Source: Hydrolagus colliei (taxonomy: Eukaryota). From it: a stretch of DNA of 64,000 nucleotides. Both the position numbers and the translations under genes were made by a program. The stretch is from contig CM068748.1 of the NCBI GenBank assembly GCA_035084275.1, forward strand, positions 806,001-870,000, in the 5' to 3' direction. Within the stretch, counting starts at the first letter, position 1. Each line of letters opens with the position of its first letter. Positions 1 to 64,000 of this stretch are shown here, one piece after another. The notes beneath the pieces were generated by a model. It did no database searches and was not told the DNA's origin. It saw only the letters and a list, made by a program, of their open reading frames with translations.

Positions 1-247
1 TTTCCTTACTCCACACACACACACACATGCCTAATAATAATCCATCCAAAAAAAAACAGAATATTAAAAAAAATTGGTCATTTTCAATCCACAATTGTTT
101 GTGGGGACGCTGCTGTGCGCAATTGGCTGCAGCGTTTCGCCCACAAATATATACAGTCAATTCACTTCACAGTATATTCTGTGAGGCGCTTTGAGACGTC
201 AACAAGATATGAACAGCGCTATATCAAATGCAAGGATTATTATTATA
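1..247 (+). mobile_element. Young tRNA-derived SINE, cut by the window edge
   Basis: Family body gtgggacgctgctgtgcgcaattggctgc, tail cgctatatcaaatgcaagg followed by (ATT)n. Confidence 0.9.
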
Positions 248-1225
248 ACTCTAACATCGTGAACCATGAAGATAATTTGTCTGTTGGTCCACCAGCACAC
301 GGTAGATTTCCTCGGGGTTACCATTATTTGAGACAGTGTTTCACATTTTCTTTTGGAGAGTATCTAGACGACTGACAGCTTGACCGAAAACATTTCAACA
401 CCCAAAGTTGGGTGGCAGATTTGAAGTTAAAACCTTTGCATCGAAGTAAAGCTATTTGACCCTCAGCGAGGCAGTTGACATTTTTCAGCCCAGGGTTGAA
501 GCTGTCATCACAAGGCTAAAAAGGCCTTATCTTTACACAGGCTTCACTTCGAACAATTTTGTTTGTGTAATTAGCCAATCTACTGAGAACCCGATTCAGT
601 ATGGAGACAAACGATTGGATCTGATTGAAATACGTATAATGTTTAACTATATCGATATCAAAATGTCTCAAAGTGCTTCACAGGTAATTGCTGTCCAATG
701 TAGTGGCTGCATTTGGTTAAGAAAAAGTAACACTTAGTTTATGCACAGCATGAATTAAGACAGACTTAGCATCTGAATGTTACTGTTTGACAAGAAAAGC
801 TATTTGATAAAGTACTAAGTAACTCGTTAAGTAACGGGTATCACCAAATATCAGCGAACAATGGGAATTAGCCACGTTTAAATTTAGATGAATTTAGCTT
901 TCTAAAGTCTGGATGTCCAGCTGGAAGATTGCGACCTTAGCCTGGCTCCATTACGCACATTGGGAGGGCAGCTCTTTGCATTAGGATTATTGCACATGTG
1001 CACAAATCCAAGAAAATAGTTTGCAGAGAATATGTACTTTTGCTCTAATGCAGCAATCACGCACTTAAAACAGGTGGTCGTGTTTGACCACTGAGGTAAG
1101 TGGAAACGTTACATTCCTCGGAGGCACAGGCACAGATACCCACTATTTCATTCAATCTCAGAAGTAGAAGATGTGTTTCATAATCTTTTATGAAAAGTGA
1201 GCATGTTCGACAGTTAGCAATTATT

Positions 1226-1555
1226 TTAATAATAATCCTTGCATTTGATAGAGCACTTTTCATGTCTTCTAGAATCTGAAAGCGCTTCAATAGAATACAC
1301 TGTGAAGTGAATTGACTGTATATTTTGTGGGTGAAACGCGGCAGCCAATTGCGCACAGCAGCGTCCCCCACAAACTGTCGTGGATTGAAATGACAAATTT
1401 TTATTATTGTGTTTTTTTTTGGACGGATTATTATTATCAGGCATGTGGAGCAAGGAAACTTGCCCAAGGTTTTGCCCTGATCTGCCTGAATTCGAACACA
1501 GGTCTCACGCTTGCTTGTAAGGTGAGTGCTTTAACCACTGAGCTATAGGAGCTCC
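1226..1555 (-). mobile_element. Full-length young tRNA-derived SINE (~330 bp)
   Basis: The minus strand has a head with box A (tagctcagtgg) and box B (gttcgaattc), the family body, an L2-like tail and (ATT)n. Confidence 0.92.
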
Positions 1556-2644
1556 GCGTTGCCAAAGGAGGCGGAGAAATATGTTATACTTCCATTGTTT
1601 TGTGAAGATGCGAATGGTGAACTAAGATATCAATCATCTTGAGAGATACCAACCGCATGAAGTCACACGTCTTTCCGGGTCACTGTTGGGCCTCTTAATG
1701 ATCTATTCAGAAGCGAGCTGCATTTCCCCAGCGCTCTTGAGAGCAAATTGCCCGAGTTCCTGCAACGCTGGAAATTGTAAACCTTTCAAGGTTAGCAAAG
1801 GATTGAAAGCCATCCACGAGGCTTGATTCAGGGGTTGGGCATCAGATGAGTAAAAAGTCAAAGGTTCGGTAAGGTAACGGTTAGTGCCATCTAGGCTTGG
1901 TATTCTGTAGTAAAGTGCAAGATTGCCATGTCCTTGAAGAAAACACCACTGGCTTCCAAACTATCCAATGCACTGCACTGTGTGAAACGATAGCGATATG
2001 AAACATACATTTCAAAAAGAAGACCTACTGATCTCAACCTTAAAGGTTCGCATGAAAGACTTGATGAGGGCATGGAGTACTAGGTTAAGGCGCCACTGGG
2101 GAAACACTGCGTGCTTGGGTCTAGAGAGCAGCGTCAGTGTGATAAACATTACAATGAGATTACATTAAACGGCCCGGATTTCAAGGCATGCACGCAAAGT
2201 ACAGAGAGAGGAAGAACACTTGCCATACAGAGAACGAGAAGAGAATTCAAGAGCGATGATTGATACTGCTTAAGAAATTCCCAAATCCTGCAATATAGGA
2301 ACAGCCGGCTACTGAAACTCTGTCCAAAATATTTTCTCTTAGATCTGGGTAATTATACACCTTTACGTAACCTGGCAATAGAAAAAAGTATACTAAATGA
2401 TACAGGAACAGATAGACTACCTATAAGAACCGAAGAAACAAAGCTATTTCTGTATATCCAACTGCCCTCCACGTATGTTGGAAGTATTACGTATGTAGAA
2501 TTTAACTAGAGCAAGGACAAGACGGCATGAGAAATGCAGAGGAGGTTGAGCTCGAACTTAGACAGAGAAAATAAATTGGAGGTTAGTGGAATAAATCTGA
2601 AAAACATCTTGATAAATTGATTATTTTCTTAGCCGCAAAGTGCA

Positions 2645-2852
2645 TCGCTCCCTCTCTTGTCTCCTTGAAGGCACACCAGAAAGGCCCTCCTCTTCAACCA
2701 TGCCTTCGGTCAGCCTCCTTCACCTTCCCCTCCCTGCCCTCCACCCCTCCTGATTCCAACCCCAGTTCGGATCCAACTCCTTGACTGTCCAACGCCTTGG
2801 GATGTCCTCCCAAAATGAAAGGCGTTGTGTAAACGTCATCTGTTGTTGTTGT
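2645..2852 (+). mobile_element. L2-clade LINE 3' end (end of ORF2 plus 3'UTR)
   Basis: Contains cgccttgggatgtcctccc...tgaaaggcg followed by (GTT)n. Homologous to the clearer copy at 58136-58387. Confidence 0.75.
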
Positions 2853-3634
2853 GTGGTAACCATGCCATGTGTGCACAGTAGTTAGATATCGAGGGAGGAT
2901 GGACAAATGGATGAAGTATTTTTTGTTCAGCTTGAATCTGCCGATTCCAGCTTTGCCTTCTTAGTGATTAATTAACCATAGTCCACATCTGCTCAGTTTT
3001 GACTTTAGCCGTTCACTTTCTGCGCCTCATACGGATGAAAGGTTCACGGAGCAGCCTTTCGGAGAGATTGGCAGTCATTTGAAGATCGATGGACGCTACA
3101 GGGGGAAAGGGCGATATCAAGGGCTTTCCTGTGTCAGCAGTAATGGAGAGCTCAGCCTTCAAGTTCTGTGAATGAGTAATGGTCAAAGGTTGCAAATTGG
3201 CGTAATACCTCAATCCAGAAATTCCTCAGGTGGATAGGCATTTAGAAGCAGAAATCACAAAGGGATATACTGTAAAAGCAAGAGTAGCTCTGTAGTAAGA
3301 CCCACAAGGTAGATAAGTCTTTGACCAATATGCAACTACCTTGAAAATTATCCCTCAAGCTATTGGACGTTTTATATGTGTTCAGATACCAACAGGGAAA
3401 TGTTATAATGAAACTCTACCCATGTTCACCTAGAGTTAATAGTCCTTCTTTTTGTCTTCCTGGAGGCATCCCACTGGAGGCTACCCTCCAGTGGGATGTT
3501 AACTGGCAAAATGGTTGCCAAATCTTAAAAGATAGACGCGATTCGAAAATTCAGGTTAGAATTGGATTTAGATTGAAGAAAGGCTATACAGTACTTTTGA
3601 GTCTTTTGGTGGTTGTAGTGGCACTCAAACACTA

Positions 3635-3851
3635 ATGAAAATTGTTCATTTTCAATCCACGGCTGTTTGTGTGGGCTGCTGTGAGCAATTGGCTGCTGCG
3701 TTTTGCCAACAAATATACAGTCAATTCACTTTACAGTATATCCTGTGAAACACTTTGAGACGTCGATAAGATGTGTAAACCGCTACATCAAATGCCAGGA
3801 TTATTATTATTACTATAGAAAAGGGAAGGATTATTATTGTTATTATTATTA
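3635..3851 (+). mobile_element. 5'-truncated young SINE
   Basis: Family body and tail, with a locally duplicated aggattattat end. Confidence 0.85.
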
Positions 3852-4073
3852 TAGCAGCAACTGCAGAAATGCTTCTCTCTCAAGTGGCATTTCCATTCTG
3901 GAAGAGCAAACTAATAAAATATAGAAAAAAACCCATCATCAAAGTTATTCCAAAGCAAAGAAAATCCGTTACTTCCACTGCTTTGACATTTTATTTCAGT
4001 TCACCTATTTAAGTTGCAAGCTTTTCTCAACAAAAAATGGATTACCAAATGAACACTTGAAGTTGTCGTGTTC

Positions 4074-4172
4074 TAATAATAATGCTTGCACTTGATATAA
4101 TGCCTTATCACATCTTCAAGACATCTCAAAGTGCTTCACAGTATGTACTGTAAAGTGAATTAACTGTATATT
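4074..4172 (-). mobile_element. SINE 3' fragment
   Basis: taataataatgcttgcacttgatata...aagtgaattaactgtatat. Confidence 0.8.
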
Positions 4173-4518
4173 AAATGCAAACCCATCCATGAATTATGAC
4201 TACATAAGGGTTTCTCTGATATTTACTCCTTTTTCTGTTCTATTTACATGTGAGTGTTCTATCTGTACCAATGTCTTCACACTGACACTCCTAGCAGGGG
4301 GTGGTTGATGCCCATTCATTACAGTGTAAATTCCGGATGATTTTCCCCTCCCTAATGTAGGATATCGTCACCAATTATGGTTCCTCACTAACAGTAACTA
4401 ACTCTACAAGTGCTGGGGATTGAACCCAAGAGTTGTTAGGCTCAGCTACTCACGGAATTAACTTGTCAAGGCTTTTGGAACTGTCTTTTGTTCCTTTGGG
4501 ATGTTCATCTACATGTAG

Positions 4519-4720
4519 ATAATAATAATAATCAATAATAATAATCCTTGCATTTGATATAGTCCCAACCTGACCGTTTGGCGCATTGGGACGTCCTCCC
4601 GACGTGAAAGGTGCTCTACAAACCCTTTCACACCTTCTAGATGTCTCAAAGCGCTTCACAGAATATACTGTAAAGTGAATTGACTGTATATTGTGGGCGA
4701 AACGCGGGAGCCAATTGCGT
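4519..4720 (-). mobile_element. 5'-truncated young SINE interrupted by an oppositely oriented L2 3' tail (4563-4625)
   Basis: The SINE consensus breaks after catttgatatag (4562) and resumes at tttcacaccttctag (4626). Confidence 0.85.
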
Positions 4721-4747
4721 ATAATAATCCAATGGATTGTTGATCGT

Positions 4748-4900
4748 CCTTGCAGTTTGATGCAGTGTTTATCATGTCTTCGGAACACCTCAAAGTGCTT
4801 TACAGACTGTGCTGTGAAGTGAATTGACGGTATGCCTTATGGGTGAAACGCAACAGCCGATTGCGAAAAGCAGTGTTCCCACAAACAGCCGTGGATTGAA
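4748..4900 (-). mobile_element. Older, diverged SINE 3' half
   Basis: ccttgcagtttgatgcag...cccacaaacagccgtggattgaa. Confidence 0.8.
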
Positions 4901-5292
4901 GGAAGCGTGAGGACATTGTGATTTTTTTTATATGAGGGTCACGGAACATTGTAAATGTGTAGCTGTTCTGTTAAGGAATCGATAAATCTAAACACAGGCA
5001 AGTTCAGAAAACACCAAGTGTAAAGTAAAAATAAACGTTCACAGTCTAACCTGTTCAACAGGGTATTATTTTGAAGCACCGTCCGGCGTGGAGGGCACTA
5101 TATAAATCCTAGTTGTTGTTGAGTATCTGTGGGACAGATATCATATCTGCCTCTTCAAGTGATCTGGAGAGAGACAGGGCCACCTGTAGCTTTCCTTCAG
5201 CAAACACAACTCCCTGCATCTCATCAGTGATGGAACTCCAGCCCAGTCCCTTCGCCTCAGTCCCTCCCTCACGTCCTGAGGGAGGGACTGAG

Positions 5293-5340
5293 GCGTCCTC
5301 CTGACATGAAAGGCGCTCCATAAATATAATTTTGTTGTTG
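5293..5340 (+). mobile_element. L2 3'-terminal fragment
   Basis: cgtcctcctgacatgaaaggcgctccataaatataattttgttgttg. Confidence 0.7.
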
Positions 5341-5342
5341 AG

Positions 5343-5428
5343 TTCTGACGAAATGTTGACTCACTTTCCCTTTCTCCATAGACACTGCCTGACTTCCTGA
5401 GTATTCCCAGAAGTTTCTATTTTTGTTT
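5343..5428 (+). mobile_element. Penelope-type terminal repeat remnant with a collapsed hammerhead core
   Basis: ctgacgaaatgttgactc...ctccatagacactgcctgacttcctgagtattcccag resembles the copy at 50150-50265 and the shark PLE-type tail as recalled. Confidence 0.5.
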
Positions 5429-5716
5429 TATTCTCATTACATTGTCGTGTGAATTAGCAGCCGTGGATATTTTTATAGAGGTTTATTATAGTAGATGCTC
5501 TCATCCTTCGAAGAAAGGAAGAACTCGGGATCAACAACACAGCAAGCAAGAACACACAAAATATGACAAGTCATAAAGTCCCTCAGTCAAACTGAGACTA
5601 CGGTACTTGAAACGCAAGTTTTTTTAGCCTGATTCTGAAAATGATTACTTTATGCCAATTCTTTAATTGTCCAATCCAATTTCCCTGCCTGTTCTACAGA
5701 TATTAATAAGAGTAAG

Positions 5717-6035
5717 AATTCTTGCATTTGATATAGCACTTTTCACATCTTATCGACCTCTCAAAGCCATTCACAGAATATACTGTAAAGTGAATCGACT
5801 GTATATTTGTGGGTGAAACGCGGCAGCCAGTTACGCACGGCAGCGTCCCCCACAAACGGTCGTGGGTTGAGATGACCAATTTTATAATTGTGTTTTTTGG
5901 GGGGGACGGATTATTATTAGGCGCGTGTGTGGAGCAAGGAAACTTGCCCAAGGTATCGATCTGACCTGGCTGGATTTGAAACGCAGGTCTCACGCTTGCA
6001 AGGCGAGCGCTCTAACCACTGAGCTACAGGACTCC
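5717..6035 (-). mobile_element. Full-length young tRNA-derived SINE
   Basis: The minus-strand head ggagtcctgtagctcagtggttagagcgctcgccttgcaagcg is followed by a complete body and tail. Confidence 0.92.
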
Positions 6036-7871
6036 ACGGGATAGCTTGCTTCTCAGGTATCTATCTATTTCCCACTTTGAATACTGCATTTGAATGTACA
6101 TTCATGGTGTTTTGAGGGAGCGCTTGTGAACCCAGAAAAAAATTAGGGATCAGTCAGTATATTACAAGGTTCACGCCAATTTGACACACATTGGCATCAG
6201 CCGCACACTCTGTAATACATTCTAACCTAACTTTTGGAGCCCATTTAGCCCATCAGTGAGAAATTATCTCAAGGTTTTGTGTGGGATGTGATGCACATGC
6301 AGTTTTGACTGCAGCTCATACAAAGTAAATTTTTAAATTCACTTTTTATATTGAACGCCTAGGAATTCATCCAGTTGGTTTAGAGGGGGGAAGGAAAACA
6401 ACATAGTGGGTGGGAAGAGGAGATTTTACAGTGGGCTTTGGCTGCCTGTATGTGTTTTATATCAAATGGGCTTGACAGTTTTCAATCCAGTTTGAAATGG
6501 GAGTAGGGTCACAGTGGAAAAAGCAATGGTTGTGGAGAAGAAATTCAGAGAAGTATTTTGCTTAAAATCAATGCAGACTTTTGTTTGATTTGGAGGCTTT
6601 TTTTTAGGGGGAATGAGATTCGCCAGAAAATTGCTATTTGACGTTTACATGATATAACAGCCTTTGAAGCAGACAGCCGCTTGTGACAGGAAGATAGGAT
6701 TTTATAGGCGTTCTGACACCCGCCTTTATTCACAGCATTGTACAGTAATTTGTCTAATTTTGAATATCCCGAGTTAGATATATTCACAGAGTATCATTCT
6801 TCATTGTGGTTGTACAACAAACTGCTTGTGTACTTTGGCAAATCGGGACTCGGTTTTGTTTGCGGACTTCAAGAAAAAAGAATCTTTTATGTCACCCCAT
6901 ACGCCGAGACGAGCGAAAAAGGTTTCACTCGGTCGTTTTAGTTTAGAAGGATCTGGTATTTTATGGCACACATTATTTCACTGGGATTAACTAGGAATCC
7001 AAAGTACACGTCTTATCACTATGACTTTGACGAGATGTATAGTTTTAATTTGCATTCCACTTGAATCCTCATCAATTTGTGATCTAGAGTCTTGAAACCC
7101 GTTATCCTTAAATCAATCCGAAATGATACCTTTCGCATGTCCAAAGTCTAAATTCTGTGTAACTAGCTTAATGTTTTGATGTCCCCCAAACTACACATTG
7201 CAGGCAATTTGCATTAGTAACGTTCCATTTAACGCTCCCAGCTGCATTTTCCTATAAAATTATATTAGCCCCATCCACCAATTAATGTTATTTACATTAA
7301 CAGCAATATAAAACTGAAGTGCCACGTAAAATTTAACACTCGATGGGCCATGTGTGATTAGTACAAGTACTATTCCTTCTGGGCACAAAGGTATTTATTG
7401 TTTACACTAATTCATGTGTAAATGCAACGCTACCTTTAAGATATAGAAACAAAATTCATCTTTCAACAGGAAAAAATGGCCACCCATCAGATAACTGGCT
7501 GTGGCAAGTGGAACATACCACACAAATACAGTTAAGATAATGCGTTGGGGGCGCTATATCAAATGTAAGATTATTATATATATATATATATATATACATC
7601 CACACACACACTTCTTGGTACAAATATAAACTGCGTAGCTGAAAGCTTAAACTACTTATCTTGAATGCAATCTACTTGTCAATGATCAGTTTGCTGTTGT
7701 GAGATGAATGTGTTCACGACAATATTCCATAAGAAACAAATGACTACTTTCTGTGGTCAGCTGTCCACACATCGATACCCTTTGTGTAACCGGTAATCAA
7801 TGTTGTCCTTGTTCCTGACACCACAAATAAACCTCTTTTTGTACGTTGTAGAATTCGTACGAATATGTTGC

Positions 7872-8090
7872 AATAATAATAATAATAATCCCTTGCATTT
7901 GATACAGCGCTTTTCACATCTTTCTAGATGTCTCAAAGCGCTTCACAGAATATACTGGAAAGTGAATTGACTGTATATTTGTGGACGAAACGCGGCAGCC
8001 AACTGCGCACAGCAGCATCCCCCACAAACAGTCGTGGGTTGAAATGACCAAATTATTATAGGTTTTTTTTGGGACGGATTATTGTCAGGT
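7872..8090 (-). mobile_element. 5'-truncated young SINE
   Basis: (AAT)n, tail and body of the family. Confidence 0.9.
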
Positions 8091-8289
8091 GTTATTATCA
8101 GCTACAAAGGTAGTTTTGGCCTCCATGTGAACAGCTCCAGAGTAAAAGTCTTGGTTCCCTGGTCTAAAAACTCTCCCATCTCTGTAATTCAATAGACATG
8201 TAAAAGCCATTGTCAGGATGGTGGGAGGCAAACTAGATCTTGGTCTTCTACAAGTTTTATGTGCTTAACTGATAATATTAATAACATTA

Positions 8290-8482
8290 ATAATCCCTGC
8301 ATTTGATGACCAATTTATTATTGTTGTTTTAGAGGGAATGCTGTCAGGTGTGTGTGTGTGTATGTGGAGTAAAGAAACTTGCCCAAGGTTTTGGAATTGC
8401 CCTGTTTGGAATTGAACCCAGGTCTCTCTCTCTCTCTCTCGCTTGCAAGGCGAGTGCTCTAACCACTGAGCTACAAGGCTCC
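8290..8482 (-). mobile_element. Internally deleted young SINE (head fused to the extreme tail)
   Basis: taatccctgcatttgat is joined directly to gaccaatttattattg. The tRNA-like head is present at 8405-8482. Confidence 0.8.
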
Positions 8483-8605
8483 ACAAACGATGGCGCTTCT
8501 GGAACTCAACAATTAAAACGGCGTCTGTTGGAAAGGCTTCAGGTTTACAAAGAGAGGTAAACAATCTGACCGACCACATCTTTGTGGATGTGTTGAACGT
8601 TTTGC

Positions 8606-8629
8606 TACACACAGACACAATCACACCCA

Positions 8630-8666
<37 letters not shown>

Positions 8667-8678
8667 AATCACACCCAC
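8606..8678. repeat. (CA)n microsatellite flanked by a direct duplication of acacacagacacaatcacacccac
   Basis: Seen directly in the sequence. Confidence 0.85.
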
Positions 8679-8751
8679 AGCTCATCATCTAAACAAGGAT
8701 GGGCAGTGGCTCAAATGAGTATTAATATGATCAGTTAAAACAGGTAACTTT

Positions 8752-8797
8752 GGAAACCTCCAGGGTATATATATATATATATACCCTGGAGGTTTCC
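8752..8797. repeat. Perfect 46-bp palindrome ggaaacctccaggg-(TA)9-ccctggaggtttcc
   Basis: The arms are exact reverse complements and the TA centre is self-complementary. Confidence 0.95.
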
Positions 8798-9359
8798 GAA
8801 TATATAAAAACGTCCGTCTTTTGCCAGCACTTGCTTGAGACTGAAGCAGCTGAATTCTCTGTTGACTTCCCTGAAGACTAACTGCAAAATAGGCATCTTT
8901 TAAGATCTGTGGTCACTAAGCTCAGCCCCTGGCATAATAATTCAAGAAGAGTAGGAGTGAGGCCACCTTGAAATTCTTACCTTGAAATCCTCCTTTCAAG
9001 GAACTAATTTCGCTTTTTTTTTAAGATCTGGGATGGATCTGAAAGCTATTTTGTTTTTCTAAATGAATTCGACAGAGCCTTTGAAATATATGTTTTGTTT
9101 TCTGATTTTATTAGAACCTCCTTAGACACGGGAACATAAAGTTCGATGTTGTGTCGAACAGAGAAGTTAAGAATCATCTCGATCGAGGCTAAGAAAATAA
9201 TAGCCGAAGAGGAGTATTGGTGATTTTTCTGAGCTGCAGAGGATGCAGCAAACTAGTCAATTTTTTCAATTTATTATTCAAGGTATATATTGCAATACTG
9301 TGTATACTTTTATATGTATTGTAGAATATTATAATAATATAATAGTAATATAATAATAA

Positions 9360-9570
9360 TATAATCGTCAAAAAAAACTACAATATATTGGTCATTTCAA
9401 TTCACGACTGTTTATGGGGACACTGCTGTCCGCAATTGGCTGCCGAGTTTCGCTCACATATTTACAGTCAATTCCCTTTATAGTATATATTCTGTGAAAC
9501 GCTTTGAGACGTCCAGAAGATGTGAAAAGCGCGATATCAAATGCAAGGATTATTATTATTTATTATTATT
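9360..9570 (+). mobile_element. 5'-truncated young SINE
   Basis: Family body, tail and (ATT)n. Confidence 0.88.
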
Positions 9571-9909
9571 ACCTCGAATGGAGTTGGAATTTTATCACGC
9601 ACCGAAGAATATATACTTGATGTCCTACTCGATTGGGTTACAAGGATATCCTACATTTGAGTTTACGCTGGATCAATTTTATTTGATTGATTTTCCTGGT
9701 GGGTGACTGAATCCTTTTTCAAATGGCATTCGTGATAAAAGACCCACGTGGAATTAAATTACGAATGGAAAAAAGGGGACTCCATCTCAGATACATCGGC
9801 ACGCATGTGTGGGGGAAGGGGTGAGATCACAGCAGATCTTGAAGCAGTAAAATGATCTTGAATGTGTTGGAGAACACACAAACAAACAATCAAAATTACA
9901 CGGAGCAGG

Positions 9910-10040
9910 CCAGAGGTCGCAGAGGTAGGGTGGGACAAGGCGTGGAGGGCTTTGAATATGAGGACCAGGATCTCGAATTGAATCCTCTGGGTGATGGGGA
10001 GCCAATAGAGTCGGGCGAGAATGGGGGAGATGGGGTAACG
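9910..10040 (-). mobile_element. L2 LINE ORF2 C-terminal fragment (degenerate)
   Basis: The translation ISPILARLYWLPITQRIQFEILVLIFKALHAL matches the L2 ORF2 motif ITPxLxxLHWLPxxxRIxFKxLxLxFKALH. Confidence 0.85.
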
Positions 10041-10206
10041 GAGCAATTTTTTTTCTTGTGGAGAAGCCAAGATTAGGAACAAGTAGGAAATTGACTTCTC
10101 ACTGAAGAAAATAATTTAAAAATAGCCTTGTGAAATACTGCTATTAAAGGAGATGGCATTGAAATTGTATTCAAAAGGTTTCCTTCCACCTTAATACTAC
10201 CACTAT

Positions 10207-10380
10207 TAATAATAATAATCCTTGCATTTTGATATAGCACTTTTCATGTCTTCTAGACGTCTCAAAGCGCTTCACATAATGTACTGTAAAGTGAATTGAC
10301 TGTATATTTGTGGGCGAAACGCGGCAGCCAATTGCGCGCAGCAGCGTCCCCCACAAATAGTCGTGGATTGAAATGGACAA
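10207..10380 (-). mobile_element. 5'-truncated young SINE
   Basis: Family tail and body. Confidence 0.9.
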
Positions 10381-11280
10381 TTTATCATCCATTGTACACA
10401 AGGCAGAGATTTCACTTGAATGTGGGCCAATGCAATTTTGGAGCGGGAAATATAAATTAAGACTTCTTTCTCCCGAAATCCCTTGAAACACTTCCAGCAA
10501 CAGAAACAGGCATAAAAGAGGGAAGACATCCTGGAGATTTTCCATTGACTTGGATATCGTACCATGGTAATGCACGGAATTAAATAAAAGATTAGATTAC
10601 CGGACTATTCAAGCACTAAGGTGGATGAGTGTACAAAACTACATTTGTTTGCAGCAATTTGTAACACAATACTTTACAGAGTACAATTTTGTGGTTGGGA
10701 GTTTCAATGAATAATATCCAGGGATTGTAAAGCATCAGTAAATATATATATATCTATGTAATATATATTATATACACACACACACACACACAATGCAAGC
10801 TTTCGAAAGAACAGATTTTGCAGAACTAAACATAAATAACAGTAAGGCTGACTCTTAATGAACAGAAACATCAAGAGCGCAACAAATTAGGTGACTTCTG
10901 GTTTTAAAAATAAACTGAATATGTTCATATAACATTTATAAGCTGCACTTTTGTGCATATGAAGTTTTAAAGAGCAAGTTTCACCATTAGTGCCCCTTGA
11001 TTTACCAGTTACTGAGCCAAAAGCGTGAATGAGCTGAATTAGTATGTAGTCATTAACTCGGTGTGCTTCAGTAACCGAGTAATTTCAACTGTGTATGCTA
11101 ATTTAGCTCCCTCACAGGGCTGAGCTCAATATCTCCTTTAAGTTGGTTCATCTGACAATGTCTCCAGTATTCATGATTTAAACTAAGAAATACCCTACAA
11201 AATTCCCAAAGCGTTTTTTTTAGAGAAAGTAAAGGTTATCAATGGCAACAACCACCAATATAAATAATGTTAATAAACCT

Positions 11281-11598
11281 ATAATGCTTGCATTTGATAT
11301 GGTTGGCACTTAATCACGTCATTGAGACGTCTCAAAGCACTTCACAGAATGTATCATAAATTGGTTCAGCTGTGTATTTTGTGGGTGAGCACGGCAGCCA
11401 ATTGTGCACAGCAATGTCCCACAAACAGCCGTGGATTGAATGACAAAACATTTTTTTGGGGGGTGGAATTATTACACCTGGAAAGCGATCTGACACTCAA
11501 CGAACAGCCGGGTTCCTACTTACTGCTCAGTGAACAGCAGGCGGTGTAAGGAAATCTGCCGAATGTTTTTGCCCTGCCGGGAATTGAACCCGAGTCCT
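11281..11598 (-). mobile_element. Older SINE subfamily copy with an extra internal segment (gggttcctacttac)
   Basis: Same tail and body as the young family, plus a segment shared with 26410-26708 and a box B remnant (gggaattgaaccc on +). Confidence 0.8.
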
Positions 11599-12120
11599 AT
11601 GCACACTGTATTCTTGACATTAATATACTCAGGTTTTTTTTTAAAAAAACATACATATTGATGCTCTGAAGCTGTGTTGTTGCCCCCCTTTTTATATTGA
11701 GGCATTTTCACTCATTGTTGGAAAAACTGTTTTAAATTGCATTTTTGCAACCGGGAGATTCTCATCAGCGCAGATTGTGAATTGGAAATCCTACTTTGGT
11801 TTTGTGCATAACAAACTGTTTGACTCTTGAAAGAGTGGTACGTTGGGATAATTTGTTATCTTAGAATTCCCTACAGTCCTAATCACGCCAGGATTTCACA
11901 AACAACCAACGGGTATCGTAAAGAGCCTTCACTGGAGGTGATTACTCAAACAAGCCATGTAATGTCAATTAATAACTTTCAGAACGAATACACTGAGGCA
12001 GGGATGGTTAACCCCTTCAGCATTACACACACTTTTTCTTTTTTTTTTAAAAAGAGCAATTTTCAGGTATGTCCGAGCTAAATTTGTGTTATTTCTGAAT
12101 TATGAAGTCCAATTAGGAAA

Positions 12121-12150
12121 CACACACACAGCCTCACACACACACAGCCG

Positions 12151-12188
<38 letters not shown>
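12121..12188. repeat. Interrupted (CA)n microsatellite
   Basis: Seen directly in the sequence. Confidence 0.9.
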
Positions 12189-12190
<2 letters not shown>

Positions 12191-13667
12191 AGCATAATGC
12201 CTCCATATATATCCTTGTGTGTGGAGCAATTCAAAACATGTCATCTTGTTAATCGTTTGGCTTTCAGTGTGGGAGAGATACTCAAAGGGTTAAGGACCAG
12301 CAGCACTTGGAAGGAAAACTTTTGAGGCTCTAACATTCATAAAATAATTATGTTAATAATCTTACAGGAATCCTTCAGGCAATTAAACCAGATTCTTTTA
12401 AGATTCCTATGGGGAATCCCTCGAGAATTCTGCGGAGTAAATTTTGTTGCAGATAGGATGTAATATTTATATTTGAATTTTGCTCAATTTCGTTACCATA
12501 TATGAACCTTTCAGACCTTTTAAACAGTGTTCCATAACTAGGACAAATCTTTTATGATTCAATCTATGAATTTCTAGAGTGTTCATACACAATAAAATCT
12601 TTTGTCAAAAATATTTTCCTAGATACCTCACAATACCTTGCAAAAAAAAAAGGTTCAGTTTATCAGCAACTTTTATTTCTTGCAACTAGTTCGACTATTG
12701 TTTGCTAAGAAAGCTTTCCAGAATGCAGGGAATGTTAATTTTAGAAGTACCTATCAATTAGTACATTATAATAACAAGCCCATCTTTCACTTACTAAACT
12801 GCCTTTAGACACATTATCTCCGAGGAATAAATAAATGAGGTGTATGTTGTGCAAACTGTAATCCAAGAAGAAAGATGAAAATACATACCAATATAAATAT
12901 TTTAGTAAACTGCCACACGAAAATACATGAATGTTTAATTTAGGAGCTACCTATGTCATTATCTGTTACATATTCTACCACTGATTCCCTTTTGGGAATG
13001 AATGCATGCAGTTTTTCAAATCTCCAGATATCTTGCATTACTTTATATTCCAGTGGAAACATACACACATTCCCATCTGCAGGACAATCTCAAATTCCCT
13101 ACATGACTCTGTGCGGGAACACATGAAAAGTCCATCTTCCATAAACTCTGTGGAGTCGCAAACTTTTTTAATGTTTGAGCTAACCCTAGGGAATCTGTCT
13201 CTCTCAAGAGAAAACACACCAGTTTTGAATTTCAGCATATGAGAGATCTCTATTTATTGGGAAGAATTAACAGCAATAATTCATTTGGATACCATCGTAA
13301 AATCTGCAGCTATTATTAAAAATTGACTTTAACAGATTGTTACAACAGATCCGAGCTGAAACATTTCAAAGTTAAAGATGAAAAGTGCCAGCTACCAAAG
13401 TAGACTTTGAAAGCTCAGATCTGAGGGCTGACCATTTTGAATTGTCTGAATGGTATTCGGTGGATTAACTTTAGCTGTACATACGCTTCACAGATTTCCA
13501 GCTACAACATGGCAAACCAACATCTAGAGAAGTATGATGACTGCAACCCTAACAATGTCGTAAACGTCACCTCGATATTTGTTTATCGATGGTTCAGGGG
13601 GTGAGTTTAATCACTTCGATCCGTCAAGACTATCTCCACAAACGACAGTCACACCACTTTCACATCC

Positions 13668-13770
13668 TGTGTATATCCTGTGAAGCACTTTGAGACATCG
13701 CGGTGACGTGATATGGTGTGATATCAAATGCAAGATTTATTATTAATTCTGATTATTATTATTATTATCA
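13668..13770 (+). mobile_element. SINE 3' fragment
   Basis: tatatcctgtgaagcactttgagac...atcaaatgcaagatttattatt. Confidence 0.8.
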
Positions 13771-14160
13771 TCATACAGCAGGATTCACATTCAGTCATCA
13801 CAATTAATTAGATCAAATTCCAGGATTATTATTATCAGTATCTGTAGTAGTATTATCTAAAGGACTGCATTGTATTCCAACATGGTCTGTTCGCTTACAC
13901 TTACTACAGTATTTGGGAAGCTGCAGATATCCATATTCACTGTATTGTATTACGTTTCACATATGAAATGTGAATGTGTTCAGAAATGCGTCCCCAAAAT
14001 GAAATCCTACCCTGAACTGAAATCCTGTGTGAAAAAAAAGGGCAAAGGGGGTCTAAAGAATAATGTTTTTTTTTAATTATTCAGCCAAATGAGCAGATCA
14101 AATCGGTAATCCACAGTTTTCACACACATTTTGCTTCTGTAACTAGCATTTATAAAATAA

Positions 14161-14299
14161 TTTGTTTGTGGGGGACGCTGCTGTGCACAATTTGCTGCCG
14201 CGGTTCACCCACAAAATACAGTTAATTCACTTTACAGCATATTCTGTGAAGCACTTTGAGACGTCGAGAAGATGTGACAAGCACTGTGTCAAATGCAAG
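14161..14299 (+). mobile_element. SINE 3' half directly preceding a full-length copy
   Basis: Body and tail, without the (ATT)n end. Confidence 0.88.
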
Positions 14300-14309
14300 T
14301 GGAACAACT

Positions 14310-14640
14310 GGATCTCCTGTAGCTCAGTGGTTAGAGCGTTCGCCTTACAAGCGTGAAACCTGTGTTCAAATCCAGGCAGATCAGGGCAAAACCTTAGGCA
14401 AGTTTCCTTACTCCACATCACACACCTAATAATAATCCGTCCAAAAAAAACCACAATGATAAAAATTGGTCATTTTCAATCCACAACAGTTTGTGGGGGA
14501 CGCTGCTGTGCGCAATTGGCTGCCGCGTTTTGCCCACAATTATACAGTCAACTCGATTTACAGTATACACTGAGAAGCGCTTTGAGACATCTAGAAGATG
14601 TGAAAAGCGCTATATCACATGCAAGGATTATTATTTATTA
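14310..14640 (+). mobile_element. Full-length young tRNA-derived SINE
   Basis: Box A tagctcagtgg at 14320-14330, box B gttcaaatcc, body, tail and (ATT)n. Confidence 0.93.
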
Positions 14641-16039
14641 CATTATTTTCTGACACAGCAATATAACATTTAGAAGGTGGCATCGTAAACCATCAGAGCA
14701 AAGTTCGAGCAGTTTCGTAATGTCGTCACTATTCTCGATATACTGATTTTCTGACCGAATTCTTTTTCGTTTATTGTGCTTTTCTGCCTAATGGCTTTAT
14801 TTTACGGATCGATTCCACGGAGACAAGAGGAGACAGTTCTACCTTGACTGCATTGTTTGAACCGAGGAGGGGAGCAACATGAAACTGAGCTAAATTTACC
14901 ATCAGTGATGTCAGTAAGTAAGTCAGTCAGTTAAGGACCATTTCTCTCTCTCTCTCTCTCTCTCTCTCAACAACTAACTAACTTATCCATGATCAATTTT
15001 CAGTTGTTAACAATGGAAATGTTACACGTTCACAAGACTATTTTGTAAGTAACATAACAATCTTTTATTAAATTCATTTTCCTTGTATTTTTTTTCCCTC
15101 CTCCTATGAAGGTGTCTGACTGACTATTTGAAAGCAAAACAACCAAGTCCTATCTCGTCTTAAAACTTACAACCTATCCAGTCCAGTTATCACCTAAACT
15201 TCCAAGTCACAGAGGAGCAAAGATCATTTGTTTGCAAAACCAACAAGATGTAGATCGAAGTAACATTCAGAAGAAACAATGCATTCAGCGTAAGAAAGTA
15301 GCTAAGGCCAATACTTAGCTCTGCCGTCTGTATTTCCTCCCAAACAGTATTAACAGGGAGGAAAAATGACTGAACATGAGAGGATCTGATTGTCGTTCGC
15401 TTGGCTATCTGCTCTGACCCACCCAAATCTCTCTCCAGGGTTCGATTCCCCTTCCTGAAAGACTGCACTGGCCGCACAATAGATATTCCCCCTGTTAACT
15501 AGACAAAGTCTGCGCTATTCCAACACTGGTTTCTTTGTTAAGCGTATAGAAAATGACCCAGCGACACTGCACAAAGATAGCAATTATTAAATTACACAGC
15601 CTGTCACTGTCATTTGTGTCACACCTCTAACAGGTGCCATTAACAGAACAGCCAAATTATAATAATCTGGTCTTAATAATGCCTTTTTCCAGCTCACATA
15701 ATCAATGTGTGAACAGTAGGCCGTTTATATTGTTGCTAAATATAGTGAACTGAAAGCTTTGACTTGCGGCAGGTTAAGAACCAGGAGCATTTACTGTTAA
15801 TATTTACCATAAAAATGGTTTAAAGTGCAGGATAATAATGCACATTTCGAAGTACTTAATATCAACAAGAAATGCAAGCAGGAACATTGACATTCAATTA
15901 TTGCCAATATAACTTAGCTCAGGGAGTTATTTAGTTTTTCTACAGTACAGTTACGAACCTACAGAGTTTCAGGAAGTCCTTATTCTAATGGGGATGAGAT
16001 TCTTGATTCTTAATGTTCAATCATTCCCTTCCTTACCGT

Positions 16040-16361
16040 GGAGCTCCTGTAGCTCAGTGGTTAGAGCGCTCGCCTTACAAGCGTGAGACCTGTTTTCGAA
16101 CCCAGGCAGATCAGGGCAAAACTTTGGGCAAGTTTCCTTGCTCCACAAACACGCCTAATAATAATCCCTCCAGAAAAGAATTTAAAAATTGTCATTTCAA
16201 TCCACGACGGATTGTGGGGACACTGCCGTGCGCAACTGGCTGCTGCGTTTCGCCCACAAATATACAGTCAATTCACTTCACAGTATATTCCGTGAAGAGC
16301 TTTGAGATGTCGATAAGACGTGAAGAGCGCTATATCAAATGCAAGGATTATTTTTTATTAT
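16040..16361 (+). mobile_element. Full-length young tRNA-derived SINE
   Basis: ggagctcctgtagctcagtggttagagcgctcgccttacaagcgtgagacc...gcgctatatcaaatgcaaggattatt. Confidence 0.93.
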
Positions 16362-17244
16362 ATTATTGTATTACTCCTCTCGATGAGCACCTGGCTCTCG
16401 CTGGAATTGTGGCTGGCAGCTCAATGGGAGATTGGCCAAATCACCATGTAACCAATGTTTGGGCAGAGTGTGAGCTGGCAGATTATTTGACCATCCAAAG
16501 CATTGTAGCTAAACTCATCCAACCACCTTGTAAACGTGTACATTCCACGCACACATGATTGGAAAGGCATGTGGAATAGGAACACTGCTTCCCCCACCAC
16601 CCCCATTGCCTCTACAAACAATGCAAAGGCCTAACAATTGCACCTAACAAACGGTGTAGACCAGCTATTTCCGGATAGACTGCGACTCTGTGGGTGATTC
16701 TTTACATCTCTTAACTGGTAAAGCTGACGAAAGGTGATTAGTTCTTGAAGTTACATTCCAGATGAAGACAATGCAATTGCTAGAAGGTTGGAAATGGGTA
16801 CAGGATAGGCTAAATCAGAGGATGAAATGGTTCAGACTTTTGGGTTCGGTGACAAACACCAGAGATGAAATGTTTACGCAGTGGCAATTTCATTCCAATT
16901 TCAAATTACAGTAATTGAATATTTATTTCAGTTAACACCGCTCTGAAAATATTGTGCTTCAAACCTTTTAACACTGTACTGATTTCTTCTTGGCTGGATC
17001 CTAAAATTTTAAGATGCTTTGAAGATTATATTGAAAAGTCGTTTGGGACAAAATTTCTCCAAATTACCTCATTTTATATATATAAACTTCCAATACATAC
17101 AATTCATTCTCTGTACATTCTGTGTTATTCTCTAATAATTATAATTGTGACTGGAAGCTGCACATATATCTTTAAAAAAGCAAATCAGAATGCGTTTAAA
17201 TCAGTTTTTCAGGTTTTCTCCTGTATATTGTGAAAAATGATCCA

Positions 17245-17309
17245 CGCGCTTTGAAACGTCGCTAAGATGTGAAAAGCGCTATATCAAATGCAAGGATTAT
17301 TATTATTAT
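17245..17309 (+). mobile_element. SINE 3' tail only
   Basis: gcgctttgaaacgtc...gtgaaaagcgctatatcaaatgcaaggattattattatt. Confidence 0.85.
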
Positions 17310-20300
17310 GAAGTGTTAACATTAGAGGGAAAATAAGGCTTCCAACTTTTAAAGCTACAAGAATCACAGAAATTCACTGTATGCAAACAGTCTATGATCA
17401 GTCACACCATAAAACCATTCCGATTTACAGTATGTTGTAAAGACTGGGGAGTGAAAGAAATATTAGAAAAACTCTAACTTTCATACACACTACTTAATAG
17501 AAGTAATAATTACCGTTTTTACAAAGTCAACTGATTTAGACACCGCTGTGCTTTTAATTGTACAGGGTTAGGAGGCCATATCTTTTGATTTTTTTCTACT
17601 TTCACTTTAAACAAACCAATTTGACGTTAAAATCATTTCTTTGAGAATCCATTGTAAGATAAAATTGGCTGTTAATTTTCCCATCAAAAACTAATGGACA
17701 ACGATGCTGGGAAGAAAAGGCTGAGTCTTGTTCCAGTTATTTTAGAACACAAATGATCTGCTTGCAGAACGAGGACAATTTAATTAGGTAAGAGTTCTGC
17801 ATGTTATGATCAGCTTTTAATGGGTTGATATGAAATTTAAAGAATTGTTACCCATAAAAATAATGATTATACCAATTTGGTTTAAGAGAGAACATTCATG
17901 TTTTATTGTTAAAAACGATCCTCTGTACAGTAATCTGTTTAAACGCTTTTCATTTTTTGTCACATAAAAAGACATTTGTATTTCAGTTCGCAATATTTAT
18001 CCCAGTGAAGTTAGGATCATTAAAAAAAGGTTTCAAATAAACTCTTAAATTCGATTTGTTTAGTGATTTTGGGGGCAAAATAAATCATTCAATTTGCAAT
18101 CATTCAAAATAAGTCATTTTTCAATTTTGTAATCAAAAGATTACTTCTAAACTGAAAGAAAATGTAATTCAAAGTTCTCTGCCCCCAACCCCCCCACACC
18201 TTTTAATAAGAATTAAAGGCAATGGAAAGACGTTAAAACTATACTAGATTATGCTGTGGTCAAGTAGACAGGAAGGCAGCTAGACAAAAGACTGAATTTC
18301 TGCAACAGCTCAAGAGCGCAGCCTATCTGTGTTATAGTACGTCATTTTAAATTCTGCCTCACAGAGAGAAGTCCATTCATCCCTCTGTGTTTTGATCTAA
18401 CAGGAATGTCCACTACAGATGCTCGTTACTTTGATTTCTATAATTCATCATGCAGGATTATTAATTCACCTAAATATTAATACAAATCAAATATCTTTTC
18501 ATTTATACAGCCATTCAAACAATATTCCCCATTTGCAGTTTTTCAGTGACAATGCCTTGATCGGAATTTCACCTCTTAACAAATCTGTCAGCTCTTTAAA
18601 GTTCCACTAAGGAAACTTCCTGGGGTTCCACTTCTCCTCTTTGTTTCCCATTTCCTTTTTGGAGACTTTTATTAAACACAATTTTACTTTGAGTGTCACC
18701 CAAAGGTCACCACATCTGTTGTTTTGCAAGATGATCATTCAATCTGTTTTTCTATCTAACCAGGCACGAGAACAAGCCGCGCGGGGTAGAACATTAGCTG
18801 CGGGTTTCATTTGAGAAGTGGCTCCCTGTAAAATGTGGATCATTCAACACCTATTTTTTACTGCAACAAATAGTAAAGCTAAACAGATTTTTTTTTCTTC
18901 CCCTCAATGTGGTCCACCTTCAGAATAAGGCAAAATACCCTCCGACTGCTGAATTATTCTATGAAGAGCCATCAATAGAAAATAACTGTGCAATCCTGTA
19001 ACAACAGCCAGATTAACAGCCGAGCCACATTGTATTTGTTGCTGAAAAGAATTTACAAATTATTTTATTGTGTTGCGTGCAAGAAAAAAAACTACTCCCA
19101 CATTTAATAATGTTCTAAAATAGAAGTGCTTGTCAATAGAATACAATTTTGACTTGAGATGAGACTTAAATCTTTTAATGAATACGGTACATTTAATTCC
19201 AAACAAGTCTTTTGGGCGAATCGGCTGTAAAAAGGTTCAAATATATAAACATCAATAATAGAAGCCGTTTTACTTGATTCCGTAAGCAAATGTTAAAATG
19301 CAAAACATTTAATTTCGAACAAACAATATAATTTAGGTTGCCGAACACAAGAAGGCAAACTGACAGCTTTAAATTAACTAGGGCAGAAAAATTAAGCAAG
19401 GAGAACAAGGATAAGGAAACTTTTTCAGATGTGAATTAAAAACACGCATAGAAATCCCATGGAATCTGCTAAATGGAGAACACACTGTCACAATATAATG
19501 TACCGATATTAAGATTGTGAAATATTGCATTCAGAAATCCAATTAACCCTTTGTGAGGCTGAACCTCAAACAATGACTAACACAAATTGCGACGGGCAAG
19601 CACTTGTAAAGTTAGCATTTAAAATGTTATATTAGATAAACATAAGTGCATCAACTTCCTTCATTTCTGCTGCATATTGTGTGGAGGCAGGAAGCTAAAT
19701 TACAAAATTGGTATCTTAACGGATAAAAAAAACAAGCGTTTTCTATAAATTGTCAATGAATTTATCGTGCTTTTTAGCACATTTACTCACATTTTTTTTC
19801 CTGTTATTTCAAAATGGTGCATTCTTATACACCCCGTTTTACTGCAATGTGTTGCCTCTGTTTATTGCAGGGCAAAAACAAAATCTTGAGACAGCAATCA
19901 AAAGCAACCATAAAACATATTCGTCTTTTGGTCAAATTTATATTTTCTATGCATTCTTACTATAAAAACATTTTGGTTTTCTGAATTTCGTTTACTTAAA
20001 ACATCCATTTGGGGGTGGGGAGATTGCCAAGTGCTTTATTTGGGGAAAAATCTAATTATTTTATTTGCTGGGGAGTTTCTGCAATTCTAAATCTCTGTGG
20101 GTTACATAGAAATTGTAGAATGCTAAACACACGAACAACCTATTATCTATGGTTCATTTGAGGATCCGCTGGTGTAATAAGAGTACATTTTAAAATAAAT
20201 GGGCTATGCTGAGATAGTCACAAATATGCTTGGGTATAAAAAAGGGAAAAGATGTTTTTTCAAAATAAATTCATAACTTTTAAATCATTTTCTCTCTCGG

Positions 20301-22429
20301 ACTGAACTATAAGGTTCAGCTGCTGTAAGGTTTGGTGACATCTGTTTTTCCTAATTACTGACACCCCGCTTTTTTGCGAATTTCAAAGGGAACCCATAAC
20401 AAACTATTGAATTCTTTTAAAACCCTATGCTCTTTTAGTCCCTTCTGTTGGCCGTATCATGGCGGAGATCACTGCATGTTGAGCCCCGGTCATTGTGCAG
20501 GCAGTGTGCTTTGTTTGTGGCGTAAATTGGGGTTTGGGCCTTAGCTACCTTAGTTCAAGCGTAAAAATACTTTGCCCATCACACCGTATACTGTTGCCAG
20601 CGACCGTCTAAATCCTTGAACCAACTGTGTCCTTTAGTGTCACAACAGATAATGCTGATTTATTACAATGTGTGAGTTTCGACTGATTAAAATAAGCCTT
20701 GAGCACGTGATACTGGAATTAGCACATTTAGAAGACGGTTTTTCCACATCCTATTTTGCGGTGAGTGGCTGATCCCTGCAATTCTACGCGGGTGCAATTT
20801 TAATGACTCCCACTTTTTTGATGTTTCGATGAAAACGCTGCTAGGAGTTTGTGGCAGGGCTAGATACCGAAGCTGAATTGCCCTGATTGGAACACTGCGA
20901 CACTAACTCTGTTTACGATATCATCGGTGTCATTTTCCTTTTAACGATAAGACACTTCCCTGACAAGGCTCGATTAGGAAAAAAATTATTACATTCACTC
21001 CCACCCCCCCCCCCCCCCCACCCCACCCCCAGACAGACGGGGATTGCGAGATAAACGAAGAAGAAAACAGTGTAGATATACGAGAACAAAAAAACATTAT
21101 GGACTTCAATTGAAGTAATTTAATTAATAAAAAAATTCAGAATATAGTACTATGTTCAGCACTAATATGAATCCAAGTTATCTTTGCTATACCAGACCCT
21201 TTATATATTCTATATATATATAGATATAATTTATAGAATATAAATTATATTTTTAAATATATATTTTTAATTCAGGTTTTCAATAGCTTTAAGTCTTGCC
21301 TCCTGCGAAACGGCATTTTAATTCCATTTTCTTTTGACCATATTGGTTCGAACACATTTGATTATTTTTGGAACACTATAGATTCTAAATGCATCAAAAA
21401 TGTGACAATGTTATTTATCACAAAAAAGAGAGGCGGAGAGAAAGAGAGAGAGAGGGGGGTAGACGGAGAAAAAATACCATGCAAAAATCACCGACACACT
21501 CACACACTAGCACAGGAGGGAGGTATTATGCTCAAGGATAAAAATGATTAAATAGCAAACTACACACAGTATTTCTTTCACATACTCTCTAATTTCTACT
21601 CTAATAATGAGGCAATTTATGTAGGAGGCCAGACTAACACAATGCACACAATGTTTTATTGCTCGAAATTTAAATGTACACTTGAGTTGCAGGGGCTTTT
21701 TTTTTCTGGCATTTGAAAATCTAAAAGGCATGACATTCAAATCAGTGTAATTTCCACAATTAAACAAATAAGATCACGGTTTCCTTAAATTCCCGGACCA
21801 GTTAAAATTGTTACCTATGATGTTTCATATGCCATGCATCTTTTTAAAAACAAAAAATAAAAGACAAAAAAAAAAAAATCAGGTTAATCACAGCAAGCTC
21901 AGATCAGTCACGTTATTTATAGGAAAGCAGGGTTAGAAATAATGACCAATGTTAATTTTTCATGTTAGCTTGTGTCTTCGCAGGACAATTATTGGAACAA
22001 CGACCATGTCAGATGCCCCAGTTTCACTTCTGTTGACTAAAACATCAATAATAAAGTTACCAGAGGCTAGTGAGAGATCAGAGTGTGATGGTTACAGGAG
22101 TACTTGAATACTCATCGTCTAGCACAGCAAGATCTCAAAGTCTCCAATAGGCTTCAAAGAAACCAGATTATATTTTTCCGAGACCCTCTGCTTTCCAGTG
22201 AAGCTGTAACGGTGATCTTTTTTTCTCCCCACCCTCCACCCCCCCTCCTAATACCACAGAAAAAAAAAATCAAAACAGGCTAAACAAATTGATGTACTCT
22301 TTAATATAGTCAGTGAATCATCATAGGATCTTGTGTCTCGCTCGCTGACAACTTGAGCTCTGTGTACTGTAGATCTATCACTTTGTTGGCAACTTCAATG
22401 CTTCAGGAGGGGGGAAAAAAAAAGCCTCT

Positions 22430-22680
22430 CAATTGAGTTATTGGCACCTTTGATTGACATAGCCTAATCAGCTTATCTGCACATTAATAAGCCTGATGGC
22501 CTGCAGAGTTGGGTTTGTACCCAACCTCAATGAACTTCCAGGATTGAAAGCCTCTAGGGTCATCATACACAGCACTAGAAGCCATTTACTGCTAGTTGTT
22601 TCCCGGAAGATCCCAGACAACATTGGCATGTCTAAATCTGAACACTGAAAACACTTTTGCTGGGAGTTTTTCCATCTCCA
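22430..22680. promoter_or_regulatory. Candidate intronic enhancer/CNE with overlapping TCF/LEF (CCTTTGAT 22447-22454) and PBX-MEIS/PREP (TGATTGACA 22451-22459) motifs and TAAT cores
   Basis: The motifs are seen directly in non-repetitive sequence within a repeat-poor tract. Conservation cannot be verified here. Confidence 0.4.
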
Positions 22681-23631
22681 AACACCAGACTTGTTGTGTG
22701 TGTGTGGTTGTGTGTGTGTGTGTGTGGTTGTGTGTGTGTGTGTGTTTTTGGCTGATCTTCTAATGCGAAACACCTCAAAATGATTTGGAATAATCCTCAT
22801 TTTAAATATTTGGTGTTAATATTCAATTGCTGCTTTATTACTGTAATGCTAAAGACATATGAACTTGCACAATGCACCGATTAATTCACCTTTAAAACAA
22901 TTTTTTTTTAATCCTTTTCAGTCACTTTGACATTTATGCTTTGAGGAATTTTAAAAAAGTAACACGATTTATTTGGTGTATTCAAGAGAATTATTGGAAA
23001 TATCTCCCTGCGATGATTCACAAAAGAGAAAAGCTATACAACTTGGAAAATAAATGCAGTAATTTAGTGCTTGGGGTGCAATATTCCACGGGCGTGGATG
23101 ATAATTTCACAGTTTGCAAAATCAATATTTATCACCTGTGAAAATCAAAATGACACAGAAGGAAAATATCAAATGCGACGGTGGCGTTCTAGTTTAGGAT
23201 GCAATGGCGTTCTGCATTTTCTAGAGTGGTTTCGATTCAGGTTTGTTCTGTGGGTAGCCTTGAAATAGGATAATGTGTGTACGTTGAAAGTATAGAACTA
23301 CTCAGTGAAAACACAAGGTTTCCATTTTGTTTTTAGCTATTCTATCCCCCCCATTCCTTTAATATGTAAAATTTCCCAGCCTACCTACCAGTCAGGCAAT
23401 AGGAGCAAAATAGATCCTTTCCCTGTCTATTCTTATCCTCTTGCGTGGAGCAAACCCTACCAACTAAAATAAATTCTTAAAACTAAAACATGACCAAAAA
23501 CAAAAGAAACCATTCCTCCAAATGTATGGCAATGAAGGATTCAATCCTTCTTAAACAATAGAGCAATGTAATAGTTACACCAAGCGGGTTGCGTTCAACT
23601 ATAAACTGAAACGTATGAAATAGATTATAAT

Positions 23632-23838
23632 ATGATAATAATAATCCTTGCATTTGATATAATGCTTTTCACATCTTATCGACCTCTCAATGCATTTCAC
23701 AGAATATACTGTAAAGTGAATTGACTGTAAATTTGTGGGCGAAATGCGGCAGCCAATTGCGCACAGCAGTGTCCCACAAACAGTCGTGGATTGAAAATGA
23801 ACAATTTTTATTATTGTGGCTTTTTTGGGGACGGATTC
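23632..23838 (-). mobile_element. 5'-truncated young SINE
   Basis: Family tail and body. Confidence 0.9.
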
Positions 23839-24098
23839 ATAAGAAAACGAATAAAAAGATGCCACAACACATCCAACTAGATTTTGCTGCAATGCTAAAA
23901 TGGTGTTTTTATGAGGTGTTTTTTGAGGTCACTATGGTTTAGCCACTGGTTGGGGTTTTCAAATAGAAGTACTATACCATAGAAGACTTCAAAAAAAGGG
24001 CACTGCTGATTAAATTTCCCAGCTTCACCTTTTCTGGGTAAAGTAAATTCAGAAATGTTTTTCTATTGTAATTGTAGTTCCATTTTAAACGACAGTAT

Positions 24099-24146
24099 AT
24101 CCTCCCGACATGAAAGGCGCTTCCTAAACGTAATTTTGTCGTTATT
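24099..24146 (+). mobile_element. L2 3'-terminal fragment
   Basis: tcctcccgacatgaaaggcgcttcctaaacgtaattttgtcgtt. Confidence 0.65.
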
Positions 24147-26409
24147 CGCGATGTGGTTATTCATTTATTTTCCAAATAAAAATCAGAATTTCATTACGTC
24201 ATCAAACTCAATACATTTGCTACAATTTGAAAGATTCACTTAAATATAAAACCAATTAACGGTCAGAAGTAAATTTTTTTTTAAATTGACTCAATAAATA
24301 GAGCCTTTCACATTTGTGAAAAGGTCTCCACATCCCTCAATCTCAATGAATTTATTCTCTCTATAACATACTCTACTAGCTACAGTGTTTAGCTTGGTTT
24401 TTCTACCGCAACATAAATCATATTACTGTAGCATTAGTCGACTATGCCATATCCCAGCAAATTTGGTGTCAATCTTCTCTTATTATCTAGGTATTTGCAT
24501 ACTTCAAGTTTTATTGGCTGTCGAAAAGTAGTGCCAAAACACACATGCAGCAGCCACCACCCAGCAAGTAATTTACACTATTTTTTGTTAATAAATGTAA
24601 GCTTTCATTTGTACAATACCTTTCACGCAAAAGAAACTATCAAAGTCCTTTAAATATAAAATATTATTTGGTATACATTAGGAATGGTTAGGAGTGAAAC
24701 ACAAGGTATTAATGGTTTTGATGATAGCATGGATTCAACAGCTACATTAATCCCGGTGGCTAAACAGCTTTATCTGCAGGATAGTTAGCTTGCTGTGTAA
24801 TACATTGAACACATTATTTTTCTGTGACTCAATTCTCACCCTATATTCATTGAAGGTTGTGAAATACCAATTCCAAAATCGTGGAGGGAGCTACACAGAA
24901 AAACAGCGATAGAAATACAAAAACTTAATGGAAAAAGTTCCAAACGAGATGGGGGATTGTGTCAAAATGGACGAAGAAGTTGCCTTCGACCCATTTGATT
25001 CCTTCCTTTCAGAATACGAACCTCACATTAAACAGTTTTTTAAAAAAAAAACGAGTCCAACATCTTGGCCTCAACCACCTTTCCCGCTGATCTGTTTCAA
25101 TCATTAATAATCGTTGGGTAATGAAATGCTTCCTGGTGTCAGTCGTGAAACTACTGTACTGTGTTCAACATGTTGCCCCCGAAACAAGGAGTGACGCAAA
25201 ACAATGAATCACATTGTGGAGTCATTTTGTGAATCTTTTAAGATTTTATTGCTTGGTGGCTGCACAAATCTACTTCACAGCAAAACAAAACCTTGCAACG
25301 ATGTTAGAGGAGGAAGTCAAAATGGTGGCCTTCATTCCCCGTTTGCATCCAAATATTTCATATGAACCTGCAGGCATTTGATGGCCTTTTGTCCCCCCAT
25401 TTTGGTCGTGAACACAAACAATGGCATTAATAAATATTTCCAAGTTTCACACCAGTGATAGTATTTTTTTCTTCATCAACTGTTGTCTCTTTCTCACTGG
25501 ATCAACGATCCTTCCCATAAATGGTCCCTCTTTCAGTCCCCACACACAAAACATAATTGCCAATAATTTTACAATTGAAATGGCAATAAGAAAATTTGAA
25601 AGTAGAAAGCCGTTACAGATCACAATGATTACATTAGAGCAATAACAATTCAGAATTGTCAAATTCATCCCTATATATGTATAGCAAATCGATCACACAT
25701 TTGTAAATTGTCACTTCAACTGAATGAAATTATGGAATGAGTAGCAAATTTGAATTTGCTTCGTCTATTTTTCTCCCCCAAATTTGAACCAATTATCGAT
25801 TGTTTGCAGCCGACTTTCGGAAGAGAACATGGGGGGACCTTGTGGAGAAAGTCGTTGCTCGGATTTGCTGACAGAAATAAGGCGCTTATAACACCTGAAA
25901 TACATCGACTGACCCTAGCAAATGGCTTTGAGGCAGCTGTTCGGAAACATTCCTGTTTCTGACCTCGACACTTTGACAAAAGTCCTTTCTTACACTGCAA
26001 CGCCATTGTTTACAATGGAACAATATGATTCACAGTTCTACATTTTAGCCTTTGGACACCTTCGCACAAGTCATCAAACACGTTATCGTGAAATGAGTAG
26101 TGTAGCTAGTTGAGGATACCAAAATGCCAAGTACAGTATTACAGCAACTCTTTGAATGCTCCATCAGTATGAAGTACGTTGTTACACAAAGATGTGTAAC
26201 AATAACATTTTCCAAAGAAAATCAACTTTGGATCAGTCATTTTTCTTTTTTCCACCCAAAAAGGTTTTATTCTCCTTCTACAAGGCTTCATCGGCTTTGG
26301 TGACAATTGCAGAGTAATGCTCTGCTTCAAACGTCAATCATTCAATCCCTGAAAATCCAAGCTGCTGAGAAGCCGTGTTATTTCTCTTAGTTAGTGGTGA
26401 GTGTGGAGG

Positions 26410-26708
26410 CAATAATAATCCTCGCATTTGACATTGCGCCACATCACATCTTCGAGACATCTCACAGCGCTTCACAGAAGCGCGGCAGCCAACTGGATTG
26501 AAGTGACCAAATTCTTCTTATTGTTATTATTTTGAAGGAATTACTAATGCTGTAAAAGCTCCAATCTGCCAATCGACTAACAACGGGTTCCTACTTACAG
26601 CGGCTTGTGGAGTAAGGAAACCCGCTCAAGGTTTCGCCCTGACTGGGAATTGAACCCAGGTCTCGCGCTTATGAGGCATGTGCTCTAAGCACTGAGCAAC
26701 AGGACTCC
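26410..26708 (-). mobile_element. Older SINE subfamily copy with a tRNA-like head and internal deletions
   Basis: Tail at 26410-26480, the gggttcctacttac segment, and head gggaattgaacccagg...actgagcaacaggactcc. Confidence 0.82.
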
Positions 26709-26943
26709 TCTGCAATGGTAACAATACCAGCCAATGATGACATTTCTTTCTCAATATCAAAATGTCCCCATTATTTAGATGAAGTACTCCATCAAATTAA
26801 TGTTATCCATTTTTCTTGATATGATTGACTGCCCTCTCCTTACCTATTACCCAAAACAGCCAATATTACCTTACACCTGCCTTTCTCTCAGTACACATAC
26901 CTTTGAATTTTCTCTCATTTCTCCTTACTTCTCTCATTACCAC

Positions 26944-26995
26944 TGTCCTCCCGACGTGAAAGGCGCTATAGAAATGTAATGTTGTTGTAGTTGTT
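26944..26995 (+). mobile_element. L2 3'-terminal fragment
   Basis: tgtcctcccgacgtgaaaggcgctatagaaatgtaatgttgttg. Confidence 0.72.
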
Positions 26996-28042
26996 ACTTT
27001 GCTTGGCAATCTCGAACTCAGGTTTCCCCAACCCCAAAAGTCTCGATCAGTTCTTTCTTTCTCTCTCCTGTTTGTTTCTCTGTATGAATGTCACTTATTC
27101 TCCTTTTCTTTCCACTCCCAATAATTTTTCTCCTGATCCTGGCCTCGCTACATTTCTCTCTTGTTTATCTCGCCACAGGATCCTCCTCTGAAGCATCTTG
27201 CTCACGCTGGCGCCATTGTTGAGTAAAAATGCTGCAGAACCACTCCGAGTGATTTCGTGAATTAGCTCATTTTTATCTTCCTCGCACAACAATAAATAAA
27301 TGGAGCGCACATTAAATGCTGTTCATGCTAATTACTGCCGTAAATACTTTTAAATAGTTCAAACTGATAATCTATAATTACTTGGACAGACGGTTTCCCT
27401 AACGTAAAACACTCCATAACATCGGACTATGTAATCCATAAAGTCCAGATGTGTAGTCCAAAATCAGTCAGTAATTTATTCCTGCATTTAACTAGCAGCA
27501 CTGCTTATCGCGTCAAAAATATGTTATTCTAACAGGCAGCATAAAGGTTTCTTCCGTGGAAAGAATTCAACCGCGGAATTAAAAGAATACATTTCCGCAA
27601 TGTAAACAGCGGTAATTTGTGTGTTTTTTTGGGCGGAAAGATTAGTTCCTAAAGAACCATGTCATTCAAACTTTGCAATACATATTTTAGATGGGGAAAA
27701 ATAGTGTGAATTTCCTTTTTTTGCAAATGCTGTTTATGTGTAAGCTTTCATTTCAGTGTGGTTAACTTTACCAAATGTCAAGAGAGTAATTATATTCTGA
27801 CTGAGTGTTATTCAGTCTCTTTTAAAAAATATATTTTTAAACCTCAAGAATTGTTTCAGCAGATGTCATGCTTTCAAGTTTAAGGAGATGAGCACAAATA
27901 AACTCCCAATCGCCTCTCCAATGTGTAAACCACATCTATAGCTGCTGTCTTTTTCCCTCCTTTGAAGTGCACCAAAAATGTCATGTGTCGTGAATACCAC
28001 TGTGCATAAGCCAGACAATTTGCTCACTCTCAAAATCCTTAC

Positions 28043-28127
28043 CAGTTTCAACAGTTATTTGGTATCCAGCCTCTAGTCTCCGCGATGACCTTTCCAAGCG
28101 TTCCGTATTATCCAGCAGCAAAGCTCT
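28043..28127 (-). CDS. VTI1A: VTI1A internal coding exon (orthologous to human exon 5), 85 nt, phase 0/1: RALLLDNTERLERSSRRLEAGYQITVET-(G); start of the Qb-SNARE motif
   Basis: The minus strand reads aattttgtttcag|AGAGCT...GAAACTG|gtaagg. The translation matches human RAHLLDNTERLERSSRRLEAGYQIAVET. Confidence 0.97.
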
Positions 28128-30765
28128 CTGAAACAAAATTGACGATGATTATTACACACAATACTTAAGTGCTAGATTATAATTGCACATAATTTAATAT
28201 GGAAGGAACCGTACACAAGAAAAATAGCATAAAAGCCACATTTTTAAGTTGGAATATTCACTTGTGTCATTTTTGTTTTGCAAAATAGAGCTAGGTTGAG
28301 CTCACAGAATAACTAAAACCTACTTTTTTGTACTAATTTCTTCACAAATGACTAATTGTCTGATTGGAATGACAAGCAGTTTCCAGGTTAGGTTCAGTAA
28401 ATTGAGAGAGATTCTATGGATGTGGTAGCACTGAGCATGTATCATTTAAAGCATTTTTTTCTCTCACACAATATTTCGAGCAAGACACAAAAATTCTAAA
28501 GGGTGAACTCAGGAAGCAATGTTGATGGTTTCAAGGCTCACGTAAATGAAAACCGTGCCTCTCTATTGCATCGAGACTCTTGTGAATTGAGTCGGAATAA
28601 ACCAGTAAACAGAAGTAATTCCCATTCAGTGCCAGTTTTCTGAAAATGTTGCCAGTCTGAATTCATTACTCTTTCTGTGTTCAACTGAATGGAATCGGAC
28701 TCTTTCAGCAATTACGAAGAACCACCTTGAATGTTTACATACAAATTGGTTTACTTGGTATCCTGTAACTCCTATCTGAACTCTATTTTGTACTGTACCA
28801 TATTTACAAGGTTTGAACCATTTGGAAATATTTAATGATTACATTTGCCGAAAATAATATACTGTATTGGCAAAGTAATCAGTTTTACTGACTGCAAAAC
28901 CAATCTAGTTTTCAGAAATAAAAGCTACTTGCAATATCCTTCTATATAGGAAACAAACTATAATAGACAATAGACACACTCATTATGACAAAATTAACAC
29001 GGCATTTAGATTGATTAAATTATATTGATTATTAGAAATAAATTGCATAGTGTGAGAACAATCATACTTGGTCTTGATCTTTAATAGTTTTTGCTTGTAA
29101 TTTTCTAAAGTGTCTTATTATGGCAATGCTGTAGAATTTCGCTCGGGATTTTATGCTCATTACAGGAAAAATATGGAGTGCTTTGTGAATGCTAGGAGTC
29201 TTATTTAAACTGATGTTCTGTGGAATAATTAGGCTCCAATACTGTGCCACACAAGTTGAAATAAATAGCTGTATAATAAGATAAGCAGAATTTTAGATAG
29301 GCACAGCTACACCACAATTATCATATCTTATATACAAAACATCTGTACGATTTTATTGTCATTGTTACTGTCATCATTAAGATACATGGCCTTTTTAAGG
29401 CCATTCTGGGAATGGAGAAGCTTTTAATCAGTGGATATTTTCCTTGACTTTAGAGCATCATGTTGGCGTTTGAATATTGAAATAGATGCTTATTTTCTCC
29501 AGAAAAAACATCAAACACAGCTTATAATGTGTATTTTAGTTAATGCTTTTCAAACTAAATCTATAAATTACAACAGTTTGAGTGGATCACTTTAAAAATA
29601 CGCAGACCGATATATACACATTTAAATAAACAAATGTATTGAAGTGGATCAATTCAGGAGGTTTTTTTTTAAGCATTCAAATAAAGCTTGTTTTTGTTCT
29701 TTTCAGACCTTTCTAACTCAATCACAGTGGAATGAAACTTCTGGCTTGTGTTAATCTTAAATGTTTTAATTTTAATAATTAGAAAGAAAGAAAGGTTTTT
29801 GAAAAGGCTTCTATAGCACAAAAAGAAAAGGGAAAAACAAAGATTTTCACGTAAAGGACAGGATCTCACTTGCGATGTTGTTTCCTACCACTTTACGCCC
29901 ATCAACTCTTTTCTTTAGAGAATTTTAATCCTACTTTCTTTCAGGGGGGAAAAAAAAAGACTAGACCCTGGTTTGTCATCCCAGTTCTATTCATGCTGTC
30001 AAAAGGCATACGAACTAATCACATGGAAAAAACGAGAGGGGCTACCACATTTCAAGACCATTTTTGAGTTTGACAGTCAGAAAGCTTCACCAAGAACTTT
30101 CCTCGCTGACAGATGTCACTTAAAATTGGAGAAATACTTTCTAATAAAAATGGTGCCATATGAACAATCTGAATCATGTCCATAGAAGTGAGTTGCCTTG
30201 CTCTAATGAGCCCCTATGGATCTCCCTGATGCAGCTGTATTGACATGCTCACTTAAGCTAATACACCTAGACCAAGATGCCTTGGTGCCTTGAGCACTGA
30301 CAGTCTGGGATACTGACAGTGTATCTTGCTTCAATCTTCAAAGGAGAAGTGATTAGAATGTTATCATTACCATTCGAAACGTGATTTTCCTATTCCCTCT
30401 TGGCAGAGGTGACATATCTGTGAGATGTGGCCAGCAGATCGCAGCAGCTAAAGCCACTTCAAAGCTTCCCTTGAAATTTTTTTCGAAATCATTAGAACAA
30501 TGTGTTCAGATCAACGCAGATAGGACCTGATGTGAAGGTCAGACACATTGCAATAACAATCTATACTAATTAATCTACCTCTTCAAATATGGAGTACGCT
30601 TGTTTGGGATAAATTATACTGATTACATTACATAACACAAAAACAATTTTAGAAAAAAACAGCAAGGTTTCCAACATGGTTCTCAAAAAAATTAACAGTT
30701 GACAGAAAACAACGATATTTCCCAAGCACACACAGATACCTAACAACAAACAAGAATGCACTCAC

Positions 30766-30786
30766 CTCTTCACGCAATTTTATCAA
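30766..30786 (-). CDS. VTI1A: VTI1A 21-nt alternative microexon LIKLREE (vti1a-beta brain/synaptic-vesicle isoform insert)
   Basis: The minus strand reads tttctttcctttttatctttctgtgcgttcacag|TTG ATA AAA TTG CGT GAA GAG|gtgagt. It is frame-preserving, lies between exons 4 and 5, and encodes the same 7-aa peptide as the mammalian vti1a-beta insert. Confidence 0.95.
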
Positions 30787-32897
30787 CTGTGAACGCACAG
30801 AAAGATAAAAAGGAAAGAAATGGCAGGGATGAAACATCTGTCATACAGCAGGGTAGAACATTAACTATGACAATTTATCTGTTTACGTACTTAGTATTAA
30901 GAAATCATAGAAGAGTTCCTTTAAAGAACCTAAAAAGGCTCACGCAAAGAGAATTTTCAGAAGCATATTTTGAAAGAACAAAGATTAGTTCTTCCTTTGT
31001 CAACACAGATGGTTACAATCATTTTTCTCTTGTTTAGTGCACAAGAGCTATGTTTGTCGCATGCTTCAAAGAAAGAGGGGGGCTTTACAGCAAAGATCTT
31101 TTTAAGAGACGTAAAATGTGTACAGTATCATTTCAAATCGTTGAAGTAGAGATGGCATTGTCATCGTCCATTTAACAGCTGCGATTAAAGACAAAGCGAA
31201 GCAGGCGTAACTGTGGGTCCAATATACACATTCAGAACATACACAACACTGACAAGACTGACTGCATTGATTTACGCACAGATGTGGATTTTAATTGATT
31301 ATAAACAAACTTGTGGTAAAAAGGGACACTTTTAAAAAAAAACATTCTGAAACCAACAGTGTGGGGGGAAAAGTGGACCATACAACATGCAACAGAGAGG
31401 TGGAAGGATGCAGAATTCTGAATCTTTTTGAGCTGAAAATTGAAAGCACTGCAGCGGCGAAGGATAAATAAAGTACTTTTACTTCATAGGAGAACGTTAC
31501 AAAATACCTAACAAAAATAACAGAACTGCTGGCACTTACTTAAAAAGGAAAATCTACTTTTCCAATGATACCACTGACAAATGTTTTGAGGTTAGGAAGA
31601 TGGTGCGAGCTTTTTCGGGTCACCACCTCAAATTGACCAGAATACTTAACGGGCCAAAGTGCAAAACTACGCACAAGATGTGACCTATCCTCTCCAGTCA
31701 TATCCATGAGAGGTACTATGAGGCGATGGCCAGTTGTTTTACAATAGAATCTTAACAAAATGTGTTCTATCTTGTTTGTGCTGCCTGGCTGATTTTAAAG
31801 CTTCTCCATGGATTTGAGGGCGGCTTTAGTTTAGTTTATTTTCTGCCACGCTGAGGTACGTATTAATGCGTATTAACGGGGGGGGGGGGGGGAAAGTGCT
31901 ATTCAGATAGATAACAAGAGAATATACTGAAAGTTGCATTTAGTGGGCAATTGGACAATTGCGTTTTGCATTTTCTTCATTATCATCGTCATTAAGGACG
32001 GAGTTCTGCCGTTTCGGGTTATGATAATCGCAGGATTTTCAAACAAAGATTTTCAATATGGGTATTCGATACGAGTGGTAATCTGTTCTTTGTAACCTGA
32101 AAAATCTGGTGCGCGCTGGTTTGAACCAGCAGAATCTCTAGTGGCCAGACTGCTGCTGTGACTGAAATCGAAACTGCGCCGCAGTGTGTGAGATCCACGT
32201 GACACGCAAAACTACAGAATTATGAAAAGCGATAACGCCAATTCCTTCTCTGTCCGCATACAGATAACGAATAAATGCTGAACTCTATTAAATGTCCTTT
32301 ACACATTATCGCTAGGTGAACACGCAATTTTCAGAACTCATAAAGGTTCTCCATTCATTTCGTTATAAATCCTCGCCATGTAACTAACAGATTTGTTGCT
32401 CATAATGATCTGCTCTGCCAGGGCTATATGAGATGATATTGACCTCTTTCAGATCTTTGGGAATTAAATTGACCAGTGCAAACCTCTGTGCTAAAACTGC
32501 AGTTTGGTGTATTCCGTGCACGGTAAGCCCTGTAGCATTATCGCTGGAGCTCACTACTTCACAAGTTTCGGCCGTATTACTTGCATTAACAAAATAAACA
32601 AAAACTTAGAAGCAAAGTTGGACATCTTGCAGATTTTGTCCTAAGCTCGAAATTTGCCAGCCGAATATGAAAAAAGAATCTCCCCGATAGGGTTCTGCCC
32701 GCGGTCTTTGTACAATGATTAAAACCTAAACGGTTTTTAAATCGGAGGTTTTGTTGTTGCTTAGCTTTGCATTAAACAATGTATTTCCACTTGAGTTGCT
32801 GTTAATGCTGTTACTGAGCAGCTTGAGAAGACCTACTAGTGTCTGACCTTCATCACCCTCGAGCCACCCACAAGGGTATGCTGATTAGTGGCCATAC

Positions 32898-32981
32898 CTG
32901 GTTCTCGGAGGTATTCCCATCATCCCCCAGGAGCTCATTTCGAAGGTTTACCTCATCACTGTAGGCGATTCGTGACCTTTT
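32898..32981 (-). CDS. VTI1A: VTI1A internal coding exon (orthologous to human exon 4), 84 nt, phase 0/0: KRSRIAYSDEVNLRNELLGDDGNTSENQ
   Basis: The minus strand reads ttttttttccctttcgtttacag|AAAAGG...AACCAG|gtatgg, a strong polypyrimidine acceptor and GT donor. The translation matches human VTI1A KRSRIAYSDEVRNELLGDDGNSSENQ as recalled, with a 2-aa insertion (NL). Confidence 0.97.
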
Positions 32982-35236
32982 CTGTAAACGAAAGGGAAAA
33001 AAAAAGAGCAAAACTTGTGTTAGAAAGTAGGACTTACAAAATTAGTAGAAGTGTAGTCTTCATACAGCGGCAGAGCCCCCTGATGGATTGCCTCCACCGC
33101 ACAGATCTACTGTGGCAGTTTACTGTTCAGTGGTGAGATTCACGTTTGGACAAGTGCCTCAGTCAGTACAATGGAGGGAAAGGACTTGCCAGCAAAGATA
33201 TTGCTGTCTCTCATTTAACAAAGTTGGCTACAGTCTGCTGATTTTTTCACACAACTTCATAGTTTGAAGGGGGCGCGGGCGGGGGGTCGTGGAGAGAGAT
33301 GAATATTAGACCTCCACATGTCCCAATCTTGTGGTTTTCAAACAGTACGTAGAAGAATTGATTAAGGAAAGCAGTTTGTTTGTTTTCCTTTCCTGAAACC
33401 TTCCCAAAGTATGAACATTTAAAATACCTCAAGTTAAAAAAAAATGGGCTACGGAAATTATTAACTTTTGTAGAACTTTAAATGTTAACAAAACTATCAT
33501 CATGTAATCAACTAAATCAACTCGAGTATTTGTGTAAAGTTTCATTTTGTTCCACAATTGTATATGAAATTCATTTTACAATGATTTCAACAAGGCTCTA
33601 CTCGTTCAAAATACTGCATAAAATGTTTGATCCGATTAACTATTGTGGTGATTTAAGTTCTAATGTCTCACCGCAAGTAAAATCTATTCAAAAAATATAT
33701 TGCAGTCAAGTTCTTGTTGCATGCACAATGCATTTGCAGTGTACTACGGTCAACAATCCTCCGCACGCTGCACAAGTTATTTTTCCAAAGAATTTTAATG
33801 AAACAGCTTATCAAATATAATGTGTGGAAATTGACCGGTTCTACGTTTTAATTACAGTATATTATCCCGAGATATGTTTTGAAGGAACCAACACCCTCTT
33901 CTAAATTGAAAAGCAAAATTGGCAAAGGTCAAAACGCTGATCAATGAAAAATAAATCATACTATACACCAGAACAGTTTTCATACTCTAAAGCAAATAAT
34001 CTTCAGTCATTATAAGGCCCAAGACCACTATGAAAACCCATTAGTAAACATTTCAGATTTCCACTGCTTGCTAAGTTAGTTGATTATTGCGCAAGTCCAA
34101 GTCAGAAGTTTGTGGGATAAATACTTGTTTCGATCCAGAACTTTGTGGTGTCCTACATTCCCATATTTACAGTATTGTCATAATTGGTAACCATGACAAT
34201 CACAAATAGTGTTTGGTCTCTTGTGAAATTGGACACAATGAATAAAAATATATATTTGTGAATGTTCTGAAAAGGCATAATTAAATCTACATTCATTTGA
34301 ATCAAAATTCAACATACATTTCTAATATAAATAGAACAATTGACAATGCACCGAAGAGGTTACAAAATGGGTAACAGGGTAATATTGACGACGAACTGGC
34401 AACTTAATTACGCATTGGAATAAAGTGGATATTGAACTCTTCCATTGTCTTTCTGGGTTTATAAATCACAGGCTGCAAATAAAAACATCAAGCTTTTGGG
34501 GGCCTTTCTCACAGCGACTATTAATAGCAAAGCACTCTTTAATACTTCCCTTGATATCATGTGAGGAAAGCAAGGAAGGAAGTGTTGGACTGCAGTGAAA
34601 AGAGAAACAGCAGCCTGTGGTGAGAGCTGAGGCCTGGCAGGGGAGTCTTACAAGAGTTGCAATGTGGGCAGTCTGAAGCACAGTTTGATAGGAGCCACGC
34701 TTAGTTTTTAATTGGGAAATCATTTCTGCTTTTCACCTGCCATTTGTGCCAGTGAGACATTAAATCTTCATAGAGGGAATTGGGATTTTTTTTAAGATAT
34801 AAAAAAAAGAGCTGGGATGGCTTGCTGCCTCTCGTGGCTGCAGCTGTGAAACTCTTCTGAGCTTGAAGTGGCAGCTTGACCATACAGATGCCAATAGGTA
34901 AGAGTAACGACAGTGAGACAGGGTAGCAGATTTATCACAAACGTCCCCAGAAGAGGTGCAAGTCACATTTTTTTTCTATTTTTACAGGTTTTTAAATAAA
35001 GAATATCACGTATCTGCAGGAAAGAGAGAGAAGCAAGACTTGAGCTAAATTGGAAATGACTTTTTTTTAACGTAGCAGAATGTTCCACATTAGTTCCATT
35101 CATAATGTGGACAAACATGCCTCAGTCACGTAAAATATACAAACATTTCCACCTGCGGAGATAGGGAAGGGGGGGAAATCAATGCTTACATCAACCCTTG
35201 ATTGTACAAGCTTAAAATTCTGCTTAAATTTATATT

Positions 35237-35305
35237 TTGTGAAGCACTTTGAGATGTCAAGATGTGAAAAACGCGGTATCAAATGCAACGATTATTATTA
35301 TTATT
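35237..35305 (+). mobile_element. SINE 3' tail only
   Basis: tgtgaagcactttgagatgtc...atcaaatgcaacgattattattatt. Confidence 0.82.
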
Positions 35306-38300
35306 AAAATACTATTAACCACAGTATGTGAAAACAGGCACAGTAAACACAAAATACATATTTGGTAGCAAAGATTACAGTTAAATGTTATGCATAGCAA
35401 GAATACAATGATTCAGTTTGAGGAGTATTCAATGCACTCATTTATCAACCTTGAGGTACCAACTAAAAAAATGTTTAACCTCACAGTTCATAAATGTAGG
35501 ATTGAACATAGGATGCATTCAGCCCCTGAAGCACAGCTTGGTGCTAGGCCAAGAGCAATGTGCAGTACTCTGTAATCACTATAAGCACGTGCCATTGGAG
35601 TGTACTGTGGACAGCACCTGGGTGGACATTTCATCTCCTACTTGATGTTTGGAGGGGAGGGAATGATGAATCAGCATTCGACATTAAGTTATAAGCCAAA
35701 TGTACTTTAACACGGGGAAGGCAGAACATGGCCATTGGTAGAATGGGTTGCTTTTTGAATGAGAAGAAAATTGTTGTGGGTCAGGCAACGTTTCACATAG
35801 GTTTTTAATAAAGGAAATATATCAGGGCGAAGGATAGAGAACTTATAAGACTGTTGGGTTAAAATCTACAGAAAGTAAAATTAAGCCAGACTTGAAGATG
35901 TCAGCTGCAGAATTTAGAGCCTGCTACAGTTCAGAATGTAGCCTGGAGGAGGAGGACTGACTCATTTTACTTAAAATTAACTCACCCGACTCATATAAGG
36001 GCAAAAGCAAACCACTGGATTTCATACTACACCTCTGTTGCTTGCATTTCAAGCTACATAATTTAAATACTATTATTGAAATAGTATTTCAATAATAGTA
36101 TTATTGAAAGCCTCATGTTGAAATGTCACAATATTATTTTTAGATGCAGTGACTAACTCTGTGGGCAAACACAGTAGGTAATTAGCAACCAGTAATGGAG
36201 CCGTGACAGCAACCAGATCAATGAATAAATGTAATCTTTGTTTGTCAAATGTGGAAGAGGGATACATAATGACCAAAGCATTGAAATAACTCCCCACTCT
36301 TCATCAAATAGGATCTTTAACACCTACCTGAACCACAACACGCAAATGAGCTGTTGGTTTGACATCTCATCCAAATGGAAGTATGTCAAACAATGCAGCA
36401 ATCCCTTAATTTTCTTTACTGAATCTTACTGAGCCTTGGCAAGTCCATTGGTGCCAAGACTGACGGACAGTTGAAGCAAGTTTACGTAATTCATCCAAGC
36501 ATCAAGCAAATGCAGTTGGCTAGTTACAGGATTTTTATCCTCCCCAAGATAAGAGTTACAATACATGCATTTGATAGTGCAGCACATGCAACAAGTGACA
36601 AAACCCACAAGAAATAGAACCATCGGAAACTATAGGGAAGCATTCAACAGCAGTCCTGTTTCAGGCTCATACTATTTAAGGGGCTGTACCAATTTTTTAT
36701 TGCACCCAGGCAGCCACTTTGGGAACAATTCAAGCCACATGCAAAAAGGTAACAAAGGAAAGCCCAAAGCTGGCAACATTCATACAAAGTAGAAGCGTTC
36801 AGCCTTCAGTGAGTTTGGTAAGACGTAACGGATGGAATAATTTACCTTAATCTGGATCTTATACCTCTCTGGTAATCCCGAGAAATGGTTGTAGTTCTCA
36901 ATAGGGAGCAGAAGCTAAAGCACTTTTGCTGTTACTAACAAAACATATTGCTGTAATACTGAAGAATGAAAACACATTTGTGCTTGAAGCAATGGTTTGA
37001 TACAGTAGTGGAAACAGCCAAACTGGGCAATGAAGTACAGTACAGACTATCTATGATAGGATGGAACATATGCTTATATACACTGAGGAATGGATTTTTA
37101 AAAAGTATGTTCGAGTGTGAAATTTTCAGCCCTTGAGCCTTGTACTGTGTTACTTTAGAGAGTGAGTCAAGCCCAACCATAAGCAACCAATTGATCAATA
37201 TAATGTTACTTATCACTGAAAGCAGAGATTTAGATCAGAGTTAACCACTGGGAACTAAAATGTTCTCATTAGTCTAAATCTTTTTTTTAATTTACTGCTT
37301 CTCAATTCCTTTTTTCCCACATTCTTATCTAATTTTTCACCATATTCTTCACTTCGTCATGCTCATTTTTTGTTAATCAAGAGAGTTCTGTTGAGGACAC
37401 AGACACATTGGATGTGTTGTGGAACTCTAATGATAAGTAGGAAGCAATCAAAAAGTGCAAATAAGTGCACCAGAACCACTCATTTGGGGCCATTATTTTC
37501 ACTGACCTACATTTAAATAGTCCCGGTCACCAAAAAAGCCAATTACATTTTTCTGTGTTGTATTGGAGTATGTTCTTTTCATTACAGAACACTGTAAAAC
37601 AGTTTAATGTGGTGTGCCTGCCCAGAATTCACAACAGCATTTATTTCAATTGCAATTTCACAAATTCGGCATTACAGTACTAATATAATCAATAAGAAAA
37701 TAAGAAATACACAGCTCCCTTTGAATCTCAAGTCATTTCACCCTGATCAATTTTTCATTTTAAATGTTTACTGCAAATCTTATCGCGGTTTTTAGATTAA
37801 TTTTTAACCATGCAGGCTGCCTAGAGATCACCCAATGCTTTAATTTTGAATATATATGAAACTGTTCCAAACCCATTTTAAAGAGGCTCTGTGTCTTTCA
37901 AGCATAAATGCTTTTTCTAAAAAAAAATTCTAACCACAAAACCGACACCGCAGAAATGTTACAGCACTTTTCATACAGTTCACACAAAAAAATACTGTAT
38001 TAAATGCCCACTGAGCTGAAATGTAATCTGGCTGGTAATCAGAATCTCTCTATAATAGTAGTGAAAATGGGCCAAGTAAAGTTAATCTGCAGTATTATGA
38101 GAAACTGAAACCATTTACGCAGTAGTCACATCACAGTCAATTATTTAATAATTCATTAAATCACAATGGGTAGCTTAAACACTCCACTGTATGCATAGGA
38201 ATCATACAGGGCTTACTTCTAGGGGGGGTTTCTTTTGAACTAAAATATCTAAGAAGTTTTTTTTTATACAAAATGCCATATTCAGGTAGAGAATTATAAT

Positions 38301-38889
38301 TCCGGTGCACTGATGAAATAAATTCACTAGATGAGCTAATGTATCAATAAAATATTATTTTCCCCACATGCACACACTCCAATCATGGCAAGTTTTCAGC
38401 TGGCAGAGCAGGTAATGTCACAGGTTCACTATGTTGCAGCTTCAAGATTCATAACACATTTTATTAATAGTTTATGAGTTCTATACTTAGAGGAGTCAGT
38501 CAAACCAAGCATTCCACTGTTCTGTGCCTTAGCTGTCAGTTGCTATTATCCACCACTATAACAATAACGCGCATAGCACATGTTCTTCACTTAATACAAA
38601 ATTCCAAAGCAGTGAAATGTATGACAATTGGAGTCCAGCCCTAAAGGAAGTCTGTTCTGGTAGCTTGTTAAGTATATACAAAGTGTAAAGTATTTACTAG
38701 GCGCAGTTATAATTTCAAAACAAGCACTCTGCAACATACAGAAAAAAAAAGTTTGGTTGAACAATGCTTTCAGCTTATATAACTCGTTCTTAAAGTGCTG
38801 TTAAATGTGCCTAAAATGTCTCATAGTAAATTAGATTCTGTATCCAATGTAAAACAATTAAACTCCAACACTTTGATTAACAGTTTACA

Positions 38890-39120
38890 AATGGGAACAG
38901 GAGTACGCCATTCAACCAATTGAGAATATTCTATCATAAAATCGCTGAAAACTTCTCAATTCTATTAAACGTCCTTTTCTTTGTATCCTGACATAAGAGT
39001 ACTGCATTTATCTACCACACTTTTGAACTCCTCAATTGACTCTATATCTCTGGTCTTGTGAATCAGTTCATTCCACATCTTACAACCGGTTGTGCACAGA
39101 TATTTGTTTGTGGATTCCCT
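38890..39120 (-). mobile_element. Degenerate CR1-type LINE 3' end
   Basis: ggaacaggagtacgccattcaacc...ttccacatcttacaacc resembles the antisense of CR1 3' ends, but is highly decayed. Confidence 0.45.
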
Positions 39121-39986
39121 TTTGGGTTTAGCGGTAATTTCCACATCGCACCCTCTTTTTTCCCGAATTCCCCAACTAGAATCAAGAGTCTATTTTACTT
39201 TGTAAAATCATGAGACCTACAAGAGAGAAAAAAAACTGCTTGCTCAGACCAAAAGGAGTATTGCTTAAAAATTACTGATAGGAGCTCTAGTTTGAGGAAT
39301 TTTCATTACTTTTGCTTAACTGTACATAAAGAAATGAAATCAGGTTAACAAAACACAGTTCTTCATACAGTATCAGTGTCTGTTTAGTGTTTGTTTGACA
39401 GGTGAGGAACATTCCAGTGGTGTGAGTTATTTTTTTAAAAAAGCAAAATAGCTGGTTTACAATTCTAAAATGAAAGAACAAGGACCCACAGATCCGAATA
39501 AATTCCAACCATAAAGCATCCATTTATTGCAAGTTTTTTTTTCTCACAGCTCTTGCTGAGAACCACTTGTATAACTATTAGTATCAATCAGTAGAACTGT
39601 GAAACCAAAAAAGGCTTGTGGGACAGGCAAGTGGAATAGGAACCGTTACATGCAGCATGGCACATTAAAACTGAGGACCGTATAATGAAATAAACATTGG
39701 CACAGACGAACAGAACTGCTGAAATCATATAGCCCAGGAAACCAGGGTAATTGTGTAAGGAGAACTGCATTAAGAGTTTAATAGATTCCATATGTTCATT
39801 GCAGCACCATATAATTTACAGATTTAATAATGCCTTGCTTCTAATCAGTTCCTACACCTGCTGAACATTTATTTTACTTAACACTCATTTTGAAAAGCGT
39901 TCTAGAACAATGCTTTTCTAATGCATAAACTTGTTAGTCCAGTCTACAAATAGTGCGGTGTAACATATCAGAACTCCAACATTTAT

Positions 39987-40052
39987 CAGCGCCTTGGGAT
40001 GTTTTCCTGACGTGAAAGGCATTCTAAAATGTAATTTTTTGTTGTTGTTATT
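39987..40052 (+). mobile_element. L2 3'-terminal fragment
   Basis: cagcgccttgggatgttttcctgacgtgaaaggc followed by (GTT)n. Confidence 0.7.
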
Positions 40053-42016
40053 GAGAAACATTTTGAAAATATGTTTTGAAAAGGTTAATAACATTGTATT
40101 AAACGGTGTTGAAAGTACTAAAAATGAAGGGAAAGTTGTTTAAAAAGTTTTTTTTTAAAAAAACTGTAAGCTTTCTCAAAGGTCACAGTACATAGGAAAT
40201 GCAATCGATTCTTCCTTGTTCAGGGTGTTCCTCGGAGTACAGGGCTGAGATGCTTTGGAGCAGTGAGGAAGTGTCATACTGCAATTATTCTTGGGGGTAA
40301 CGCATGAGGTAATGGAAAATATTTAATTTCCTTGCAATAATGTTCCTCTTCTTGATGGGCACAAATTTCATCAGAAAAACAGGTTTCACATTTTTGAAAA
40401 TAATGACATTAAATTAAAAATAATGTTAGTACACTGCGCTGTGTTTAATTCCAATAAATGGACCGTTTAGAACAGCTTGGGGAGAAATTAAGATGGTTCA
40501 ATTATCAGGACTTGCTCCCAAACAGTAATCTTTTTATTTTGAAAATAAAGTACAATTGTCAATTTGCTGGATTGGGGCCTTAGTAACGTATACTGAAAGC
40601 AGATTTTATTTTTTGAAAAAAAATACAATTTTATGTTTTACGTACACCGACAGCAGAACCTGGCGCATATAATGATTATCCTATACCCATTCACTCTCCA
40701 AGCGAAGCCAAGATCAATCAATCAGTGTGCGAGCTCTTACGGGTACTGCATAAATAGGGCATAAATAACCTTAAGTGGGAGAGACACTGTATTGAGGGAG
40801 AGAAAACTGTATTTCTTCCCCTTACCATGTTATTGTCTTCCTATCCTGTTTTATGTTTCCCCTTTAGCACACAGCATTCCATGGCTGGCAAGTAACTGGA
40901 TGACCTTCCAATGTAATTCCGAACAAAATCTGAAGGTACCAGAGATGTTTTGTCCTCCTGATTTTTCTCTCCGCTTCTCTTTGTCAGGAAAATAAATCTC
41001 CTGGCTGAGATTTGGAGGTTTACAGAAGTAAATACCCATCTCATCACTTTGTGGTTCTATTCGATGATTTGGAAGGGTGTGCACCACTCCTCTCAAGAGT
41101 AAAGTACTGCTGGAAATCAAAAGAACCCCAAAATGCTGGCCACATGGCGAGAACAGTTTCTCTCTCCTTTTTTAAAAGAAAAAAACAAGAAAATTCAAGA
41201 GGAAAGTGCCACTGCTTTCTTTGCACTATTACTGCAGTGTTAACACACAGTGACCGAAACATCAGTAAAAAAAATGCAATCTACAATCAGAAACGTTGTA
41301 CTGCATTGGTTCATGTCAAAGGAAACATCTGCTGTAATGAAATGTGTGCCTTTATTGAAATAAAACACCAAATAAACAAGACAAGGTAATCTGAAATGGG
41401 AAACTGATATACAGATAAGATATTGTTACAGTAGTCTAGATGTGTTGTTGCTACAAAAACACAGCGTCCTAGTAGACAAGCATGTAAAACTAAATAACTA
41501 CCACCTCACTGTCCCCCATAACCTTCGCCAGCAAGGCACTCCACTATGTAAGGCTATAAACTATATTAATCAGGTAATTTAAAAACAGTACTAGATTAGA
41601 ACTTGAAAGACCTGTGTTCACAGAATGAGTTGGATTGAAGCCCCCAAATCGAGCATAAACTTTCATGCCTTCTCAACTCTTGATAAGAGCTTTGAGCATA
41701 ATATCCTAAACTGGAGAGGAAGAGAGAAAGTAGCAAACAATGGAGTAATGAGATTTTGATTAAAAAACAAAATAAGAATGAAAAATGTAATTAAGAGTGT
41801 AAATAACAGTTTAAAAAGCGATATTACAAGACTTTTATTTATTTGAACTGATTAGAATATTTATGGAACAAAAATCCACATTGCCCAATATGGTATTGAT
41901 GATTTTATCTACCCTAATTTTAGTTATGTAATCTCCCAGATTGTTTGGGGGTTTGTTGACCACACGCAATACCCAATGTTACAAACATTGCATCTGTCTG
42001 GAAGTTTCTCTCTTCC

Positions 42017-42304
42017 TCGCCTTGTACACGAGAGACCTGGGTTTGATTCCCAGCAGGGCAAAACCTTGGGCAAGTTTCCCTACTCCACACGCTTGATAAT
42101 AATTGCTCAAGAAAACAAAAACACTGATAAATCAGTCACTTCAACCCATGGCTGTTTGTGGGGCACTGCTATACCCAATTGGCTGCAGCGTTTCGCCCCC
42201 AAATATACAGTCAATTCACTTATTCACTATATTCTGTGAAGTGCTTTGAGACGTCTAAAAGACATGAAAAAGCGCGACATCAAATACAAAGATTATTATT
42301 ATTA
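42017..42304 (+). mobile_element. Near full-length SINE with a clipped head
   Basis: tcgccttgtacacgagagacctgggtttgattcccagcagggcaaaaccttgggcaag, followed by body, tail and (ATT)n. Confidence 0.88.
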
Positions 42305-42570
42305 TCTGTAATCGTGTAATTGTAACATAAAGATTTAAGACAGAAACTAACTAAATCCAGCACATCAGAACTAAATGAAATTCATGAACATGGTAAGTTA
42401 ATACTTTTTTTTATATGATTTCTGTAGTGGCTTTAAATAGTTTCTATTTTGAATATCAGTGTCTAGTTATGAAATATTTTTTAAAAAATACAATCAGTAT
42501 GGAACAAAAAAGAGTTTCTTTTCTTCTCAGGCCTAAAACATAACATTACTTTGGTCAAAGTCCTCTTTAG

Positions 42571-42613
42571 AACAACGACAACTTATATTTGTATAGCGCC
42601 TTTCACGTCAGGA
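42571..42613 (-). mobile_element. L2 3'-terminal fragment
   Basis: aacaacgacaacttatatttgtatagcgcctttcacgtcagga. Confidence 0.7.
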
Positions 42614-44078
42614 GTAATACAATAGTAATACAATAATTCCCTGCAATTTACAATCAATGAGGAATTTAGAAATTTAATCCATTATATAATTATCTTCCAA
42701 GCTCACAAATTCAAGTTAGCCATATGTTCGCAATCTGCTTTGAATGTTACCATGCATTATCCAATACTGTTTAAAGTTATTTTTGCAAGTCCCTATATTA
42801 ACCTTTTTGTTCTTTACTTTTTTGAAGCAGTGCTGCTCTGAACTCGAAACAAATCTCCAGCTCAACAACATATGTTTCGCACACAGAACTTTAAAATCAT
42901 CCTCATGACATCTCAGAGAACTGTTGGGACAATTATTTACCGTACAATTATGATTTAAGCTCCTTAAGTGCCCTACTCTCTGGAGATAACAGTTTTACTA
43001 CGGTTCATTGAAAAGGGGCAGTATGCAAGCCAGAAATGTTCAATATAATGTGTTCAGTCAATGCTATCCAACGTGGACTGGAAGGCCACTTAGGTTTTTA
43101 TTTGAATAGTATTAGTTTTGAAGAGTATAAACTGTGCAATCTTCATGCACGATATCCTAACATTACCACACCACTTATAAATCATCAGGGCACTCCTTTA
43201 CTATCAGAATTATGCTTTGTAACCCTCAGAGCACCCTTTCAATGAGCAAAGAATGTGTATTCTAGACACCTCTTAACCATGGAACGTTCTGTACCCATTC
43301 TCTTTAATATTCGGGAATGATTTATAAACATTTTATGATAAAATATAAAGTACTTACCACCACATAGAATGCTTTTTCTAGACTCCTCCATGCATGCCAA
43401 AATGGCTCGGTTAATAGAATAAACCATGTATTTGCATCTCAGTCTTTTGCACCCTTGGGAGGTCCAACTGAAACACTCGTGCAAGAGAAAGCCACCAAAT
43501 GCAAAGGACGTGGGAATGAAACATAGGCCACCCTGGAATTATGCAGGGAACCACCACAACATCCACAGCAGAGTTAGGGAAGACTCACTAACTAGTAACA
43601 TGGACCAGAGACATCTGACTGTATACCAGCAGCACCTTGCCCTGAGAGAGAATGTTTCAGGAACTTCTGGATTGAAACCGTAGAAACCACAAGACCCAAA
43701 AGTGGCCTAATCATCTTGCTGGACCCCCACAAAATGCATACTTCGCATGCTGCCCGACAGCAGGGAACATCTAAACATGTAGACTTGTGCAATCCTCACC
43801 GCTTAGTTGGGAGGATGTTACCCCAACTTTCGTGCAACTAACTCATCATCACCCACTCACAAATGTTTATACAAAACAGCTGCAGGATATATGCCAGTCT
43901 GAATAAATGATGGATGAACTGTACCCTGGAGCGAGTAAAGCATAGAGGTCTTTGCGCATTCAGTCCACCATATTCCCCCCACAGCCCCAAGTCTGCACCA
44001 ATACACCAAAGAAGATCACGAACACAGAGAGTTATCAGCCCCTGCCACCTACCCGAAAATCACAATAAAATATCATGC

Positions 44079-44133
44079 TATAATAATAATAATGATACTC
44101 CTTGCATTTGATATAGCGCTTTTCATATCTTAT
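44079..44133 (-). mobile_element. SINE 3' tail only
   Basis: ccttgcatttgatatagcgcttttcatatctt. Confidence 0.8.
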
Positions 44134-44404
44134 CCTTTTATGCTGCCTGTGCCCACTAGCCACTAGGCCGGACTGTTCTCAACTACGAAGGTTCACTCAC
44201 AGCCCTGCAATGCCTCAGTATTGTTCAAAGCTTACTATACTAATCTGCCTGTATATAGTGATTTAACATGCAATACCGAACAGTGAATGGGCAAATGATA
44301 AGTGTGAGAAGGCCCAATATCCATTAGGTGCTAAATACCTTTAAGTGACCGAGCTAGAGTAGATAAATGCATGCATTTTGTGAGTCCTAAGTAATGTTAT
44401 ACAA

Positions 44405-44732
44405 AATAATCCTTGCATTTTGGATACAGTGCTTTTCACATCTTATCAAAGTCTCAAAGCGTTTCACTATATATTCAATATACTGTAAAGTGAATTGACT
44501 GTATATTTGTGTGCGAAACGCGGCAGCCAATTGTGCACAGCAATGTCCCACAAACAGTCGTGGATTGAAATGACTAATTTTTATTATTGTGTTATTTTTG
44601 CAGGGATTATTATTAAGTGTGTGGAGTAAGGAAACTTGCCCAAGGTTTTGCCCTGATCTGCCTGGATTCGAACACAGGTCTCACGCTTATAAGGCTTGTA
44701 AGGCGAGTGCTCTAACCACTGAGCTACAGGAA
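44405..44732 (-). mobile_element. Full-length young tRNA-derived SINE with a small duplication in the anticodon-like arm
   Basis: Complete head, body and tail, with the duplication gcttataaggcttgtaagg. Confidence 0.92.
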
Positions 44733-46102
44733 CTACATTCTCATGTACCATGAGAATGAATAACTTTGCCATCAAATGAAATGTCCAAAACGTAACAATT
44801 CCAAGTCCCCAAATTAGATAAATTACTTCAAAACCAGTTACTGTATATTGGAAACAAAAGTCATGGTGCAATGTTAAGCTGCTTCCTACAATTACAATTG
44901 GCAACACAACTTAAGTTTCTTTAAGTAATTACTTATTTTGCTCTGGAGTTACACTTAAAAGTGTAAGATTTTATTTATTTTTCTCCATATTGTTCCCCAG
45001 AGTAGTTGTCCTAACAAGTTGCCTTCAATTATGAAAGCACAGAAATCTCATCTTGATTTCTCAATTACTGCCATCATTGTTACTTCATATTTAATTATAT
45101 GTTTGTTACACTCAGTTGACAACCACAGGACTCCAAACTCAGAGGGTTACCATGTTTAATCCCAGCCTTGGATGACATTTAAACATGCTGATCCTCAATA
45201 AACAAGTTTAAACAAATGTTTAAATTCCTACATCCAATTATCCCTCCCTCTCTTTATTTAGTTCTTCCAGTTCAGAGGTTCAAGATAAACATCAAAAATA
45301 TTCTAGGAGCACCAAGTAGAGCACAATATTCCATATGAATGCACAGGAAATAAACTAAAATTTAGTTTGTGTGAATGAACAAATCAGCATTTCATACAAT
45401 TACAAATTCTAAAGTTGAACTGCTTTTCTATTTGAACGACTTGAAGACTAATCTGGATTTAAAACTAAAACAAACGCAGTCTAAAAGAAATCCTTTGGTT
45501 TGTTGTGAAAAGCCCAATAATAAATGAACAATCTAGACACCTTTTACACATCACAATGTATGATTCTAAATGCCAAATAATAGCTGCAATTACACATTGT
45601 CACGATGCTGGAATGCAAGTGAACCACTCAAGGCTCAAAATGTATTTTGCCCTTGCGGGTTTCTGACCTCTACTGCTTGTTTTAAACAATGGGCGATGAC
45701 AAACATTAGGTGTTTCCAAATGACAGGTCTGATTTCCCAAGTCAATGAAAAAGCATTTCATGTTGCAGATTTTGTCTCCTCCATTAAACTAGTGGCGTAA
45801 CCGAATTATAGTATAACAATACCACATAATAGCACAGAACTATTAGAAGTAAATGAACTAAAAGTTTGTTTAATCCTTACATTACTATTTAACGTAAGAA
45901 AAGGTTTGTCTTCTCTCACTGCGTTTGGTAGAATTGTTGTGCTCTGTCTGTTCAGTAGCTAAGCTACTTGTCAAACATTAAATGATTCTGTTGAATTCCA
46001 ACTAAGATCTTTTCAAGCCAATATTATTATGTAAAAGACACACAATTCTGAGATATTATGAAATCTGATGACTGGTGAGCTGGCAAACAGTTTGACTACA
46101 GG

Positions 46103-46113
46103 ATATATATACA

Positions 46114-46175
<62 letters not shown>

Positions 46176-46178
46176 TAC
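46103..46178. repeat. Compound (TG)/(TA)n/(CA)n microsatellite
   Basis: Seen directly in the sequence. Confidence 0.9.
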
Positions 46179-46239
46179 ATCTCAGAGCTATGCAATAATT
46201 TTCTCCCACAGTTAATCTTAAATGTGTAAGAAACTCAGA

Positions 46240-46375
46240 GGCAGAGCCTGACGCCAAGCTGGGGGGAAGGTGACCAAAAGCACGATTGAAGAGGAAATGG
46301 GTAAGGAGAGGGCAAAGCGCAGCGATTGTGTGAGACCGTTCCAAGGTTTCGGGGCCTAGAGGTTGAAAGCGCGAG
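46240..46375 (-). mobile_element. Degenerate L2 LINE 3' region
   Basis: ggtgaccaaaagcacgattgaagagg...gttccaaggtttcggggcctagaggttgaaagc parallels 58260-58385. Confidence 0.55.
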
Positions 46376-46710
46376 AGAAAAATACTTTTGTACGTGTTGG
46401 GCGGGTTCAAGATGATATTGGCCTGGGACAGACAAGAGGCATGACTTCACAAAGTCACGGAGCATGTGAACAGGAATAGGCAACTTGGCCTATCACACCT
46501 GCTCCACCATTCATCAGTTTGTGGCAACTTGATCTTTTTAATTCCATTTCCTCTCGTTTTCTCTGCGTGTCTTATATTCCTTATTTCCCAAGCATTTATT
46601 CATTTTCCCCTTTGACACCTCAATTCATTCATTCGACATCCAGTGGCGTTTTGTGGGAATTTTCCCCACCCTGCCGTGAAAAATATGTGTTTCAGATCCA
46701 CTTTTAGTTT

Positions 46711-47046
46711 GTCAGCTCGGCTCAGTTTGCAGCACTCGAGGTCAGAAAGCTAGCTCATAGTCAGTCCACACTGACACTCCAGTAGTGTACTGCGATAGCA
46801 CAGGATTTTCCTCGATGCTTCTTGAATAAGAAGTTAAACAGAGGCCTGCCTGCCTGCCTATTCAGAGAAATATTAAAGATCCCATAATATTACTCAAAAA
46901 GATGAGTTGATCAATTACCGGTGGTTGTTTGTGGGATCTTGTTAGTGTAAATTGCTACCGGTTTTACCGTCAAAATGGTCACTTGACAGCAGTTTCCTCT
47001 GAAACATTTTGGGACATGATCAGGCAGTATAAAATGTTGAGATCTT
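46711..47046 (+). mobile_element. Ancient DeuSINE (SacSINE1/AmnSINE-like) copy
   Basis: Ordered motifs gtcagc..ggctcagt, ctgacactccagt, gttaaacagaggcct, taaagatcccat, gtttgtgggatcttg and tttgggac are colinear with the SacSINE1 consensus as recalled. Confidence 0.7.
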
Positions 47047-48184
47047 CTTATCGTTATCGTTGCAACAGATATATGTGCGTGATTTTATCCCACCACCACC
47101 CCACTTGGAAAAATACAACAATAGGCAAGCATCTCACAGCATACAGGGAATGAGAAAATATGAAGCAAATTACAATTTTTCAACTGTGGCAGCAGAATAA
47201 ACAATGATAGTTGTCAGTATAAATCACTGCAAAGATCTAAGTTTTTTTATAATGGCAGGCAGACAAATATAACTAATTATTACTTTAACAAAGTATACTA
47301 GAGAGTAATGGTGCCATCTTGTGGACAAAACGTCATTTCCATTGCGGAAGGGCCTTTGCGTTGAACTGCAGAGTCAATTTATTGAGGTTATTTTGTAAAG
47401 AGTTTTACCATTTATGAAGGAATAGGTGAATTAATCAAGGTAGGATAAAGTACTTAAAGTACTTTAAAGCCTCATCGTCACTGGTCGAGAATTGGTTTAC
47501 CAGCATACAAATAAATCTTCATACATATGCCCACAACTGCTCTCAAGCCCTCCTTTCCAAGACCAAACGCTGCGGTGGCTGTGCACACCGTGGTCATTAC
47601 CAACTGAGGAATCCAAAAGTCCACATCTTCGAGCCCTAATTTGTGCTTCATACAACGGGGCTAAAGGTTTTGTGCAGCTTTGGCAATGAGTGCCACATGC
47701 GTCGATGCACAAAATTTTGCTAAGTAATCGTTCCTTTCCGAGTCCCATCTATCTATTTGACCATCTTCAAAGCTCGACTTGAAGAGGATAGCATTGGGTA
47801 TGGTGTTGTCTTTTAAAGTGATTTTTGTTCGGTTGTGAGTTTAATCACGACAGTTAAGGAACTATGGTAAACAGCGGAAGTGAAAGTGTGCACTAAAAAT
47901 ACTAGCACCAAGCATTTTGCCTTCCCAGATCAGACGCAAGAGGAAAGATCTTTATTTTTTTTGCTCTATTCACATACTTTGACCCAAAACCTCAGAAGAG
48001 CCCCCGATAACTCGCTTGTGTGAGACATCCATTTCCCAAATCAGCCACCAATATGGACATTCTGGAAGCAGCGTTTCCAGTTTAATGCCAATAACTAATG
48101 AATTATAGATGGTTTTGTGCAGTAGATTTACCTCCACTAAGATCCGTATTGAAATTTCCCCAATTAGGAAACTTTCTGCTATCA

Positions 48185-48276
48185 AAGAATCAGGCTTTCA
48201 TCCCATCAGTGTAGGTTGGGTTTCAACCCTAGTGGCAGAGGTGAGAGGGCAGTGATCCAAGTGCACTGTCCCACCT
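48185..48276 (-). mobile_element. Ancient SINE head, LF-SINE-like
   Basis: The minus strand reads actgccctctcacctctgccactagggttgaaacccaacc, resembling the LF-SINE-type head gcctttcacctct...gggttcgaatccagcc. Short and decayed. Confidence 0.35.
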
Positions 48277-48827
48277 ATTGTTCAGGTTCACTTTCTTTGA
48301 TTTTTAGATAATTTCCCTTATGGCTACAGTGACAATGCCTGAGGCACATCAGACATCACAGCTTCATTTTTCCTGCCTCACTTGGAATCATTAATAGAAT
48401 TTACATGAGCTATCTCGAGTAACCATCAGTTGCTCCAACTTGTACAAACACTGAAAGTGGAAATTCAGCACAAAGTTTGCGATTGTTAAATTTGAAAAAA
48501 TCTGACAGGGAAACTGGGAATTTACAATATTTTTTAGGACCCCCAAAACAGATGCTGTGCACCCATTTAAATGTTCGAGCCTTTTTGTGATATTTATAAT
48601 GGCAGGTAAAGAAACGGAAAAGAATGCTACAGTGTACTCGGAAGGGGACTTCACCTGATGGGATGATACAATAGTTTCTGAAAAAGATATCCTGAAGCCT
48701 CTCTCCGTGAACTGCATTACCTTTGCATAATTACTTACTCATTACTCGCTCACTAAGAATGGAAAGAATAATAAAGCTCAGAGGGGTTTTCAGATTTATA
48801 TCCTCTGGTTTTAATTGTTTCTTTCAA

Positions 48828-49088
48828 AAAGCTTGCATCTGACACAATCGTGTCTCAAACAATATCTCAAAAGCGCTTCAAAGTTTCTGTAAGGGGTTAT
48901 TACCTGCATATGTAGGCAAACACAGTACCCAGCCGTGAAGTGATCGATTTTATCTGGAAAATTGTTGGCTGGGATACCAGGAGAAACTCCCTCTCTTTTC
49001 CAGTATTGCCATGGGACGTTTAGCACCCATCTGGCCAGGCAATCAGGCCCCTGGTTTAACATCTCCAAAGTGTAGCACCTCTGACAAT
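48828..49088 (-). mobile_element. Ancient DeuSINE (SacSINE1/AmnSINE-like) copy
   Basis: aactccctctcttttc..gccatgggacgttt..ggcccctggtttaacatctc..gcacctctgaca is the antisense of the Deu core, and the tail aagcgctt is present. Confidence 0.7.
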
Positions 49089-50149
49089 GGACGTCTTGTC
49101 TGGCCAAGGTGCTGCTGTGGAGCTCACTGGAAGATGCTTGTTGCCCCAGAATTTTTTTCCCCTTAATTAAACAAAGCCAATGGTGTGTTGCTTATTATTA
49201 ATCACAATGTGCAAATATTATAGGTCCTTTTCCACATGATCAACTCTATTCTAACTTCATTGTCCTTATGTCCTGGTGAACATGAATTGATATAAATGTT
49301 CCCTACACCCATCTCTATATATCTTACTTTGAAATTTCCTTGAACAAGAGCACAGCATTGGAAAATCTACCGAAACAGTCACCCTAAATGTCTCCTTTCT
49401 ATTCCATCTACTTCCCGATGTTATATCACAGCTTCAGTTTTTCATCCTTACTTGGAATCATCAATAGAATTCACACAAGATGTATCTTACCGCAGAACCT
49501 CTTTCAATACTTCAATTCAAATGTCGCTTTCTTCCCACACACCCAAATTCCATTTAACCTTTTAGCACTCCTCGGCACCTGACCTAAAATAAATTGTCAT
49601 TCCTCCAATGCAAAAACAAATTCATGAAGTTTTTAATTAATCTGTCCTACTTCCTTCTAATCTCAATATTGAAATCCACTTTAATTAATGTTTTCTCCAA
49701 CACATCTATTTTCTAGATTTCAAAGCTTCGGATATTACCATATCAGCTTTATTAACATTTGCTGAACATTTCACTAATTATATATCAACAAAAGTATATA
49801 ATTGTGACAAACAGCGGCTGTTATTAATGGGCATATTAATATGGGCAGACAAAACAAGGTAAATATAGAGGTAACAGCAATGTGAATAAAAGTATAATTT
49901 ACCTGTCAAGCTGTCAGGAGAAAAGTAATTGTGCATTATATAATATTTGATAAAAGGGAGCTTCACGATGTACTGAGGATTCCGTGCAATGCATTGCATT
50001 TTCACCTTATGCCTGTTTAGTACTCTATGATAATACGCAATATAAAAAGAAAGATATTTGGTTGAGTTAGTGAGGTGGTATCAGAGTGTTTATTGATTCA
50101 TGAATAAGGTACACAAATGGATACCAGAATTGCCACTTTCAAAAGGAAC

Positions 50150-50265
50150 CTTTTCCGACGAAGAGTCTCACCTGAAACGTTAACCTATCTTTCTCTTTCA
50201 GATGCTGATCCACCTGCTCTGCATTTCCAGCATTTCAGATTTCCAGCTTCTGCGGTTCTTTTCAT
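50150..50265 (+). mobile_element. Penelope-type terminal repeat remnant with a degenerate minimal hammerhead core
   Basis: ccgacgaagagtctcacctgaaacgttaac...cagatgctg...cctgct...tttccagcattt. Confidence 0.55.
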
Positions 50266-52904
50266 CTCTTCAAAAGGAAGCCAATGTTTGATGCAAAGCA
50301 GTCACTTAAGAATTTATTTAAAATCTAATAGGACTGGAAATTACTGAGATGACAAAATAGCACTGAAGCAGATGGACAGTCAAAAAACAGGCTTGTAACA
50401 TGACCCCCACCATTCCGAGGAAGATCCAAATGAATAAAAAATACTGTATTTTGTTTGATATTACATAGAAATGATAATCATGCTGCGCTGAACACAACGC
50501 ACAGCCTTTATTGCGCTACCTGTGTGGAGTTTTGGTTTATGCAACTGGGTTTATCTTCGATTTTAAGATGATCGATTATTCTCAACAGCAACATTTTTGT
50601 GAACACTTCACTCTAATCAGTGTATTTCAAATTCTGTGCAATTTCTCGGACCGGGTTATGAGGTTAAATGATACTGAGACAAATTCTAATTCCAGTTGCT
50701 GGAGGTGGTAAAGTCATTTACATCTCACACTGCAAAACAATTAATTAAAAAAATATATACAGTATATATCTGCTCCTAGCCAATGCGTTATAACAGTGTA
50801 TGTATTTGTTAATGAAATTGGAAACCACTTAGAAACACACTGTAACAGACAAATTACACCCAAACAAACTAAATGGGATATGTAAACACACATTACCACC
50901 ACTGCCAGACTGCCTACAAACAGCAATTTATCGCCTGAAGATAAGCTGGAGTGTTGTTGGATTCCTTCAGCTCAAACCATTTATCCTAGCTCACCCCACT
51001 TCTGCTGCCAGCCCAAGATGCTATCAGCTCTGTTGTGCAGTGTATTCCAGTAAGTGTCAAAATCGACCCGAGGGGGTCACCACTTCACATATCACGGCTT
51101 GCTATCAGCGGCTTGGGGATAAGAGCAATTTGCAAATCTCACCTCTGCTGAGACCTGTTATCATTTCAGATCATCGAGAACCAAAAGGTCCACGCTACTT
51201 TCAGGGTAGAGACCACTGCTTGTCATCATATGCTAAAACAAGCAGTTTCTGTTCTTGGCTTTTTTCCAGCTTTCAACTTTCAGTTCATTCAACGTGTTTT
51301 GGAGCTATTGAACATGGAATATGAATTGAATTACTACATAAACCGATCTTTGTTGAGATTTTAGCTTATGAATAACACACAACTGGCCAAACGAAGCAAG
51401 AGTAAGCCTAGGAAATGATTAAGATGTATAGAGCCATGCGTAGAATGCTTGGTAAGCGTGTATTTGCTCAACAGTGTTCATAAATGTATCATTTATTTTA
51501 AAATAAGCAATGTTTTGTAAATTAAAGCAGTATTTCAGAATTCAAATGACAAAAAAACGTTTATTTGCTTTCATGCCCTACATATAATACAGCACATTTC
51601 TAAGTCCAGTTTGAACCTTTCCTTTGTCTGTTTCCAGGATACTATAGGATCATAGAGTTCATTTTATTTGTTGTCAACAAGGAAAAAAAAATAACACTTC
51701 TGATCCATCCCTGTAACATCTCAATTAAGCATTTCTGACCTTCACAGATTAAAGCCCAAATGTCCATTTTATTACTAGTAGGAAAAAATGTGGGGAGGTG
51801 AAAACAATTAAATTGATCATTTTGGGGGGCAGATAGGCAATGGAGTAAAAGAAATAATTGTCATAATGGAAAACAAAATTATGTACTTCAGCCATTTGAA
51901 GTACTTAATTTTGCTTTTTATGCTGGCTCGTGTGAAGCAATTATGGAAGGTTCAATGTTTTGGGACAAATTATTTAATCCTCTTTTGTAGTCAGTGACTG
52001 TCTTCCAACCAAGACAGTAGACCATCAATCTGCAAACTTTAGTTTTAAATAACGCCTAGGATTATTGGCCCAATGAACTCCATGCATGGTATATATTCTC
52101 AATCCAGGCTCACACGGCAAATGCTAGTGTGCATTCCAATCCCCAATTCTTCCTCAGAAAAAATGCACACCGAATGTAAAACGAGAGCTCAATCCATCAC
52201 CAAGCTAAATGTAATATAGATGAAAAAGTTTGTGGACTTGACTTCCGCACTGCTCATAACATTATAAGTTTATCACACACATATTTTTACCTTGGTACTT
52301 ACAAGTAAAAATATTGTAGTGGAAAATGTATGTCACTAAAAATCGATACTAGATATTTATTTTAAAAGTACATTTCAACAATACAACCTACAATACATGG
52401 ACTTCTCAAAAATGTACATTCACTCATAAGAAAAGATTCCATTTGTCTTGCTTATTCCAGGTATGACAGAGGCTGATACATAACATTTAATATTACATTT
52501 AAATTTCACAAATAGAAGCATACACTTCAAGAAACTGGAATATACTGCTTGTAAACAGTTGCTATACTCAATCAGTATTTCTCACTAGCGTATGTAAATG
52601 AAAGAAAAAAATCTTTGCTGACACCTAACATCAGGACACGGAACTGCACAACACAAAGGTTTCATTGGGGTTTATTCGAATTCCATTCTCCTTATTTTCG
52701 TCAAGTCTTGTAAATTTTACCTATCCACCTTTCAATTTGAAAATCAGCATTTAAGCCTTTAACCTAATTTCTTGATGATGGACTTGATCGCTTCAGATTG
52801 GAGAATTGATGCTGCTGAAGGTAGTTTCTTCACTTTGTCCTTCAGTATGAACCTTATTTTCTTTCTTCTCACACAGTGTTACAAAAATGTAATTTTGTTA
52901 TTGT

Positions 52905-53047
52905 TGGTCAAGGAGAAGGAATTAGAGGGATATAGGAGAAGATAGTAGGAGAGGTGGAGGGATGTTTGTGTGGGGCATAAACGCCAGCATGGACTGATTG
53001 GAACAAATGGTCTGTTTTCATGTCATACTTATCATTCTATGTAATTC
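52905..53047 (+). mobile_element. CR1-type LINE 3' end
   Basis: gcataaacgccagcatggactgattggaacaaatggtctgttt...ttctatgta has the CR1 terminal signature (TTCTATG-type end). Confidence 0.65.
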
Positions 53048-56000
53048 CTTAAAAATCACAGTCAAATTTTGGAGAGTTAGCCTTGAATGGAGAGTTTAGC
53101 TTTGTTTCACAGTTTGCCATTCAAATAACTCATTAATTTGCAGCTACATGGTGCAAAACCTGCATCCCTTTGCAGCCTCCTCCTAATCCTTTGTCGACTC
53201 TTGTGCAAAATAGCCACTTGCCACAGGTGAGTCGATAGGCCAGGAGCCTCTGCTGTGAAGTGAAGCTGGAGTTGCCTTGGTTTCAATCGATAGTTGCTCC
53301 AGTGAAAGAGCTGAGTCTGGCCTATTACCACGGTTCATGTCAGGGAAGCAGCAACCATTTTAACAAAGCTGGCCATATGTTAGAACAGACTTTCAATGTC
53401 TGAGGACACAGTATTTAATGAGTCCTTGAGGAAATCCCTCAGAGAAACCTCCTTAGTCAACACTTCACTCTTCTGCTTAGGGTAACATGCTGTTGTCAGT
53501 GAGCCAGTTCTGTGGGCAGTACTGAAGTTGGCCGAGTTTCAGTGCTGGAATCTATGTGGATTAACACCTGGTCTCCAGCCAAGTACGTGTCTTTTTTAGA
53601 CGGTGCCAGAGACCAAAACACCTCGGCCGGAGAAATCAGTTGAGCACCAGTTGGGGGACACTGGTCACATAGTAAGTACAGTAGGATTAGCAAACACCAC
53701 ACCAAAGGCTTAATTTACAAGTGTTGTCATTTCCGAATGATGCTGAAAAGGATTTGTGAGGCCTGGAGCCGCTGACCGTCCAGCTGCACAAGCAGACAAA
53801 CACAAGTCAGGCCAATGTACCTTTCAAAGATTTTTAAAAATATATATATATAGAAAACAAAAGGAGCTCTCTGTTCAAAGTCAATTCTTCACCTGACCTC
53901 AGAACAGAAGACTACTTCTGTACCTAAACTGTACCTTGAGGGGTCTCTGTGCTAAGATTTGAGCTCCAGGATTCTGGTTGTAAGAATGACCTTCACGTAG
54001 ATAAGTCAATAAAGTCAGCCATGTCAAGCCTTTGTGCTAAGTTTCAAGCAGCCTCGAACTTCAAAATGTCAAGGAATGATGGAAGACCATGAAGCCAGGC
54101 ATCGTGGGATTTGGTTGCCAGGGCCCAATGCAAATTTTATAACTAGGAGTTGTCTTGGGCTAGCAGCCATTTTGGGGTGAACCAGATATGGTCCAATTGC
54201 AGAAAAAGGTGCAACAACCTCATATCAGTAGGCATTCTAGCAAGTCTATTTGCACTAGAATAAACCTGAAAAAGAATTTCTTCTAAAAGCCAAAACTTCA
54301 AGAGAAGGTCTGAACTTTCTGTAACAACATGGGACATTATTCTGATATCAGGAGCAATTTGTTTTTAACATGGTGGCTCTATGTACACGACAGAAGGTGA
54401 TTTGACTCCCATTGGTAATTTCTTAAAGGTACACTGTCTCAGATTACTCTTTTTTGGGGGGAGAGTACCACATGAAATAAATCTGGACTTAGACACAAGA
54501 TGCTAGTGCAGAACAGGCATCTTAAGATCCCTTCAGGGCAGCCCATGTAGAAATTAGAAACATTCACACTGGAGGTAATTTTCTATAGTTCAGTCTATGT
54601 CCCATTTTTGATGCTTTGCTTCGTACCTTAACCAAAGTGCAAGAAAATGATCCCAATTTAACAAATCAAATTGAAAAAGTACCCAGCTTTTAAAACGTAT
54701 GTGTATTTAAAAAACACTAAATTTTAGGCAGTTAAAAAAAAGCAATTATTTAATCACAATCTGTATATCCAATACTGTACAAATTTATTCCTAGATCATT
54801 TGTTATAAGAATGTGGGGAAAAGAACTGCAACAGATAGTGCGCAAACCTTGCATATAAGTGAGTACTCTGTCTGAATCAAGTTGTCCCCACATCAGCACT
54901 AATGTGCAACCCTGAACTAGATTGCTTTCCTTTGATCAAAGCAATGATAATTGAGTCTGATGTCCTGTACAAACAGGGTATTACCTAGGGAAGTTGTATT
55001 TTGCAGATCCTGTAAAATGCTATAATTGATGGTTAGCAGTAAAATTTGCTTTCAAAAAATACATGCATTGAGAAAATATCTAGAAATCCAAATATTCAAG
55101 CAAGACAAACACAAACGCAATTAATCATCTACAACTAACTCAAACACAGCAATTTCATACTGATAATGTAAAAAGCAGCGGTAGAGTTTAATTCACAAAG
55201 ACTAGTTTAAATGTTTGTTTGTCCTGTAAAAAAATTACAAGTTTCCTATGTAGCGTTCATTGCTTACATGAACCGAGTGCAATATTGCTTTTATTCCTTT
55301 TAAATGAAACCAGTTACAGCGAAGACTAGTCAAAATGATCTAAAAGCAATATTTTACAAAAGGATGAGTGCTGTCAACATTTCACTACAACTTGAGATGA
55401 AAATTTGGATTTTTCTTCAGTTATATTCTCACTAACTAATTTACAGCAAAAGCTATTACGAGACAAAAAAAACCTACTGTAAAACAATGCCTGTGACATC
55501 CCTTACAAGGATAGAATAGCACAAAATCAACAAAGCATCATCTGTATCATCTATTCTTCATCTACAAAAACCATATACTGTCATAATTTATGCTCGTACA
55601 ATCATACACACACACAGATCAAGACAAGCAATATGAATTAAAATGTGTCCCTAACCAAAGTGCCTCACTCAATGCCATATGCATAGTAACTAGATGTCTG
55701 GAAATCAGCCAAGGTTCAGCTGCCAGGAAAAACTTTGTCACCTGCTTTGAACATCTGAAGTATGTTTACCCAATAGATTTCATTAAATTACATTTCCATT
55801 AGGAAGCATACAATGTTGATACTCGTCTCAGAGATAAAAGGAATGGCTAAGAGGCATGTCATTCAGCTCCCAGCTGATTGCAGTTTCTTGGCGAATCAAG
55901 AGAAGCAACTCGAACAATACTTTGTAAAGGCAGTGTCCCTAAGGATTGCAAGTTGAGTACTACAATACCATTAAAAAGGATCATTTAATTAAAACAAGCA

Positions 56001-57173
56001 TGGATTGTTTTAAAATAATAACGTAATAAATCTGAATTTTCAATCGATTAAATAGGTATGCTTTCAAACCACTATTCTGCTAATCTAAATCTTACAATTA
56101 TTTTAAATTGTTTACACTAAATATTCTGACTGCTTAAACAGTAAACACGTATGATTGATTTTAATTTGTCATTCATGTTGTAGTTTTCTTTCATCTTTAA
56201 TTGCTAGCTGGGGATATTAACACAAGTGATAAATGCTGTGCATCAGAATTTTAAACCAGAGTAATCATCATTAATATCCATATTGTTTATCATTTTACTT
56301 TGAAATTTGAATACTAACTAGAGCAATTAGAGAAGTTGCTCTATGCCAGTATTTTAAAAAGTGTTCAGTAAACAGACATTTAAAATGAATTTTAATGGAT
56401 AAACTATAGTCAGAAAAAGCACTGGTGATGGAAGACAGAAAGTCAAGTACCTATACAACTACACTGTTACAGTGAGATGATGGGTTTGATGTCAGCCAAT
56501 ACCAAACTCCCAGTAGACATCGAGATATGTTGCTTCTTTCTTAATAGTTATTGCATAATCAGGAGAATCATATTGTGACATACTGTACAAAAATGAACTG
56601 CATGTAATGAAGCCAACCTCATCCCTAGAGACCATCAACATTTTTCTTTCACTCAGACACCTTCGAGTGATCAAACCGGTTAGCTTTGGTATAATTGGTT
56701 CTATCCATCAGCACAGGGCTGACTACTTTACATTTGTCAGGGCTTATTGCTAGTTTTCCTTCAACGACCATCAATCAAGAATAGAGTTTTTTTAAACAGA
56801 TGATCGGAAATAAGAGGTTTCAATATTTTATTTTAAATTGCTCAGGTTCTATCATTACAAAAATGATGAAAAAATTATCAAAAAAAAGACAATTCAACCC
56901 GTGTGTTGGTAAGAAATTAAATACAAGATCACACTATTTTTCTGCACTGCAGAACAGATTGCCTCCAATTCGTATCCATGCGTTCTCTACACACAGGAAT
57001 ATATTTCTGATCTGTGGAAGATGTTCAGCAAAGGCAAGGCATTTTCCCACAGTCAGGTTAAAGAAAAAGGAAAGCCAGATGAATCACCAGTCCTGCCTAC
57101 ATGTTTCCAGCATCAAGAGTAGCAGTGACAATATCTGGGAGAAGATCGGTTAACTCCTTCTCAGTTGCTTCTG

Positions 57174-57393
57174 AACGTCTCAAAGCGCTTCACAGAATAC
57201 AAAGTGAATTGACTGCATATTTTATGGGTGAGACATGGCAGTCAATTCTGCACAGCAGTGGATTTCAATTGTGGATTGAAATGGCCCATTTATTATTATA
57301 TTTGAGGGATTATTACCAGACGTGTGGAGTAAGGAAACTGCCTGGCATCGAACCTAGGTCTCTCGCTTGCAAGGCAAATCACCGAGCTACAGG
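57174..57393 (-). mobile_element. Diverged, internally deleted SINE
   Basis: acgtctcaaagcgcttcacagaata...gtggagtaaggaaact...cgagctacagga. Confidence 0.82.
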
Positions 57394-58135
57394 AATACAT
57401 ACCATTTTAAATTTGCTACTCGAATGGTAGGGGAACAGGGGTCAAAAAGATGACCTATAATGCAACTCATAACAGAATCAATATTGCATGACATGCGTTT
57501 AACCAATCACATGTTGTATCTCTTATTATAATTCATAATTCATGTTAAAAGCAAGTGTGTGTGCACCTGGTATGCCAGATTGAACTCTGTTGAATAGACA
57601 ACTTCAATAATGGCAATATGGAAGCACCTTCTGGCACCCCACCAATATCTGACTAGGCTGCCAGGTACAAGTGCCTCCTCTCAGCATTCAATATAGTTAC
57701 TGAATTCAAAGGAAAGCCAAACAACCAAAAATAAGATTTTATATATATAGTGACCAAAAAATCTTTGCAATGTCTACACAGCCTTAAAGAAATTATGATT
57801 TTTTTTAGCTAATAGGGTAGTTATCGTGACTTTTTGATCACCCTGTAGGTACATATGTACTATATATAAATATACAGTTATATTCTATCTTTATTTTATC
57901 TGTGTAAGCAAGTCTATTGCAAACCAGGTGATACTGTACATGTGAAAAGCTTTAGAAAATAAAAATTACATTTGCATGACACTGATTTATGATAAATAAT
58001 AATTACATTTAATTTAGTGCCTCGTGTCATCAAAATGCCTAACCACAATTGATTTTTATGATGATTCAATTCATTTCACACTCTCAGTACCCCAGTACCT
58101 CACACAACTGATAATTCTTTATCTGCAAGTCTGGA

Positions 58136-58387
58136 CAACATCAACAAAATTACATTTGTATAGCACCTTTCATGTTGGGAGGATGTCCCAAGATGCTGGA
58201 CAGTCAATGTTTCAGACCCTGGTTGGGGCCGAGATCGGGGAGGGTGGAGGGGATTTGGGGTAACCGACTGGACCATCAAAGAGGAGGGCCTTGAGGCGGG
58301 ACTTGAAGGAGGCCAGAGAGAGGGTGAGGTGGAGGGATTGCGGGATGGAATTCCAGAGGTTAGGGGCAGAGTGGCTGAAGGCTCGCT
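58136..58387 (-). mobile_element. L2 LINE 3' end: ORF2 C-terminus, 3'UTR and (GTT)n tail
   Basis: The translation RAFSHSAPNLWNSIPQSLHLTLSLASFKSRLKALLF matches the L2 ORF2 terminal motif RAFSxxAPxLWNxLP...FKxxLKxxLF. Confidence 0.9.
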
Positions 58388-59488
58388 TTAATTTATCCCA
58401 ACCAGGAAACAACAACATGAGTCTGACACTGAGCCGGGGGGAGAGGAAGGGAGGAGATGACCGTAAGCATGATGAAAAGGGAAGGTCTTTAGAAACTATA
58501 ACCAACTGCAGATTTCCCAAACAGTGTTCTGCCTAAGATCAGCTGCTTAGCACAGATCCTAAATCACACTTGCAACTTTTCGATCTGTATGGCTTAATGC
58601 TACAATGGGCAATGCCATTATCCACCAAAATACTCGGCTTGCCAATGGTATGCCCTTAATTGTAACATTATAAAATGCAAAAGTTTCATCTTGGCTCATT
58701 TTAAATTCACAAACATTGAGCGTGCGTGTCTTATTATCATTACAAAAAAAAAGCACCAGAGGTGTCAATTAATGCAATAACTAATTGCATCAGACATAAT
58801 GAATAGAAATGACAAAAAGCATTTTTTTTAAATAGGAAAAAAATGTAACCACAGCCTACTTTGAAGAATTTTTTTGTTAATCAATATCTGTGATGACATA
58901 TCTGCCAGTCAACCACATTTAACCTGCATTCATTCCTTTACCGCAAAGTAATGCTTTCAATCCCTTTTACATTTTAATTAATGGATAATGAAAAGTATAA
59001 CTTTTACCATGCAGAACTTTCATGCGTGTTTCTCCTCAGCCCGAGGGTTGTAATGAAAGGAGCATGACCGCGATATGTGCTGTTCCACTATCAATCCATG
59101 GAAAGAGCAAGCTGAATCAAGAACACCATTCAGAAAGTGACAAGCAAAATGTTAAGAAACAGTAATTTAGTACAGAAACACAGTACAGTACGTTCCACAA
59201 CATCAAATTTGGTTCTTACATCGTTGAGTTTCCTTGGCTATTTCGCTGGTTGCGTCCAAGTGGTTAGGATTTGGGCCAAATTGTTGGTAAACGCAAAATT
59301 TGTGTGGCCCAAGGGAAGATTAAAATAAAAGATCCTTGCACATACAAAATAGTTTACAGAATACGACTGCCAATTTCTGCCAAATCACAAGGAATCTTGC
59401 CTCGAATTTATCCCAATTAAAATGTGCGCAAGTACCCCAAATTATTTCACATGTGCCCCTTACAAACAGAATAGGTGGTACCAGTATA

Positions 59489-59536
59489 TGTCCTTACGAC
59501 ATTGAAGGCGCTATACAAATGTATGTTGTTGTTGTG
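59489..59536 (+). mobile_element. L2 3'-terminal fragment
   Basis: tgtccttacgacattgaaggcgctatacaaatgtatgttgttgttg. Confidence 0.68.
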
Positions 59537-60036
59537 TTGGCTTCAAACCAGCCTCTCTTAACATTTCTATTTCTCTTATTTTCATTCATTCTCACATTTT
59601 TCTGTTACTTTCTTGCTTTCATTAATTCTTTTGACTGAGGGCAAGAGAATGTACCCATGCACGACCAAATGTATATTTATCCATCTCGACTGGATGGACG
59701 GACAGATAGAGACACAGAGGGACGAGACAAAGTAAAAGAAAATATATAGGAGAAATGCAATTGTGAGAAAAAGGTAACGGATTACAGTATTCTGCATTGC
59801 AGACTTGAGGACCACACAGTCATGTTTTATTGTTTAGAACACAAACAGCTTCCAGTTGGAATGTAAATTGTCAAAATGAATATTACAACAACTTTTTCAT
59901 TATGGCCAGCATGTTTTCATATAAAGCATTATTTTTTTGAAGCCATTAAATATAGATGTTAAAAAAAATAGAGATTACATTCTTGGACATATGATATTCA
60001 AAAATAGGTAGTTAAAGAAAGTATACATAACAATGT

Positions 60037-60080
60037 AATAATATTCCTTGCATTTGATATAGTGCTTTTCATGTCTTCTA
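60037..60080 (-). mobile_element. SINE 3' tail only
   Basis: ccttgcatttgatatagtgcttttcatgtcttcta. Confidence 0.78.
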
Positions 60081-63000
60081 ATCAAGGGTTTCTAATCGAC
60101 AAATTGTTCTGCTCACTGTGTTCAATATGTTGTTACAGGTTCTTGGTTCAGCTGACAATCTATTTCAGATTGTTTTGTTGTTGAATGTATTCATGCTTCA
60201 GTTGTTGCTACAAGACATAAATCTAAATACTGTCGATTCCTTCATAAGGCTCTTTGATGTATCACAATCTCTAACCTGACAACATTGGTTTAGGGTTCCC
60301 ACTTTAATAGTAATCCCATATAAGTCACCCCCTTTAGACTGTTTTTAAAAAAATATTATTTCCACAGACAATACTGTATATAGACCTAATAAAGGCTTTC
60401 ACATCTACCGAACTGGTAAACACAATTCTCGTTGTAACTAGCCGCCACATGTCCACAGAGAATAGCTGAGAACACCATCGAAAATAGCTGGTATACAAAT
60501 TTCACCAACCTTTAATACATATCAAAAGTGTCAATTTCAATAAGTCGTTGACGAGCCTTATTTTATACTGTAGCTTCACGTGGAAAGCAGAGAAATCACT
60601 CGTCATAGTCAAGAATCGACATTTATAATGAAAGGACCATGAAGATGTCAGCCCTTCAATCAAGCTCTTCTGCATTTCAGACATCAAGATCAATTTGTTA
60701 TCTCGCCTCTGTCAACTGTCATGTCAGCCTGACGTATCTCGACATACAAATCTACTCCTCCACATGCAAACACATTTCTGTAATTGGAGCTCATTTTATC
60801 TAGTAAGGCAATATCTGAACACGCTCATTGATGTTTACTGTGTTACAAATTTAGGATATGTAAACATTGAAGGTTAGAACCATTTGGAAGATAGGGCAGC
60901 CATCTCCTTGTATCTTTCTGCATGCGCGAGAGAAAGAGAAACAACAAACAAAGGGTGCTCGTGGATTTGTGAAGGTTTTGATTAGATTTGTTTATCAATT
61001 TGATGCCAAAAAATACAGGAAAGAATAACCATGCATCTCACATGACTGGAATGGGTAACCACTTTATTCTGTGATGGGCATGCGTGTACAGTCACATACT
61101 TTTGCTTTCTCGAAATAAACGGGAAGCAAAACAAAAAGGTTTCTGCTTGATGTGTAGTGTTTGGCTTTTAGTCATAACAAATGTACTTCAAAGAAACCTA
61201 TTAACAACTCCAATACAGTAGTTTTAAAAGCGGGGCAAACAGCCTTGCTTTAAGATACAGACAAACTCTTGTATTTGCTAAATAGCACATTACTCCAAAG
61301 TGAGATGTTATTTTTGTATTCTGCTGTTTCTAATTCAAACAATCATTCCCGTGTGTGGTTCCGCAGGCATCAGTTGCCCTCTGGTAATTTGCTATTACCT
61401 CACCTATGTGAGCCCAGAAAAAGAGCATCAGGAAGCATCATTATCTGAGTGCCATTCAACCATGGGACGTAACATTGACAAACTCAATCCAGTTCTCATG
61501 TGATGGCCACGCATGCTCACTTTATAGCATGGTTCATCTACAGAAAACAGAACAACAGGGAAGCGACATGTTCACCCCAAGCAAGGGTTTAAAATTATAT
61601 TTTTTTTGCAAAGAAAAAGTTAGAAAGGCTATCGGATAAAATTGACTCCCATCTTTTCACACATTCAATCTAAAGGCACGCAGATTGTCGATAGCAAACA
61701 TATTTAAATGCAGAACTTGTGTGACCTTGAGAGCCTTTTGAAAGCAATGTAAAAAACATAATAAAAAGTCCATGAGCTATTGCAGTACTGTAGTTTCAAT
61801 TTCTGAAAACCTATTGTTATCATTTGTAAAGCAAAAACTAGATACCCAACGTGCTTCTTTGAATCGTACCACAGAGTTTCTAAAGTGGCATGTCTCAACT
61901 ACATTTCCTATCCAAACAATTGCTATAGAATGGCTTACCTCATCTCACTGTGAAATTATTTGCTTTTCATGGTCCTTCTCCGATGAACAAATTTCATGCA
62001 GTTAGCCTAAGGAAAAATACTGATACTGATAGCATTTTAAGAGTTAACTGTGCTGTACTATCTGATCAAGGTTGCTGCAGGCAAGTTCTACTTAACAATT
62101 AACCTTTAGGCTGCCAACATTCTGGAGATGTACTAGAAATCCCTAATGTACTTTACATATGTATGATTGGAAAACTAAAGACAAATAGCCACCACCTACA
62201 AAGTAACAGTTTAAAGGAAAGAGGTTACAGATACCATCAAAAGTAATTACCCTAAGGTTCATGGAGAATGAACATCCACGGTTTATAACTCCCTGGTTTT
62301 AAAGATTATTTTTCAAGTTTTGTTTTAGTAATTATCTCTGCTTACAGCACTCCTTTGTGGGGCCTTGTAAATATCAATTTGCAGCAGCAGCAATGTGCCG
62401 AACAGATGTAATGTTCAGTCCTTCCCACAGTGGGATTGCTTACAGGCTTAGAAATCAATTGGGACTCGTTTTTAAATAAAACAATGAAAATGCCAGCTAT
62501 ATGAAATGATTTGAAAAAGTACACTCCTTAATAAGTCTGCATTCATCAGCTCACAGGGTACGGTGCAGGCATGCTCAAGGAGAACTTTTACAAACAGATT
62601 AATTAGAAAAAAATGCAATCTCTGCTGTACAGTGACCTAAGAAAACAGATGTAGCTTATACTATAGTTCCCTCCCCCATTAAAACATCTGCATAAAGAAA
62701 ACATGCAAGAACAAGCTTTTTGTATGGGTCTAAATGATAGTATTATGGGGAAAGAAATGCAATCAGTAACAGCTGCTTAAGGTGGCAAAAGTTTAGCTTC
62801 AAGTGTATATGTTTCAAATGAAATGAGACTGACAGAATTTTGTGCTTAACTTCATTCCAGTGGTCATTCCAACATGGAAACTCTGCATTTCACTAAGTGA
62901 TTTATATTTCTAGAAAACATTTAGAAAACTGAAACTGATGTTCTATGTAATTTTAAGCAATAACATGCCAACTTTTTCTAACCTCAGATGCTGGATTTGA

Positions 63001-64000
63001 GAAATCCACAGGCCGCATAAGCAATATTTTTGTGTTTCCCTTCCAGAAATTTAATCCACAAGATCCATATAGAATTCCTATGTTTTAAGGAATGTGCTAC
63101 TGTATAACTTGATTTCACTATATTTTAGTTACAATGCAACCTTTAAATAGGCAATGTAAAAATTCCTAACTTTTTAAGACAATAATACATTTTCATCAGT
63201 AAAGTACATGTATGCTGGAATCATCTCTAAATCCAGAGTGCAAAATGAAAGTGAAAGAAATAATGGAAATTAACTTGACTCACATATTCCTATGTATTAA
63301 AATCACATGCAAGATATCAACTCAGTATATGTAGATCCCTGCAGGGAAAGCTCAACAAAACCAAAACAGATTAATCCATAATCCAAAATTAACAAAAGGG
63401 GCAAAATGTTTTCCATTAGTTGCAATAAACCCGTGATTCACTTCTCACTTTTATTGAAATCCTCTATTTTCCACCATCTATCTTGCATTTCTTATTGATA
63501 GTCTTGTTTTAGAATTACGAAATACGCAACAAGACCTTTTTGAATATACCGCGCTGTGTTGCTCGCTCTTCGTGTCGCTCTCTCATCCCCTGGGCCGAAT
63601 GTGGCCCCTGGGCCACCAATTAGACCACCCTGCTTGAAGACACTGTTTACTAACTTGCGCCAAAATGACAGCAGACTCAGACATTTCTCCACAAGACTGA
63701 CCGATCGACTGCTATCCACAGATAAACATGGGTGGCAATTTTAATCACTGGGAATAAAAGTTTCAGAACCACAAATATAGTTTCTAAAAGGGAGTTAAAA
63801 CAAGGAAACTCAAACAGAATGACAAGAGAAAGAAAAAATATCTATACACAAATATGCAGACTAACTTTAAAAAAAACTGACATTGCAACTCCAATGAATT
63901 AGAAGAAAAAATGATAAATTGTACACTTTAGATAATCTTTTTCTAAGAATATGATCATGCTTATTAGTTTTATAGTTTAAATGTGCACAGCGTTTCTCAA

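Follow-up and report, generated by a model that had tools for sequence, protein, structure and literature searches.

The start of intron 5 of VTI1A in Hydrolagus colliei raises the question of whether the short reading frame that continues past the exon 5 donor is the selected end of a soluble SNARE protein or the passenger of DNA conserved for another reason. The stretch analysed, hereafter the window, is 64,000 nt long, and positions are those of the window unless another contig position is given. The reading favoured here, with a little more confidence than doubt, is that the first 160 nt or so of the intron form a non-coding cis-element, probably an enhancer of TCF7L2 whose 5' end is shaped by splicing, and that the peptide is likely its passenger. 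The element is likely regulatory and not a selected protein end because its conservation passes the stop codon and survives in a bony fish that has lost the frame.

VTI1A exons and the read-through frame

VTI1A is encoded on the minus strand of the window, which contains exon 4 (32981-32898, upstream of exon 5), an intact neural microexon of 21 nt encoding LIKLREE with AG/GT ends (30786-30766), and exon 5 (28127-28043); the remaining exons are outside the window on the same contig. Exon 4 shows a two-residue insertion common to the elephant-shark VTI1A, and deletion of the vti1a neural microexon in zebrafish gives a mild social phenotype (PMC12626424). Exon 5 has 85 nt and a CAG acceptor, encodes the N-terminal third of the SNARE motif, and ends at the donor G|GTAAGG at 28042 (minus strand). 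It matches elephant-shark VTI1A at 96.6% (tblastn), and its changes relative to the fish locus L002 are distributed 5/2/15 over the codon positions with 25 of 28 amino acids identical, which is a coding-type pattern. Intron 5 is 53,031 nt long, and exon 6 starts with G|AACAAATTGG at C15:781011.

When the donor is ignored, the frame continues exactly as the original prediction described, with GKDFESEQIVWLMHSGIHDT followed by a TGA at 27983-27981, and this ORF of 20 codons plus TGA (27981..28043, minus strand) has homologous tails in other vertebrates. Its length alone is ordinary, since at least 20 open codons follow 32% of 5000 random starts on the minus strand. The EQI of the tail had been seen as an echo of exon 6: the resemblance is real, as exon 6 begins with AACAAATTGG, but it is six residues out of register, and the EQI of the tail coincides with the GTGAG donor motif plus the conserved CAAATTGTC block. 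A further VTI1A-like match (37%) at G000:C17:8563970-8564149 is unbroken across the position of VTI1A intron 5 and is likely VTI1B.

Distribution of the tail in vertebrates

The homologue search gave 431 matches, and tails were taken from the 120 listed among them and from cluster look-ups. The short mammalian VTI1A peptide cited in the original prediction exists, both among the matches listed and in annotated models. Amniote-type tails comprise 47 distinct sequences, counted as sequences and not as species: 40 end after GKNSESEQIVLLMHS[S/G]LHNT, five have W in place of the stop and continue, and two diverge after codon 15. If W is counted as TGA (code 4), 45 of the 47 keep length and stop. 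The two divergent tails (P0014 and P0156) both leave the common tail directly behind codon 15 (MHS), which a weak third donor or the assembly may explain. From lizard to mammals the amniote tail is invariant bar one S/G site. Among frogs, Hymenochirus shows a tail of 20 aa, with the 20 codons kept despite 10 differences, and X. tropicalis one of 21 aa, in which a net change of +3 preserves frame and stop; the changes seen in tails include F/S and W/L. Fish tails are of 7 aa in bichir, 64 in conger, 12 in Characodon (goodeid) and 12 in three otophysan models; none of them resembles the shark-amniote tail, and some may be spliced last exons. The window, the amniotes and two pipid frogs keep frame and stop, and Leptobrachium and the ray-finned records do not.

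Read-through models of 162 or 169 aa are annotated in Tupaia (tree shrew), Castor (beaver), Halichoerus (grey seal) and the bats Phyllostomus and Pteropus; the named tail-bearing models also include a horned lizard, and some of the named models may be ab initio predictions. The whole 162-aa protein, exons 1-5 plus tail, is encoded on two contigs of 1129 and 939 nt (P0011 and P0128), which requires a spliced RNA, either mRNA or pre-mRNA spliced in part. An RNA in which exons 1-5 are joined and which continues past the donor was found for mammals only.

Conserved element downstream of the exon 5 donor

The conserved element, of approximately 160 nt, is located at the start of intron 5 (27885..28042, minus strand) and was delimited from mammalian read-outs, the frog read-out P0017 and blocks shared with L002. 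It is AT-rich, abuts the splice donor and is single copy, with no paralogous copies found in the genome search. Window and mammalian read-outs match in frame and without gaps over 53 codons, with 15 of 20 codons identical before the stop and 20 of 32 after it (Fisher p=0.38, a comparison of low power), and the four mammalian read-outs compared differ at 0-1 of 20 codons ahead of the stop and at 1-4 of 35 beyond it. The sequence beyond the mammalian stop comes from the five W-at-stop read-outs, and the tetrapod evidence consists of protein read-outs, the real DNA sequences compared being two. Conservation shows no fall at the TGA, and the coding-type constraint expected of the tail is not borne out.

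The only outside DNA locus recovered is L002, one from the 595 candidate stretches covered in a metagenome scan; it presumably belongs to a bony fish, as its tail resembles that of Characodon. L002 keeps GAGTGAGC, AGCAAATTGTCT, ATGACATTTT, the TCAAAGG block and ATTTGTGC in the same order, spread by insertions, and its read-through is an unrelated 22-mer. The collinear chain of exact matches between window and L002 scores 42 nt, while the best of 374 masked control tiles reaches 28, and marks the DNA past the donor as homologous to this locus at a level above chance; the gapped-alignment score is weaker, being equalled by one of 500 shuffles and three of 287 unmasked tiles. The ATTTGTGC block (27892..27899, minus strand) is the last block common to L002, and the mammalian and frog read-outs match the window through this point. 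In the frog Leptobrachium (P0017), the window is matched in a shifted frame for 22 aa and the original frame is regained further on. The element is thus conserved across distant vertebrates outside the annotated exon and independently of the reading frame, both in the 32 codons past the stop and as blocks without the ORF (L002 and P0017). The claim that the isoform is conserved across jawed vertebrates is not supported, as the ORF is missing in every ray-finned record examined and frameshifted in Leptobrachium. Under a neutral model without indels, with the first six bases fixed and rates fitted to the observed identity, frame and stop are kept in 44-57% of runs.

A second frame over the element (28042-27869, minus strand) is open for 58 codons, a length reached from 4.7% of random starts, and a protein search found no database homologue of it. 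Protein searches in other frames for the tetrapod bases gave nothing, five long matches of 30-43% identity being judged unrelated from the table only. For further vertebrate DNA, a scan of prokaryote genomes returned none and a viral scan returned six sixteen-base matches, taken as chance.

Second donor site and possible hairpin

The element contains a second donor-like site, AGA|GTGAGC, at intron +16 (28022..28027, minus strand), whose use adds 15 nt in frame. The resulting form, GKNSEKQIG, occurs in 17 of 247 VTI1A-like sequences, and those whose names were checked are rodent RefSeq models. L002 DNA retains GTGAGC at +81, out of frame. Back-translation at +16 permits GTGAGA in Hymenochirus and GTAGGC in Xenopus (GT[AG][AG]G for the frogs) and GTAAGT in bichir, whose early stop arises from these same changes; the conger tail does not allow the motif at this position.

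The second donor is covered by a possible hairpin of 8 bp, in which +16..+23 pairs with +30..+37 (28006..28027, minus strand), proposed from pairing and back-translation. The window shows seven of the eight pairs, and under best-case back-translation the amniote tails and three frog tails permit all eight and conger six. The extra base of the frogs falls in the hairpin loop, and the L002 hairpin folds at -10.6 kcal/mol. Under random changes, the probability that all pairs are kept is 0.20 for two changes and 0.10 for three. The folds of the window do not exceed those of shuffles (z of +1.51, 0.21, 1.77 and 0.36, with 0.21 for the hairpin region), and an Rfam covariance-model search of the element gave no match of weight, so that it does not qualify as a structured ncRNA. 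Since best-case codons were used and the window folds no better than shuffles, the hairpin is a suggestive lead only. Hairpins that sequester a 5' splice site are known in MAPT exon 10 and SMN2 (TSL2). The VTI1A candidate resembles them as a short stem over a donor-like GU near an exon end, but would cover the secondary donor and not the main one. A long helix between the first and last blocks of the element was rejected, as its duplex energy is ordinary and 13% of 300 controls are as good.

Transcription factor motifs and the TCF7L2 neighbourhood

The stop codon lies within the ATGACATTTT block (27975..27984, minus strand), an exact 10-mer common to L002, where the copy is well beyond the point at which the read-through first stops. 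It contains TGACA, which we take to be a TALE (MEIS/TGIF)-like motif. The TCF/LEF-type site ACTTCAAAGG (27959..27968, minus strand) is the only match to ASWTCAAAGG in the 64 kb, where 1.03 are expected anywhere, and the motif was picked after seeing the sequence. All five mammalian read-outs and one frog read-out allow the site, and 13 of 100 shuffled frog tails also permit the motif somewhere. In L002 its counterpart is ACATCAAAGG, which fits the Wnt response element (WRE) consensus (PMC4963812).

A CTNNB1-binding domain is found at C15:665676-665813, on the same strand and 35 kb past the last VTI1A exon match. The first exon match of this TCF/LEF gene, at C15:665813, comes directly after VTI1A and 168 kb from the element in the transcriptional direction. 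From known synteny this gene is presumably TCF7L2, and the element is thus syntenic with a developmental transcription factor gene. VTI1A is listed among the 100 most UCE-rich human genes that do not encode transcription factors (PMC13513235), and in the interior of TCF7L2 nine of 13 conserved regions are reported as enhancers in mice (PMC3349716). Enhancer activity of the element is predicted from its motif and position.

Early ends of VTI1A transcripts and the predicted product

The AATAAA that had been placed about 500 nt past the stop is present at 27480-27475 on the minus strand (27475..27480, intron +563) and is the first below the stop. Its occurrence is at chance level, since for 46% of 5000 random positions one is found within 503 nt, and its flanks are weak, with no UGUA in the 100 nt upstream and a downstream U fraction of 0.36. 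Further downstream, at intron +745 (27254..27298, minus strand), the window shows a homologue of the alternative last exon of the TM-less elephant-shark VTI1A (P0258 and P0022), with 10 of 14 residues identical and a score of 52 vs. 27 for the next best in the three sense frames of the intron. No AG is found directly before this stretch in the window, and the next AATAAA after it is at 26271-26266. Since the end peptide of the TM-less elephant-shark form maps to intron +745, the short isoform of the nearest annotated relative splices past the element. Early ends are common in VTI1A: 76 of 247 sequences stop no more than 70 aa past exon 5, and their tails begin in 61 different ways. Loss of sfpq in zebrafish gives a cryptic last exon somewhere in vti1a (PMC7997972), and the tables of an intronic poly(A) atlas give a VTI1A site that retains 14% of the coding region (PMC5928244), a fraction which places it in a much earlier intron.

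The predicted product would be without the TM anchor, as originally proposed, and without two thirds of the SNARE motif, and would retain the Habc domain together with 20 of the 65 positions in the SNARE profile; PF12352 spans residues 125-189 of P0044, in which exon 5 ends at 144. A profile search did not detect PF12352 in the 162-aa form, which does not contain the complete SNARE motif of a Qb-SNARE able to zipper, and AlphaFold gives the tail residues 145-162 a pLDDT below 50 (14-sequence alignment). As 20 of 65 SNARE positions remain, PF12352 is undetected and the tail pLDDT is low, a role of the short product as a zippering decoy appears unlikely, and any role would more likely be exerted through the Habc domain.

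Tryptophan at the stop codon

At the stop, five of 45 amniote read-outs show W and none shows any other residue, and three of these five have a same-intron partner that stops. This pattern could come from ADAR editing of the stop UGA to UGG, which would give a tail of 56 aa, an explanation that we consider highly improbable. Editing was rejected as the source of the W read-outs, all five of which are ORFs of DNA type with no splicing. In the intron translated upstream of them W is enriched (12 of 361 vs. 11 of 1233, p=0.002, one sequence contributing half), which would follow from a gene caller that took TGA as Trp, so the stop is probably intact in these mammals, which counts in favour of the original prediction; the stop is probably invariant in amniotes. 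Also against editing, the stop A is mostly unpaired in the inferred mammalian folds, and the best distal partner in the 104 kb pre-mRNA reaches -27.4 kcal/mol, a value that 10 of 15 control queries equal. A 5' neighbour G is disfavoured by ADAR, and the 5' neighbour of the stop A is G. None of the 59 conserved sites of PMC4053846 is in VTI1A, the main text of that paper mentions neither VTI1A nor chr10, and the searched parts of the supplements of PMC6724681 and PMC8897444 gave no VTI1A editing site, a weak blank. The read-outs P0013, P0132, P0133, P0165 and P0167 are vertebrate ORFs apparently called with TGA as Trp, a form of annotation that mimics stop-codon editing.

Alternative explanations and known systems

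Under the favoured reading, of a non-coding cis-element, the 3' blocks (TGACA, the TCF/LEF-type site and ATTTGTGC) would be bound by transcription factors that regulate TCF7L2, and the second 5' splice site at +16, contained in the first 40 nt and probably folded in the hairpin, would keep splicing at the proper donor of the 53-kb intron. This site would leak as the five-residue insertion of the rodent models. Skipping of the donor by an RNA that ends early in the intron would give the TM-less product of 162 or 169 aa, seen in mammals from annotation and two spliced contigs, as one among many early-ending VTI1A transcripts, and the tail would look conserved because the underlying DNA is constrained and indel-free in sharks and amniotes. 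Against this reading are the near-invariant amniote tail, the +3 change of X. tropicalis and the 20 codons of Hymenochirus, and the post-stop conservation also fits the 3' UTR of a real isoform. An isoform of this kind, selected and made by intronic polyadenylation in cartilaginous fish and most tetrapods, lost in ray-finned fish and with the post-stop conservation as its 3' UTR, is unlikely on balance and still deserves weight; if it exists, it would more probably act by way of its Habc domain, or in the nucleus as soluble syntaxins do, than as a four-helix decoy. It is favoured by a length and stop common to the window, Hymenochirus, X. tropicalis (with +3) and 40 of 47 amniote-type tails, or 45 with W taken as TGA, by the models annotated in five mammals and the spliced proteins on the 1129- and 939-nt contigs, and by the precedent of the soluble syntaxins (10.1101/162958). 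What weakens it is conservation that does not fall at the stop, an ORF that is gone where the blocks persist, and a frame and stop kept by chance in about half of such comparisons; moreover, the AATAAA is at chance level, the TM-less elephant-shark form takes a downstream last exon instead, the atlas tables put the VTI1A poly(A) site in a considerably earlier intron (PMC5928244), PF12352 is undetected in the 162-aa protein, some of the named models may be ab initio and the spliced contigs may be partly spliced pre-mRNA.

An element acting in RNA only, in which a tandem U1 site, the hairpin and protein-binding blocks would secure the exon 5 donor and suppress early cleavage with no enhancer role, is quite improbable. 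The element begins at the donor itself, GTGAG is retained in fish DNA, and the bichir tail permits the stronger GTAAGT while its ORF is destroyed; the frog changes are hairpin-compatible, at the probabilities given above for two and three random changes, and intron 5 contains many cryptic last exons, to which the zebrafish one on sfpq loss may be added, located somewhere in vti1a (PMC7997972). These points are opposed by window folds no better than shuffles, the lack of a weighty Rfam match, one of eight hairpin pairs broken in the window and two in conger, a pairing support drawn from best-case codons, and the presence of a site of WRE consensus. Finally, a switch older than the shark-tetrapod split, in which a hairpin-gated second site would choose between 53-kb splicing and a selected soluble Vti1a fragment and the same DNA would be a TCF/LEF-bound enhancer of TCF7L2, is a conjecture to which we give little credence; in that case the 160-base element would be at once peptide, splicing switch and Wnt feedback site. 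If the isoform itself is selected, it would be an ancient soluble Qb-SNARE form and could affect the reading of Vti1a knock-out and antibody data. If the cis-element reading is true, the widely annotated 162-aa VTI1A isoform would be a by-product, with a CNE mimicking a conserved coding tail, and the element would be a candidate site through which Wnt/TCF signalling feeds back on TCF7L2, a locus with links to diabetes and cancer.

The element resembles the intronic CNEs of bystander genes, described for the TCF7L2 locus (PMC3349716) and fitting the UCE richness of VTI1A (PMC13513235), in being single copy, approximately 160 nt long, AT-rich and beside a TCF/LEF gene, and in having motif blocks that cartilaginous fish and mammals have in common and that are spread apart in a bony fish. 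Unlike them, it borders directly on a donor, includes an alternative one and coincides in part with a read-through that can be translated; the TCF7L2 CNEs were enhancer-tested (PMC3349716) and the VTI1A element is known here from its sequence. The short form is similar to the composite-last-exon isoforms of intronic polyadenylation (PMC5928244) in that the donor is skipped, the stop is in the intron and the anchor is lost, but its tail is known from annotated models and two contigs, and its AATAAA is at chance level. It also recalls Stx3S, Stx1AS and Stx2S, SNARE isoforms with no TM anchor and a short novel tail, some of which diverge inside the SNARE motif (10.1101/162958). Those soluble syntaxins are Qa-SNAREs from cloned transcripts, with nuclear targeting shown and with unrelated and dispensable tails (10.1101/162958), whereas the VTI1A short form is a predicted Qb-SNARE protein with 20 of 65 SNARE-profile positions. 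No paper on the VTI1A tail isoform, the element or the editing site, or placing an enhancer here, was found in the literature searched, subscription journals being outside its coverage. The isoform is already in RefSeq/GenBank, and the element, which is of a known kind, may already be in published UCE or enhancer lists.

Conserved blocks upstream of exon 5

Two more blocks common to the window and L002 are found in the intron before exon 5, at 30146-30104 and 30022-29995 (minus strand), and both are single copy. The first corresponds to L002 255-297, with 88% identity over 43 nt (E 5e-9), and shows TGACA as the near-palindrome TGACATCTGTCA. The second corresponds to L002 447-474, with 82% over 28 nt (E 0.66), and also contains TGACA.

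Follow-up and report, generated by a model that had tools for sequence, protein, structure and literature searches.

The window, a stretch of 64,000 nucleotides from Hydrolagus colliei (assembly GCA_035084275.1, contig CM068748.1, positions 806,001 to 870,000), carries on its minus strand exons 4 and 5 of VTI1A and, between them, a 21-nt microexon in phase 0/0, with introns of 2111 and 2638 nt on its two sides (Table 1). Read on the minus strand from 30786 to 30766, the microexon is TTGATAAAATTGCGTGAAGAG, which translates to LIKLREE, and this peptide pattern has a single match across the six frames of the window. Directly 5' of the microexon stands ...ccctgccatttctttcctttttatctttctgtgcgttcacag, and directly 3' of it GTGAGT. 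Exon 4 ends in phase 0 and exon 5 starts in phase 0, so the reading frame is kept both when the microexon is included and when it is skipped. The microexon donor matches CAG/GTAAGT at 7 of 9 positions, and the donors of exons 4 and 5 score the same. The VTI1A microexon in this window is real and correctly identified, which confirms an earlier note on this DNA as to the frame-preserving 21-nt LIKLREE exon, its GTGAGT donor and, from the match of the flanking exons to chondrichthyan VTI1A proteins, the identity of the gene.

Table 1. Coordinates of VTI1A features in the Hydrolagus colliei window (bracketed negative positions count upstream from the microexon).
Feature	Position	Strand	Basis
VTI1A exon 4, 84 nt, phase 0/0, two extra codons (V-N-L-R) as in cartilaginous fishes	32898..32981	-	splice-site scan, motif search, tblastn
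Candidate branch-point word TTCAT (-47), predicted	30829..30833	-	yUnAy pattern scan
Distal UGC (-39), 5' edge of pyrimidine tract	30823..30825	-	sequence
Polypyrimidine tract, set back from AG, 88% pyrimidine, UCUU/UUCU words	30801..30826	-	composition
Proximal UGC (-11 to -9), candidate SRRM3/4-associated enhancer	30795..30797	-	function inferred from orthologues
CAG 3' splice site	30787..30789	-	sequence
Microexon, 21 nt, encoding LIKLREE (vti1a-beta insert)	30766..30786	-	sequence, orthologue comparison
GTGAGT 5' splice site (GAG/GTGAGT)	30760..30765	-	sequence
VTI1A exon 5, 85 nt, phase 0/1, start of Qb-SNARE helix	28043..28127	-	splice-site scan, motif search, tblastn

The 28 residues encoded by exon 4 are identical to those of C. 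milii, Heterodontus, Cetorhinus and Carcharodon proteins, and 28 of 29 aligned residues of exon 5 are identical to C. milii P0010. The best 32 matches to exon 4 comprise 27 named proteins, all of them chondrichthyan VTI1A, and five Logan proteins; among the 120 matches listed, every named one is VTI1A or a VTI1A-type record. Pfam domains PF05008 and PF12352 are found on full-length relatives. With 10 of the 120 proteins as queries, tblastn gave no convincing match in the window to VTI1A exons 1–3 or 6–8, and these exons lie outside it.

The two extra residues of exon 4 are present in all 32 chondrichthyan-type proteins (VNL in 30, VNP in 2); in 205 other proteins V stands alone, and the pattern did not fit 106 of the 343 proteins examined. 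The longer spacing also occurs in the lamprey protein P0149 and in several distant proteins, so the two codons were likely lost in bony vertebrates and could serve as a small lineage marker. In exon 5, the window codes for Ser138 and Ile147 (numbered as in P0003 of C. milii), a pair present in 5 of the 32 proteins, all from C. milii, against Thr and Leu in the remaining 27. Residue 126 is Leu in the window, whereas C. milii has Phe. The exon 4 matches mark the host as a chondrichthyan, and these three residues of exon 5 make it likely a holocephalan other than C. milii. A donor-like GAG/GTAAAC (6 of 9 consensus positions) lies within exon 4 at 32946–32954 of the minus strand, where the V-N-L stretch begins; splicing at this site would shorten the exon to 30 nt, a form for which no supporting protein was found. 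The C. milii model P0001, which ends soon after exon 5, has an unusual C-terminus that is matched at 61% by positions 27257–27310 of the minus strand, downstream of exon 5; this stretch is likely conserved sequence of an intron, underlying a doubtful model of a terminal exon.

All three exons fall within the longest stretch of the window that is free of window-internal repeats (26993–35230, 8.2 kb), which may reflect constraint on splicing or enhancers. Elsewhere in the window, a short reading frame at about 9900–10100 of the minus strand, which resembles the terminal part of a LINE reverse transcriptase, is probably a decayed retroposon fragment. Five tRNA-like Rfam matches (5961–6033, 8397–8480, 14317–14379, 16043–16108 and 26635–26705), none of them near the microexon, all lie inside sequence that recurs within the window, with up to about 20 self-matches; rather than tRNA genes, they are likely the head portions of a SINE derived from tRNA. 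In human, VTI1A adjoins TCF7L2.

Gene models and age of the microexon

Database gene models include LIKLREE in 6 of the 32 chondrichthyan-type proteins and skip it in the other 26. The carriers are three C. milii UniRef entries (P0001–P0003), isoform X3 of Carcharodon carcharias (P0004), isoform X8 of Narcine bancroftii (P0030) and a Logan protein (P0012). Across the full set of 343 proteins, 72 have LIKLREE exactly, one has a longer insert that ends in LIKLREE and 162 lack the insert; the remainder consists of 2 pattern artefacts and the 106 proteins unmatched by the pattern. No substituted variant of LIKLREE was seen among the 343, and the insert is identical across holocephalan, shark, ray and amniote proteins. 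Many of the skip forms bear the name isoform X2, a hint that X1 isoforms with the insert exist beside them. A Rhincodon model that is itself named isoform X1 (P0031, 219 amino acids) has no insert, which may simply reflect the tissues sequenced.

The VTI1A microexon is already known, being annotated in cartilaginous fishes and belonging to a programme described as conserved from shark to human. The remark in the earlier note that automated annotation often misses exons this short fails for at least three named cartilaginous fishes (the C. milii, Carcharodon and Narcine models). The novelty that the note implied does not survive either, since annotations of cartilaginous fishes already contain the exon and the deep conservation of its class is published. 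A species-specific novelty was likewise considered and rejected, the exon being present in the protein sets of C. milii, Carcharodon and Narcine. Among the open main texts covered, we found none that names the VTI1A microexon in a cartilaginous fish, a weak negative result.

The note's dating of the exon to before the split of cartilaginous and bony vertebrates is upheld by the identical inserts, and protein comparison places its origin at least as far back as the last common ancestor of jawed vertebrates. To look beyond this group, we aligned 58 hand-picked proteins of low or partial identity, chosen from at least 150 cluster representatives, with 9 jawed-vertebrate proteins. The insert columns are empty in 56 of the 58, and the other two (P0177 and P0206) look like aberrant mammal-type models. 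One of the 56 is the Petromyzon marinus protein P0149 (isoform X3), the one member covered of a three-member cluster, and it is the only cyclostome protein among 120 proteins listed. Because each cluster is represented by one isoform and the linker is variable, the absence of the insert outside jawed vertebrates is a weak result. The literature on lamprey microexons, judged by titles and the beginnings of abstracts, yielded nothing on VTI1A.

The window adds one more holocephalan data point to the picture in which cartilaginous and bony fishes separated after neural microexons and the layout of their splice sites had been established. This picture has been published before and chondrichthyan gene models already contain the exon, so no open question is settled by the window.

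Acceptor architecture and regulation

Upstream of the microexon, an AG-free zone extends from -51 to -3 and holds the candidate branch-point word; the preceding AG begins at -53. The long polypyrimidine tract that the earlier note described is there, with a pyrimidine content of 88% between -40 and -15 that drops to 67% between -15 and -3, and a UGC sits in this gap. UGC motifs start at -11, -39 and -64, of which the first alone is near the AG. The note's claim of UGC motifs close to the 3' splice site holds for that one; the UGC within the "ccctgcc" that it quoted lies at the far edge of the tract and was rejected as acceptor-proximal on account of its position, -39. UCUU or UUCU words are found at -33, -32, -19 and -16, strict UCUC (the bipartite enhancer of SRRM3/4-regulated microexons has a UCUC-type element as its upstream part) is absent from the tract, and no RBFOX motif (UGCAUG) occurs within 300 nt on either side of the microexon.

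A UGC at -20 to -5 is present in 38 of 150 pseudo-acceptors (25%), so that the UGC by itself is not above chance and is weak evidence. At the acceptors of exons 4 and 5, the nearest UGC lies at -29 and -60, and the arrangement of tract, UGC and AG is missing from both. The whole layout, with its AG-free zone, its tract and a UGC in the gap, tells more than the UGC alone. A set-back pyrimidine tract with a UGC between branch point and AG is also the arrangement of SRRM3/4 targets as described in bioRxiv 2024.09.17.613571, and the microexon acceptor matches it, although a UGC alone would occur by chance in a quarter of cases; the same preprint states that the UGC is not strictly needed for the SRRM4 response. 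At 21 nt, the exon falls inside the 3–27 nt by which SRRM3/4-regulated neural microexons are defined (PMC10987577).

The 21-nt zebrafish exon DreEX0084665 is listed with a PSI of 78.63 in neural tissue versus 0–13.36 in 12 other tissue groups, with a PSI of 2.71 in beta cells and with a dPSI of -49.71 in srrm3/4 mutants (PMC12626424). The human exon HsaEX0070740 is entered in the same source with a neural dPSI of 76.48 and a dPSI_eMIC_H of 91.54, which we read as the response to an ectopic regulator. The zebrafish exon is scored Yes for both UC repeat and UGC in PMC12626420, where the zebrafish and mouse exon sequences are printed. Its deletion in zebrafish is reported to cause minor changes in social behaviour (PMC12626424) and reduced telencephalic activity (PMC12626420). 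Beyond VTI1A, some microexons are described as conserved from shark to human (PMC10987577, citing Irimia 2014), and minigenes of microexons are described as conserving the SRRM4 response from shark to mammals (bioRxiv 2024.09.17.613571, whose main text does not name VTI1A). Another preprint infers 270 gains of neural splicing in the vertebrate ancestor, with C. milii included in the comparison (bioRxiv 10.64898/2026.09.05.749416, with no VTI1 in its main text).

The orthologues being neural in zebrafish and human and the exon being present in shark gene models, neural splicing is likely in Hydrolagus as well, and by the same analogy we infer dependence on SRRM3/4. A search of sequencing runs listed at least 17, none recorded as RNA; nine contig sets guessed to derive from RNA had shares of 0.06–0.30, which speaks neither for nor against inclusion. 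A pyrimidine tract set back from the AG would make for a weak 3' splice site, and the microexon would be skipped by default; in neurons, SRRM3/4 could act through the UGC that lies between the tract and the AG, promoting early spliceosome assembly and, with it, inclusion. Two statements of the earlier note need to be adjusted in this light. Its use of the UGC as a mark of SRRM4 dependence agrees with the behaviour of the orthologues but is tempered by the pseudo-acceptor count, and its term brain-specific fits the neural inclusion in zebrafish and human but is perhaps too strict, since VTI1A is listed among the genes that host islet microexons in mammals (bioRxiv 2022.04.02.486809, which does not name the exon).

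Three other accounts of the locus deserve consideration. That the 21-mer is an accidental LIKLREE match within an intron has, in our estimation, a probability close to nil. The peptide on its own does score weakly in tblastn against the window (E about 2–3); nonetheless, in the 4.8 kb that separate exon 4 from exon 5, about 1e-5 21-mers coding for LIKLREE would be expected by chance on the right strand, and about 4e-8 if AG and GT are required at the borders. Moreover, the microexon ranks first in upstream pyrimidine content (0.87, the runner-up having 0.73) within a set of 99 minus-strand candidates for pseudo-microexons (YAG, 3–30 nt, then GTAAG or GTGAG), and by eye it shares 20 of 21 bases with the zebrafish exon and 20 of 21 with the mouse exon. 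On the expected counts and this near-identity we rejected the chance reading. A silent relic, conserved in the window species yet no longer spliced in, is very improbable. The insert-free Rhincodon isoform X1 could be taken as a hint of such a state, if it does not merely reflect tissue sampling, whereas the intact splice sites, the unchanged peptide, the same near-identity to zebrafish and mouse and the inclusion models of the related C. milii all speak for an exon in use.

The remaining account accepts a real alternative exon and denies that its regulation is the conserved part: inclusion in cartilaginous fishes would not be restricted to neurons or would involve factors other than SRRM3/4, for example relief from PTBP alone. 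The modest value of the UGC, found in a quarter of pseudo-acceptors and dispensable in some microexons, leaves room for this, as does the listing of VTI1A with mammalian islet microexons set against the low inclusion in zebrafish beta cells, which indicates that tissue range can vary by lineage. We nevertheless regard it as improbable, given that the exon is neural and SRRM3/4-dependent in both zebrafish and human, that the acceptors of exons 4 and 5 are without the layout, and that shark minigenes of other microexons retain the SRRM4 response. In our view, the locus very probably holds the chondrichthyan orthologue of the VTI1A microexon. Most tissues likely skip this exon, neurons likely include it by way of SRRM3/4, and its insert is predicted to make the helix that runs into the Qb-SNARE motif one heptad longer.

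Predicted effect of the insert on the protein

In the protein, the insert follows the N-terminal domain (PF05008, residues 1–91) and precedes the SNARE motif. Matched against the PDB, P0003 aligns with 1VCS over residues 3–95 and with 2NPS over residues 124–196, and the insert falls in the gap between them; a PDB sequence search with exon 4 alone gave 0 matches. AlphaFold2 models of C. milii proteins have a long helix at residues 112–195 with the insert and 112–218 without it, with a pLDDT of 67–68 at residues 111–120 and a low pTM (0.46 and 0.39). Because the helix starts at 112 in both isoforms, the predicted effect of the insert is to lengthen it by two turns. We thus predict, with moderate confidence, that it extends the helix toward the SNARE motif by one heptad.

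The register of the helix can be counted from Asp165, which we take to be layer 0 of the VTI1A SNARE motif. Counted in this way, L162, G155, T148, L141, L134, L127 and Leu120 of the insert fall on one stripe (P0003 numbering), and in the skip form a Ser occupies the place of Leu120. Across 53 aligned proteins, L127, L141, G155 and L162 show no or almost no variation. The insert would join the helix from residue 112 and place Leu120 on the stripe L127-L134-L141-T148-G155-L162, and the mechanism that we prefer is that this in-register heptad extension alters partner binding or sorting. No account of the molecular function of the LIKLREE insert was found in the literature covered, and its importance is described as "largely ignored" in PMC12626420.

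A bolder conjecture can be formulated, which we offer as doubtful: the microexon would be an invention of jawed vertebrates, absent from lampreys and hagfishes, and would have stayed letter-perfect for about 450 million years because the in-register heptad at the front of the SNARE helix, with Leu120 on the L127-L134-L141 stripe, makes a surface, specific to neurons, for zippering or for binding partners, by which Vti1a is routed to synaptic vesicles.

Relation to known neural microexons

Antonin, Riedel and Fischer von Mollard reportedly described Vti1a-beta in 2000 as a brain splice variant enriched on synaptic vesicles. Its insert we take to be LIKLREE, in line with the mouse exon row of PMC12626420. 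Enrichment of Vti1a splice variants on synaptic vesicles is also mentioned in reviews (PMC7398939, PMC9197314).

The closest counterparts are the inclusion isoforms of C. milii, Carcharodon and Narcine, which have the same gene, junction, LIKLREE peptide and longer exon 4 as the window, with skip isoforms annotated alongside. The zebrafish, human and mouse exons (DreEX0084665 and HsaEX0070740 for the first two) likewise have 21 nt, LIKLREE and an upstream UGC with a pyrimidine or UC tract, but the preceding exon in bony vertebrates is two codons shorter than exon 4 of the window. Neural PSI and SRRM3/4 dependence have been measured in zebrafish and human, and deletion phenotypes in zebrafish, whereas for the window exon these properties would follow by orthology. 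Set against the SRRM3/4 (nSR100, eMIC-domain) programme as a whole, the window exon differs in the lack of strict UCUC in its tract and of a nearby RBFOX UGCAUG; it shares with that programme a length of 3–27 nt, preservation of the frame, a set-back tract, a UGC between tract and AG and a host gene in vesicle traffic.
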